Shown: piece by piece, positions 1-64,000 of the stretch
Layout: the number at the start of each line of letters is the position of its first letter
How positions within the stretch are numbered: the first letter of the stretch is position 1
Assembly (NCBI GenBank): GCA_039545335.1
Contig: BCIN01000007.1
Location: forward strand, 248,001 to 312,000
Reading direction: 5' to 3'
Length of the DNA stretch: 64,000 nucleotides
Origin: Kondoa subrosea
Taxonomy: Eukaryota
Made by a program: the position numbers and the translations under genes
Notes under the pieces: generated by a model
What the model saw: only the letters and a program-made list of their open reading frames with translations
Database searches by the model: none
What the model was told of the DNA's origin: nothing

Positions 1-1298
1 AAACGAAGATGACCAGATCGGAGAAGTTGTAAAGATGGGTCCAGCCACTGAAGGTTCTGCTGTCAAAGTCGGAGATCGTGTTGGTATTGTATGTGTCGGC
101 TTCGAAGATCGTCGAATCCGGCTGATCTTGTTCTGTACTTAGAAATGGGTTGCTGCAACTTGTGATACTTGTGTTCCTTGCTTGGCTGGACGAGATGCCT
201 GCTGCTGTAAGCTTGTTACTCTCGCCTTGTCTGAGTTCTGTTCTAATATGTTTGCCATCCAGCAAACATCAAGATCAGCGGATACTTCCATCCTGGAACC
301 TTTGCCCAATACGCTATTGGTCCTGCGCGTTATGTCACACCTGTTCCCGATGGTCTGGATAGCGCTGCAGCTGCGTGAGTGTTCTTGTCTTTCTCACTTT
401 CTACATAGCTAAATCAAGTATTATAGTCCGTTACTTTGCGCTGGTGTTACTGTTTACTCAGCATTGAAGAAGAGTCGCACTATGTCAGGAGACTATGTCG
501 TTCTGCTTGGAGCAGGAGGGTCAGTCTAGTCTGTCTCTGAACCAATTAATTCTGATGAATCATAAAACAGAGGTCTAGGTCACTTGGCTTGTCAAATCGC
601 TTCCAAGGGTCTTGGACTTCGAGTTATTGGAGTTGATCATCCAAGCAAGAAAGATTTGGTTCTTGAATCCGGAGCTGAACATTTCATTGATCACACAACA
701 AGTAAAGATCTTGGTGCTGATGTGAAAGCTTTGACTGGTGGTTACGGGGCTCATGCTTGTCTGGTTCTGACCGCCGCTAACCCTGCATATGCTGCGTGAG
801 TCATCATCACTTCATGCATTCATAGCTGAGCAATAGTGTAGCGCTACTATGACTTTGCGATTCGGCGGAACAGTAGTCTGTGTAGGTCTACCTGAAGGAG
901 ATATGGTGAGTTCTTTCGGCTCCAAAGTAATTCTGCCTTTCCTGATCAAAATTGCCTAGATTCCTATTGCGACCGCTTTCCCATGTATGCTAATTTTGTT
1001 CAGTGTAATGGCAGTCCTTCTGATGCTTATACCTTACAGCTCTCATTGTCGCAATGGAATTGAACATCGTTGGATCAGCTGTAGGAAACAGACGTGAAGC
1101 GATCGAAACTCTAGAATTGGCTGCACGCGGAATCGTCAAGACTCATTACACCGTCAAAAAGATGGAGAACTTGACAGAGATCTTTGAACAAGTGTGTTGG
1201 CTCTCATCAAGTTTGTGCTCAGCTGATACCGAAGTGATCTACAGATGGAAAAGGGTGCTATTCAAGGAAGAGTCGTCTTGGATCTGCAAGCTCAATAG
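1..1298 (+). CDS. ADH: Zinc-dependent alcohol dehydrogenase (MDR family), multi-exon, 5'-truncated by the window edge
   Basis: Spliced exons read IGEVVKMGPATEGSAVKVGDRVGI / KWVAATCDTCVPCLAGRDACC (structural Zn cysteines) / PLLCAGVTVYSALK / LGAGG-GLGHLACQ (Rossmann) / ELNIVGSAVGNRREAIETLELAARG / GAIQGRVVLDLQAQ*; TAG at 1296-1298. Confidence 0.95.
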
Positions 1299-1542
1299 TG
1301 TGAACAAACGAAATAGAATAAAATGGGATGTATTAACTATATGTTGGAAATCAAATGTCAACTTGTGCAGAATTCAAATGTCGATCAATTTCTTAACGCG
1401 CTGCAACGAGTCGATATTGGGAATTGCCCCGATAAGAGGTGCCATACCGTATTACTATATACCCACAACTCTACAGGAGCGGAAGATACCCTGCCTTGTC
1501 TGTCTTGGTAGCCAGTGAAGTCTATTGAGACTTGTTTACGAA

Positions 1543-3368
1543 ATGGCTACTACACCCTCTCACTCTCGCAGCAATAGCAGATTCACTTCACCTAGCAAGA
1601 AGCAGAGACTCAATTCAGCTAGTCCTACCAAAGACATAGACTCGCAGCGCTTCGAATCTCTAGACCGGTTGAAAGCAACTTGGGAAAACATTGCTCAACG
1701 CTATGCTCAGAATGACGAAGATGAGGATGAGGACGACGATGTCTTTGATCTGTCTACATGTGAAACGGTCGAGGATAATGGCTGGCTCAGCAAAACTCAA
1801 GCTGTACCCTTTGGAAGTTTTACGTTGAGCGAGTCGGAAGATAATCAAGAAGAGGAAGAGCGAGACTCGAATGGAGAAGAGTCTGAAGAAGAGTCTGATC
1901 AGGAATCGGAAGAGCAGGAAGGGAAGTCGGAGCAGGGACTGCATGTCAAGCTGAAATCACTGAAACCTGAAGTCGAGGAAAGCTCGGAAGAGGACTCTGA
2001 CGTTATTGAAGAGCCGCCAGCTTATGAGACTGTAGAGAAGAGAAAGCAACCTGTGGCTCTATCCAGGGCTTCGCTATCAAGAAGATCTACATCTCGTTTG
2101 TGTAGTGAAGATATCCCATCAGGTCCACCTGTCATGGCATCAGATGACTTCGGAGACTGTGCTTTTGGAGCTACTTCTGCAAGATCAGATCATCTATTCC
2201 TCTTCTCGTCTCGTTACTCTCCACCAACATCTCAAATCTCTACCGCGTCGTCATTATTTGGCTATCAGTCTTCTACTTCCACAGCACCTACCTCTTCTCC
2301 TTCTCCGAGTCCTTCTTGCACTTTCAAAAAGCCTTTTCTTCCTGATCGCCAACAATTGCCTGCCAAATCTTTGCCCGTACTGCGATCTTTCAAAGCTACA
2401 CCATCAAGTAATGGGCTTCAGATTGGCAAATCATCCATACCGACATCACAACCCCAATTTAGCAGGGCAACTCAAGTCTCACAGCCAATCATTCGAACAG
2501 ATGCAAGCACTAGCAAATTGATCATTTCAAAACCTGCTGCTTCACCTTTTCATGGCTTGCTCAAATCACCTATTGCGACAAAAGCCATGCCTTCATCACC
2601 TGGTATCGCTTTGTCTACTCTCGCAATTCATTCACCTAGAAAAGGTTAGCCCTTTCCACTTTTCTTCACACGGTATAATATTGATGACTTTGACATGTAG
2701 CTACACCGTTTCTCAGAAGTCAATCTCGCTCGCTTTCTATCCAACCTAAACGTTCTCCTTCACTTTCCCCTTCTCCATCAGTTTTCACTTCTCCTCCCAC
2801 TACCAAATCAATTCTACCTCTTTCATCGCCCACTAACAGAAGAAGACGAGAACAGTCAATCTCTGTGAGAGGTACACCTGCACCATGGCAATCGTATGAA
2901 GAATTGGATGATAAGAAATACGTAATTCGATTTACACCTTTAAGAGAAGCTGCTAGATGTCCTGATGATTGGAGTGATGAGAGTGATGATCCTTTAGCTT
3001 GTTCGGATGTAGAAGAAGAAGAAGCAGAAGAAGAAGAAGAAGTTTTGATGAGAGGAAAAGGGTTGATTAGTCAACGGATTGAAGCAGGAGCAAGAGCAAG
3101 TAAGAGTGAGAAAGAAGAAGAGGATGAAGACAGTGGTGATGATTTGGAGATTATTGGTCCACAAACGAAAGCAACTAGAAAAGCAGCGATTGGAACGGAT
3201 TGGGATGAAGAAACTTCAAATACAGAAGAAGATGCGAGCGACAGCGAGGATGAGAACGAGGCACAAGCTTCTGTTAAGGAGGATTCAGATGAAGAGGAGC
3301 AGGAAGAGCGTATGCGTGTAAAGCGGAGAGTACTGGTCATAAGTGATAGTGACAGCGAAAGCGAATGA
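1543..3368 (+). CDS. SCM3: Scm3/HJURP-domain protein (candidate CENP-A chaperone) with long acidic and Ser/Pro-rich disordered regions
   Basis: N-terminal RFESLDRLKATWENIAQRY...DDVFDLSTCETVEDNGWL fits the Scm3 motif as I recall it (RLKxxFExIxxKY...DEIDLxTGEIVxDNGHL). One intron at ~2645-2700 joins ORF 1525-2649 in frame to ORF 2865-3368. Confidence 0.7.
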
Positions 3369-3485
3369 ATAGCCAATGCATTACAGCATTGTGCCTCAGC
3401 AGATCGAGCATATGGGGAGACTTCAGGCATGTGGAATCCAGTGACAAATTCGGAATTCGATCCTTGACCTGAACAGCCAATTGCG

Positions 3486-4166
3486 ATGGAAACGAATTGC
3501 TTCCAATACCACCCTAGAAGTGATACCTTCCTTGTCTGCAATGCGAGACTGCAAGGGGCCCATGTAGAAGATCTACAGAATGCTGTTGAAACCAGCTTTC
3601 GCACCAAGTTTGCCTTAGCCTCGCAGGGCAAGGCAAGCCTAAACATCAAGGACAAAGAGGTCAGTCTGACTTGATTCAGCTTCAGCTCTGCAGCCCTCTG
3701 ATATGTGTCCAAAGGATGCAATATTCATCGGTTAGACTCTATTCTCTTCGTCATTTCATGCGTCTTATCGCCTTATGCAATTGTTATCAGGCTGTACAGC
3801 CCAGCTCCTCTACGTAAGAAGACACGCAAGCAGGTCTTTCTTTGCGAAGGTATGCAACAAAGCTATTTCAGCTAGGCGTGACATGGACTGAAAGGCATGA
3901 AATACACAGCCGGTCCTTGGTCAGCTGGAAGAGGCATACAAAACACCTCTGGCTCTATTCTCGCTGTGCCAGATGGAGACTGGTTGGTCCCTCTCCAGTG
4001 GTCCAGGGATCAAGTTTCTTGCACCAGCTCAATTGGACCCCTTTGCCAATAACAGCAAACGGTACGTTTCGTTCAGGTCTGATTGTAGTCCTAGCACTAA
4101 GTGCACATATCTGATCTGTTCAGATCTAGCAGAAGGGAAGGTCCACCACCTCCTTACTGTCCTTAA
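3486..4166 (+). CDS. Orphan protein, paralog A (5 exons) with C-terminal PPPPY motif
   Basis: METNCFQYHPRSDTFLV...IKDKE / DAIFI(G) / CTAQLLYVRRHASRSFFAK / PVLGQLEEAYK...WSLSSGPGIKFLA...NSK / RSSRREGPPPPYCP*. Canonical GT-AG introns; same exon layout as 4748-5442. Confidence 0.75.
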
Positions 4167-4199
4167 ATGTTCTGTACTTGGCAATCGCTCGAAGAGTTG

Positions 4200-4640
4200 A
4201 ACGCTTGACGATAAGAATTAACTTTTTCAATTTAGCTCTTTCAGAGAAGCTGTCAAAAGCCCTCGCGAATGGAGTGACAGGAATAGTGATCCTTCAGCTT
4301 TTTCCGATGCGGAGAAAGGGGAAGAACTTGGAATGAGAGGCAAGGGGTTGCTTAATCAAGGAGCAGAGATAGCAGCAAGGCATTCCAGAGCAAGTGAGGC
4401 TGAGAAGGTAGAAGAGCCAGGAGTTATTCAGGACCAATTGGAGTTCATTGGTCTACCAAATTCAAGTCAGAAGGCGTCCAGGCGGAAGGGGAGAATTCAG
4501 GCGAAAATGAGCAATCGGAAGACATGAAAGGGAGCGTGAAGAAACAACCAGTGATGCTTCAATAGATGAAAGACAGGAAACAGATCACATGTCTTTGAAG
4601 CGGAAAATGTTGATGATCATTAACAGTAAAGGCGAGTAGA
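4200..4640 (+). pseudogene. Degenerate duplicate of the 3' end of the Scm3-domain gene
   Basis: LDDKN*LFQFSSFREAVKSPREWSDRNSDPSAFSDAE...MRGKGLLNQ...DQLEFIG...LKRKMLMII aligns to LDDKKYVIRFTPLREAARCPDDWSDESDDPLACSDVE...MRGKGLISQ...DDLEIIG...VKRRVLVIS at 2900-3368. It has a stop and indels and lacks the 5' part. Confidence 0.8.
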
Positions 4641-4747
4641 CGAACAGCAGAGTCTGACTGTATTTGACTCATTGTATATGTCGGTCCAGTTGCTGTACTG
4701 CTCAACAGATGTCAAGCGAAATTCGACTCTTGACCTGAACAACCGTT

Positions 4748-5442
4748 ATGGATGTAAACAGTTTCACCTATAACCCCAGAAACGATACCTTCATAATCAG
4801 ACAAGCTAGCATACCTGCAGGACCTCTTGCAAAGCTGGCGGATGAAATAGAAACCTCTGTGCAACGCAAAATGGCATTGGCGAAAACAGGAGATGCAATT
4901 ATAGACATTACGGACAAGGAGGTCAGTCTCTGGATTTCTATCTTTTACCTGTATACCATATTGATGCCGTTCCCAAAGCTTGGCTTGCTCATGGGTAGAT
5001 TTCATTCCTCCTTTGTCGAGTTTTGTGGTTTATGCTTATAATGCTCATTGATAGGCTGCGCAGCCGAAATGCTAGTGATCCGCGATAAAGCGAGAGAGTC
5101 TCTCTCTACCAAGGTGCAAGAGGTCACATTTCCCTTCCGTTTTGTCTGTAACTAAGTCAGTATTGGCAGCCCGTCACGAAGCATTTCTATGAAGCGAAAT
5201 ACACAAAGCTCAACTTAATATCCCTCTTGCGGCTCAAAGACTTTTGGTCAATTGCCAGTGGACCGGGGATTAAAGAACTAGCTTTAACTGTTAATGATTT
5301 CATTCCTTCCTCAAACCCAGACAACCGAGAAGACAACCAAGATGAGTGAGTTCTGCTCTCTGCAAGTCATGATCGCGCGCAAATGTACTGAATCCATTTC
5401 TACAGCGAGATTGACGCTCCTCCGCCATATCAAGCCAATTGA
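4748..5442 (+). CDS. Orphan protein, paralog B (5 exons) with C-terminal PPPY motif
   Basis: MDVNSFTYNPRNDTFII...ITDKE / LGLLM(G) / CAAEMLVIRDKARESLSTK / PVTKHFYEAKY...WSIASGPGIKELA...NQD / DEIDAPPPYQAN*. Intron positions and the 16-nt micro-exon are shared with 3486-4166. Confidence 0.75.
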
Positions 5443-6082
5443 ATGGAACAAGAACAGAGGGCAGAATTTGTATTTGAACTTGTAACAAAACTTGTAATAC
5501 TGTCTATACTTGTTCTAGTATTTGTAATGGATGTTATACTACCATCTTTATGTGAAACATTCATCAAATGGGAAGTAAACGTAAGATCGAACCCCGAATG
5601 CTCAAGGACGAAGAATTGCACGGGTAAAGACTGTTCGACACCAGGACAGCTGGTAGAACCTGCAAACGATGCCCAGACACCTTTCGCCCAATCTGCCGCG
5701 AGGATGTCAACTATCTCTGTGAATACGACCATCTATTCCGATTTGGATTGATGGGTTCAGAAAGGCAAGGTTGGTTTGCCCGTAGAATACAGACATAGAA
5801 CATAGACCATGGGGATGCATAAAATGAAAGGAATACAATCGAAAGCTCAACAACAAACGCAAGACAACACACGCTCATGGAACCAGAACAAAAAGAGAAC
5901 GCGATAGCAAGAGAACAGAAAGAATGAACGCGATAGCGTGCATTGATAGTGCATGGGAAGCCCATTCTGCTTTCTCAACGGTACAATTGCCTCTGAAACA
6001 AACAAATCTTGACCAAATTTTGCGAAAAAATCGATCTGATGAGTCTGAATATCGGTGTACGATGAGGAATGAGGGTGCCACA

Positions 6083-6936
<854 letters not shown>

Positions 6937-7496
6937 GGCTACTGAGGGTGTTGAAGAAAGAGTTCAAAATTGACGGGCAAGACAGGCACTTAGCAATGGT
7001 CACTTAGCATAGCTTTCGTTTTCAAGTATTACATAATACAGCAAGGCTAGAGGAAGCGGGGATGCTAAGCGTGTGGTCGTGAAGAAGAGGGAGGTGCAGA
7101 GTATAGATTAAAGTGATACTATGTACAATGAAATTCTTCGCCAAACGATTTCTGACCTGATATGGCATCCTACATTTCCTACCTGATCCTGAACAAAGTG
7201 ATGTTTCCTTTATCCTGAGCTTAAGCAGATGATAGACTGAAGAGAGACATATTATCGCAGGATAAGAATCTGAAAAATATCTGATTGTACGGACGAGTCC
7301 AGAGGTGAAACTGAGACTAATAAGAATGCGGAAGCAGAGGCAGAGACAAATGATGCAAATCATAGAATGAGAAAAACATGAATAATAAGTGAGCCCCGAT
7401 TTGCCTACGAAGGAGAGGTTAAACATTGCACATCATGGCTAGTTGCCTCAAACATACCTCATAAGCTTGCCGACGGTGCTTCCTTATACCAAACGA

Positions 7497-7790
7497 CTAA
7501 ATACAGTGGCCATTTGGGTAGTCAACTCTGCGGTAGGATATCTGGCAGTTCCGACATGCGTAGTGAGTTGGCTGACCGATGAATTGAGTCGGAGGTTTGG
7601 GTACGACATGACAAGCGATATGCGGGTGAGAGTTCCAAGGCTGGTTACAGTGACGGCAACCATCCCCGGAAGTTGTAGACGATAAAGAAGCTTGACCCTT
7701 AACCCGGTGGAGAGGTCGTTGTCCTGTAGATCCATGCTTGATGCCGAACTTATCGACGTAAGAGCTTTGAGATTCGTTTGGCTTGCTCAT
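7497..7790 (-). CDS. Small Cys/His-rich hypothetical protein (97 aa)
   Basis: MSKPNESQ...SGDGCRHCNQPWNSHPHIACH...HYACRNC...HCI; two CxxC pairs; no recognised family. Confidence 0.3.
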   Translation of the reverse strand: MSKPNESQSSYVDKFGIKHGSTGQRPLHRVKGQASLSSTTSGDGCRHCNQPWNSHPHIACHVVPKPPTQFIGQPTHYACRNCQISYRRVDYPNGHCI

Positions 7791-8362
7791 CCTGGTTCGC
7801 GAGTTGTAAGATTGAAAAAGAGCTTGGAAGATGGTAATCAAGAACAAGAGAAGATTGCGAAGCAATAGCCCTGGCTCGGAAATAAACACGGACAGACAAC
7901 GGATGAACATTGGCCGAACGGGAATTCCGGGTACAGGTGAACACCATCAGAATATTACATCCAACGGACGAACATCGTATTACCGGACGAATATCGCGAG
8001 GCCGTTTGTAGAATGAAATGCACTGTTGCTATACTTCGACGCATACAGCAAATCTCTGCAGCATGTCAGGTGAAAGACATCGACAATGCTCGCCTGAAAA
8101 AAATTCTGCTCTTTGACAAACGCAGAAAAGACCGGGCTACCAATACCGTCATAGATAGCTCAGCAAGGATCAAATAGAAGCATAGTAGCAGACAGCTGAG
8201 GCGTTTCGATACAACAGATATGTCACGAGAGAGAAGTAAAAATACACAGCAAAGCATGCAAATAAAATAAATCATGAACGTGATATTTAGGAAAGTTGAA
8301 AAGATGGTTCAGAGCCGATGTCATCTGACCGCATATATAGTGTTACGCCTTATAGCCTCGAT

Positions 8363-8653
8363 TCATGAACTTTTGCAACCCTTTGAAGAATGCCATGTAT
8401 TGTCATTGTTCTTGTTGATAGCCTGGCGACAATACGGACAGGGTCTTGCGTCTCCAGACGAAGGCTTTGGTTTGGTTTGCTTGAGCGATGCAGATGCCTT
8501 AGATTGGGGAACTTGGGCAGATTGATATGAAGCAGCAGATTGCTGTCGCTTAGCTTCCGGTGTACCAATGATAGGCCGCTTGCGACTCAAACGACCAGAG
8601 CTCTTGCTTGGGGAAAAGAGAGAATTTCCAGTGTTAGAGCGATTAGAATTCAT
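8363..8653 (-). CDS. Small basic hypothetical protein with CxxC-H-C (96 aa)
   Basis: MNSNRSNTG...SGDARPCPYCRQAINKNNDNTWHSSKGCKSS; a long pyrimidine tract lies directly upstream on the coding strand (8655-8720). Confidence 0.35.
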   Translation of the reverse strand: MNSNRSNTGNSLFSPSKSSGRLSRKRPIIGTPEAKRQQSAASYQSAQVPQSKASASLKQTKPKPSSGDARPCPYCRQAINKNNDNTWHSSKGCKSS

Positions 8654-9553
8654 GAAGAAATATCTGGAAAGAGTAGAGGAGATGGAAGAGAAGCAAGAAG
8701 AGAATAAGGAGAGAAGCTAGCCAGAGATACAGCATAGCTATGGCAGCAGCGCCAAAAGCGTAATCCGAGTCCGTTTGAAAGACTAAATCCGAGCAACCAA
8801 AGCAAAGACGATGCGCTCAAGAGGACCACGCAGAGCGGCAGAGTTCTACTGGCGAATCGCTAGGGATTATACCAAGAGAGTTTAGGTAACATGCCAAATG
8901 CGAAATAATTCCGAGTCGACTGCACAGCTTCTTGCTTCCAAAGACGTTCCATTCTGAGGCATTGACATGCTGTAGGGGGAGAAGCCTGATGCGAATGATG
9001 CAGCTGTGCGCTTTCAGACCTCGTTGAGCGGGACGAAGAGTCAAAGCGATCGAATATCGAATACGAATCCATCTCTTGTCGGAAGCCATGAATTCGATAT
9101 GGCTGTATGTCCACGTCTTCAAGCCTTCGTTGCAATCACCATCTGCCAGTCTTCGAATGTAGCTGCAGCAGAAGACCACAACAATTTCGACTTCTCCCCT
9201 CAGAAGTACAGACCGCTATGCTGCTATTAGCCAGCCAGCCACCTTGTCTTGTGCACAGGCTCATCGATGAGTAGATTCTACCCAAACAAGAAGCCAAGTG
9301 GGAACCTTCTGGGGCTAGAAAGTCCAAACAATAGACACTTGTCAAACCGTGCGATTTTGCGCATCTCTGCTCAGGCCGACGAAAGAGGCTCATTGTGCCC
9401 TCTTCGCTCGCACCTATAAACGTTAATCTTCGTTTGCTATACTTCGTCTCTTCTTTCCCTCAGTCAAATTCATAATATCTTTGCATGACCTTCTTGAGGC
9501 TGGTCCTTCCTTCACGATCTCTACGACAAGACATCCACACTCTTTCTCGAATT

Positions 9554-11811
9554 ATGCGCTTCTACCTACTGCTTTCTAGTCTGGCACTACTGACCCAAGC
9601 GAGGGTCATCCGCAAAATCAACCGAAGAGCTATTGGTTCTAGCTGCGTTACAACATGGGATCAGCAATGTTATCGTGGTGCAGATCTTGGCAATGCGGTC
9701 ATGCGCTTCACGGTAAGCTTTCTCTTCCGTTCACAGATTGTCTAGCTGATATTGTCTAGATTCCCTATGCTGAGCCTCCCGTCGCCAACCTACGCTTCGA
9801 AGCACCAAAACCTATAGGAGTACCTACTTCCTCGTAAGTGTATATTTTGTATGGCAACGATCTAGCTGACGAGTCAATAGCGGCATGCCAGTTCGAAAAA
9901 GGTCGGTGAATCGAAATCTTCCTCAACCTAGCTGAACCTTTTCCAGTGACGCTGTTGGAGACCTACTCAAAAAATCATGCCCTCACAATGCAGGCGGTCC
10001 TTCTGGCCCATCAACTAATGAAGACTGCTTATACATCAAGTAAATCTCTTTCTCAATCCTTCAATTCTTGGATCTGATGCAAACACAGTATCTATACTCC
10101 TGCTAATGCTACAAACACTTCTGAACTTCCCGTCTATGTATATCTGCATGGCGGATCAAGGACAGCAAACGATATCGGTATTGATGGAAAGACTCTAGTC
10201 CCGCAAGGCAATATAGTTCTCGTCGCTGTGGAATATAGACAAGGCGTCTTTGGTTTCTTCAAGAATGGAGATGGTCAAAGCGGCAATGCAGGTCTTTTGG
10301 GTTAGTTTCCACTCAAAGCAGAACTTCTTCTTTTAGCTGATTTTGGATATATCAGACGTTATTGCTGCTCTACGTTGGGTTCAAGGCAACATACGTTTCT
10401 TCGGTGGTTCTGCCAGGAAAGTCACTTTAGGTGGTCATTCGACCGGGGCAAGCATCGTAAAGACGCTTCTAGCTGTACCCGAAGCGGACAATCTCTTCAA
10501 TCAAACAATTTTGCAGTAAGCTTTCATCTTTCTCCCTATCAGTCCTGTCTGACTTTCGACCAACAGATCTGCTCCGCTCAATTACAATGATCCAACACCC
10601 TCTCAAGCAGATACTCTAGCTCAAACTATGCTCAACTGGTCCGGTTGCTCAGATATTGCTTGCATGCGTAATTTAACAGTACAAGATCTGCTCAAGACCC
10701 AATCCTTGGCCGAAAGCAAACTAGGCTCTCCTTTCGCTACTAAGTACTATGTAAAGGGCTTAAGCTCAGGTCAACTCTTCATTCCTTACGTTGATGGTTC
10801 TTTGGTCATGAATCAGACGATTGATTTGTTGCGAGGCAAGAACGGCGGTCTAGTAAGCAATGTCCCTATACTACGAGATACTAGTGCTGATGGGGGCATG
10901 GTTCAGAGTCGAAAGAACCGCACGCTACTCTTCTCAACTGTTTCCAACGAAGCTGGTCCTCAAATCCAAAACCTTTCCGCTGTTTTCGGCGGTTCTTTCA
11001 CTGGTGCAAACTATGCAGATACCATTAGCGCTCTATTACCATCACCTCGATCAAAGGCTATCCTCAGTTCAGGTCAATACAACGGTCCAGCTAAGAATGC
11101 CGACGCTTCTCGACCGCTTGAGAAATTGGGAACAGACTACATTTGTCAGTCTTTCGTTGTCGCTGTCGTCAGAAATAGCTGAAGTCTCGTAGGGAGATGC
11201 GCAAATCAACAATTTGCAGTGAATGCTACAAGGGCTGGTCAAGCTACTACCTATTTAGCAGTATTCAAGATGGGCGCTCGTTATGTATGTTGTTCAGACA
11301 CTCAACATTTTCATACAAGACTGATTGGTTCTTCTTCTTCTTCTTAGCCCACTAATGATGCCGTCAAGTTATGCAAAAATGCAGTCTGTCACGAAGATGA
11401 TCTTCTTCTGACTTTCGGCAATGCGAAATCATCTTCCGCAGCTAAAGCAGCTACTTTAAAGCTGGAAAAAGAAGTTGTTGCAAGATGGTTAGGATTCATT
11501 AAAACCGGTAACCCAAACGCGTTAGTCTTGTTCCTTTTTTAAGATCGGTTCTGTATCTCATTGGGTGATGTATAGTATGGGATATCCGAACTGGCCTGCA
11601 GTTTCGAGCGCAGCAAAACTTAATATCTTGCAATTGGGCAGCACGGCGAACGGGGCATCTACTTTAGCTCAAAGTCAAGCTGCGAATGTTTGTGCTCCTT
11701 CAACTATCTGGGGTAACAGAGTCCGTTTTGATGTGCAGTAAGCTCTGGGCTATCATCATCTTCTGCGTGCTAAAGTGCTGACTTATCTTGTATAGACTCT
11801 ACGGACACTGA
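9554..11811 (+). CDS. Secreted type-B carboxylesterase/lipase (alpha/beta-hydrolase)
   Basis: Signal peptide MRFYLLLSSLALLTQA; IPYAEPPVANLRF; EDCLYI; PVYVYLHGGS; ALRWVQGNIRFFGG; nucleophile elbow GHSTG; VCHEDD; ends QLYGH*. Confidence 0.9.
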
Positions 11812-12045
11812 GCAGCGAAAGAGCTGATTTCATAGCATGTATACCACTACATATAGCATAGGACAAGTAACAAAAGCAGTAATAATCAAGCATATGAGCA
11901 TTCAATGAATGATGTATTTGTCTCTTTCAGGCATTTTAAACGACTGAGGACAGTAGGCGAAAGCGAGATAGTTATACAATGCCAATGCCAGATCTAGAAT
12001 GCAATACGAAAAGAGAGAGAAATAATATACAAATGATTGGAGAAT

Positions 12046-12669
12046 CTATGCCTCGACAGTAGCCATTTCTACTTCTTCGGCTATAGGTTTGACTGTCCGC
12101 TGTTTATTATCCACTCCACGTCCCTACGCAACTCTGTGAGCAATAGCAAGCGCACGTCAGAGGATGAAAGCATACCATTGCTAGTTCTGCATCTCTCGGC
12201 GAAACGAAACCTGGGAAGAAGATCATCAGTTCATGCACTATGTATACACAGCGAATGCGTACCTTCACTAATCTGCTTCATCCGCCTCCTATGTAACTTG
12301 TTCTTCAAATGTCCATCCAGTGCGGTCTGATCAATGAAATGCCTATCGCAAGCAACGCAAGGAAACAATCCTCCGCCCGTAATCTCTTCCGGTTCATCTA
12401 CGTAACCCTTTTCCAGTCGCTGCCGTTTCCCTCCGCCATCTGCTGCATCTGCCAGAACTTGATCGATGTCTCGAGAATAGCGTTCTGCCAAAAGCCATGC
12501 ATGAGATTCGTGCAGTTTATACAGTAGGAGGTGACTCGCTAGTCTTTTGTCCCTTCTGCTGGTCTTTTGCAGAGCCCTGTCAATGAGCGATATTATAACA
12601 TCAGATTAAGAGTCTGAATGCCTAAACCGCTGTCCTGACCTTTGTCCTTGATCTTCTTACTCTAGTCAT
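12046..12669 (-). CDS. BUD20: C2H2 zinc-finger 60S biogenesis factor Bud20/ZNF593
   Basis: MTRVRRSRTK...RYSRDIDQV...GGGLFPCVACDRHFIDQTALDGHLKNKLHRRRMKQI...GVDN; 4 introns. Confidence 0.9.
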
Positions 12670-13209
12670 ATCCTATCGTCTGTTCTTGTGCGCAGTAGAA
12701 CGTCAAGGCTTGAAAGTAGAATGCAGTCGAGATTGGGCCTGAGAAAAAGAAAACGAAAAAATGCATTTGATCATCTGGAGACGGCCACCCATCTCAGAGA
12801 TACAGCATACCCACAGACGCACTACACGTTCTACTGACGATACCCATTAGCCAAAATGCATGGAGCAGCTGCATTGCATGCATTTCGCGCCATTTCGAAC
12901 ATTTGCCTATACTCGAAGCCGAGACGCGAGCGGAAGTGGCTTTGCTTATTGGAAGATGTAAGGGATAATGATCTGATGTATTCGCGAATCGCCTTTTCCG
13001 TCTTTACTTTGATTGAACGCGAGTTCCCAAATCCGGCTTTCAATTCGCTACGACTCTGTTCTGCTCCCTCGTCTCTTTTCTCACTCTAACTTTCCTGCTT
13101 TCGTACTGTTATCTTCGCATTCACTTGTTACACCAAAAAGCTTTGATAGCTTTTCTCTGCACATTACATTCATTCACAACCCTCACTCACAAACAAAGCT
13201 TTCTCAAAC

Positions 13210-14894
13210 ATGCAACTCAAAGTCACCATCTTTTCAGTCTTTATGGCTTTAACTTTATCAGCTTCTGCTATCAATCAAGATTCTAATGTAGCTGACAAAG
13301 CAATGGAGAACTTGATGGATCGAATCACTCGTTTAGGACATTTACCTCCAGTCAATACTATTCCTGTTGAATTAGCTCCTGCCGCCGCTGCCACACAAGC
13401 TCAACAACATTTGGTAGAACCTGTTGATCGTCGGTTTACCCCTTTGTCACAATTGACTCCGTCTCATGCTGATATTCGTATTTTTTTTTTAGCGGAACAA
13501 CACGATGAAGAGAAAAGAGGTTATTCAGAAGGTTTTCAGCAAATCGGTTCTGGTTTCTCTGATTTAGGTGGTTCGATCAAGAACTCTACTGTTTCACTTT
13601 GGAACAAAATGACCAAATCATCATCGGATGATGAACAAGAACAAACTGAAGATGATAAGAAAGCTGCAGAATTGAAATTCATTAACAAACGTGGTAATAG
13701 AAATGGTTAGTTCATCTCTTCTCTTACTCTTTGAGTAACAAATGCTGATTGAAAAGAGGAAAACAGCTGCTGTACCTGTACCTGTTCAACCTAAACCAAA
13801 CAGAAACAAAACTGTACCTGGTGTTGCTGCTATCCCACTTCAACCAATCGAAATGCCAGCAATGGTCATTAAAGGCGCCAAGAGATCTGTCGAAGTAGAG
13901 AAACGAGCTGCTTTATGGGATCATGTTCGAAGTTTGTCCCCCCTTTTCCCCTTTTTCAGCTCAAAGGGAATAAAGGTCTGATTGTTTGTGGGTTTTAGGA
14001 GTCGCTGCTGCTACTTCTAAACGCGAATTACAAGAACTACACGAGTATGCCAAGAGAAGCGACATGCTAGAAGATTTGAGCAGTCAGTTATTCTCCCCCT
14101 TTCCGCTTTACTCAACATGTATTGATTCGCATCTCACTGCAGAGCTCCCTTCGATTGGAGAGAAGCTATCTGCTAGATCATTGCAAGAGCGAAGCGAGAT
14201 GTGGAACAAGGTTCGACGTAAGTTCTTTCCGTATTTGAGTCGTAGACAGCTTGACTGATTAACAATGCAGAGGTTGCTGCTCAAGATCCTAAGAAGCGCT
14301 CAAAGGCAGCTAGAAGTATGTCCATTCAGCGTTGACAATAGTTCGTAGCTGATTAGTCTTTCCAGAGCCAATGCCCGTCAAAGGTCAAAACCCAAAGAAG
14401 CGCTCTCTGGAAGGAAGACCTGCTGTACCTCATGTCTTCAACAAGAAGTCTCTGGATGCTGTTCTTGGATCTCAGAATGCTACTTTCAGCGGTCCAGGTC
14501 GTAAGTTATTTCCCTCTTTTTGTTTCCTCTTGAGTTTTCGCTGATGTGTCGATTGATAGTCTCTGGTGTTTCTGCCAATGGAACAGTCACTTTGACTTTC
14601 AACAGCACTGAAGTCCCTCTCACTCTTGTCAACGGCACTCTAGCTTTAACCGCACCTTTAGCAATCACAACTTTGCAAGCAGCAGTCGATCAACTCGTCA
14701 ATGATGCTTCTTCAAACCCAGCTCTAGAAGTCGTTCCAGCTCCAGCTGGCATTGATACCAATATCGATACCGCTGTTGTTCAAGCTGTTCAAGATCCTCA
14801 TATCGCTACACTTGAAGGCGTACAAGCTTTGGATGCTCCTACACCTACTTTCGTTCCTCATATTCCTACTTTCAGAGCGAAAGCAAGAGCATAA
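13210..14894 (+). CDS. Secreted multi-KR precursor (candidate Kex2-processed peptide protein)
   Basis: Signal peptide MQLKVTIFSVFMALTLSASA; 8 exons joined by phase-1 introns; 8 KR sites; related units AALWDHVRRVAAATSKR and SEMWNKVRQVAAQDPKKR. Confidence 0.8.
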
Positions 14895-15095
14895 AGATCC
14901 TGAGACAAACAAGTCCTTGAGAAGCGGATGGATGAGTTGGAAGGAAAGATCTAGTTAATTCTTTTAGTCTTCGTTATATGTGCAAAGTAATTTGGGCTGG
15001 TCCTTCTCATTATGTACTTAAGTCTCACGAGACTTCTTCTGTATTTTGCTTACTGTCTTTGTTCTGCTTAAACGACGACATATTACATAATCAAT

Positions 15096-15882
15096 ATGCC
15101 AAGCGATCCTATCAAAGACTATGGCCTCACAGCTCTTCCGGCAGATCCTGAGAAGCCAGAACCTGCCTCTACTGGTCCTGCAAGCTATATTTCGCTGAAT
15201 GAAGTCGTTCCACCTCCAACTTCGCTTGCTAAGCAAATTGATGAATACACTCAATCTATCCTACCTGCGCAGACTTACAATCATTCATTAAGAGTGTATA
15301 CCTATGGTCGTATTCTAGCAACTCAACAATTCCCACAATTCGGCTTAGAAAGCGGGTCAAGCTTGGATGAAACTTGGTTCTGTTGTGCAATGTTACATGA
15401 TATTGGTACAACACCAGAGAATATTAAATCTACTCGATTGTCATATGAATTTTGGGCTGGAATTAAAGCTAAAGAAATACTTTTGGAAAAGAAAGCTGAA
15501 ATTAATCAGATGGAGAGTATTGTGGAAGCTATCATTCGGCATCAAGATGTTCAGGATAAAGGTAGTATTACACTTTTGACGAGATTGATTCATTTGGGAA
15601 CGTTGTGTGATAATATTGGGAAAGGCCAAGAGATGATTCATGAACAGACGAGGAAGGAGTTGAATGAGAAGTACGAGAGAAAGAACTGGAGCTCTTGTTT
15701 CAGAGATACAGTGATCCTTGAGAAGCAGTAAGTGGTGCAGCGGTCTTTAGTGCAGTTGAGTCCATCTGATTGTATGAAATTTCAGATTGAAACCATGGGC
15801 AATGGTGTCTCGAATAGAAGGCTTCGAAGATGATATAGATGCGAACGGAAAGGGAGTAATGGCAGAATGGGACAAGCAATAG
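15096..15882 (+). CDS. Cyanamide hydratase (HD-domain urea hydro-lyase, Ddi2/Ddi3-like)
   Basis: TYNHSLRVYTYG, MLHDIGTT, TRLSYEFWAG, EAIIRHQD, TLCDN, WSSCF, LKPW; a single intron at ~15728-15786. Confidence 0.9.
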
Positions 15883-16070
15883 CGAGATTGCACCGATTAT
15901 GGGGTTCCTAGCCTCCAGGGCAATTAAAATAGAGCTGCTTCATCTTTCACCTGAGCTGTTAGTTGACTTCCTGTCTTATCATGGTGTCTCATTAGTTCTC
16001 AGAGCGAAGATGTGGCCATTAGTATTCGCGAAGAGTTATCAGATGACAGGTCAACAACGATCAAGCATCC

Positions 16071-17731
16071 ATGGCCAAAGATCAAGACAAGCGGACGGCA
16101 GCAGTGATAGGAGCAGGATTAGTAGGATGCCTAACAGCTGCTATGCTGGTCAAGCAAGGTTGGAAGGTTGATTTATATGAAGGTCGTTCAGGTGAGATAA
16201 TAAGCAATTCAAGGGAAAGTCAGAGTAAAGGGCCGAGTTGGCGTAAGAACAGATCCAAGGAAAGCTCAGCATTCTGGCGAACGAGCTCGATCTATTAATC
16301 TGGCCTTATCGAATCGTGGAATCAATGCACTCAAAGCGGTCGATGAAGATTTCGCTAGAGCTGTGTTGAAAGGCTTGATACCAATGAAAGGTCGAATGAT
16401 ACACTCAAACGATGGACAGAAGAACTCTCAGCTGTACGGAATCAACGGCGAGGTAATGCTCTCGCATGATTCGATCGTACGGTACTCAATTTTGAGGCAG
16501 GCAATCAACTCCATCAGTAGAACAGTCCTCAACAACTCTCTGCTGGATGAGATTGAGAAGATGCCTGAAGTCACCTTGCATTTCAACCAGAAACTGCAGA
16601 GAATAGACTATAAGAATGATCAAATCACTATTGCCGATGCGGAAGGCGAAACTTGGGATGTTCATGCTGACTTTATTGTTGGTTGCGATGGTGCTTACTC
16701 AAAGGTCCGACAACAGCTTATGCGAGCAGAAAGGTGAGCAGCCATTGGATTGTTCAGCCTGTCGAGCTGATCATTCCTTTGGCTTGCTTACAGAATCGAC
16801 TTCAGACAATTCTATATCCCAGATATCTACCTCGAACTCTCAATACCACCAGGTCCAGTCGATCCCTCGACGGGCGAAGCTACTTTTTCTATCGAACCAG
16901 ATCACCTCCACATCTGGCCCCATCACAAATACATGCTTATAGCCCTGGCTAACGAAGACAAATCTTTCACCTGCACTCTGTTTGCTCCATTCGATACTTT
17001 TGCTACTCTCAAAACCGATGATCAAATCTTGACTTTCTTCCGGAATTCATTTCCAGATGCTTTACCGCTGATAGGGGAAGAAGAATTGTTAAGATGTTTC
17101 GCTGAGAATCCTCAAAGTCCGCTTATTACTGTGGAAGTGAGCAATTCTCTTCCTTTTGGATCTGAACATTACTGAAGCGTGGATTGAAGTGCTATCCTTA
17201 TCACCACAAAGACAAAGTAGTCGTCATAGGTGACGCAGCTCATTCGATGGTTCCATTCTATGGTCCGTCTAAAACTTCCCCCACTTCTGCCCTCTCAGTA
17301 TACTCATGCCGTACATACATTCAGGACAAGGAATGAATTGCGGTTTCGAAGATGTTCGAATCTTACAACATCACCTAACCCATTCCTCTTCACTTTCAGA
17401 AGCATTATCAAACTATTCTAACATCCGACAACCTTCTTTGAAAGCTATTCAGAAACTAGCAATTCAAAACTATACGGAAATGGCTTCCAAAGTCGTTGAT
17501 CCTTTTTATTTACTGAGGAAGAAGTTGGATAGTGTTTTAACTAAAGTATTGGGTGAGAAAGTTTGGTGCCCTTTATACACTATGGTTACGTTTAGGGATG
17601 ACTTGATGTATGATGAAGTGATTGAGAGGGAAGAATGGCAGCAGAAGATCATCACTAGGGTATTAGGGCTCAGCGGAGCTACTTTGATTGCTGGAATAGG
17701 GTTTGGGTTGATGAGATACTTGAAACGATAA
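16071..17731 (+). CDS. BNA4: Kynurenine 3-monooxygenase (FAD-dependent)
   Basis: [77 protein letters not shown]-terminal tail anchor. Confidence 0.95.
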
Positions 17732-17744
17732 GTGTTTTAATTTT

Positions 17745-17772
17745 GCGATATATAAATGTATATAAATGTTCT
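17745..17772. terminator. Tandem TATATAAATG elements, candidate shared 3'-end processing signal for convergent genes
   Basis: atatataaatgtatataaatgtt sits in the 41-bp gap between the stops of BNA4 (+) and the coiled-coil gene (-). Confidence 0.35.
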
Positions 17773-19017
17773 CTAATCTTCATACTGGGTATCATCATCG
17801 TCGTCATGTTCTTGCTGTTCTTCTGGCTGTGGTATAAGTCCGATATTTCTCAAATCCTCTTCTAAATCCATGTTCACCGCCGGTTCTTCTTCTTGCGAAT
17901 CAAGCAAAATCCGACGCTTCTTTGCACTCCTTTTCCCTCCGTCTACAATCATTGTACCGGTAGTACTATTCCTTTTTGGTGTACTCAGCACTGGTACAGG
18001 TGCGGTAGGTCGAGGAGGAGAGAAAAAAACCGAAATGCGATGGGCTGGTGGTTGTACTGGATTAGCACGTTTCCTCTTTTCTACTGAGTTAGGACTTTGG
18101 TCCGGCACTGGTTGTTTCGGAGCGGGAAAAGGTAAAGTAGAAGTAGAAGCTTGTTGCTCCGGTTGAGGTAAAGGCGGTTTTGAAGGCAAAGATGGTATAG
18201 AAGAAGGTCGATGAGGCGGTATGAAGAAATCATCTTTCCTGATTTGACCAGTCGTTGAGTTCGTTGAGCCGGTTGATGAGGGCAAGGATGAAACGCTAGG
18301 TTCCGAATGAGTTCCGATACTGGAGTTGTTTCGGATATCTGGCATGGAATTGCTCGATAAAGAGCTGGAAGAAGGATTGGTACGATAAATCTGGGCAGGC
18401 TGTGTGAAGCTGGAAAGGGTGATGACGTGCTGCATTAACGGGGCAAGCTGCGAAATTGGTTGGATAGCTGCTTGAATGGTTTGCAGTTGCTTGAGATCTA
18501 ACATTAGCAGCAACAAAATTATGAGAAGTCTTACATACAGAAGAGATAGTCTTGAGCGAGAGTTCCAAGCCATCGATCCGACCATGTATTCTTTGCTCAG
18601 CATTTTGATTCGATTGATCTATACTTTAATCCTCTACAGACATCCTCCCAACCGGAAGAAACACTTACCTTGATCTTTCACAGCATCTCTGAGCTCTTCT
18701 ACTTGTCGCTGTAGACTTGCATCCCTAGTTTGACATTCCGCTTCAAACGCCAGCAACCTTTCCTTATGCTCTTCGAATGCACCATCACTCGCTTTCCTAC
18801 CATCCTCGTTCCTTGTACTCAATTCAAGCACGCTCTGAGCAGTACTGTCTATTTTGTTGACGAAAGAATCAAGCAAAGTGTTTATAGCAGAAGAGTGTAA
18901 CAGGATCCGCGTTTGAACACTTTGATCTAAGGTAGGGGGTTGTATTGGTTGTTCTGCTTCTGCTGCTGGGGCAGGCTTGGGTTTGAGGAACGTATAAAGC
19001 GCGGAAGATCTCGACAT
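17773..19017 (-). CDS. Coiled-coil protein with Pro/Ser-rich disordered C-terminus (possible Mer2/Rec15/IHO1-like)
   Basis: Three exons in frame: MSRSSAL...QTRILLHSSAINTLLDSFVNKIDS...DAVKDQ / DQSNQNAEQRIHGRIDGLELSLKTISS / QLQTIQAAI...KKRRILLDSQEEE...TQYED*. Confidence 0.7.
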
Positions 19018-19181
19018 GATTGTTGCAGGTAAACAAATGAGGAGTTGAGATACACAGGAAAATACAATTGGAGAAGTGGCTTCTATGTGTTACTATGCTC
19101 TGAATATGCTTGTGACTGTACAAGTGGGTTTACTGATCTCATGACATGCAAAAAAGAATGGTTGTAAAGCAAGAAAGGTGT

Positions 19182-20647
19182 TCAAGCCAATATGGCCGCA
19201 ACAATGAAAGCTATCAAGCCAAGAGCTGCTCCTATGTTGCCTTTACTTGCTGAATTGACAGGAATTAGAGTAGGATAAACTCCGTTCGAGCCAGTGACCA
19301 TTGAAGTGACGAAAGCTTGTTGATTAAGAGCCTTGCTGCCAGACATTATTGAAGCAGAAGCGGTTGTCGTCTTCTTGTCTTCTGATCGGGTAGAGGAACT
19401 AGCTTCGGTGATCCCACTTCGAATAGATGCAGTCGATACAGGTTCAATCTGAATATCAGTCATTGAAGTGTAGTTCGCAGCGCTTGGCCAATTGGCAAGA
19501 TCAGGAACGTAAGGATCGAAGGAAGCAGTTCCATTTTCCCATAAGAACCAAGAAGCACCAACGAGCTATTGCGATTGTCAGCTCGGCTCAAATCTGGCTT
19601 AGAGAATTTCGAATAAAACGCACAGATCCTAAACCTTGTTTCTCCCAGATATGTCTTATTGATTCACCCCGAGCAGATCCATCAGAGGAATTGAGCATAT
19701 ATGTGAAAGGATTGGTTTGCTGGAAAAGCAAGAAACCATAACGATGTTGACCTTTAGACCAGGATTTAGCTTCGGCGCAGAGCTAGCTGTAAAGCTAGAC
19801 GAACCTGATCCTTCTGGTCCATCCACAGGCATAAAGTCAACTTGCATCCGGTATCAGTTATTGCTAAAAACAACAAGAACGAAAGGGGAGGACTGACGAG
19901 CTGTATCGCCGCCTGTCAACTGGCCAGCAACATCTTGGTCTTTCGAATCGGGGTCCCTTTGTTCTCTTTAATTTAGCATATCATGACAACAAGTATTATC
20001 ACGACTGACTTGATAGTCATATTAGCTTGAATCCAATGTAACCAGTTTGAGCCGAAATCTCCTTCACTTCTTATTGCACCAATATCAGCTGCCATCTTGT
20101 ATAAGTATGACCAGATTTCCTTGGAAATGAGGAAACCATACCAAAGAACAAAGTATACTGAGCATCCTTCATATAAGGTTGATAATCATAACTAGGAGAA
20201 AACCAAATGCTTGAAGGAGATTGATCACCAATTTGTTGATCAGTCATGATTTCACCATTGATTACTCGATTATTTCCGTCGAATTGAACGTAGAGTAAAC
20301 CTTTGGCGTTCAAAGTGAAATTGAACCCAATGGAATTATCAATCATTTGAGTTCCTAATCCCCAAGCAGTGAAGTCTGAAATTCATAAAATTAGTAAAAG
20401 AAGAGATAATGAGAAGAAAGAAAGGAAGGCTGTGTTTACTTTTGTTCACTTCTGCCAGATTGGTGCTATTCGCTGACCAGAGACTATACATGACTCGTCA
20501 GGTTATGCTTAATAAGAAGAGAAGGGATACTCACTGGTAAGGCGATTCCGTGGGCTTCGCAATTGCATCTTCCGTCGGAGAGGGCTTATAGCTCTGAGCC
20601 GTTACAAGTAAAGGCAAGATAGCCAGCGAGATTAGATTTATAGGCAT
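19182..20647 (-). CDS. Secreted, probably GPI-anchored cell-surface protein
   Basis: Signal peptide MPINLISLAILPLLVTAQ; Ser/Thr-rich C-terminal region; ends NSASKGNIGAALGLIAFIVAAILA*; several introns. Confidence 0.75.
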
Positions 20648-21169
20648 GATCGATAATCAGCAAAGCTTAGTCAGATTAGGGAAAATGATGATCACAGGAC
20701 GGGCAAAAGAGGGAAAGAGAGGAAAAGAGAGCATTGCTTCCAACGTTGTCATTCCGTGAGGACAAAGGGAAAGATCTTGGCTCTCGACGCTGGCAGACTT
20801 TCAGAGACTTATACGAGAGAACATTAATATGAGCAAGCAAGAGAGACAAAAGAGCAAAGAAAGAGATTCGGTAATGAAAGTGTGAAAGTCGTGCCAAAAG
20901 CAGCAGATGATGTCGTAACAAAAGACAACCATTCAGCTTGGCACAAGTCTAGCAAGCAGCGAGCAGCAAGGCTCAGAGCTCTTTCTTCTGCAAAGCTCGG
21001 ACTAATCTAATCTATAGACTGTGCTCGCTTGTGATCAAGCCTTTCAGCCCAAAATTCCATTTGCCAATATCTTTCTCGCCTTGACTACAGATTCCAAAAG
21101 TCAGCTCACTGTCTGGTTTGCTTTCACACACTCCTTTCCCCTTCGCTGCCATACTACTCCATATATAGA

Positions 21170-21531
21170 ATGTTCAACCCGTTCAAAAATCAACAATCAA
21201 CAGAAGTTTTACCGCTTGATTCAGAAACGAAGCGCGAATATCGTAGGCAGGAACGTCAAGTCTTGTATGCTTTAAGGGATGCTGGTTTCATTCAATTGCG
21301 TGACGAGACAAAAGAGGAAAAAGAGGAAAGAAGGATCAGGCGTGAGCGTAGGAGAGAGCGAGAGTTAGCTAGGCAGATGGAAGAACGTACAGCTCCTCCA
21401 GGTGAATTTCATGTCCTGTGTCTATCACCATTCATGTCTGAACTCATGCGATGCTGATAGTCTATTCACCAAACGAAGTCAAAGACACTTCTGATCCTCC
21501 GACTTACAGTCCGAACAAGACGCAGGTATGA
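21170..21531 (+). CDS. Small charged hypothetical protein with two PY motifs
   Basis: MFNPFKNQ...EEKEERRIRRERRRERELARQMEERTAPP / VYSPNEVKDTSDPPTYSPNKTQV*; intron ~21402-21460. Confidence 0.6.
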
Positions 21532-21766
21532 AGAGCTAGTCGAGATATTGGGGCATACATTCGTTAAAGGGCATTTCTTTCTAATCATGAATCTTCTATT
21601 GACATTGTAATCATTCTTATGTAACGGAAAAAAGGGCATCTTCATCATCTTATCTCTACGTATCCAATTGACCGAATACTACTCTTCTAGACGCAGGAGC
21701 TAAAGGCGGTCTCCAAGGACTGTAAAACAAATGTTTAGTATCTATCTGAAGTGTCTCACCATAAAC

Positions 21767-22936
21767 TCACCCAAACATAGCTCCAGCTTCTAATTGAATC
21801 CCTCTTTTCTCAGCATAAACCGTCAAAGTACTAAAAGCCTCTTGATCAACTTCTTGTTCGTAACCCATGAATTGAGCCAAAAGATGCAAACATCGAACCG
21901 GATTCTCTTGTTTCTCAGAATCGATCAACCAGCTTACGACATCAGAATAATCAACAGCTGATAACCAACTTAATTCTAGTCTTTTCACTTGAACGAGTTG
22001 AGGCATTTTGAATAAAGTTTTACCAAAGATAGGTCCACTCAAAGTTAAGGAATCCAAACAACCAGCAGTAGTGAAAGAAACGAATTTTGATCCAAGATGA
22101 CTTTCTTCATCTAATCTAGTCCAATCTTGTTCGATCTTAAGATCAATACATTTCTCTACGCTTGAACCAAGAGTTTGTAATACGATTTGATCAGAGGGTC
22201 CATCTTTGAAAATCAAACCTAGATGCAATCGTTTTAAAGAACCAACATGACCGAAAAGATGTTTGAAGTGTGAATCAGAGAATTCGCATTGATCTATCTT
22301 GAGTTCAACCAAGTTAGACATTTCTAAAGATGGTAAAGAGTCGATAATATCTTCTTCCCGTGTTAATTCTTCATAGATCCCACTAAGAGATAAAGAACGT
22401 AATCGAGGAGTCCATAAAGATAAAGCTGGAAGCAATTCTTTGAAAAGGATTGAGCCAGGTAAAGAAAGGAATTCGAATTCTTCAATTAGAGGTAAAGTTT
22501 CTAGTAGAGAGAAGAATAGGGCATGTTCTGGTTTTGATTCGTCGCAGACGTCCATCCAATTGATGGAGAGCGATTTGATGTCTTTACATAGCTTCAACAA
22601 AGGCATGATTGCTCGATCGAGCATATTCGCGGGTCGTTCGATGCAAATGGCTGCACTTCGACGGAAAGAGATAGATCCTGAGTTATCAAGACATTAGCAC
22701 TGATGGAGATGTAGCGAAAAGAATGAGTACATACGCATCATGGATGCCAAAGACGGATGAGCCTGCAGAGTTTCGGCAAGCAGAGGAGCGGTGAGATCAT
22801 CTACGACAGCTTCACGATACAGTGCTGGCGTGGAGAGAGCATGACAGGTCTTTGACAGGACTTGGACAGACAGCAGGTCTTGAGCTGGAAGCTTTTCAAA
22901 GATTTCAAGCAGGACTTCGGGGCTGAGTTTGTCCAT
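21767..22936 (-). CDS. F-box / RNI-like leucine-rich-repeat protein
   Basis: MDKLSPEVLLEIFEKLPAQDLLSVQVLSKTCHALSTPALY (F-box), then LxxLxL repeats (LRSLSL, LVELKI, LKRLHL, LDSLTL, VKRLEL); one intron. Confidence 0.85.
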
Positions 22937-23177
22937 AATACGATAAGAAGCTCAGGGACAGATGGATAGCTGGAACGAGAGAGCAGAATAAGAGATAGAT
23001 CGATTGGCATTCTCGCTCGCATTGCCTCAAATTGGTTGACAAAGGGCGAAAGGAAAGCAAGCGAAGCCAAGTGATCAGATCTAATGCTATCATTGTATCT
23101 TGATGTTTGGTATATGTAAATAGCTGGTCGTCGCAGCATAAAGTGCCAAAGCTGTGAAGCGAGCATGAATCATGTAT

Positions 23178-25854
23178 TTACAAACCGGCTTGCTCGTTCC
23201 TCTGTTCCATAGCTAGTCGTATCATCTCCACACCCTCCGTATGGCATTCTTCTCCGGTTCGGAAAACTCGGAAAACGACATTATCAGGAATCCTGATCAA
23301 ACATTCAGCGCAAGATCTCCAAAATATTTGCAGCCAACTTACTTCGCCTCTGCATCAGCTATTCGCTTATAGAAGCCAGTGACTAATCTTGTCAAGGAGA
23401 AATCATCATTTCGTAATGGGTTGTTTGGCGATAATGAATCAGAGTCCATTTCCGATATCGAATTTGCTCTTGGTGCGTGTGTTCTTGCCGCATTCACATC
23501 AGGTTCGTATTCTGATCCTCTTGTGCGTAGCTTAGGTTTCTTGCCGGAAGCAAGCGGTGTTTCGTTCAGTCGAGTGATCGAAGATCGGCGCGAAAGAGGA
23601 GGAGTTTTTAGGTGAAGCGGAGTTGTGACATCTCGAACAAAGATTGCTAGTATTCGACCTGGATATTCGGCAGCCAGAGTGCTGTAAAGTTCTAGATCTT
23701 GTTCGCCTGAATCGCCAATCTGACAATTATACAAGCTTAGCATAGAACGATTGGACAATTGATCATTAGACTTACCAGAACAAATTGCGATTCGGGAAAG
23801 CCACGAAGAATCTCTTCGACATTTTGCCGCTTTTTGTCGCCGGCAGATTCCCACAGACCAGAGAGCAGACTTGAGCCTTGGCCGTATTCTTTCAGCTTGA
23901 CTTGACCATCCGGCAAGCCAACAGAGCGCATGAATTGAACAATAACTTCGCTCAATTCCCACTACAAGAAAGAATCAGCTCCCTGCTATGGGAAAGGTGA
24001 CGCATAACGCACAGGTCCATTTGAGACATCTACCACATGTTTGTCAGACTTGATCATGGTATAAAAAATAGGACTCACAATGTATAGCAGCTCCTTCTGC
24101 AGTCATAGCTCTATACCATTCGCTCATACCGGAGACTGCTATCCGATCGTACGGCAAGCAGAAAACGGTTCTGAATATCGATCTAGTCCCACCAAGGATA
24201 TGTGTATGTTTGCAAGTATCGTCAATCTGGTATGACAGTAAGCTGTTCTGCTTTTCGATGGAGAGTTCTACTCACGTCTGATATAACTCTTGGTATTCCA
24301 GGTCTTGTGACATTCAGTATACTTTGATCCGCTCGACCCATAGCGTCAGGAGCAGTTGCATCTTCTTGAGCGGGAAGTAATTCAGTGATTACTCTGACTT
24401 TAGCATTCGATGGCCAATCTTCTTGTCCTACAGGAACAGAAATCATTGTCTTGAATCCACCTCCTTCCCTGGTAGTGACCGTTCCTCGAGCTATACACCT
24501 TTCTTCCACCCCTTCCCCGTTCTCGTATCGATAAACTGAAATCCTGATTCTTCGAGCTTCAAGTTTTTGACTGAAGAAAGCTCTTAATCGTTCGGACAGA
24601 TTGGCATGAAGATGAAACATATCAAGACCTTCGAAATCGATATGACTGATTGTTGAAGCTGTAGAAGCAGAAGAATGTTTTCTTGCTATTTTCGGCATCA
24701 TTCGTTTGGCTCGAGAAGGTCTCTCAGAATCGGATTCATTTGAAGCAATGCTACTTGCATAAGAAGGAGAGGGAGATGGATTAGCATTTGCTGGGTCGTA
24801 AGGTGTATCTAAGGATCGGCGCGTGCGAGCTGGAAGTGTTGGTTCGAGTGTTGCGTGTATAGTAGGAAGAGGTGAGTCCAATTCAGTAGTGGGAGAAGCT
24901 GGAATAGTAGGAAGAGAAGGACTGTTAGGAATGGAGCGAGCTGGACGACGCGGCAGAGGAGGAGGAGCATTAGGTCGGAGCGTGTCCTGGGGTGTCAAGA
25001 GGGGAGGTGAAGCTCTTGCTGGAGTCGCATGATATTCATCTTCCGAATATTCATCTGGTTCTTCGGTCAAATTGAGAGAGTTCATGACCCTGTCCACTTC
25101 TTCATCGGGCGCATCTTGAGGTAATTGACCCAAAGCAAGCAATTCATCTGATGTATTGCTACGAGCCGGTTGTTTCGAATTCATTCCAGGAAAGTGATGT
25201 ATAGTAGGGGCTGTGCTTGTTTCCGCTTCGACTGCTTGTGCAATTACTGGAGGTAATTTCGATAGTCCAGCGAATTGTCTTGCTATAGATACAAAGACTC
25301 GTTGTGTCCGAGTAGCTGTCAGTAATCACCATCAGTTCCAGATATTACATATCTAAGCCAAGTGAGAACTGACCTTGATTGAGCGGTCTTGTTCTGAAAG
25401 CATATCCACTAATTTCTACATCAATATGTGCTTTCCCACTCAAATCCTTTCTGATCACAGCAAAGCCAGGGAAAGAAATACATCGCTCTTCCGAATGAGC
25501 AGCAGCATTCCTAGCTTCTCTTCTATTCGAATTGAAGTAACCAGCCCATTTAGCTGATCCACCAGCAGCTGGCGGTAAAGCAGAAGAAGCCAAAGAAGAC
25601 CAACTACCTTTCCTAGAGGGTCCTGTTCTGTTGTCTTGATCTGAAGGAGCTTCTCTTCGGAAATCGTGAGAAGCAGTTGTGAGCTTCGCAGAAAAGGTAG
25701 AAAGGGTTGATCCTACACCAGGTGCCAATTCACGAGCTTGCAAGACTTCAGCGCCTTTGTTCAGAGCGGAAGAAGCTTTGGCTAGTGCTCGAGACCGAAA
25801 TGATACATTATTCAACATTGGAAAAGGGCGTGTAGGCGTCCTCTGGTCCGTCAT
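23178..25854 (-). CDS. APP1: Phosphatidate phosphatase App1 family protein
   Basis: RVISD/IDDTCKHT (DxDxT catalytic motif), LIGDSGEQDLELY, YPGRILAIFVRDV; long Pro/Ser-rich linker; multi-exon. Confidence 0.88.
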
Positions 25855-26027
25855 GCTTGCCTCATAGCTGATCTGCTGCTAAGTATTTGGGGTATATGTG
25901 AAGCTTGATGAGCCTTAGGTATATTTTTGGCTGCTCGGGAACAACCAAGTGTTAGAAATCGTCACAGGCTCAAAGGACGAACTGAACTGAACGCCCATAA
26001 CAATAATTTACTACACATGTACATACA

Positions 26028-27853
26028 TTAATAGTCCGTTCTTCCTGTTCTCCAGCTCTGCTGAGAAGATCTTGAAGGCTCTTGTACTTTAATATACGGT
26101 ATCCCACCGCCATTCCCATGCCCTTCTGATGACTCGTCGTCTAATTCACCAGGTCTTCTTCTCTCATTCATTCCATAAGGTGAATATTCAGGTTGCGTAG
26201 GTTGTCGATCAGGTGAAGAAGGCCAAACAGGTTGTTCAATCCTGCTTCTATCTCCATTGATGGTTTCATCTGAAGTATTAAACTGCTCAAAAGATTTCAA
26301 AGTAGGTGAATGTTGGTGAGAACCATAATTCCGATCATTGGTATTGCTTGTCGAAATCTTCGATCGAGAATTGAGATGATCCAAACCAGGTCGATGATCC
26401 GGTGCGTGATGAGCAGCATACCTATGCAACAAGAGTCAGCCTTCAGTATAGCAAAACATATGTAGAAACTCGCATGTCGTGCTCCGTCGGCTGTTCAGGT
26501 AAAAGGAAAGCAGGTTGACCTTTGCCTTCCAACGCTTCTCTTCGTTCTCGCTCGATAATGGGTCTCCATTTAGCCATCGCTCGGTAGATATACCAAGCAC
26601 ATCCAAACGTGATCAGAAAAGAAACGACCAGTATTGTATTCGTTACCGCTTTTGAAGCGGTTGAACGTTGATCTGTTTCTGTGTCAAAGATGGATCCGAG
26701 ATAGGTGATCTGAAGCTGTTTTGGTAATGTCAAGAAGGTAGCGAGGAAGAAGATCCAGAATGACATTCCGGAAAAGGCCTATTTGCATGATCTGCCATCA
26801 GGCTGCATCATAGAGGAATCAGACAGAGACTTACAAACACTGGAGTGGTGAGATGGGCAGGTATAGCAGATAATCGTGCTAGTCTAAATACAGTCATCAG
26901 TGGTATCTGCAAGAACGCAGCATGCTACTTACAGAATCATGCGGAATCCGCCTAGAATAAGGGTAAGATGTATCATGCTAGATGAGGATGCACTCTCACC
27001 TTCGTTGATCACACGAACGACGCAAGCAAAATTGATGTCCTTCTTCTCTTGTTTCGCAGCTCTTGCTAGACAGAAATATCGGAATACAATGTAATTGCCT
27101 AAACTAATACTTTAGGCAATCTTCCTATGGAGAGAAGAATCATCAAGCTGACCTATTTCGCCCAGCAAAGTTCCAGCTGCTACTATAGCGAAACCAATCC
27201 AGGTTCGTGCATTGAAGATCAGAGCGGGAAATCAAAGGCAATGAAAGGAAACTTATCCCAAACAACACCGACTAAAATTGCGACTATTTCATGACCGAAA
27301 AGCTGAACATGAAGTAATTGAGCTATAGCAAAGCAAATCCTTAAACACGCGCAAACGTACAGGCGGAAAAGCTGTGACAGCTGTCAGCTACAATACTACG
27401 TAAATATTCGCGAGACCGGAACTCACATATTACAAAGAGTATTCCTATTGGAATAGCCCACCCGCCTTTCAATGTCTTGAGCTTGTTGGCCAGCGGTCTC
27501 ATCCAAGATACAATATCATGACTTCATACTTGATCAGCTTATCACGCTTCGATGGTACAATTGGATAGGACTGACTGATAGACAGTCATCAAAGCCGTAA
27601 GAACGCATAGGATGATGAAAATAATCCACCACTTCAAGTATTTCAACGAAAAGATCTTTGCTACAGACATTGGTCCAAATGCAGTCTCTGTAGTCTTGTT
27701 GTACCATTTCACTTTCTCTCCTCCTCCTCCCCTTTGGTGTTGATGAGGTAGCATAGCCTCTTCATGAGAATCTGGTCTATGTAAGTCATTCGTGTCTCGT
27801 AGATTGATCGTTGAGGTAGAAGCTCCGTGTGAGGGTGGGTATGGTGCGTCCAT
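26028..27853 (-). CDS. TVP38: Golgi membrane protein Tvp38 / DedA (SNARE-associated) family
   Basis: KYLKWWIIFIILCVLTALM, GGWAIPIGILFV, GHEIVAILVGV, AAGTLLGEIGNY, RLSAIPAHLTTPVF, ATFLTLPKQL; many introns. Confidence 0.88.
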
Positions 27854-28099
27854 AGCTAGTACGCGTAGCAGGGAGGCATCAAGGACTTTGGTATAGTTTC
27901 GACTCGTGGTAAGAGAAGAACGACAGCGGGCTGGAAATAGTTCAATAGTTGAGGCAAAGCGATGGACTGGAATCGCCAAGCGCATTTCTGTAGCAGATTC
28001 TGCTTTTCCCATCGCTTTCAATATTTACAACGCATGACCCCAATTTCCTATTCTTGTGATTCTCTGTTTGACGATCCAGCCGTAAACCTCCAACGAGAC

Positions 28100-28962
28100 T
28101 CAAGCCTTGCTCTTCTTAGCCTTCTTCTTGCTACCAGAAGCTGAAGCATCAGTCATTTGATTAGCATCGCGTTTCTTCAATGCAGAAGTAGAAGCAGTAG
28201 CTGGAGTACCAGCAGAAGAAGAAGAAGAAGCATGGGCTTGAGTTTGAGCTAAGAGCTGATTGGCTTTAGTTGGGTTAGCAGCGATCCATTTATCTTTGGC
28301 TGCTTGATTGACAGTGCAAGAGGTGTACCACATGAGACTATTGAAACCATCAATTGACATTCGAGCATGAGTGGAAGGGCACTGACGATTTACGACCTTT
28401 GTTAATCTTGTCTGGCTCTTCGCGAGTCAATTGACGATGAGAGCAACTAAACACAATTCAGACCATGCTCTGTTGTAAGCGAGCACGACTCACTCGAAAC
28501 CTTCAGCGCGAATCTTCTTGCCAAAGGACTTGCGAATGTTAGGTACTATAGATCGGATGAGCTGAGTACTACTGCCATGAAGAAAACATACCCAAGTGAA
28601 ATTGACTGCTGCGGTCCCAAATCAGTATTTCAAGTATTACACAAGAAGGACTCACATCTCTTTGGTGACAGGTCCAGCAGAGCAATCCGTTTCCATAATG
28701 AACTTGCGAAAGATAGACAAAGCCTACGAATGATCTTAGCATGCATTGCGAGAACGCCAAAGTACCGAGCACTCACGTTATCTTCAGCTTTCATTGCTCT
28801 ATCACTAGTAGCAGCAAATCCACTCCGACTGAAGTCGCTGCAAATCGTGTAAGCCAATCGAGCAAGAATCTTTCGAGCTGGACAAACTTGTTAAAATCCG
28901 GATCTTCCAAAGTTCATGATGCCTTGTAACATGTATAGGTCCCCTCGACAGTCGTGGCACAT
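28100..28962 (-). CDS. Hypothetical multi-exon protein with basic C-terminal tail
   Basis: In-frame spliced exons ALSIFRKFIMETDCSAGPVTKE / SQFHL / VPNIRKSFGKKIRAEGF / CSHRQLTREEPDKINKGRK / MWYTSCTVNQAAKDKWIAANP...SKKKAKKSKA*; start codon uncertain. Confidence 0.55.
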
Positions 28963-29230
28963 CTTGGCAGTAAGGTTTCTTGAGGGTAGGGTTCAAGAAA
29001 AGGAGCGCGAAGATAGAAAACAACAAAGTGCGGTGACTCGGCTGACGTAATCAATGAGTCTATTCTCGTATAATTTGAACAAAGCTGCATTCCCTTTCAA
29101 TCATAGCAAAGTAGTTCTCGTAGTTGAAGACAACGTCATAGGCTTGAACATCAACGCGAATGAACAGACAAAGTGTTATACAAGTTGTTGCATTTGATTC
29201 TTTCTAAAGGAGAAACCTCTCACAGCGTAC

Positions 29231-30240
29231 TTACGAGTACTTCTCGATGATCTTGACCAACCCTTCAGGATCCGAAAGCATTGGCGAATGAGAGGTATTG
29301 AGTTTCTCGACTGCTTCACCAAAGACGCCAGACTTGTCAATCAGCTCTTGCTGCATGTGCGGTAGCAGAGCTTGATCCTTCTCGCAGAAGACGTAAGCAA
29401 CGGGTACACTCTTCCATCCTTCGTGATCAAGAGGAGTTGTGAAAGCTCCTGTTGATTGTGGTTGTAGAAGCGAAGTGTAATGTTTGCCTTCTTCTTCGCT
29501 GAGATCGTTGTAGCATGTTTCCATCGCTCCTTCAGCAATCAAACGCTTGCCAGTCTGTTCGAAGTTCAGCAAAGTAAAGGACAATTGTTTCGATTCATAC
29601 CTCATCCTCTGGCTTAATCCAAGCTGGCGGAGACATTAGCTCATACATATGCGACTTTACAAGCGCGTACGGAAATCGAACTGTCGATAGCACTTTAGAA
29701 GGATAGATTCCGCGGGTTTGGCACTAGAACTCACTCCAGCAGTAATCAAAGCAGTACTAGCAGGAATCTGTGATCTCTTTTAAGCTTGGATACCGTACGC
29801 AATAGTGATACGTACGACGAAAGCTGAAATGTAGACAATGCGGACAACAGCAGCTTTATCTCCTCTACTCTTCTTGTCTAGTCCTTTCACAGCTTGGCTA
29901 GTCTGTCTTATTTGATTAGCATACTTCCTCTTTTGGTCGATAGACGCACTGGCACACCACCATATGAATGACAAGCGATGACTACATCCTTTCCTTGATC
30001 CAGGAACGTTTGTGCAGCTTCTCGAATAGCAGCAGCGTCATCATGCATTGTCTTAGCTTCTTTAGCTCCAACGGTCTGATACACAGTGAGAACAGGTTGA
30101 TATGGATTTGGAAGGCTTACTGGAAGATTGATGGCATTTGTTTCGTAGCCTTTTGATTGTAGAAGCTTTTCGACTTTTGAGTAATATGCAGGAGTGTGCC
30201 AACCACCTGGAACGAGGACACAAGCTTTGCTCTGTCCCAT
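29231..30240 (-). CDS. Alpha/beta-hydrolase (methylesterase-like)
   Basis: LVPGGWHTP, VVIACHSYGG (nucleophile), YVFCEKDQAL (acid), LNTSHSPML (His). Confidence 0.9.
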
Positions 30241-30920
30241 TATGTGAGAAGGATCGTAGGTACAGGTCAACAGATAAAGGACGCGCTTTTAGGAGATGGC
30301 GGAGAATATGAATGTGGGGTACGCATTTAGGGCGGCTGATGCGATCGATGAACATTGGCTACAAGACAGCCTACAAGTGAAGGTACGCTTGTGCATCTAC
30401 TCTGAGAAGGAATGTAGCGCACCAAATTGCAGCATTCCAGCTTCAGAGCTATATACCATAGCTTTGATTGACTTACCATTGGGTGAGAGATCACGAGAGT
30501 GATCAGAGCTCTCATACGTTTACTCCAAGGCTCAACGTGAAGCGAAGGGAGGGAGAAAAGACGAACATGTAGTATTGAGAAAGGGCAAACTCATACATAT
30601 TAAATGGCAATAGCGAATCATGATGCCTGGAAGAAAGCTTTTGAAGAAGAGGTAGGGAAGTTTCGGAGAGAGGATGTAACGAGTCAAACATCGATGACGT
30701 TCTTGGGGATGACAAAAATACACAGCGATGTAGTGATTGAGGGTGACACAGATGATGCATTAGAATCGATTGCACGACAGCTTAGGTGGAAGACATGTCC
30801 CTTTGAATTCAAACCTAATAAGAACCTGCCATTTCGTAACAAGTGAATTCTCGTACAGTATAGTATACATATAAAAGTATTGGCAGGACGCGAATCTCAG
30901 GGTCTTGCTCATATTATTCA

Positions 30921-31644
30921 TTACGACATTGACAACGAAGGCGCCTTCAGCAGCTTGTCTGTAGTAATCATATCAGCTACGATCCCATAGTGGCCTAAAG
31001 ACTCACCCTTCATTCTCACAGCAAACATGAATCGAACGATTGTATCCGTTTCCCCGAGATGAGATTTATCCCAATGATCTTTCACAATCTCACACAATCT
31101 CGGATCCGCTTCTTCTGGTTCTTGAGGTTCCATTGCATTGGCTTTGATCAATTCCTCTTGAACCGATTTCGGCGGACCGTCAGGATGATCTTCTTCGGAT
31201 GATAATTCCGATGCTCTACGTTTTCTTGCTTTACGAGTAGATGTGGTTGATGATGTAGGTGCAACAGCTTGGAAATAATCAATTATAGGGTTACCATTCG
31301 GTCGAGAATGCATAGCATATTGAGGAATTAAGCCATAGAAAGCCAAGTACTTGTGTATCGATTCGGCTGGTAGAGAAGATATTGGAAACTGGATATACAA
31401 CAAGTCAATTATGCCATGTTCGATTGCGAAAGAATGGGAAAACACATACAACAGGCAATTGAATGGCATATTCGCCTTGAGCAGCTCTGCGATCCGAATT
31501 CCTCTCTGCTACAGCTTGTGCGGCTAATGTACCTGCCCTTGAGGACCTAGCAGTGCCAGATGCAACCATTGCTCGAGAAGAATAGGCCTGGTCATTGTCT
31601 CCTTTTCTACGCTTTGGAAATGGGCCAGAAGCTGAGTAGGACAT
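30921..31644 (-). CDS. SAP30-like Sin3-HDAC complex subunit
   Basis: FPISSLPAESIHKYLAFYGL and C-terminal LCEIVKDHWDKSHLGETDTIVRFMFAVRMK resemble the SAP30 Sin3-binding domain pattern (LxxxVxxHF...ExxxIxxFxyxV). Confidence 0.7.
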
Positions 31645-32094
31645 CTTGAAGCTTGCTGCTGCGTGTCTTGTTGAAATCGAAGATTGCGATACCTGCTTGG
31701 CTGTGGAAGGAAGACCCGATGTTGAAAGGAATTCTGCCTTTTCTTGTAGCGGCTAATCAAGCACAATTTACTGCCTTCATATCTGGCTGGGCGTCACAGT
31801 CTCGTGTCGTCGTGTTCTTCCCTGCTATACATTTCTGCTTTTTCGCGCGACGTTGAATTAGAATGATGCCAGACGCATGACCTTTTTCTCTGGCTTCATT
31901 ACCCTGTCTCCTCTTTGCTGTTCCTCGTATCTCTGGTAACGCTGGCTCGTGGGACTGAAAGGCAAACACAGCTGAATCCTGAAGGAAAGAGCCCGTTCAA
32001 GTTTCCCGGCGATATAATATGTTGTTTTGGTCGGTGAATTCGGCGTCAAACTGTTGAAGCTACAGCATCTTGTTGTTTGCTTGCAATCACAATC

Positions 32095-33245
32095 ATGCAT
32101 CTCGTAGTTGCAATCTCAAGTTTCCTAGCACTCGCAGCTGTAGGTGTTACTGCAAACCCGCTCGAAGATGTTATTGCAGCAAGACAAGTGAACGCAAGGG
32201 ATTTACGCGCTGGAACCAGAAGATTGACTGCTAGGCAGGCTGTAGGTAAGTCAAAGGAACATGCCCTTGTTGATTGGACTTACCCACTACTTTGGGACAT
32301 CAGGCAGCTCAACTTTAGCAACCGTCACAACAAGCGATTACATCAATTGTCCGAGTCTAGTTGGCAACCCAAAAGGTTTCGTTTCTAGACGTGTGTCTTC
32401 CTCCTACATGAAATGTCGATGCATACTGAGTCTATCACTACAGAACAGATTGATACTGCTTCATATTATGGTCAGTCCAGATTGCCTTCCTACGCCTCAC
32501 ACTTCTGAATTCACATTACTAGCCTCCGATCCAACACAAAACACAGTAGTCTGTGCATTCAGTAGATATCCAGCTGTACAAATGAAAGGCCAAGACACTT
32601 TGGAAACGGTCAGTCATTGAGCAATGGGATCCATTGATGAATCTGAGCACGCTGTTCTTGATAGGTCCGGTGCACCTTTGATGGCAATACCGGAGCTTTG
32701 CAAAGCGAAACTAACGATTATGGAGCCACCACAAATTACTGTCCAACTCAAAACAGCGTAGCGCCCGATAATGCAGATCTGGTGAGCGTTTCTCCGTCCT
32801 TGAGGATAACCAATGACTGTACTGAGAGATTACTGCAGTGTTATACTGCTTGTTATCGCCGCCAAAGTACCGGTCAGCCTAATGATTCTACACCTAGCTA
32901 CTTCTTTTCCGAAGCCGAGTTCGTCACAAACGGAGGAGGAGGCAACGACTTCCTTACCTGTTCTTGTCAGTTCCATCCTTATTCCCGTTTTTACTCTAAT
33001 CTGAATCGGTATGAAAGTTACACCTGATGCATTTGGAACGACAGGAGTTGAAAGTTGTAAATACAGCGCAAGCTCCGGCGCTCTGATTTCAGGTTCGATA
33101 CATCAATTAATGACAACCTAGTGCTGTATACTTATTCATCTTGCCTTTCACGAATGTAACAGGCGGTAGTTCTACTTTCACCTGTAGTCCAAGTATTCCT
33201 AGAAGTCTACGTTGCGCGAATCGATCTACTGGTATCAGCAAATAA
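32095..33245 (+). CDS. Small secreted cysteine-rich protein with internal repeat
   Basis: Signal peptide MHLVVAISSFLALAAVGVTA; pro-region ending TAR-Q; ~10 Cys; repeat CTFDGNTGAL vs CKYSASSGAL; ~7 introns; ends CANRSTGISK*. Confidence 0.75.
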
Positions 33246-33802
33246 TAGAGGATGAGCTTGGTGTCAACATAATGGCAGGGGATTGTGGATGGTTTAGATG
33301 TGGTGCTTTCATGATTTATTCGATACTTTTTGTATTTTCTTTTGGCTAGTACGAGAGAACGACTATGACCCAATTGTAGATCCTGATAGCTCATTCCCTC
33401 TGTCAGTGGACCTTTCATTGTTCGACGTCGACAAGAAAAGCGAGATCACCCGCCTTGTCTTACTTCAACCACTATATTTTGCTTCGGAAGTGATACATGG
33501 CCTGCTTGGAACACTTATAACCTTCTGCAAACATATCCCTTCAAGCTAGATCAATTGTTTAATCGAGTCAAGAGCATCCTTACCCCGCTTTCGCTTCTAA
33601 ACCTACAACTTGGTCAAAGCTGGTGCTACAACCTTCAACAAGCTCACTTTAAGTCTGCTGATCTGGTCTGGCCTGTACAAGTGTGATTTCCACCTCTCAG
33701 ACGGTTATTCAATAAAATAAAGGCCGAAGGCAGCCAATGTAACTTCTTCCTTTTCGCTTTGATCAAAATGTAAAGGGCAAGCTGCTGAAATGTGATAACA
33801 GC

Positions 33803-35615
33803 ATGTCTCGTTTTACAATAACTAAAGATTTATGGAAACAAATCGATCATTGGGCTTCGTTTCCTCAAACTGGAGTTTCGCTTAGACAGATGGTCATGTT
33901 TGGTGAGGCAGCCTCGTTCGAATAGAGAAGTTATGCTGATATGAGATATAGGCCAGAACCCTTCGCAAGGTACTCTACTGAAAGCCAGTCAATTTCTAGC
34001 AGGTCCGTACGATGCAATACTTTGCGCAGCGCTTTACTCATAATCATACAGAGGAACTACCTGTTCGACTAGCCCATCGAGTAAAAGAGTTAGATGAGCT
34101 ACCAAATAAGCTGAATGAAATGCCGAGCATCATCAAAGTCAAGAATTGGTATGCTCAATCTTTCGAGGTTAATCAACTAGACGCAGCATGCGATCACACA
34201 TTGATGCGGATTCAATAGGAACTGGTCAATTTCCCTAAACCTGATCTACCGCCGGACGTACGAACAGCAATAATTGAAGCATCTTCCGGTTCTGATCCTC
34301 TTCCTCTTACCAAACCAAATCCTTCTTTACCAAAACATATGACTCCCAATCACAATGCTCGATCTTCTAGCTCTGATTTACTATCAAATTCCACCAATGG
34401 TAGATCGAAACAACAAAATCGAAGAATACCAGTCGAACATCGCTATTATGCTAATCCAGGCGGGAACATCAAATGGCCTCCGCAAGTACATGATTACAAC
34501 GAACGCTTTACTTCTTGTTTAAGCAATATCAAGAATAGACATGATCCAGTTGTTACTTCTATCGCTTCTGGTGTTTTAGAGTACAAGAAACGAATTGGCA
34601 ATTCTGCTTCAGCGGAAAAAGAATTGGCTGTTTTCTTAGATCGCTTTTACATGTCTCGAATTGGAATACGTGTTCTGATAGGTCAACATATCGCTTTGAA
34701 TCGATTGGAACCTCATAAGAATTACGTTGGAATCATCAATACCAAGACCAATATCTATGAAACTTGTAGAGAAGCGATCGAGAATGCTACTTTTGTATGC
34801 GAGGATTATTATGGCTTGTTCAAAGGACCACCAGTGGAATTGATCTGTCCAAAAGATTTGGAATTCTCTTATATTCCTTCACATCTGGTGCGTTACAATC
34901 TTTGAGTGCAGCTGTAACTCAGCTGATGGAAAGATTGCTACGCACAGAACCATATGGTCTTCGAAATTCTCAAGAATTCACTCCGAGCAACTGTAGAAAA
35001 GTATGGGGCGGATTGCGAAGAATTCCCACCTATCAAAATCATCGTAGCTCATGGTGATGAAGATATTACTATCAAGATTTCGGATGAAGGTGGAGGTATA
35101 CCAAGAAAAGACGTTCCTCTTGTATGGACATATATGTGCGTTCTTTACTGTGGTTTTCAACATAAAACATTGATATACGATGTCTTTGAATTGTACAGGT
35201 ATACAACTGCTGAAGCGGAAAGCGTGGATCAAAATTTTGAAGGATCGGATTTCAAGGCGCCTCTGGCTGGTTTCGGTGAGTGCATCCGATGACCACCTGT
35301 AGACGATACCCATTTCATATCTCACAGGTTATGGGTTGCCGATCGCTCGGCTGTATAGTCAATATCTAGGCGGAGGGTATGTCATAATTTGCCAAACTGT
35401 GTCAAAATGCTCACAATCCCGTAACAGGCTAAAGCTGATGTCAATGGAAGGGTGAGTCAAGTTGAATCCGAGATGATCCACATCATTCATATGCTCTACA
35501 GATATGGCTGTGATGTATATATCGTATGTTTTCTGCTTTTGGACACAGATTGTTCTCATTGAAGTACCTTCAGTATCTGTCAAGACGATCGGACAGCAGC
35601 GAGCCTTTGCAGTGA
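33803..35615 (+). CDS. PDK: Mitochondrial pyruvate dehydrogenase (alpha-ketoacid dehydrogenase) kinase
   Basis: FPQTGVSLRQMV, EELPVRLAHRVKEL, FLDRFYMSRIGIRVLIGQH, FEILKNSLRA, KISDEGGGI, APLAGFG-YGLP, SMEG-YG; ends SEPLQ*. Confidence 0.95.
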
Positions 35616-36054
35616 TGCAAGTCTCAGGGTGTTACAGCGTTCTGCGAAGTTGCTGACTTCTTGTTTGTAGAACTCCTGCTATAATGAAAGCGCGGTGCGA
35701 AGAGTCCAGTTCAGAATACAAAACTTGTACGGATGTAACATTTGTAGCAATGTGAAAGAGAAACACAAGGCAATTGCCTCAAGTCCCAAGTTCTTTGAAA
35801 TTAAGTTGTTATAGGCAAGACCTTTGAGTGAAACCAAGATCAATTCATTAGGCGATATCATTACACTGCGGACACATGTATCTACAGTAATCAGTTCGCG
35901 TGCGCGTTTAGTCAAACGTAGTAAGACACGGTCTGAAGTCAAAAAAATCGCTTGTTGGCGAAACCTTTTGCATTTGCGGGCTGTCAGCATCTTCATAGCG
36001 ATCAATCTGCAGCCTCTTTCTTCAGCGTAAATGAACTTTCTATGTTGAGGATCT

Positions 36055-36279
36055 TCATGGATTTTGAAGTTGCTCATCTTGTTCTTGTTGCTTGCTGTCG
36101 GTGTCGGTCTTGCTGCCGATCTTGATCTTCTTGTCGTCCAGACGTCCAATGGAGGCAGAGGAGAGAGACCCGGTGTATACCACTCGGATATCTGGACTCT
36201 CATGCCTTACCGAGAAGAGCGGGCTAGCAGGTAAGGGAGGCACTATCGGCTCAATTTCTATTGAAACATCATGTGTCAT
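36055..36279 (-). CDS. Small ORF (74 aa) downstream of an apparent 5'-UTR intron
   Basis: Consensus intron on the minus strand at 36313-36373 (GTAAGC...GCTGAC...CACAG), followed by MTHDVSIEIEPIVPPLPASPLF...QNP*. Confidence 0.35.
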   Translation of the reverse strand: MTHDVSIEIEPIVPPLPASPLFSVRHESPDIRVVYTGSLSSASIGRLDDKKIKIGSKTDTDSKQQEQDEQLQNP

Positions 36280-36930
36280 CCTCTGCTGCTAGGCGGCTCT
36301 TCTCGGACGAGCCTGTGAGAAGTATAGTGCAAACGTCAGCTTTGACGGGACAAGGACGTTTTGGCAGGCTTACAATCTTTGACAGCTGCAGACAGAGTCA
36401 AAGCTTGAAGCGAAGCAAGCAAATCAATGATGCAGAAGAAGAAAGACGAGAAAAATCTGGACTTTCAGTCAAGGGTGTTTTCATTCGCATTTTAACCAAT
36501 CTTTTCAAAGGCTGGCTTGCCAGTCCAATTTCGATGAAGCACTGCAAATAGTACCTTTGCATTGACCAGTACAACAGATGAGGGTGAAAGCGCGAGAATA
36601 AAACATAAAACAGAGATCAAGAATAGGAGGAACATAACTGAAGCTGTTTGCCTTTCTGACATTTTCGGAAGCGATCATTCAAAAGCTATGCATGTGGCCG
36701 CCTGCCAAGATCTCATTCGAGTCGCGAATGCTTGTTCGAGCACATCAGAACGTTGGGGACTGCTGAAAGCTGAAACAATCCATTGTGGTCACCCATTACT
36801 TGGTTCAAAGCCTTGATGTCGATCTAGTGAATACAACCCATAAATACCGCAGAGGCTATCGATTTGAAGATTAGTTCACCGAAATTTCGCCTTTCGTAAC
36901 GAATAGGTATCTTACAAAGAATGCAGCCAT

Positions 36931-38079
36931 TCATGCTAACGCTAGCCACGAAAGATTGATATTTTTGCGTTCGGCCAGGATCTACTCCAGCAGCAAGTCA
37001 TTCAAGCTGTCTAGTCCAGGGAAAAAATCTGCACATACCTCAAGGGCCAAGATCTCAGCAGGTGAATCACATGTGCTTCTTTCCAGATCGACCCAGAGTA
37101 GTCTTTTACTGTGTTCCAATAATCGATAGATATAGCCTGATGTGATCTTGCATCGCCTGACATCCAGTTGGCGCAACTTGCATGGGAATTGGAGAAAAGA
37201 GGTTGTATTTAGGCATGGGCCGTCGACATAAAGTGTTTTGAGATTGGCAAGGTTGTGCAGCCAAGCTGAGTTTTCGTTCGAGAGCGGATTGGTAAGGGCA
37301 ACACCAATTTGCAAGATATTCAGCGTTCTACAGTTTCTGCTGATACATCCGACAAGCTCGTCGGTGGTTATTGAAGTGAGTTCTTCACAGACCAGCTTTT
37401 CTAATGTTGTATTGGATAGCACCCCGCAAAGGGTCGAATGGCAGATATCGACCGTGAGCAAAGCAAGACAAGTGAGAGGAAGTCCACAAGGTATGTTTGT
37501 GATGCTGGTCCCGACATATTCATATTGAAGAGATACAAGAAGTTCATTTGGTAAAGACATCATGGAGTTCCAGGGTAAGGGGCCAAATGTGTCGGGCATT
37601 CTAGAATGGCCCGATTGTTTGAGATGCCAAAGCTGTGAAAGTTGGCTGAGTGTACTGATCCAGGCTCCGTGTGCAGACTTGAGAAGTGGGCCAATCACAA
37701 TGTGAGAGAGGAGGGGAGTAAATTGCAGCAGCGCAAGTGCGTGTCCTGCTTTCGTTGCCTCTTCTGCAAAGATGCTTGCGGTCCAAATTCGATATTCTCT
37801 TCGTATGAAGAGACGCCTTATCCATTTGCCTCGTTCTGGATTCTGCATAATGTTGTGTAGAATAGTCCATGCTTGACAAGAATCGTTAAGTTGAATCATT
37901 TCATATAGTGGGCGTTGGCTGGCTATCTCCGTAATCGACTTGCACACCAACAGCAAGTCAAATCTTTGCTGCCTTTCAGTTTCCAGCAAAATCCTCTCTT
38001 GCAACTCGATTGGAAGTCCAGTGAAGCGGAAAGCTTGAGGATCCAGCGATTCCAGCCCTTCTACTGCACTCGAGTTCAT
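36931..38079 (-). CDS. F-box / RNI-like leucine-rich-repeat protein
   Basis: FRFTGLPIELQERILL...DLLLVCKSITEIASQRPLY (F-box); LxxLxL repeats (LTCLAL, LEKLVC, LKTLYV, LRQLDV); one 3' intron, ends ILAERKNINLSWLALA*. Confidence 0.85.
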
Positions 38080-38540
38080 TCTTGTAGAGGGAACCCCCAG
38101 AATACTTAATATTGAGCCTTAAAAAAAGCGAGCGATGAGCCAAGAGCGCTCAATGACAGACTGTAGACGGGTACGAGAGATAGTGAGCGAAGAGCTGTGT
38201 GCTTTGTCCCTAGAGTATAGTATCTGTCTTGATGATTGTTTGCAACAACACTCGACCGTCGGTCTTATGTAAGCTGCTTATATCTCAACATCGGCCGCAC
38301 CGGCTGCATAGTCTTTGCATGCCAGAGCTTTATTCAGGCGCAAGAGTACTCATAACCCAATCTGTAATCAAAAGACATTTTTGATTCCCCCTGCGCCCAG
38401 CGCGGATACAGCCAGTCTGTGACCAATACTGCCCAGCGGAGACTGTTCGCAAGACGAGCTTATGCACCTGAGCTCGCGACTGTGCATTCAGCTTGCGGCT
38501 TTTAGACTAAGTTGACCGATGCTGACCTTGCATGGCTACT

Positions 38541-41049
38541 TTAATACATTGTCGCTTGAATGTCCAGCAATACGAGCTCCAAATCTTGCCAGTCTGTTAA
38601 GATGTCAGCATATGCTTCTTCTCGCCCACAGTCCACTCACTAGCTCCAATCTTGCACATCACCTTCCTAATCACTTCTTGACCCTTCTTCCTTTCCACTA
38701 ATTTACACATGACCGGCTTTCCTCCTTTACTTCCAAAAGTATACCTAGCATTTCGATCTTCCGGTTTCTGAGCTTGAGCTGAAAACTTATTCAGTGGTAA
38801 ATCGATTCTCTCCACAGCCACAGCTAAAGGTTGAGCGTTGACAATATCCGCAATTTCTAGATCCAGAATATCGTATTTGTTTGCCTGATAGGCTGTTGGA
38901 AGAACTTGGTTGTCGAGCATGATAGTAGGTGAAAGCATTCCGCTGCGATCGATCACGCTAGGTCGAGGTTTCTTGGAAGCGGAAGAAAGAGTGTTGTATG
39001 ATTGTTTAGGCGTAAGAGAAGGACGAGCCATTGAACTGACACGAGCTGCTTGTGCGCGAAGAGCTGGTTCGGGGGTCAGGATGGAGGATCGCCCGCCCAT
39101 GGATTGACGCGACGGCGTCCGAGCTGTACTTGTTGTCCGAGCAGTTGACGCTCGTCGAGCTGAACTAGTGCTTGGGACAACAATGATTTCCTGATCGCGA
39201 TTCGGGTCGTGTGAAGCTCCGCGATGACGTGGTAGGGTTGCGAGAGTCTTTGAGCTGATCGGAAGACTGCTGCTCAAATATGAATTGGAAGGAGTAGGAG
39301 AAACAGCTCGTTGCATCAAAGGAGGAGTCGTTTCGTTATCCGAATCGTCATTTTGCATCCCAAATGGCGTTGCACTCCTGAATCGCCGTACTCTAGGTGA
39401 CGGAGCTGGTATCTTTGATTCGGGAGAAGAAGGTCTTGGCTTAGATTTAGGCGAAGATTTTATTCGGTCATCATTTGTGGAAGGTGCTCCAAGCGATAGG
39501 CGAGATATGGAACTGAGGCCAGATGGAGATATCGGTCGTTCTGGATTATACGCGGGACGAAGCAGAGGCGAATCAACCAGAGCTGGAGAAAGACTTCGAG
39601 AAGGTGTAGAAAAGGTGTTTGAAGATCTCGGAATGATGCTTTTCTGCTCATCTTCCGCTGCTCGACGAGTTGAAATGTTCCATTTTGGTTTGTTTGGATG
39701 TTGAGAAGTACTGGCGACAGGAGAAGAAACAGATCGTTGAGAGGGTATAGAAGTGAAGATATTGCTATTGCGCGATCCTGGGGTGTTGAAGAAGGATTTG
39801 CTGTCTCTTGGTCGCATACTGTTGTTGCTTCTTTCTGGACTATCGTAAGCTGAAGGAATAGCTGGAACAGGAGGAGCTGCATTTGAAAGGCGATTTGTGA
39901 GTCTGCGAAATGCACTAGGTGAAGATCGGCCCAAAGATGAAAAGGAGAGTGCTTTAGATGCTATAGTGCCTTCTTTTGGCGGCGTAGCTGCTGTAGAGGC
40001 AGGCGAGCCATCGATAGAATGATCTCTGAGTAGCTCTTCCGTCGAATCCATCTCACGCTGTACCCGCTGTATACGGTCTTGCAAGCTCCGATGTCGGTTC
40101 TTCAGGTCAGCATATTTGCGTAGAACCTCTCCATTCTTCGTACTCCGTTCTTGTATGCCTTTACCCAGAATATCAAGCACTCTGGCTGTACTCGGCTCAT
40201 AATACTTCCGCTTCGCATGTAGTGCTGCCAGAGAGGAGTGAGTATTTCTAACGCTCTACGCGATGGGATCTCTCTTACATCTATGCAAGCTAATATAAGT
40301 CTGTAATGTTGCTTGAATACTTTCAGAATCTCGTAGAGCCATATAAGTAGGTTTCGTCTGTGCACCAGAAGAGGAAGATCCAGTTGAAGCAGAGCCGTGC
40401 CTTTCTCTACCAGGTTTAGCTGAATTGTCTGATCGATTCACATCCCAAACGAAGTCGTGACAGGCAGCGAGAATCTTGTCTAGCGAATTCATCATATCGT
40501 CTGCTTGCTGGGCGACCGTCCTGAATACGATCAAGTACTTGTCTAGGTTGGCATCATGAGGAGCTTTAACTACGATTCTCTACTGTTGAAAGTCTTGATT
40601 CACCTTCTTTGAGTTCTTCGTGAAAGTTCTGTTTCGATTGAATCAGCTCCCGTAATTAGAACCAGATCAAGGGAGGAGCTGACATCCGCTTCTGCTTGAG
40701 CTTTGGCTATCTGCTGCCTGATACGATCATGTTTCGAAGCCAGATTCGCCTGATCCTCTGCTGGCAACAGTCCGATCCTAGTCTTTATCGCATCGCTCTC
40801 CCGAGTCACAGTCTCCACTTTGGCGTTCAAACTGCTCAGAGCTTCGTCTATAGGTTTCTGACTTCCTTCACTTGCTGAGATTGAGGCATGGCGAAGCTCT
40901 TGCAACTCATACAGATTAGCTGGTAATTCTCCAACAGTCATTTCAAGCGAAGCAAGATCAGCAGCGAGCGAGAGCATGGACAATTGAGCATCATCTTGCG
41001 TTGAATCATGAGACAAATAGCTTTGAGACAGCACAGCAGCGGATGCCAT
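38541..41049 (-). CDS. KAR9: Kar9-like microtubule-cortex linker with C-terminal GAR/GAS2-like region
   Basis: KYLIVFRTVAQQADDMMNSLDK and KRKYYEPSTARVLDILGKGIQERSTKNGEVL resemble the Kar9 core; Ser/Pro/Arg linker containing SKIP; C-terminus YQANKYDILDLEIADIVN...YTFG...CKLV...KVMCKIGA/NWQDLE. Confidence 0.75.
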
Positions 41050-41311
41050 AGCTGCTCATGAGGGAGGGCAGTCTTATCCAAGCAGCAGTCGGCTCCCGCT
41101 GTAAACAGAACGCCCTTTTGTTCAAGCAGGTGTCTTGTCGCGGTTGATCAACAAGAAGTCGCGCGAAGTACAAGCAGAGCGAATCTCTGAGTCGACTACA
41201 TCTGCTTGTGACTTACTTCCTGTATCACATACTATTGACCAGCAATAAACATAGTTGAATCTGGGTACAACCCATCATCTTTCGCGCGACTCCTTTTCCA
41301 GCTTTACGATT

Positions 41312-44055
41312 TCACCAAGCACCAGCTTCTTCTGTATACAAAAGGCATCAGCTCGCGTCCCTCTATCTCGGTATCTGATGACGCACCTCCTCCATACATC
41401 ATCAATCCGTGACCATCAAACATACCATTCCCTTGATACCCATTCTGAGTCTGGGTCCAACCAGGTAAAAACAATCCTGCGTCAGCTCCGTGACCAGTGT
41501 ACTGTATACCAAAATTCTCTGGTGCCCATAAAGTATTAGTTTGATGCAACCAAGCTGGAATTTCTTGGTTCAAAGGATAACCCATAGGTACGTTTGCTTG
41601 GTAATGAGGGAAATCGAAATCGATTGGAGGAGAATTTTCGGAGAGGACAGAAGCTTGACTGAGTGGTGTGTTGGGTGGGAAAGCTCTTTTGAGGTAGTTG
41701 CTGAATCGGTCAAGAGCGATTCTAGATCAAGTTTTACATTTCAGCTTGATGTTGCTTGGTACGAAGGGGGAAAGAACTCACTTGATAGTCAAAGCGAAAC
41801 CCTTTGCTGCAGAAGAATGATCCAGAACTCTTACCATCTCGCTCACTTGGCTCAACATTTCGTTAACCCAAGCCAGATCGGCGAAGTTGGATGGAATAGC
41901 TTTGAGGAATTGCAAGACGAAGAGACAACAAGTAGCACTACAGTAATCATATCAATTCCTTTTTGCCTAAAGTGTAAGGAAATACACTCACATTTCGACC
42001 AAACTAGGTTGACTAGCAAATGGAATCCTAGCTTGCAATTCTGAAGTTCTCAACAGCACAGCCATACATTCCTGCGCAGCTTTTCCACCTAACCCAGCTA
42101 CAGTTTGAACAAACATAACATCCGGATTAGATCCTGCCAAAGCTCTGGTGTACAAGAGTAATTTAGCGGATTCCAATTGCAATCTTAGGGAAGCTCGATT
42201 GAGTGGTTGTAGAGCTAATTTCGGTGCGTATTCTCCATACCAAGCATCTAATTGACCAATAAGGATATTGACATCGTTTACTTGAACAGGCAAGGTTAAT
42301 CCAGCAATCCGGTTTTGGATAGAAAGAAGTAAAACGTTGGCTACTAATTTCGCATCACTTCTTTGGGATAGAGGATGATTGAGGAAAGAGTTGTACAAAG
42401 GTAGACTTTCGATATCCCCTTCACTATGTAAAGATAAAGGTCTTCCACCAGATAATGAAGTTTGATAATCGAGCCAAACGAGGAATAACCAAACTCGAGC
42501 GCAAACGACAATTTCTCTAGCTTCTTCTGAAGTTGAAGGTGGGAGAGAATGAAGTTTGCCTAGAGCTTTGTGCATTCGAAGCTCAAGAGCCATTCGGAGT
42601 GCTTGACCAGCTACTAAATAGCCTGGATCAGCATAACAAGCTTGAATGGTCATTGCCATGACAGCTTCTTTGCGGACGGTCTGTCAAACCATGTCAATAC
42701 TAACAACCCGCAGAGATGCTCATCCCGATCTGACTGACCAAAGCGTATAAAGTTGATCTACCAATTCCAGCGGCTTCTTCAACGCAAGCTTGAAAGGTCT
42801 TAGCGGAAGGAGGTGGATCTATCTTGAACCGACATGCAATAGCTAGAATACTGTTGATGCAAAATGGTGTTCGAATGCGAAAAGCTTCAAAAGAGTCTGT
42901 AGAGGGGTCGAGAATCTGTCAACACACACATTCTGCCTTATCAGCAATATACTGAAACGGGTTATGTGACACCAACGGGAACGAAGTCATGCTGTTGACG
43001 CATGCTATGCAAAACATTAGTTAAAGCTTCAGCGCAGCACAAGGACCCTCACTAGAAAGAAAAGAGATCCTTCGCTTCTACTTCAGACACCAATTTCTTC
43101 GCAACGACGTCCGCTGCGATCGAAATTCAAGTAAGCCAGAGAACAGCGCAAAGACATTTCAACCGACGAAAAGCGTTGGGAGGAATCTGCCCTTTTCTCC
43201 TTTCCTGCACGGTCGCAACTTGATTAGAAGAAGGAGTAGAAACCAGAGCAGCTGCATCGGCTAAAGCTTCAAAAGGCGCAATCAAATCATCTCCTGGCCC
43301 ATGAGTATTTGATCTTCTGCGTCTTTTAGCTGGAGGATGATCTTCGTTGTCTGACGATGGACCAGATTCGGTGATACCATAGACTCCCATTGGCTGTCAT
43401 TTTCATTCAGATCTGAAGCTACATATAAGCTTACGGATCCAGACGACTGACATGTTTTGGTGCAGCATACTTCGGCAAAGCAGGCCATTTGTGTGTCTTC
43501 ACTCCATTTACGTTGGCTGTAGAAGGAGAAGAACGAGAAAGGATATCCAGAACTTGATCTAATTTCTCGTTCAAACCAGAAACGTTTTCCTCGACCGCTT
43601 TCAATCTTGTTTCTTCTACTACGATAGTTGATGTTCCACCTCCAGTAGCTTGCAAGAACGATTTGAATTGATCTTTACTTGCTACTTCAAAAACGCATTC
43701 GAGCTTGAATCATTCCGTATTATATTAGTCATGCATTCTAAAGAACAAGTTACGAAAGATACGTCTTGTGCAACACAACGAGAACAAGGTGGGTTCTCAC
43801 TACCTTCACAACGAGCTTTAGCTTTCCTGCAGCCTGCATTCCGACATTATAACGTATTGAGACCACGTGGGGTGTTTTACGTAAAGTTCGCTAACCTCTG
43901 CAAGCTCTAGGTCCTCTTTTGATTTTTGAGGAAGAAGAAGTAGAAGAAGTTAACGCTCCATTGATATGCAGAGGAGGCTGCGGAGGTGGAAGGGATGGGT
44001 ATGCAGTATTCTCGGGTAGAGGCAAATGATGTTGTGAGTCAGAATAGAATGCCAT
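41312..44055 (-). CDS. Zn(II)2Cys6 transcription factor with fungal middle-homology domain
   Basis: KRGPRACR/ECRKAKARCE...PCSRC...CVFE zinc cluster split by introns; coiled coil ETRLKAVEENV; RIRTPFCINSILAIA; ARVWLFLVWLDYQTSLSGGRP. Confidence 0.9.
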
Positions 44056-44300
44056 CAAACTTTGAAGGAGGGGTATCAGCAGACCCTAGATATCACACAC
44101 ACAATGCTCAGGGTATGCCCCTCTCTGCCCTTTTGCTCGAGACAATTGGATATCCGCGAATGGTAGAAGTTGGAAGAGGACCTCCAGAAAATTACTCACG
44201 AAGGCTTGTCTTCATACAGTGACTTGCACTCACAACTTACAAAAGCAGCCATCTAGGTCTGATTGCACCGCTCACAACGCTGTTCGAGTCCCAAGAAGTC

Positions 44301-45527
44301 ATGCTTGCACCTGTTCAAATGGCTCAACCTACGCAATTCTCAAGCAAGACCACTACTCACACACAATCACCTACTATCACCTTCACTGCCTTACCACAAC
44401 CAATAACAATAGACGATCCAATTTATGGCAAACAAACCATTGCCGAACCATCTCTTATAGCTTTGATCAACTCGCCCGCTATACAACGATTGAAGCATGT
44501 AACGCAACATGGTATCTCAGCTGTATTGGGGATGACATGTTCCGGTCCACCGGTAACGAGGTACAGTCATTCTGTTGGTGCTATGCTTTGCGTAAGGGTT
44601 TGCGGTCATGGGAGTTTGGAAGCTCAAGCTGCTGCTTTGTTACATGATGTAGCACATACATCACTTTCCCACGTATGTTCTCTTACGCCGATAGTCAACA
44701 GTATCTGATACTTTGAATTGGATAGGTCGCGGATTCAGTATTTGGTTATGTAATTCACGAACAAGACAAGCTGGATTTCCTTTCAAACGTAATCAATTTC
44801 CTGCCTCTCCTTCGTCAACATTTCCCCTTACAAGTCTTACATGAAGAATCTTATCCTTTACTAGAACAAAACCCACCTGCATTATGTGCCGATCGAATGG
44901 ATTACGGTTTACGCGATTCCATTTCATTCTCAATCTTAACTTCTTCTCAAGCTCAAGCAATTCAATCAACTTTCCAAGTTCATCAGGGGAAATTCATTAT
45001 GAATTCTTTGGAGAAAGCTAAAATTTTTAGTCAAGCTTATATGAAATCAGATGCGTTAGCTTGGTCAAATCCAAATCATTCAGTTCTTTATCAATTCGCT
45101 GCTCAAACTATTAAACTCGCTTTGGATAAGAAAATGATTACGAGAAACGATATGTGGAAATTAGGCGACACGGAATTCTGGAATCAGTTTGTCTGTTCAA
45201 CGGATGAGGAAGTCAGGAGATTGGCTAGTAGAGTGAGAAGTGATTTGATAGTGGAAGAAGTGGATGATCAAGTGAAATTGGGAGGAGAATTGGAAAGTCA
45301 AGATGGATTGGTACTGGAGATGAAACATAAAACAAGAACGCTGGACCCAGATGTTATGGTTGATGGGATCGTTAAGCGCTTGACAGAATGGGATGAAGAG
45401 TATAAAAGTCAGAGGGATCAGTATGTTCAGAGCAAAGCTGGAGTCAGAAGGTCAGTATTCATTCATCCTCTTACCGCTTTGACTGATTTGCTGTGACAGA
45501 TACCGAGTTCGTTTACCTGTACAATAG
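44301..45527 (+). CDS. HD-domain metal-dependent phosphohydrolase (SAMHD1/dNTPase-related, bacterial YdhJ-like)
   Basis: DPIYG, SPAIQRLKHVTQHG, TRYSHSVG, ALLHDVAHTSLSH, HE, LCADRMDYGLRD, KTRTLDP; two introns. Confidence 0.88.
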
Positions 45528-45647
45528 AGATTTAGATCAGGGAAAGTGTTATATAGTGGTAGCATCATTTTCGTTTCGTCAGAGCATTGTAATGTATGAA
45601 ATCTAATTGAAAACGAGCATGGTTATATGATTGCTATTACACAAGAT

Positions 45648-46874
45648 CTAATTATGCTTGGAAGGGTGTGAAGGGCCCTGCCCATTGTCAGGCGTAGGAT
45701 GCTCAGGCGCCTTCTCTGTTCCGGGCTTCATGGCAGATTTGGCTGGGGTGGTTGGTCTTGGCTGACGCTCGGTAGAGGAGGACCTTGAGGAGTCAGGAGC
45801 AGAGGGCGCGATGATGTTTGCGGTGTAAGGCCGCACGACGTGCTGTTGGCCTGCTGGTCTCTGCTGTTCTCCACTAGTGCTGGGAGTCCCCGTGTTGTGA
45901 ACAGATGACGGGCGAGAAACAGCTGGACTATTAGGAGCCTGGGGTATATGAAAATTGTTATTCATAGAGGGCGGTTCAACCTGGATATTCGGACGGCTAG
46001 GGTGATTCGGGGTTTGTGGTCGACGCAGATCGTGAGTGTGAGGTGTAGTAGACCCTTGTCCAGTTTGAGATGCACGAGCTGATGGAAGAGAGTCAGGAGG
46101 AGGCACGCGTGTATGACCATATGACGCGTTAGAGCTATCCGAAGCTGACACAACAGATGGTTGCAAGCTCAGGTTCGGTGTATTTACTGTCAGAGAAGCA
46201 GGATCAACGACATGGTGCGCTTGGATGGTGACAGGCGCCTTTGATGAGACTGGAGATCTAGGCTGAGACGCGGCAGGGGTGCGACGCTTAGGTGGATCGA
46301 CCGTTTGTGGCCGCCTAGAAGATGGGCCTGGCACATGCAAAGGTACAGCCCTGTTTGGCCTGTTCGTAGCATTTGGGACAGGAGAGCGTGAATGGGTCGC
46401 ACGCGCAGTAGACCGGGGCTGGGTAGATGTAGGCCAATTGACTATAGTGGGCTGCTGAGATTGCGAAATACTCGATTCCGTCAGAGTATGGCGACGCCTT
46501 GGTGGTCTGGAAGGTTGAACAGATCGATCCTCATCGGCGAGCGTAGGATTCGGCTCTCGATCCTTGGCAGACCGAAACAATTCTAGGGAAGGGAAGTATT
46601 TGAACTTTTGCTTGGCCAGAGGCTGATTATAACGAGTGATGTCTCGTGACTTTCTTTCATCTGTCGTTACTGAGCGGCGTAGGCTCCAACCCGCGCGTTG
46701 CACAGGTGCCCTCGGCTCATCTGTACATCTGTTCAGTGCAAGACGGCGTATAGAAGATGCGCTAGAGTATACCTGGACTGTGCTATGTCATAGCGAGGAG
46801 AAGATGAGCATCATACGGATCAGAATGAATCGGCAACATACAGTTCTTAACCCCAAACGGACTGTGGAAGTCAT
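45648..46874 (-). CDS. Pro/Ser/Arg-rich intrinsically disordered hypothetical protein
   Basis: Stop-free exon of ~351 codons; two short upstream exons (MTSTVRLGLRT / HSP) can be spliced in frame through GT-AG introns. Confidence 0.55.
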
Positions 46875-47567
46875 TGGTTTAGATGAAGAGGAGTTAAAGA
46901 TGGTTTTAGAATGTAATCGGGATTACAAGATGGATGTTATGGTATGAAAGAAGAGGTAATTAGGAGAGGTTCTCGAGTTTTGATCTTGGCTAGAACAAAG
47001 GGATTCGCTCGATGTCGAGAGGAATAGAACGAGTCAGCCATTGCATTAACTGAAGAAGGGAGTACATGTCTATCGAGGATGACTTGTAACTGACATCAAG
47101 TCAAATTGAGAGGATACGACAAGGCCAAAGGCAGTGTAGAGGCTTTTTGTTATAGCTGTGCACGCCTTAGTATGGTAGCAATCCGAGAGCAGCTACGAAA
47201 AGAAGGTATAAGTAGCAGCTTGAAAAGATAATGCTGGAGCGCTGGATTCGAAGGTTACTTCGCCCTGGGCTGTGTTCTCGTCTCTCTGATTTACAAAGAT
47301 AATCCAAAGAAAGCCTCGGATGACTACAAGAATTGCTGATAGACTGGGACAGCTTCCGGCGGACATGAAAGAGATATCAAGAGCTTTGCGGGAATCTGTT
47401 GGCGATTCAACACATCTGAGCTGAGCTGAGCAAGCAAAATCCAGCAAGAGTAATAACGGCTTTGTTCAAGCAGGGCTAGCAAGCGTAGCTCGAAAAGATC
47501 ATGGCTTCAGAGCAACCCTTCATTTGCGCAAAATAGAGCTTGTCGTCAAACCGCTCGCTTCCGGCCA

Positions 47568-48539
47568 ATGGCAGACGTATCGTAAGCTTGCTTTCTTCCC
47601 TGTTATCCTTTCTGACTGCAATCGTACAGAGATCCGGCGTAAGTTGTTGATCCACGGATTCCGCTCAAGGCTCTCAACTCTAATTGGACCTGGCTGGACA
47701 GGATAAGCGCTGCCTATGATGATGTGAGGGACGACAAGGTATGTTCTTGTCATCTGCATGTCCGTGAACGATTGCTGATTAATCCGAACAGAGCAACACC
47801 AAATGGGTCATGCTCAGCTTCAAGGCAATCTCTTCGTCACCTATCTAATGTACTATAATCGGCTGATACAGAAATTAGGACGAGAAGAGCAATGTACTTC
47901 AGGTGGAAGCTACAGGCGAAGGACAGCTAGAAGAGGTACGCTGCCATGTATGATTTCACCATCGTGTGATTTAATTGACGGTGATGTGTACAGATTCAAG
48001 GTCTCTTGAATGATGAGAAAGCTAGTTTCATCTATGCGAGGATAGTAGGTCGTTATTCCTCATGCCGAAAGATCTAGCTAAAGTTGCATCAAGTCATACG
48101 CCAATGATGTGGAATCGAAGCGAGAGAAGTTTGCATTAATCACTTGGATAGGAGAGGTTAGCTGCTGTAACGCTTGCTCAGCAGCATGATTGATGGTTGT
48201 GTCGCGCTTGACAGAATGTCAAGGTTTGTTCTGACCGAACCCGTATAAAGCGTCGCTAAGGACAAATGACAGGTCATGAGGAAAGCTCGACTATCGGTGC
48301 AAAAAGCGGATGTGCAGAAAGTGCTGCGAGCGTACAGCATAGAGGTTTGTTTGGTCTCTGCTTGTCATTCTGTGTGAAATTCTTAGGTCTTTGCTTTCTC
48401 AGGTCCCTGCTTCATCAAAGGAAGACTTGGACGAAAAGACTATTGTCACTAAATTGCGCAAAGCAGGAGGAGCTTCGGTCAGTGCTTTGTACTTCTGTGC
48501 TTTCTCGACTAATGATGGACGCAGTATGACCGAACGTAA
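47568..48539 (+). CDS. Coactosin-like ADF-H (cofilin/tropomyosin-type) actin-binding protein
   Basis: Spliced MADVSDPAISAAYDDVRDDKSNTKWVMLSFKDEKSNVLQVEATGEGQLEEIQGLLNDEKASFIYARISYANDVESKREKFALITWIGENVKVMRKARLSVQKADVQKVLRAYSIEVPASSKEDLDEKTIVTKLRKAGGASYDRT*. Missed by the ORF track because it has 10 introns. Confidence 0.93.
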
Positions 48540-48658
48540 TGTAAAAGTCTGAGCTGATAGTTTCGTGACTCCGGCGCATACTTGCATAGCATTTACGCGC
48601 CTTCTCTGACCATTTGACTGTATTACATAATATTCGCTTTCCTCGACGTAAAACCACC

Positions 48659-49699
48659 ATGAATGCTTTATCGCAAGCCCGTATCAAGCCTAAGGCCAAG
48701 CCAAAGATCAAACAACCTGCAGCATCCACTTCTAAGCTCTCCAAAGCTCCTCTGCGACATTCTCACGCCGTTCCAAATTCACCACCTTTCTACTCTAATC
48801 CTCCTCTTTACTCACCCACAGCTACTCCAGCTGATGTCCTACGCTCTACTCTTGCTATCTCTGATCAAACCATTGCTGGAAAAGTAAGCAAGAAGCATCT
48901 CTCGCTCAAGAACCCAGCAGGTTCTTCCAAACTTACTACCAAACTCAAATTAAGTAAAGCTGGAGAGAAAGAGAAAAGATTGAAAGCAAAGATCAGAGGT
49001 CATAAAGTAAGAGGACTGTTACCACGAACCGATAGGAAAGTAGGGAAAGCTTTGGATTATGCTACAGCTCAAGGGTTGCATTTACTTTGGTTAGGATATA
49101 TTGGTGATGTGTTGGATTTACAATTGGAAGGAGCTAGAGCGAAAGGAGAAGGTCAACAAGAAGAACCTACTGCGACGGTAGAGAAAGTGGAAGAAGATGT
49201 GGAAGAAAGAGTGGATCGATATCATGCTACGCAACAAGGCTTCAGTCCTTCGCAAGTACAAAGCTGGCATACTAAATTAGTTAAGGCCGACTATCATGGG
49301 GCTTTTCTTCGAGGTGAGCCTATTCAGGCTACACTATGATGGTGCTAATGCAGCGAATAGTCAAACAATCCATGAATGTATCAATCGTTGGGCTAGAAGG
49401 CATCGTCATACAAGAAACAGAAGGGACTTGGTCTATCGTGACTCGAAAGAATGCCATCAAAGGTATTTCGCTTCACCATTCTACGGAACTTGACTTACCT
49501 TCTGATTTTAGTCCTACCGAAACCTGGAGCGATCTTTACTCTCACTCTACCTCTACTTGCTAAGCCAAATGAACCGAAACGTGAACTCAAATTTGATCTG
49601 TCTGGTTCTCAATTTGCGCATCGAGATAGAGTGGGAAGGAAATGGAAAGCTTCTGTTGTGGCAGAATTTGGTCCAGAAGATGCGGCAATGTATTTCTAA
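48659..49699 (+). CDS. POP4: RNase P/MRP subunit p29 (Pop4/Rpp29)
   Basis: LHLLWLGYI, KLVKADYHGAFLR/VKQS...VGLEGIVIQETEGTWSIVT.../LPKPGAIF...LSGSQFAHRDRVGRKWK. Confidence 0.9.
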
Positions 49700-49769
49700 A
49701 CATATTATCTACAGCAGAGGAATAGGCATAGCTGCCAATGTACAAGTTCGAGATTGGAAAGACTATCGC

Positions 49770-50885
49770 TTAATGATGTACTGCCCCTCTTGTCAAAGTG
49801 GCCGAATGATATATCTCGCCAGGACTAGGTGCATGAAAAGGTGCGAGTTCTTCCGGAAGAGCTGCGTGTTGAAGATCCATAATCCAAACCCTGAACATAG
49901 CCCCTATAGAAGTTCCCAAATCTTTTAAGAGTTGAAGATCCTGTTGTCGGTCTTGTGCCATCAGCTGTTTGGTCAAACCCTGATCGCATTTTGACACGAA
50001 GCTGTGACCAAAAGACTCGCATTCACTGTCGAAAGTGTCTCCATGTTTCTTGAGACTCATACCCAACTCTTTAAGCAGTCTCAAGCACATATTCGGTATT
50101 GTCACTGTGGTTTCTTGATGTCTGCATTCCCAGAAAATTTGCAACCAATCGTGAGGATCGAAACCAAAATGTGTTTGCAAAAGACCACCAGGAGCAAGAA
50201 GTTTGTCTAGAGTGATGCTGATATAAGCATAGGGAGGAATACATCCATAGATGACAATTTCTTCTTGCCGCTTTGCATTTTGCATAAAATCGTGCAGTAT
50301 TGTGCTATGGTTTCTGTGGGCAAGACTTGGTTCGAATTCGACATGCTTCAGCAGAGCTTCGTCCTGTTTCTCTGTACGGGTTCGATACAGATGCGCGACA
50401 TCTTGAACGTAGTGCGGAATACACTTATGTGGAAGGATAGCCATAAGTTGAATCTTCTTCATTTTTTCGAAAACAGTTTCAGGTGGAATAGAGTCATTGT
50501 CCGTCGAGTAGTAAGAGTTACTCAATGCCCAAACCGCGGCATACAGCCACGATCGCGAGCAGTAATTCAGGACATTGTTCGCTGCTCTGGCTGAGCCAGC
50601 CTTCAAGTCTTCGCGCAAAACATAGTCTTCTACTTCTCTTCTGATGCGCGGCTGAATAGCCCGATCAAGCTCCGCAGAAGTAGTCAAATGGCCCAAAGCA
50701 GGAGGGATATGACCATGCACTGGATCATGCCGGTAAATTCGAGTAGGACGGTCGGTAACACGACCATCGCGAGTCGGAATGCAGAGCCCGCGCCAGATAA
50801 TGGCAGGTATATGCTCTTGGTCAGAGGCGACAACTTGAGCAGCTTGAGCTTGAGAAGGAGCAACTGCAGCGGAATGTCTGGACAT
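49770..50885 (-). CDS. Intronless orphan with putative ADP-ribosyltransferase-fold domain
   Basis: Open frame 49770-51131, likely start MSRHS at 50885. Motifs in order: IPAIIWRG (R), NYCSRSWLYAAVWAL (S-x-S), AKRQEEIVIYGCIPPYAYI (Q-x-E followed by GxIP). Confidence 0.65.
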   Translation of the reverse strand: MSRHSAAVAPSQAQAAQVVASDQEHIPAIIWRGLCIPTRDGRVTDRPTRIYRHDPVHGHIPPALGHLTTSAELDRAIQPRIRREVEDYVLREDLKAGSARAANNVLNYCSRSWLYAAVWALSNSYYSTDNDSIPPETVFEKMKKIQLMAILPHKCIPHYVQDVAHLYRTRTEKQDEALLKHVEFEPSLAHRNHSTILHDFMQNAKRQEEIVIYGCIPPYAYISITLDKLLAPGGLLQTHFGFDPHDWLQIFWECRHQETTVTIPNMCLRLLKELGMSLKKHGDTFDSECESFGHSFVSKCDQGLTKQLMAQDRQQDLQLLKDLGTSIGAMFRVWIMDLQHAALPEELAPFHAPSPGEIYHSATLTRGAVHH

Positions 50886-51549
50886 GATGATGATGCTTCG
50901 ATCTGCGAACAGAAAATGAGATAAAATACGATTATGGAGTCGTCGTCGAAGAGAAAAGAGAGAGCTAAAGAGTTTAATCGAAAGATATGGGATTCTGATT
51001 GATAAAGGGAAATGTAAGTTGGTCATTGACTCTGGATCATTGACTCTGGGTAAGATCTGTAGAGGAAGAGCATGTAAATGAGGAATAGAATTGTTGGCGA
51101 GTCTGCTACCGAACGCTGGAAAGCATACCAATTGCTACAATGGAAAATCTGGACTGTATTGGGCGATGAGACTAGAGTTCATTAACTGAAAGACAAGAAG
51201 CGCATGCTGAGCTTTCACGAGAGGATGCTAGTAACTTGAGAGTATACGCGCCGACTTGAAGAAGATCACTCAATTCCCTAGCGAATTGATCTGAGTTGAA
51301 ACACAGCCTCTCGCGGCCTATAGCATTGTAATATCGTCCCGCTGATACGCATAGTGTGCTCCGTGGTCTACGGACAAGTCCAACAAGTCAAATGTCCAAT
51401 TGAGTTTTTCAGGCCTGAGCGCTCCGAGTTTTGCCATAGATCCAGGAGTGGGTCTTGTGTGAGCTGTGGGAAGTACAAGTGCAGCCACAGAGGGTCGTAT
51501 CCAGAAGGATCCTTCGTCGGTGCTCGTCAACCTAACACGTCGAACAGAA

Positions 51550-52967
51550 ATGCGATTCTCACTGAGTTCCCTTTTAGTGACAGCTCTAGCTTGCGTCTAC
51601 ACAGGTTCGCTCTCTCTTTCCTCTCTCATTCTTCCATCACATAAGGATGTCTCGTTCTGATTCCATGAATTCAGCCAATGCGGCAGATGCTAAAGGTCCT
51701 ATCATCACCAACCAGTGCGTTGATCACACATCAATACGCGTTCCCATGAGCTGACGAAATGTTCTCAAGAGTATACTTTGATATGAAGCATGGAGATAAA
51801 GATCTTGTCTGTGCCCAAATGACCTAATGCTACTAGAAATCTGGCTGATCAGTACGACAGGGAAGAATCGTAATGGGTATGTTCTCGCACATGCTCTGCG
51901 GACGCGCGCTAATAGAAAGAAAACAGGTCTTTATGGCAAGGTCAGCCTTTGCGAGGGATCATATGATTATATTCTCAGCTATTGGTATGACAGACTGTAC
52001 CTAAGGTTCGCCCTTCCTTGTTTTGCTGATATAACCAGCTCAGAACCAATTGGGGAGAACAGACCGCAGAGAACTTCGTAAAGCTCGCTACCGGTGAAAT
52101 GGGTTTTGGCTACCAAGGCTCTACTTTCCAGTAAGCTTGTCTCTGATGATTCCTAAGTGTTCGCTCACGAGATTTATAGCCGTGTGATCAAGGACTTCAG
52201 TAAGCTGCATCGCATCCTCGGACAGAGTTGTCAGTGAACTGTCGGATTACAGTGATTCAGGGAGGAGACTTCACGAGAGGCGACGGAACTGGTGGAAAGG
52301 TTAACTTCACTTAATCGTATCGCTCTGTATGGTACTCAAACTATTTGCAGTCCATCTATGGCGCTAAATTCCCAGATGAGAACTTCAAGATCAAGCATGA
52401 ACGTGGATCTTTGTCAATGGCCAACTCAGGCAAAGACACCAATGGATCGCAGGCCAGTCCTAGATTTTGCTTGTCTGGCGATCTTATCCTGATATTTTGT
52501 CACTGTAGTTCTTCCTTTGCACTAGTGCGTCAAGTACTGCAACCGTTAAGCACTCGCTGACATTATTTGTCAACAGTCAAGACTAGCTGGTTAGATGGTT
52601 AGTCTTCACCGTTCTCATCCTCGTTAACCTCGGCTCATACGCGATTCGTATACAGGTCGTCATGTCGGTATGTGAATCCTTTAAGCAAGCTTGTCGCTTG
52701 TTCCTGAGGCTTCGTATGTACAGTCTTCGGTCGAGTTTTAGAAGGCATGGATGTCGTTGACACTATCGAGAACGTACCTAAAGGAGCTGGCGACAAGCCA
52801 AAGGAAAAGGTCATCATAGTCGCTTCTGGTGAACTACCTCTACCAGAAGAGAAGTAAGCTTTCTTTCGATTTCTTCTGTACTCTTGTTATTGTGATCTGA
52901 TTGTGTATACAAAATTGACAGAGTGGATGAAGAAGGCAAACCTATTCCTTACAGAGGAGAACTCTGA
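51550..52967 (+). CDS. CPR5: ER-lumenal cyclophilin B (peptidyl-prolyl cis-trans isomerase)
   Basis: Signal peptide [99 protein letters not shown]; ends RGEL* (HDEL-like); about 13 introns. Confidence 0.96.
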
Positions 52968-53078
52968 CTATATCTAGCTGCTTCACTCATCGTTGTCGGT
53001 TTGCTAGCTTGGCAATGGTCAGCGAGGAAACAAAACGGTCAATATAAGAAGGTGGATGCATACGGTCTTTCAGCATAA
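52965..53078 (+). other. Candidate stop-codon readthrough element (TGA CTA) with in-frame 36-codon membrane-anchor extension
   Basis: GAA CTC TGA CTA TAT CTA GCT GCT TCA CTC ATC GTT GTC GGT TTG CTA GCT TGG CAA TGG ... GCA TAA, encoding LYLAASLIVVGLLAWQWSARKQNGQYKKVDAYGLSA*. Confidence 0.6.
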
Positions 53079-53148
53079 AGAATTATTAAATTGCATTATC
53101 AAATGATACAAAATATTTTACATGCGGTCTTTATCATCAGGTCTAAGG

Positions 53149-54448
53149 CTATAGAGGTGGTAGCTGCTTGTTTTGCAATCCTGTTCTGGCTTTGATAAGG
53201 CTTAGAATGGTATCGTTGACTGGAGTTTTGATGCTGTGTCTCTTGCCAAGGCTTGCAATGTAGCCCTAGACTCAGAGTCAGCTGTAACCATGATCAATCT
53301 CATCATACGAACATTGATGAATTCGCTTTGGATCGCAAGATTAGGATACTTGAAGTATTCGGACTGGGAGAAACTCACATTTCTGTTTCTGTCTTGCCTG
53401 ATCTGATATCAGAGCACATACTAGAGATGTTTGCTCCCATTGGTCCGAGATTCCTCAGCATCTCTTCATATAATTCTTGCGCTGTCATGCCATGCAAATT
53501 CATGATCTCTGGTTCTTCAGCTTGGAACACTTGAACCGCTTCCAATACTATCGATCTGACTAAATCCTTTGCGGGTTCGCTCTCAAGTAAAGATCCGTTG
53601 CGTATATTGAGGACAGCGGTGAGAGGGTTGACCACAGCATTCATTAGTAGTTTCTTGATTCTGATCTGCTGGAATTGCTGCCATGGTAAAAGAGAGATAT
53701 TGAGATCGGTAAGAGAATCCAGAAGATGCATTAGAGGCTGTAGGTCCGTCTTCAAAAGATCTGGGGGTATTGCATAGGAGATTGACCCTCTTGCTGCCCA
53801 AACAGCGTGAAGATTAGGTCGAGGAGATTTCATATACTGCATGAGTACTGAATAACATCTCAGGATGAATTATTATCGACTTACAACTCCTTGTAGTATC
53901 GATGTAGGCACTATCCGGGGCATTTCGCGCTCGCTGAACACTTCTCTCTTGAGCATTTCTTCCACACCCATGCCATTTCTGTTCAGAGATCAGGTGGATT
54001 AAGCCTCGTGCAACTCGAGAGACCAGATGAAAGCTGACTGTAGAAGTACAAGCACTGAAGAAGCGCTTATACGCGACTTGAGCTGTCTCAAGCTGGAAAA
54101 TGATGATTGTGCTTTACAGCAAACCAACAGGAGTTCGATAGGAAGAGAGCTAGCAAAATCTTCTTGACGGGAGTCTACAATACTATTGATAGCTTCGCCA
54201 GGGATTTCGAGAGTGACAGTCAAAGGCTTCTCGGGCTCGTCGCGAGAGAGCAGAATAGGTTCGAAGCGAGCTCTTCGAAGATGATGAGCGAATAGAGATC
54301 CGATACTATCAAAGGCACTGAGACAAAGACTGATTAACTCAGAAAAGTCTTACGCTCCGACTACAATTCGAACATGAGGAAAAGTAGGGCGGAGGAAAGG
54401 TCAAACGCCTCACATACCTCCAAGAATGCGCACAGAAGGTACAGTCAT
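53149..54448 (-). CDS. PAN5: 2-dehydropantoate 2-reductase (ketopantoate reductase, ApbA/PanE family)
   Basis: MTVPSVRILG/VGA/IGSLFAHHL, LLVCCKA, LLQ/NGMGV, KKLLMNAVVNPLTA, NISSMCSDI, TETE, TPVN. Confidence 0.88.
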
Positions 54449-54687
54449 GCTGCAAGTGCAAGAGCGGCACGGAGGAATGTCGTGGTAAACAGAGAACTTG
54501 AAGTCTAGTGTGAATGCATGTTCAAAGTGTTTCTTCGAGTGTTTCTGGACATGTGCACTGTTGTATGCGCCTTGACTAAAAGCGACGATAGCAGGCTATG
54601 AATCTATGATGCTTGAATGCTGCTATTTACAGGTCTGCTTGTTTACATCTAAATGACATCTGAACGATCCGAATTAGTGAGAGCCTT

Positions 54688-57600
54688 TTACGAGCTCTTT
54701 TTGCTGCTCTTGAGCTTGGTCATCATCGTAGAAGGAGACAACTTGCTTCCGATGTGCTTGATCTGGAAAAGATAGAAGAAAAGATAACACAGCTGAACAC
54801 CAAAGTTAGCATATATGGGTCGATTGCTGCGGAGTAACCCTTACGATGACGTTGGATACGCAATAGCACAAGAATACACCAAAGTAGATCCACTTGTCAT
54901 TGAAATAGGCATTCAGTGAAGCTGCAAACTCATCGCCTCGCTGAAATTGACAATAGCCGCAATCAGCTGTTGCTGTAGGATTTGATAAGTAGCCTGTTGC
55001 AGATTGAACGAAAGCCCCAGCGTATTCTTTATGTCTGGTCAGCACTTATCCACCATCGTCGCCGCTCTACACACCTTGACATGTTTGTTGAGCTGGAGGC
55101 TGAAAGATTGCAAGTTCGGCCTGTCTACACTGTACTGGCAGATTATGCAGGAGAGTCGCTACTTGACCTTTGATGAACCAAGCCAGAGGATTTGCATCTG
55201 TTTGAATTGTAGTATGAGCGAAATTGACAGCTAATTCAGTTCCCAAAACGCACAAAGTAGGAAATATCGATATAAAGCATTGAGCTGATTATAGGGAACG
55301 ATGACCCCGGAGATCAGATTGAGCGTAACAAGTAAGAAGGGCAGGGAGTTGGCCACAAAGCTAGGAGATTGGGCCATAGCGCAAAGACTGCTGCCAGATA
55401 AGTACAATTTGACAGACTAAAGAATGCACTTACCCATGTGCGAAAGTTGGAACAAAGAGCATGACTAGTATAGAGATGAGTAACGAGTAGATCGCTTGTT
55501 CGCCGGTCGGGAAATAGGCGATCCAATACCAGAGAAGCCAATAGACGAATCCCGCAAGTATAGCATAAGGCACTATTGGGAGACAGATTAGACACAATAA
55601 TCCGCGATGCAAAAGAGACTTGCCTTCGTTGAGAAGCATCGCTGTCATTAATGCAATCCAGCTGTATGTACGACTGTGTCTTTCTCTGCTCGTGTAAAGA
55701 GACTTAATGACGAAGTGCTTTGGAATTGAGGCATTGAGAAGAGCAGGAATGACCACTATACAATTCTTCAGCCATCGCCACAAAGTATAATGCTGCAACT
55801 TACAGATAATGAGAAAAACGGAGAAAGCAGCTTGCTGAAGCTGATTTTGATTCTTCGGTCCACGCCCGATGCGATAGAAGGCGAATCCATTGAATAAGCC
55901 GACCAGAATAACTGTGAACAGCTTCCCCTGCATTGGGACAGAAAGCTTAGCAATGAAATTTTGGCCAATACAGCATTTCGACTTACATATCCGTAGCTTG
56001 CATCTCTCCAGAAGTTACGAGCACTGAGAATCGGCTTGAGTACCAGACTGCCCTACAAATGTTACTTCACTTACACTCTCGCACTGAGCATTCTGATTTG
56101 CTGTGGAAGTGCCGCCGCATACTTTTCCTTCAGAATAGGATCAGTCTCGTCCGGCAGATTGGAGCGCTCGGCAACAATCTTGTCGACTTCTGCTCGTTCT
56201 AGCTTGCATTCTTCACTTTCGAGCCAAATATCTGCCCACGACCGATTGTTCGGACCTGGTTGACCGACTACTTCGACAGCGTATTCTGCTATATTCTCGC
56301 TGTCTTCACACTTCCTTGCACCTTTGCCTTCAAAGTATTTCTGGATATCTGTGATATTGCCGTGAAATGCGGTACGTCCACCTTTGCTTAGAAGTAGCAA
56401 GCGGTCGAAGTATTCAGTGAGCAGCACGCTACTGGGTTGATGTATTGTCACAAGCAAAGATTGCTTCGCCTTAGCAAGCTGTACACGAATCAGCCGATTC
56501 CAGGGCTTGGAAACCTCAAACATACCTTCTTCAGGAAACGACCGATTTGCAAAGCACCTTCAGAGCTCAGGCCTGCGACAAGTCAATTCAATTCAAATCA
56601 GGGCAATTCTCTTTTATAATGCAGACTCTGGGCTTACCGGATGTCGGTTCGTCCAAGAACAGGGTAAGACTAGGCTTGGCAGCCAGCTCGACAGCAATAG
56701 TAAGACGTTTCTTCTCTTCCACAGACAAAGAGCCGGTCACAGCATCAGATAGAGTCTCTAGACCAAGTAAATTGATGACAGAATCCACTTGCTGCATCTT
56801 CTCTTCGTGTGAAACAGCTCGAGACTGACGAAGTAGAGCAGAGAATTCAATGGATTCGCGGACTGTCGCTGTTGCATCATGAACGTCCATTTGTTCAGCA
56901 TAGCCGGTTTCTGTGAAAAACCGATCAGCGAAAGGTCGGAGCGACAGCATGCTACTTACGTCGAGCGAAAGCACTCGTCAAGGGTTTCCCGTCAATAAGC
57001 ATTTCGCCGGAAACTTGACGCGGATCATGACGTTGTGAGAGAGTGTTTAGTAGAGTTGTCTTGCCCGCCTGCGCGAGAAAGTCAGCTATCACATTCGATG
57101 ACGATTGATTAGCGAAAGTTCTCGTACCCCCGATGCGCCCATCAGAGCTGTGTTTTTGCCTGGATAGACCATTCCAGTCACATTATCTAATAATTGACGT
57201 GGCCCTTCTGAAGTTGGCACAGTATAGCAAACATCTTTGAAAGTGTAGATCGAAGCGGATTGACTCAAAGCAGGCAAATTTCCTTCGCCTGTTTCCTTCG
57301 ACGCTGTCTTTTCTCCGCTTTCCTCGTCTGATGGCTTGCTTGCAGAAGCGGCTGTCTCTTTTGCCTTCTTCGTCCGGACAAAAACAGTGGCAGCTCCACC
57401 TGAACCACTAAGATCGAACAATTCGGTGAAGAGTGCTGCTGCAGCAATGTAAGCTAGAGAGTAAGCAATGCAAATGCCAAGATTTCTCCAAAGATGCGCT
57501 CTGGTATATCCAAAAGATTGCTGAATGTAAGCACCACCATTGACGAGAAGACTGCCGGGAGTGGATCCGACAACTGCGCATGATTGGTTCTCGACGGCAG

Positions 57601-60518
57601 CATTAGCGACCTGCGGTACTATCTGAGCGCCAACGCATCTGAATTGAGTATTCGTGAATTCGTTGGCGATTAGAGCTTCGAAACTGCACGATCGCATGAG
57701 CATTGATAACAGCTTTTGGATATGAAAGATCCACCTGAAGGAGATTGGCTGTACGTATGAGATCCACTTGAACCAAGAAGGCATGAGTTCCCGAGGAATG
57801 ACCTGTAAGCAAGCATTGAGCATCTAAATTGTTCTCTTGCTGTCATGTACTCACATATCCAACGAATATAACAGCGATGTTGAGGCCCATCACCGAGAAG
57901 CGACTGTAATACAGAATCAATGTCAGCTAAGCAAGATGAGGGCGGCAAAACTGACATTGCCGTGTCGAATTCTGCACTCAAACTTGCTACCATGCGGAAG
58001 AAAGTAGTCAAATCTGTATGAAATTAGCTTGATGTCTAAATTGTGCTAAAGTTGTAGACCTACTAAAAGTTGAGACAATAACAAATCTGCATGGTGATTT
58101 AGCAGAGGAGACAGCAAATGGATCGATACGTACAGCAGGTATATGAAGAACCGACTGGCTGAAGCTTGCAGGCCGGACATGAAGTAGAAGATGATCGAAA
58201 AAATGATAGATTGCATAAAGTTGAGCTGTGAAGATGTCAGCTTGTCATACAACAGACCTGGTTGTTACTCACTGGCATATCGACGACTAATTGAGCAATC
58301 GATACAGCACTTGGTCGATAGAAGGCAAAAGCCCGATGCCTCTGAATGATAGGCCGTCCCTACTATCTCCTTCAGCTTAATTGAAGTAGACGTTTCAGCG
58401 AGACTTACTTGAACAGCTTCATATACATCGCTCAGATTGAGCCACCCAAGAAACAACAGCGAGAAGAAGATAGCTCCGCCTCGAGCAAACATTGAAGCAC
58501 TTGTGTTCTGGCGATCGACTTCGTAGAACATAGCGCCAGCAGTCAGAGCGACTACCACATTTGTGATCGTCTTGATAATGAGAGCAGATGGATCTCCAAG
58601 TTTGATCTGAGCTTGTCGGACTGTCAAAGCCCATACACTTGCCGGGAATGAGACAGTATAAGAAGAACCTTTAGGTTGAGCTTTCGATTTTTCTTGTCGT
58701 ACAGTCTTCTTTAGCTGGTCTTTCAAATTCGCATCTTCAAACTATCACGCCACTCGTGAGATCAAGTCGATCTGAATTGATCATCGAACTTACTTCTTTC
58801 TGTACTTTATCAATCTCTGCCATGTTGTCTTTGTTTCTTTGCGATTCCTTGAAAGCCCTCGCTCGCTCTTCCGGTGTTCGAGGTGCTTTCTTCTCAAATC
58901 CTTCCCTGAAGCGAACTTCTTCCGGATCAGTAACGCTAGTAAGAGCATCTGCTGTGGTTTGACGATCAGAGAAAGAGTATCCTAGGTCGTAGAAATATTG
59001 TCTAGCTTCTATAGCAGGTCCGAAATACTATCGAGGGATATGTTGATCAGCCTATGCCAGAATTGAAACGAAGCGATCTTACGATGCACAGTCCTTTGTC
59101 GATGACCAAGACTTTGTCAAATAGCTCATAAATGCTTTCTCCAGCTTGATATAAAGTCGCGATCCCGGTCTTGCGTGAAACATCTGTCAGGATCCGCAAA
59201 GATCGTACAAAGTCAAGGGCGCTAGTAGGGCGTCAGAAGAGATCAACTGAGAACACGCAAAGATGCTTACGTGCTCGAGTCTAGACCACGAGTACTCCCA
59301 TCCCATGAAGCTATGGATGATCTTCCGATAAGTGTTTCAGCGACTGTGCCTATGATTGAGCAGAAACCCAGCCAAAGAAAATAAAACTGACTAGATACTC
59401 TTTTACGTTCACCTGTAAAACGGTTCATTGCTCAGCGAAGATTGCGCTGGACCGGAAAACCAATCTTACCTCCCGAGACACCTCGAACCATACTATCGCC
59501 GACAACAGTGTTCTCGGTATGTGTGATTGCAAACATTTTGAGGAGTACTTCATTGACCATGTTGACAAAGGATGATTTGCTTTCATCTCCAGGTCGAAAT
59601 CGCGGGACTTTGTTCTTGATAGCGAATTTGAGCGTTTGTCCTACTGTAAGAGTGGGAAAGTGTTGATCATCTTCTTGACTATTGTAAGCACTCAATTTCA
59701 GCTTCGTTCATTGCCTAAGAAATGACAAGCTGACTTGTAGACAACTTCCCCGCGAAACTTCTTGTCTACGCTTTTTGCATCAATTCCAGCATAATTGACA
59801 TCTCCTTCCACAGCTAAGAAAGATCCACGTTGATTCGTTATAGCTTTGAGGAAAGTAGAGCACCCAGAACCAGGTGAACCCAAAACCAAGAGCATTTCAT
59901 CTTTCAGATAACCATTGAAGTCTTCAATCAAGTTCCTGACAGCAACTTGTCTTCCAGGTATAATTTTGGCAATCGAAGGGAATTGTTCGCAAAGCACATT
60001 GAGAACATTTCCGCCAAAGGAAGCTAGAATCGCTCGATCTAGAGTGTGGACGAAAGAAGCTGTTGATCCTACTCCCTTGACAGTAAGACCACGCCATATA
60101 ACTCCAAGAGGTTTCTCCGTCTGATCATTCTCAGTTTGCTATGCAACACAAGACATATGGATTAGCTAACCTCAATCCCTTCTTCCTCCATAGCAGCGTT
60201 TCTACTTCTGATGAATCTCGCTAAATCAAACGCTTCTCCATCTCCTGATCCATCAACAGCAGTCTGTGAAGAATTGCTCGAGCCAGAGTTACGCTGGTGA
60301 ACTTGTTGATGATGTTGCGAGCGATGGGACGACATTCGTCTAGCCAGTTGAGCAAACACTTCTTTTCCTTCTGATACATTCACACCTCCTCCTTGTACTT
60401 CTTCACCCCATCTCCCTCGACCCAAGAAAGATTGATCAGTCAGTTCTTGATCAACTTGAGCTTGGGCAGAGGCATTTTTAGCAGCCGTGTACTGATCTAC
60501 AGGCCTGGTATTATCCAT
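54688..60518 (-). CDS. Full-size PDR-type (ABCG) multidrug ABC transporter
   Basis: NBD1 [47 protein letters not shown]2 [55 protein letters not shown]; two transmembrane domains; about 20 introns. Confidence 0.96.
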
Positions 60519-61079
60519 CTAGGCTGAAGGAGGGTATTTGTGAGGGAATATCCTTCGCACGTACGTTTGGCCGCTGACAAAAGAGAGCAGGATACAAAAT
60601 ATCACATCATCATTGAATGGAGTTTTGCCGATATTGCCGAGACTGGTTATCACTTTTCGGATCTGCATACTGGTATGCCAGGGCTGATTAGATACAGAGG
60701 AGTAGGATCGGGAGCCAGCGAAGAGGGAAAGCGCGAGACGAATGTGCTATGACCTAACGAATCCAGTCAGTGCTAGGCAGGGAGGCAGAGTCACAGCAGC
60801 TACAGCGGAGTAGATCAGAGGTCATCAGCAATCCAGCGATGGTGTTACTCGAAGTGCGAGTGCAACTTCCCTTTCTTGCTTTTGGCGACCATCTGAAGCA
60901 ATACCACAGCGAATCAAGCTATACACTGAAGCGGAGCATACAGCGCTTTCAGCCTGCGCGATATAGATCACTGTCGAAGGCTTCTCCGAACTTTGAGCTT
61001 CAAGCCTTCGAACTGGAATCTGTGTTGGAAACGGGGTTGCAAGAGCCGTGATTAAGTCGAGAACAGGGAAGAAGGGATA

Positions 61080-64000: not shown

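Follow-up and report, generated by a model that had tools for sequence, protein, structure and literature searches.

How might a cyclophilin of the endoplasmic reticulum (ER) come to be made both as a soluble enzyme and as a membrane-anchored one? The question is raised by a gene on the forward strand of the window, as we call the whole 64-kb stretch of DNA analysed here. Directly behind its stop codon, and in the same reading frame, this gene carries a second C-terminus with the features of a membrane anchor, and the means by which this tail could be joined to the enzyme has to be found among stop-codon readthrough, alternative splicing and less productive histories of the locus.

The cyclophilin B gene and the frame behind its stop codon

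The gene occupies positions 51550..52967 (+) and, according to our gene model and its translation, comprises 15 exons separated by 14 introns of 49–70 nt, with a 636-nt coding sequence that yields a product of 211 aa. Four of its exons are just 12–16 nt long, intron 10 is of the GC-AG type, and one real donor reads GTTAAC. Exon 1 encodes a hydrophobic, signal-like N-terminus that can be aligned with the N-termini of orthologues. The pieces encoded by exons 10 and 14 match Pfam PF00160 (Pro_isomerase) with 29 and 28.7 bits, respectively (gathering cut-off 21.7), and the match extends to profile position 156 of 159. BLASTP aligned the product with a protein of Sporobolomyces johnsonii (P0244, 77% identity over 192 aa) and one of Atractiella (P0239, 71% identity), reaching both C-termini in each alignment. 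These named cyclophilin B relatives of Pucciniomycotina are the closest full-length proteins among the matches listed; rust proteins were present in the list from a word-based search with a Cronartium protein (P0041), and none was among the best 30 blastp matches. By homology, the gene is an ER-type cyclophilin B, that is, a fungal PPIB orthologue.

Exon 15 (52922..52967, +) encodes the end of the linker followed by RGEL and the stop, reading ...PYRGEL and then TGA, and is homologous to the ending ...EG[KN]x[VI]P[LFY][RH]xEL-stop of the short forms described below. It contains an ATT (Ile) codon without GT at 52944..52946 (+), where most basidiomycete orthologues have Val (GTN), a position with a putative role as splice donor. 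The TGA at 52965–52967 is followed by CTA at 52968–52970 (together 52965..52970, +) and by T at 52971, which constitutes the UGA CU(A) leaky-stop context. The same frame then stays open for 36 codons (52968–53075) until a TAA at 53076..53078 (+). Because at least 36 open codons follow 16.7% of the 5828 stop triplets in the 64-kb window, an open frame of this length is by itself unremarkable. The TGA-CTA context is uncommon in the window, where CTA stands directly after 28 of 2864 TGA triplets (1.0%), and the main weight of the evidence lies in the homology of the tail. Passages of one study describe readthrough at UGA CU(A) both in Ustilago maydis, a basidiomycete, and in human (HeLa) cells (PMC4207609), and those of another give UGA CUA as the human high-readthrough consensus, with one UGA CUA T example testing high (PMC4359377). 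A search for RNA structure 3' of the stop as a stimulator of readthrough found none (z 0.09); therefore, the level of readthrough would rest on context alone.

The extended frame begins with the hydrophobic segment LYLAASLIVVGLLAWQW (52968..53018, +), a predicted membrane span whose best 15-residue window has a KD of 2.26, and which is collinear with the spans of long cyclophilin B forms. It is followed at 53019..53075 (+) by a basic stretch and a predicted cytosolic tail with YKKV at 53043–53054, so that the whole reads, in translation, as 17 uncharged residues closed by W, then the basic stretch, then YKKV. The L-Y-L codons between the stop and an AG ending at 52977 matter for the span, its best 15-residue window reaching 2.26 with them and 1.49 without; they raise it to the strength of the homologous spans, which have KD values of 2.3–3.3. 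The linker that precedes the anchor in long forms is absent from the window, and the anchor starts, in frame, with the codon directly behind the stop.

In its order of elements (span, aromatic residue, basic stretch, QY[KR]KV), the tail is collinear with P0242, P0226, P0257, P0222 and the metagenome locus L007. An HMM of 21 long tails, run against all 2061 window ORFs of at least 20 aa, ranked the tail ORF first with an E value of 0.26, which is non-significant as a window-wide search and corresponds to about 1e-4 for a single ORF specified in advance. A single BLASTP comparison of the tail with P0242 gave an E value of 0.012. When exon 15 plus the tail (P0001) was used as the query of a protein word search for longer proteins only, no match was returned. 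The GC content is 45.4% in the tail, 46.4% in the exons and 24.2% in the AT-rich stretch at 53079–53140, so that it drops directly after the TAA of the tail and not at the TGA, and GC by codon position resembles that of the coding sequence in the frame of the tail only. Judged by its homology, what follows the stop is not random 3'UTR but a genuine and ancient second C-terminus of cyclophilin B.

An earlier note on this DNA is thereby confirmed in its observations and supported in part in its interpretation. It had read RGEL-TGA-CTA followed by 36 open codons to the TAA at 53076–53078, which the sequence of the window and its translation bear out, and its description of the tail as 17 uncharged residues closed by W, then SARKQNGQ, then YKKV matches our translation. 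Its identification of an ER cyclophilin is upheld by the PF00160 matches and by the 77% and 71% identity to named cyclophilin B relatives, and the post-stop membrane anchor with a YxxPhi-like motif that it had postulated proves collinear with conserved long-form tails.

Two C-terminal forms of fungal cyclophilin B

Two lists of related proteins were surveyed, one for which phmmer was run exhaustively with the fragment P0002 as query (3349 matches at E ≤1e-3, 150 listed) and one from the word-based search with P0041 (6980 matches, 120 listed). Short forms stop after ...EG[KN]x[VI]P[LFY][RH]xEL. EL or DL ends occur in 64 of the 120 proteins listed in the P0041 search; with five of them set aside as CGEL ends of the domain in other cyclophilins, 59 remain, among them RVEL (17), RAEL (17), HAEL (13), HVEL (4) and others. 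The RGEL of the window protein sits where RAEL, RVEL, HAEL and the like sit in these 59 of 120 listed relatives, and P0039 likewise ends in RGEL. This position suggests that RGEL is the clade's version of the [RH]xEL end and a putative ER-retrieval signal. It differs from the canonical KDEL/HDEL, and it is its conservation that points to a role in retrieval. With xxEL or xxDL at the end of so many listed relatives (59 of 120, the five CGEL ends excluded), the stop is ancestral and not a fresh nonsense mutation.

Long forms share the same sequence up to ...EG[KN]x and continue with a linker of 40–100 residues, a hydrophobic span, basic residues and Y-[KRS]-[KR]-[VLM], often ending in ...EDLEK. 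A hydropathy filter flagged 14 long forms among the 120 proteins listed in the P0041 search, of which 13 carry Yxx[VLMI] behind the span, and 11 among the 150 listed in the P0002 search, four of them with this motif; two of these 11 (P0015 and P0115) look like reads into non-coding sequence, and the threshold missed at least two long forms (P0257 and P0276). P0115 (...SDEL-W-hydrophobic) was considered as a parallel to the window gene and discarded, as it is probably a gene call with TGA read as Trp that runs into AT-rich UTR. Named long forms include those of Cryptococcus neoformans (334 aa), Pleurotus ostreatus (317 aa) and Tricholoma (261 aa). JGI contigs of ~1–1.4 kb, which we take to be transcripts, carry many of the long and short forms as full intron-free ORFs. 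Constitutively anchored forms also exist: in L007, an uninterrupted frame without a stop encodes both linker and anchor, and P0033, P0065 and P0092 are likewise constitutively anchored.

By these comparisons, two C-termini of fungal cyclophilin B are conserved across Dikarya, a soluble xxEL end and a membrane anchor with a Tyr motif. A soluble and an anchored isoform from one gene, as the earlier note had suggested for this locus, fit the pattern of many fungi. The two forms can be seen solely in transcripts and in models deposited in databases, and long and short isoforms are given for some fungal PPIB entries in a protein knowledgebase. Our literature search turned up no paper that deals with long and short, or with readthrough, forms of this fungal enzyme, and the passages searched of a survey of PPIases in sixteen fungi do not mention two forms of cyclophilin B (PMC1618848).

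How the two ends are made in other fungi was read from genomic loci and paired protein models. A metagenome scan returned at least 80 loci, of which three fungal, tail-bearing ones (L001, L002 and L007) were read; the remaining loci are, by their matches, mostly bacterial-looking or of other cyclophilin types, and the contig of P0002, the closest fragment, is not among the 80. In the ascomycete-like loci L001 and L002, an 82-nt phase-1 intron begins right after ...PAE-G. Its retention yields I-H-A-E-L-stop, while its removal yields a linker of acidic character, then a hydrophobic span and finally a basic end. The same retained-intron design is matched by dozens of ORF fragments that finish in EGIHAEL, EGIHVEL or EGTHAEL. 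In the basidiomycete Puccinia striiformis, the C-termini of a 220-aa protein (P0207) and a 248-aa protein (P0183) agree up to ...GNK and part just before Val, and one earlier internal stretch also differs in their alignment; the short and long sets of Agaricomycetes part at the same point. Because the short and long models diverge there, we infer that the GT of this Val codon is the alternative, long-form donor in basidiomycetes. The two-ended design is ancient, and the loci and models compared indicate that the usual way of making it is to retain or splice an intron rather than to read through a stop, a point that goes beyond the earlier note.

The window gene departs from this arrangement. 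As the codon encodes Val in most basidiomycete orthologues and is ATT here, the inferred ancestral donor is absent in the window; Ile at this position is also found in Sporobolomyces, Atractiella and P0002. A GT donor just 5' of the xxEL-stop, paired with an acceptor before a linker-plus-anchor exon, would make up a retained-intron switch, and the window lacks such a pair: the sole GT in exon 15 is at 52923, there is no linker exon, and the donors at hand are a weak GC one (52936) and a distant GTGAAC (52829). After ...IPFR, the fragment P0002 reads YVSSFLVGAS-stop, which may be either the first part of a span that an intron interrupts or sequence read on into an intron that starts with GTATGT; it was given no weight.

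Joining the tail to the enzyme

From the anatomy of the gene, the homology of both its ends and its stop context, all of which are observed, we infer the occurrence and level of readthrough, the topology of its product and the destinations of the isoforms. In the proposed mechanism, one gene would supply two C-terminal versions of an ER cyclophilin B. When translation ends at the TGA (52965–52967), a soluble lumenal enzyme with RGEL at its end would be released, while some ribosomes would pass the UGA in its UGA-CUA context, insert a near-cognate residue and translate the 36 further codons. By this extension RGEL would be buried, and the protein would gain one membrane span (LYLAASLIVVGLLAWQW), a stop-transfer stretch of basic character and a short tail in the cytosol with the conserved YxxPhi-like motif YKKV; the product of readthrough would be a type-I membrane-anchored isoform. 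Its anchor would be the ancestral long-form tail, which elsewhere in Dikarya appears to be joined by removal of an intron whose retention gives xxEL-stop.

Readthrough can be seen as the successor of the splice switch because this lineage has lost both the donor and the long linker, and its anchor lies directly behind the stop. That UGA-CUA readthrough replaces the ancestral splice switch here and would supply the lumenal and membrane-anchored isoforms is the reading we favour, with modest confidence. We hold evenly poised the fuller claim that programmed readthrough at UGA-CUA took over from the retained-intron switch in this lineage, such that one unspliced mRNA would encode both an xxEL lumenal form and a type-I anchored form with its retrieval signal buried and a cytosolic YxxPhi motif. 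Readthrough is favoured because stop and tail share a frame, the leaky context is complete, the L-Y-L codons are hydrophobic and the donor is missing. An in-frame relation of stop and tail is required by readthrough only, and not by splicing. Several observations speak against readthrough: the match of the tail to the HMM is non-significant window-wide (E 0.26), the stop has no stimulatory RNA structure behind it, RGEL is non-canonical, and splice-like signals surround the stop.

These signals are the basis of an alternative in which the anchor is joined by splicing, with no readthrough, from a phase-1 donor (GTGAAC at 52829 or GCAAAC at 52936) to the AG at 52976–52977. Splicing has the higher prior, since the orthologous switch is a splice switch in both ascomycete loci read, L001 and L002, whose 82-nt phase-1 intron gives ...HAEL-stop when retained and linker plus anchor when removed; the divergence of the basidiomycete pair P0207/P0183 at one point is in keeping with it as well. 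At 52964..52977 (+), a branch-point-like CTGAC (52964–52968) stands 10 nt 5' of the TAG ending at 52977, the two resembling a branch point and an acceptor. This candidate acceptor scores 2.5 bits, within the range of the real acceptors (−3.7 to 9.1), but 14% of decoy AGs are as good. From the normal phase-2 donor, which ends at 52853, it is not in frame, as the earlier note had stated and we confirm; the tail frame can be reached through it only from a phase-1 donor. Skipping of the exon from the normal phase-2 donor was examined and set aside, the compatible acceptors being only 52954, which leads again to ...GEL-stop, and 53026, which skips the span.

Two phase-1 donors, both in frame with the tail and with scores in the range of the gene's loose donors, are available to such splicing and count against readthrough. 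The GTGAAC that the earlier note had placed near 52829 is indeed present at 52829..52834 (+), scores 5.1 bits and would define a 149-nt intron to 52977 (route A). A second in-frame route, which is new beyond that note, starts from the GC donor GCAAAC at 52936..52941 (+, 3.1 bits) and would remove a 42-nt intron to 52977 (route B). The real donors of the gene score 2.0–8.6 bits, by a matrix that is rough as it was built from only 14 introns, and the gene already uses GTTAAC and a GC donor. Retention along route B would give ...RGEL-stop, making it a miniature of the ascomycete retained-intron switch. However, introns of 149 or 42 nt stand against 49–70 nt for all 14 real ones, and GCAAAC lacks both the T at +2 and the G at +5, the latter of which 13 of the 14 real donors carry. 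Route A would drop the whole linker together with exon 15, setting the span directly on the last PF00160 strand and losing the D-E-E-G-K linker motif that is kept in every long form listed, whereas route B would leave a weak hydrophobic stretch of 14 residues (KD 1.49, compared with 2.3–3.3 in homologues). Splicing, moreover, explains neither why stop and tail share a frame nor why the TGA-CTA context is complete, and its acceptor is equalled by 14% of decoy AGs. We therefore consider it unlikely that the tail is joined by splicing.

The tail could also be an unexpressed relic. The donor would have been lost through the change from Val to Ile and a deletion would have moved the anchor exon up to the stop, leaving the soluble RGEL form as the only product and the tail as 3'UTR that has not yet decayed. 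The inferred donor is indeed absent, and the nearest named relatives among the matches listed (Sporobolomyces and Atractiella), which also have Ile, are annotated as short forms only. The long model of Puccinia striiformis lacks a clear hydrophobic span, which shows that long forms are able to degenerate, and both the 16.7% chance level of a 36-codon post-stop frame and the weak HMM match of the tail speak for a relic. Yet span, basic stretch and YxxPhi-like motif are each intact and line up collinearly with those of expressed long forms, the tail is in frame with a stop whose leaky context is uncommon, the compositional boundary lies at the TAA of the tail (53078) and not at the TGA, and GC by codon position is of the coding type in the tail frame only. 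With these features preserved, a relic seems to us quite improbable. Lastly, the TGA might stand in place of a sense codon through an error of the assembly or the strain, in which case the protein would be constitutively anchored like L007. Such forms do exist (L007, P0033, P0065 and P0092), and P0002 may pass from the linker straight into a hydrophobic stretch. The TGA, however, falls exactly at the [RH]xEL-stop position of dozens of orthologues and after a matching xEL; because it coincides with the stop of the orthologues, an error would have had to recreate that stop by chance, which makes this explanation exceedingly improbable. Having weighed these alternatives, we lean towards readthrough, which the earlier note had proposed, as the best current explanation of how the tail is joined in the window gene.

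Significance and comparison with known systems

To our knowledge, readthrough-made fungal isoforms have so far been known mainly as peroxisomal PTS1 tails. If readthrough does operate at this locus, it would alter membrane topology and the address within the secretory pathway rather than peroxisomal targeting, and by adding a span and hiding an ER-retrieval signal at once, it would widen the known role of the UGA-CUA context. It would also provide a second example, after the peroxisomal enzymes, of splicing and readthrough serving as interchangeable routes to one isoform pair, and would expose a Dikarya-wide two-form cyclophilin B of which we found no description in print. Whatever the mechanism, the locus poses the question of what role a membrane-tethered prolyl isomerase plays in the ER or beyond it, and why the ratio of the two forms should be regulated.

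Among fungal ER cyclophilins, CYPB of Aspergillus niger reportedly carries the ER retention signal HEEL, according to work by Derkx and Madrid from 2001. It and the window protein are both fungal ER cyclophilin B enzymes with a soluble form that ends in a non-canonical xxEL, HEEL in the former and RGEL in the latter; the A. niger work, by its title, deals with the soluble form only. Saccharomyces cerevisiae Cpr4 is presented, in the relevant passages of the PPIase survey, as an ER cyclophilin with a putative transmembrane domain, in a separate orthology group restricted to Saccharomycotina (PMC1618848). Cpr4 and the window protein are thus both secretory-pathway cyclophilins with a membrane segment, predicted in the case of the window protein, but those passages describe neither a soluble alternative nor a stop switch for Cpr4.

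With the PTS1 readthrough described in Ustilago maydis and human cells, the window gene has in common, as far as the passages of these two studies go, the UGA-CUA context, a short in-frame targeting extension and no need for RNA structure (PMC4207609, PMC4359377); the Ustilago maydis case and the window gene are, in addition, both set in basidiomycetes (PMC4207609). The known cases add a PTS1, whereas the extension in the window would add a predicted span and a cytosolic motif and would mask an ER-retrieval-like end. G at +7 is linked to the highest levels of readthrough, while the window, where readthrough is putative, has T at +7. Compared with the short and long cyclophilin B forms of Dikarya (L001/L002, P0207/P0183, P0222, P0262 and P0226), the window gene belongs to the same family and has both C-termini in the same order of elements, with a homologous tail; it differs from their long forms in having ATT in place of the Val codon and its GT, in dispensing with the 40–100-residue linker, and in carrying the anchor in frame directly after the stop.

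Exon–intron structure of the cyclophilin B gene

The cyclophilin B gene has an unusually fragmented structure: its CDS of 636 nt is split by 14 introns. Several internal exons, situated within positions 51861–52667 of the window, are tiny: exons 6 and 13 measure 12 nt each, exon 5 measures 14 nt, and exons 4 and 11 measure 16 nt each. Intron 10 (52453–52508) is of the GC-AG type and is flanked by conserved codons for ...NGSQ and FF...; no GT alternative to its GC donor, GCCAGT, preserves the reading frame. Within exon 15, a pyrimidine-rich CAG acceptor-like site spans 52940–52955, and its AG (52953–52954) shares the phase of the normal donor. Splicing at this AG would shorten the linker while retaining the GEL-stop end.

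Neighbouring genes

Downstream of cyclophilin B lies a convergent ketopantoate-reductase-like gene on the (-) strand (53202–53869), with a Pfam ApbA_C match on 53378–53869 and a last exon that probably ends near 53202. Since the gap between this predicted end (~53202) and the TAA closing the in-frame tail of cyclophilin B is only about 124 nt, the two genes likely overlap at their 3' ends. Elsewhere in the window, an ORF on the (-) strand (38600–40255) matches KAR9, a yeast cortical protein (Pfam, E 1.1e-7), as would fit DNA of fungal origin.

Comparison with cyclophilin B-like proteins elsewhere

The cyclophilin B-like fragment P0115 reads ...SDEL-W followed by a hydrophobic stretch, an arrangement like that seen in the window. 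It looks like a gene call from an AT-rich organism that extends beyond the SDEL stop by translating TGA as Trp, and is probably noise.

Among the long fungal forms, those modelled for two rusts, Puccinia striiformis and Austropuccinia, and a look-alike, P0185 (set P0183, P0185 and P0192), diverge before the Val codon at which short and long basidiomycete models part. They lack a clear hydrophobic span, either because the long form has perhaps degenerated there or because it may be mis-modelled. Agaricomycete long forms differ in their last residues (P0018 and P0226 compared with others): some finish with ...DLEK and others with ...DLEKRVA or ...DLVKRVA, a difference that may reflect an additional alternative end at the extreme C-terminus.
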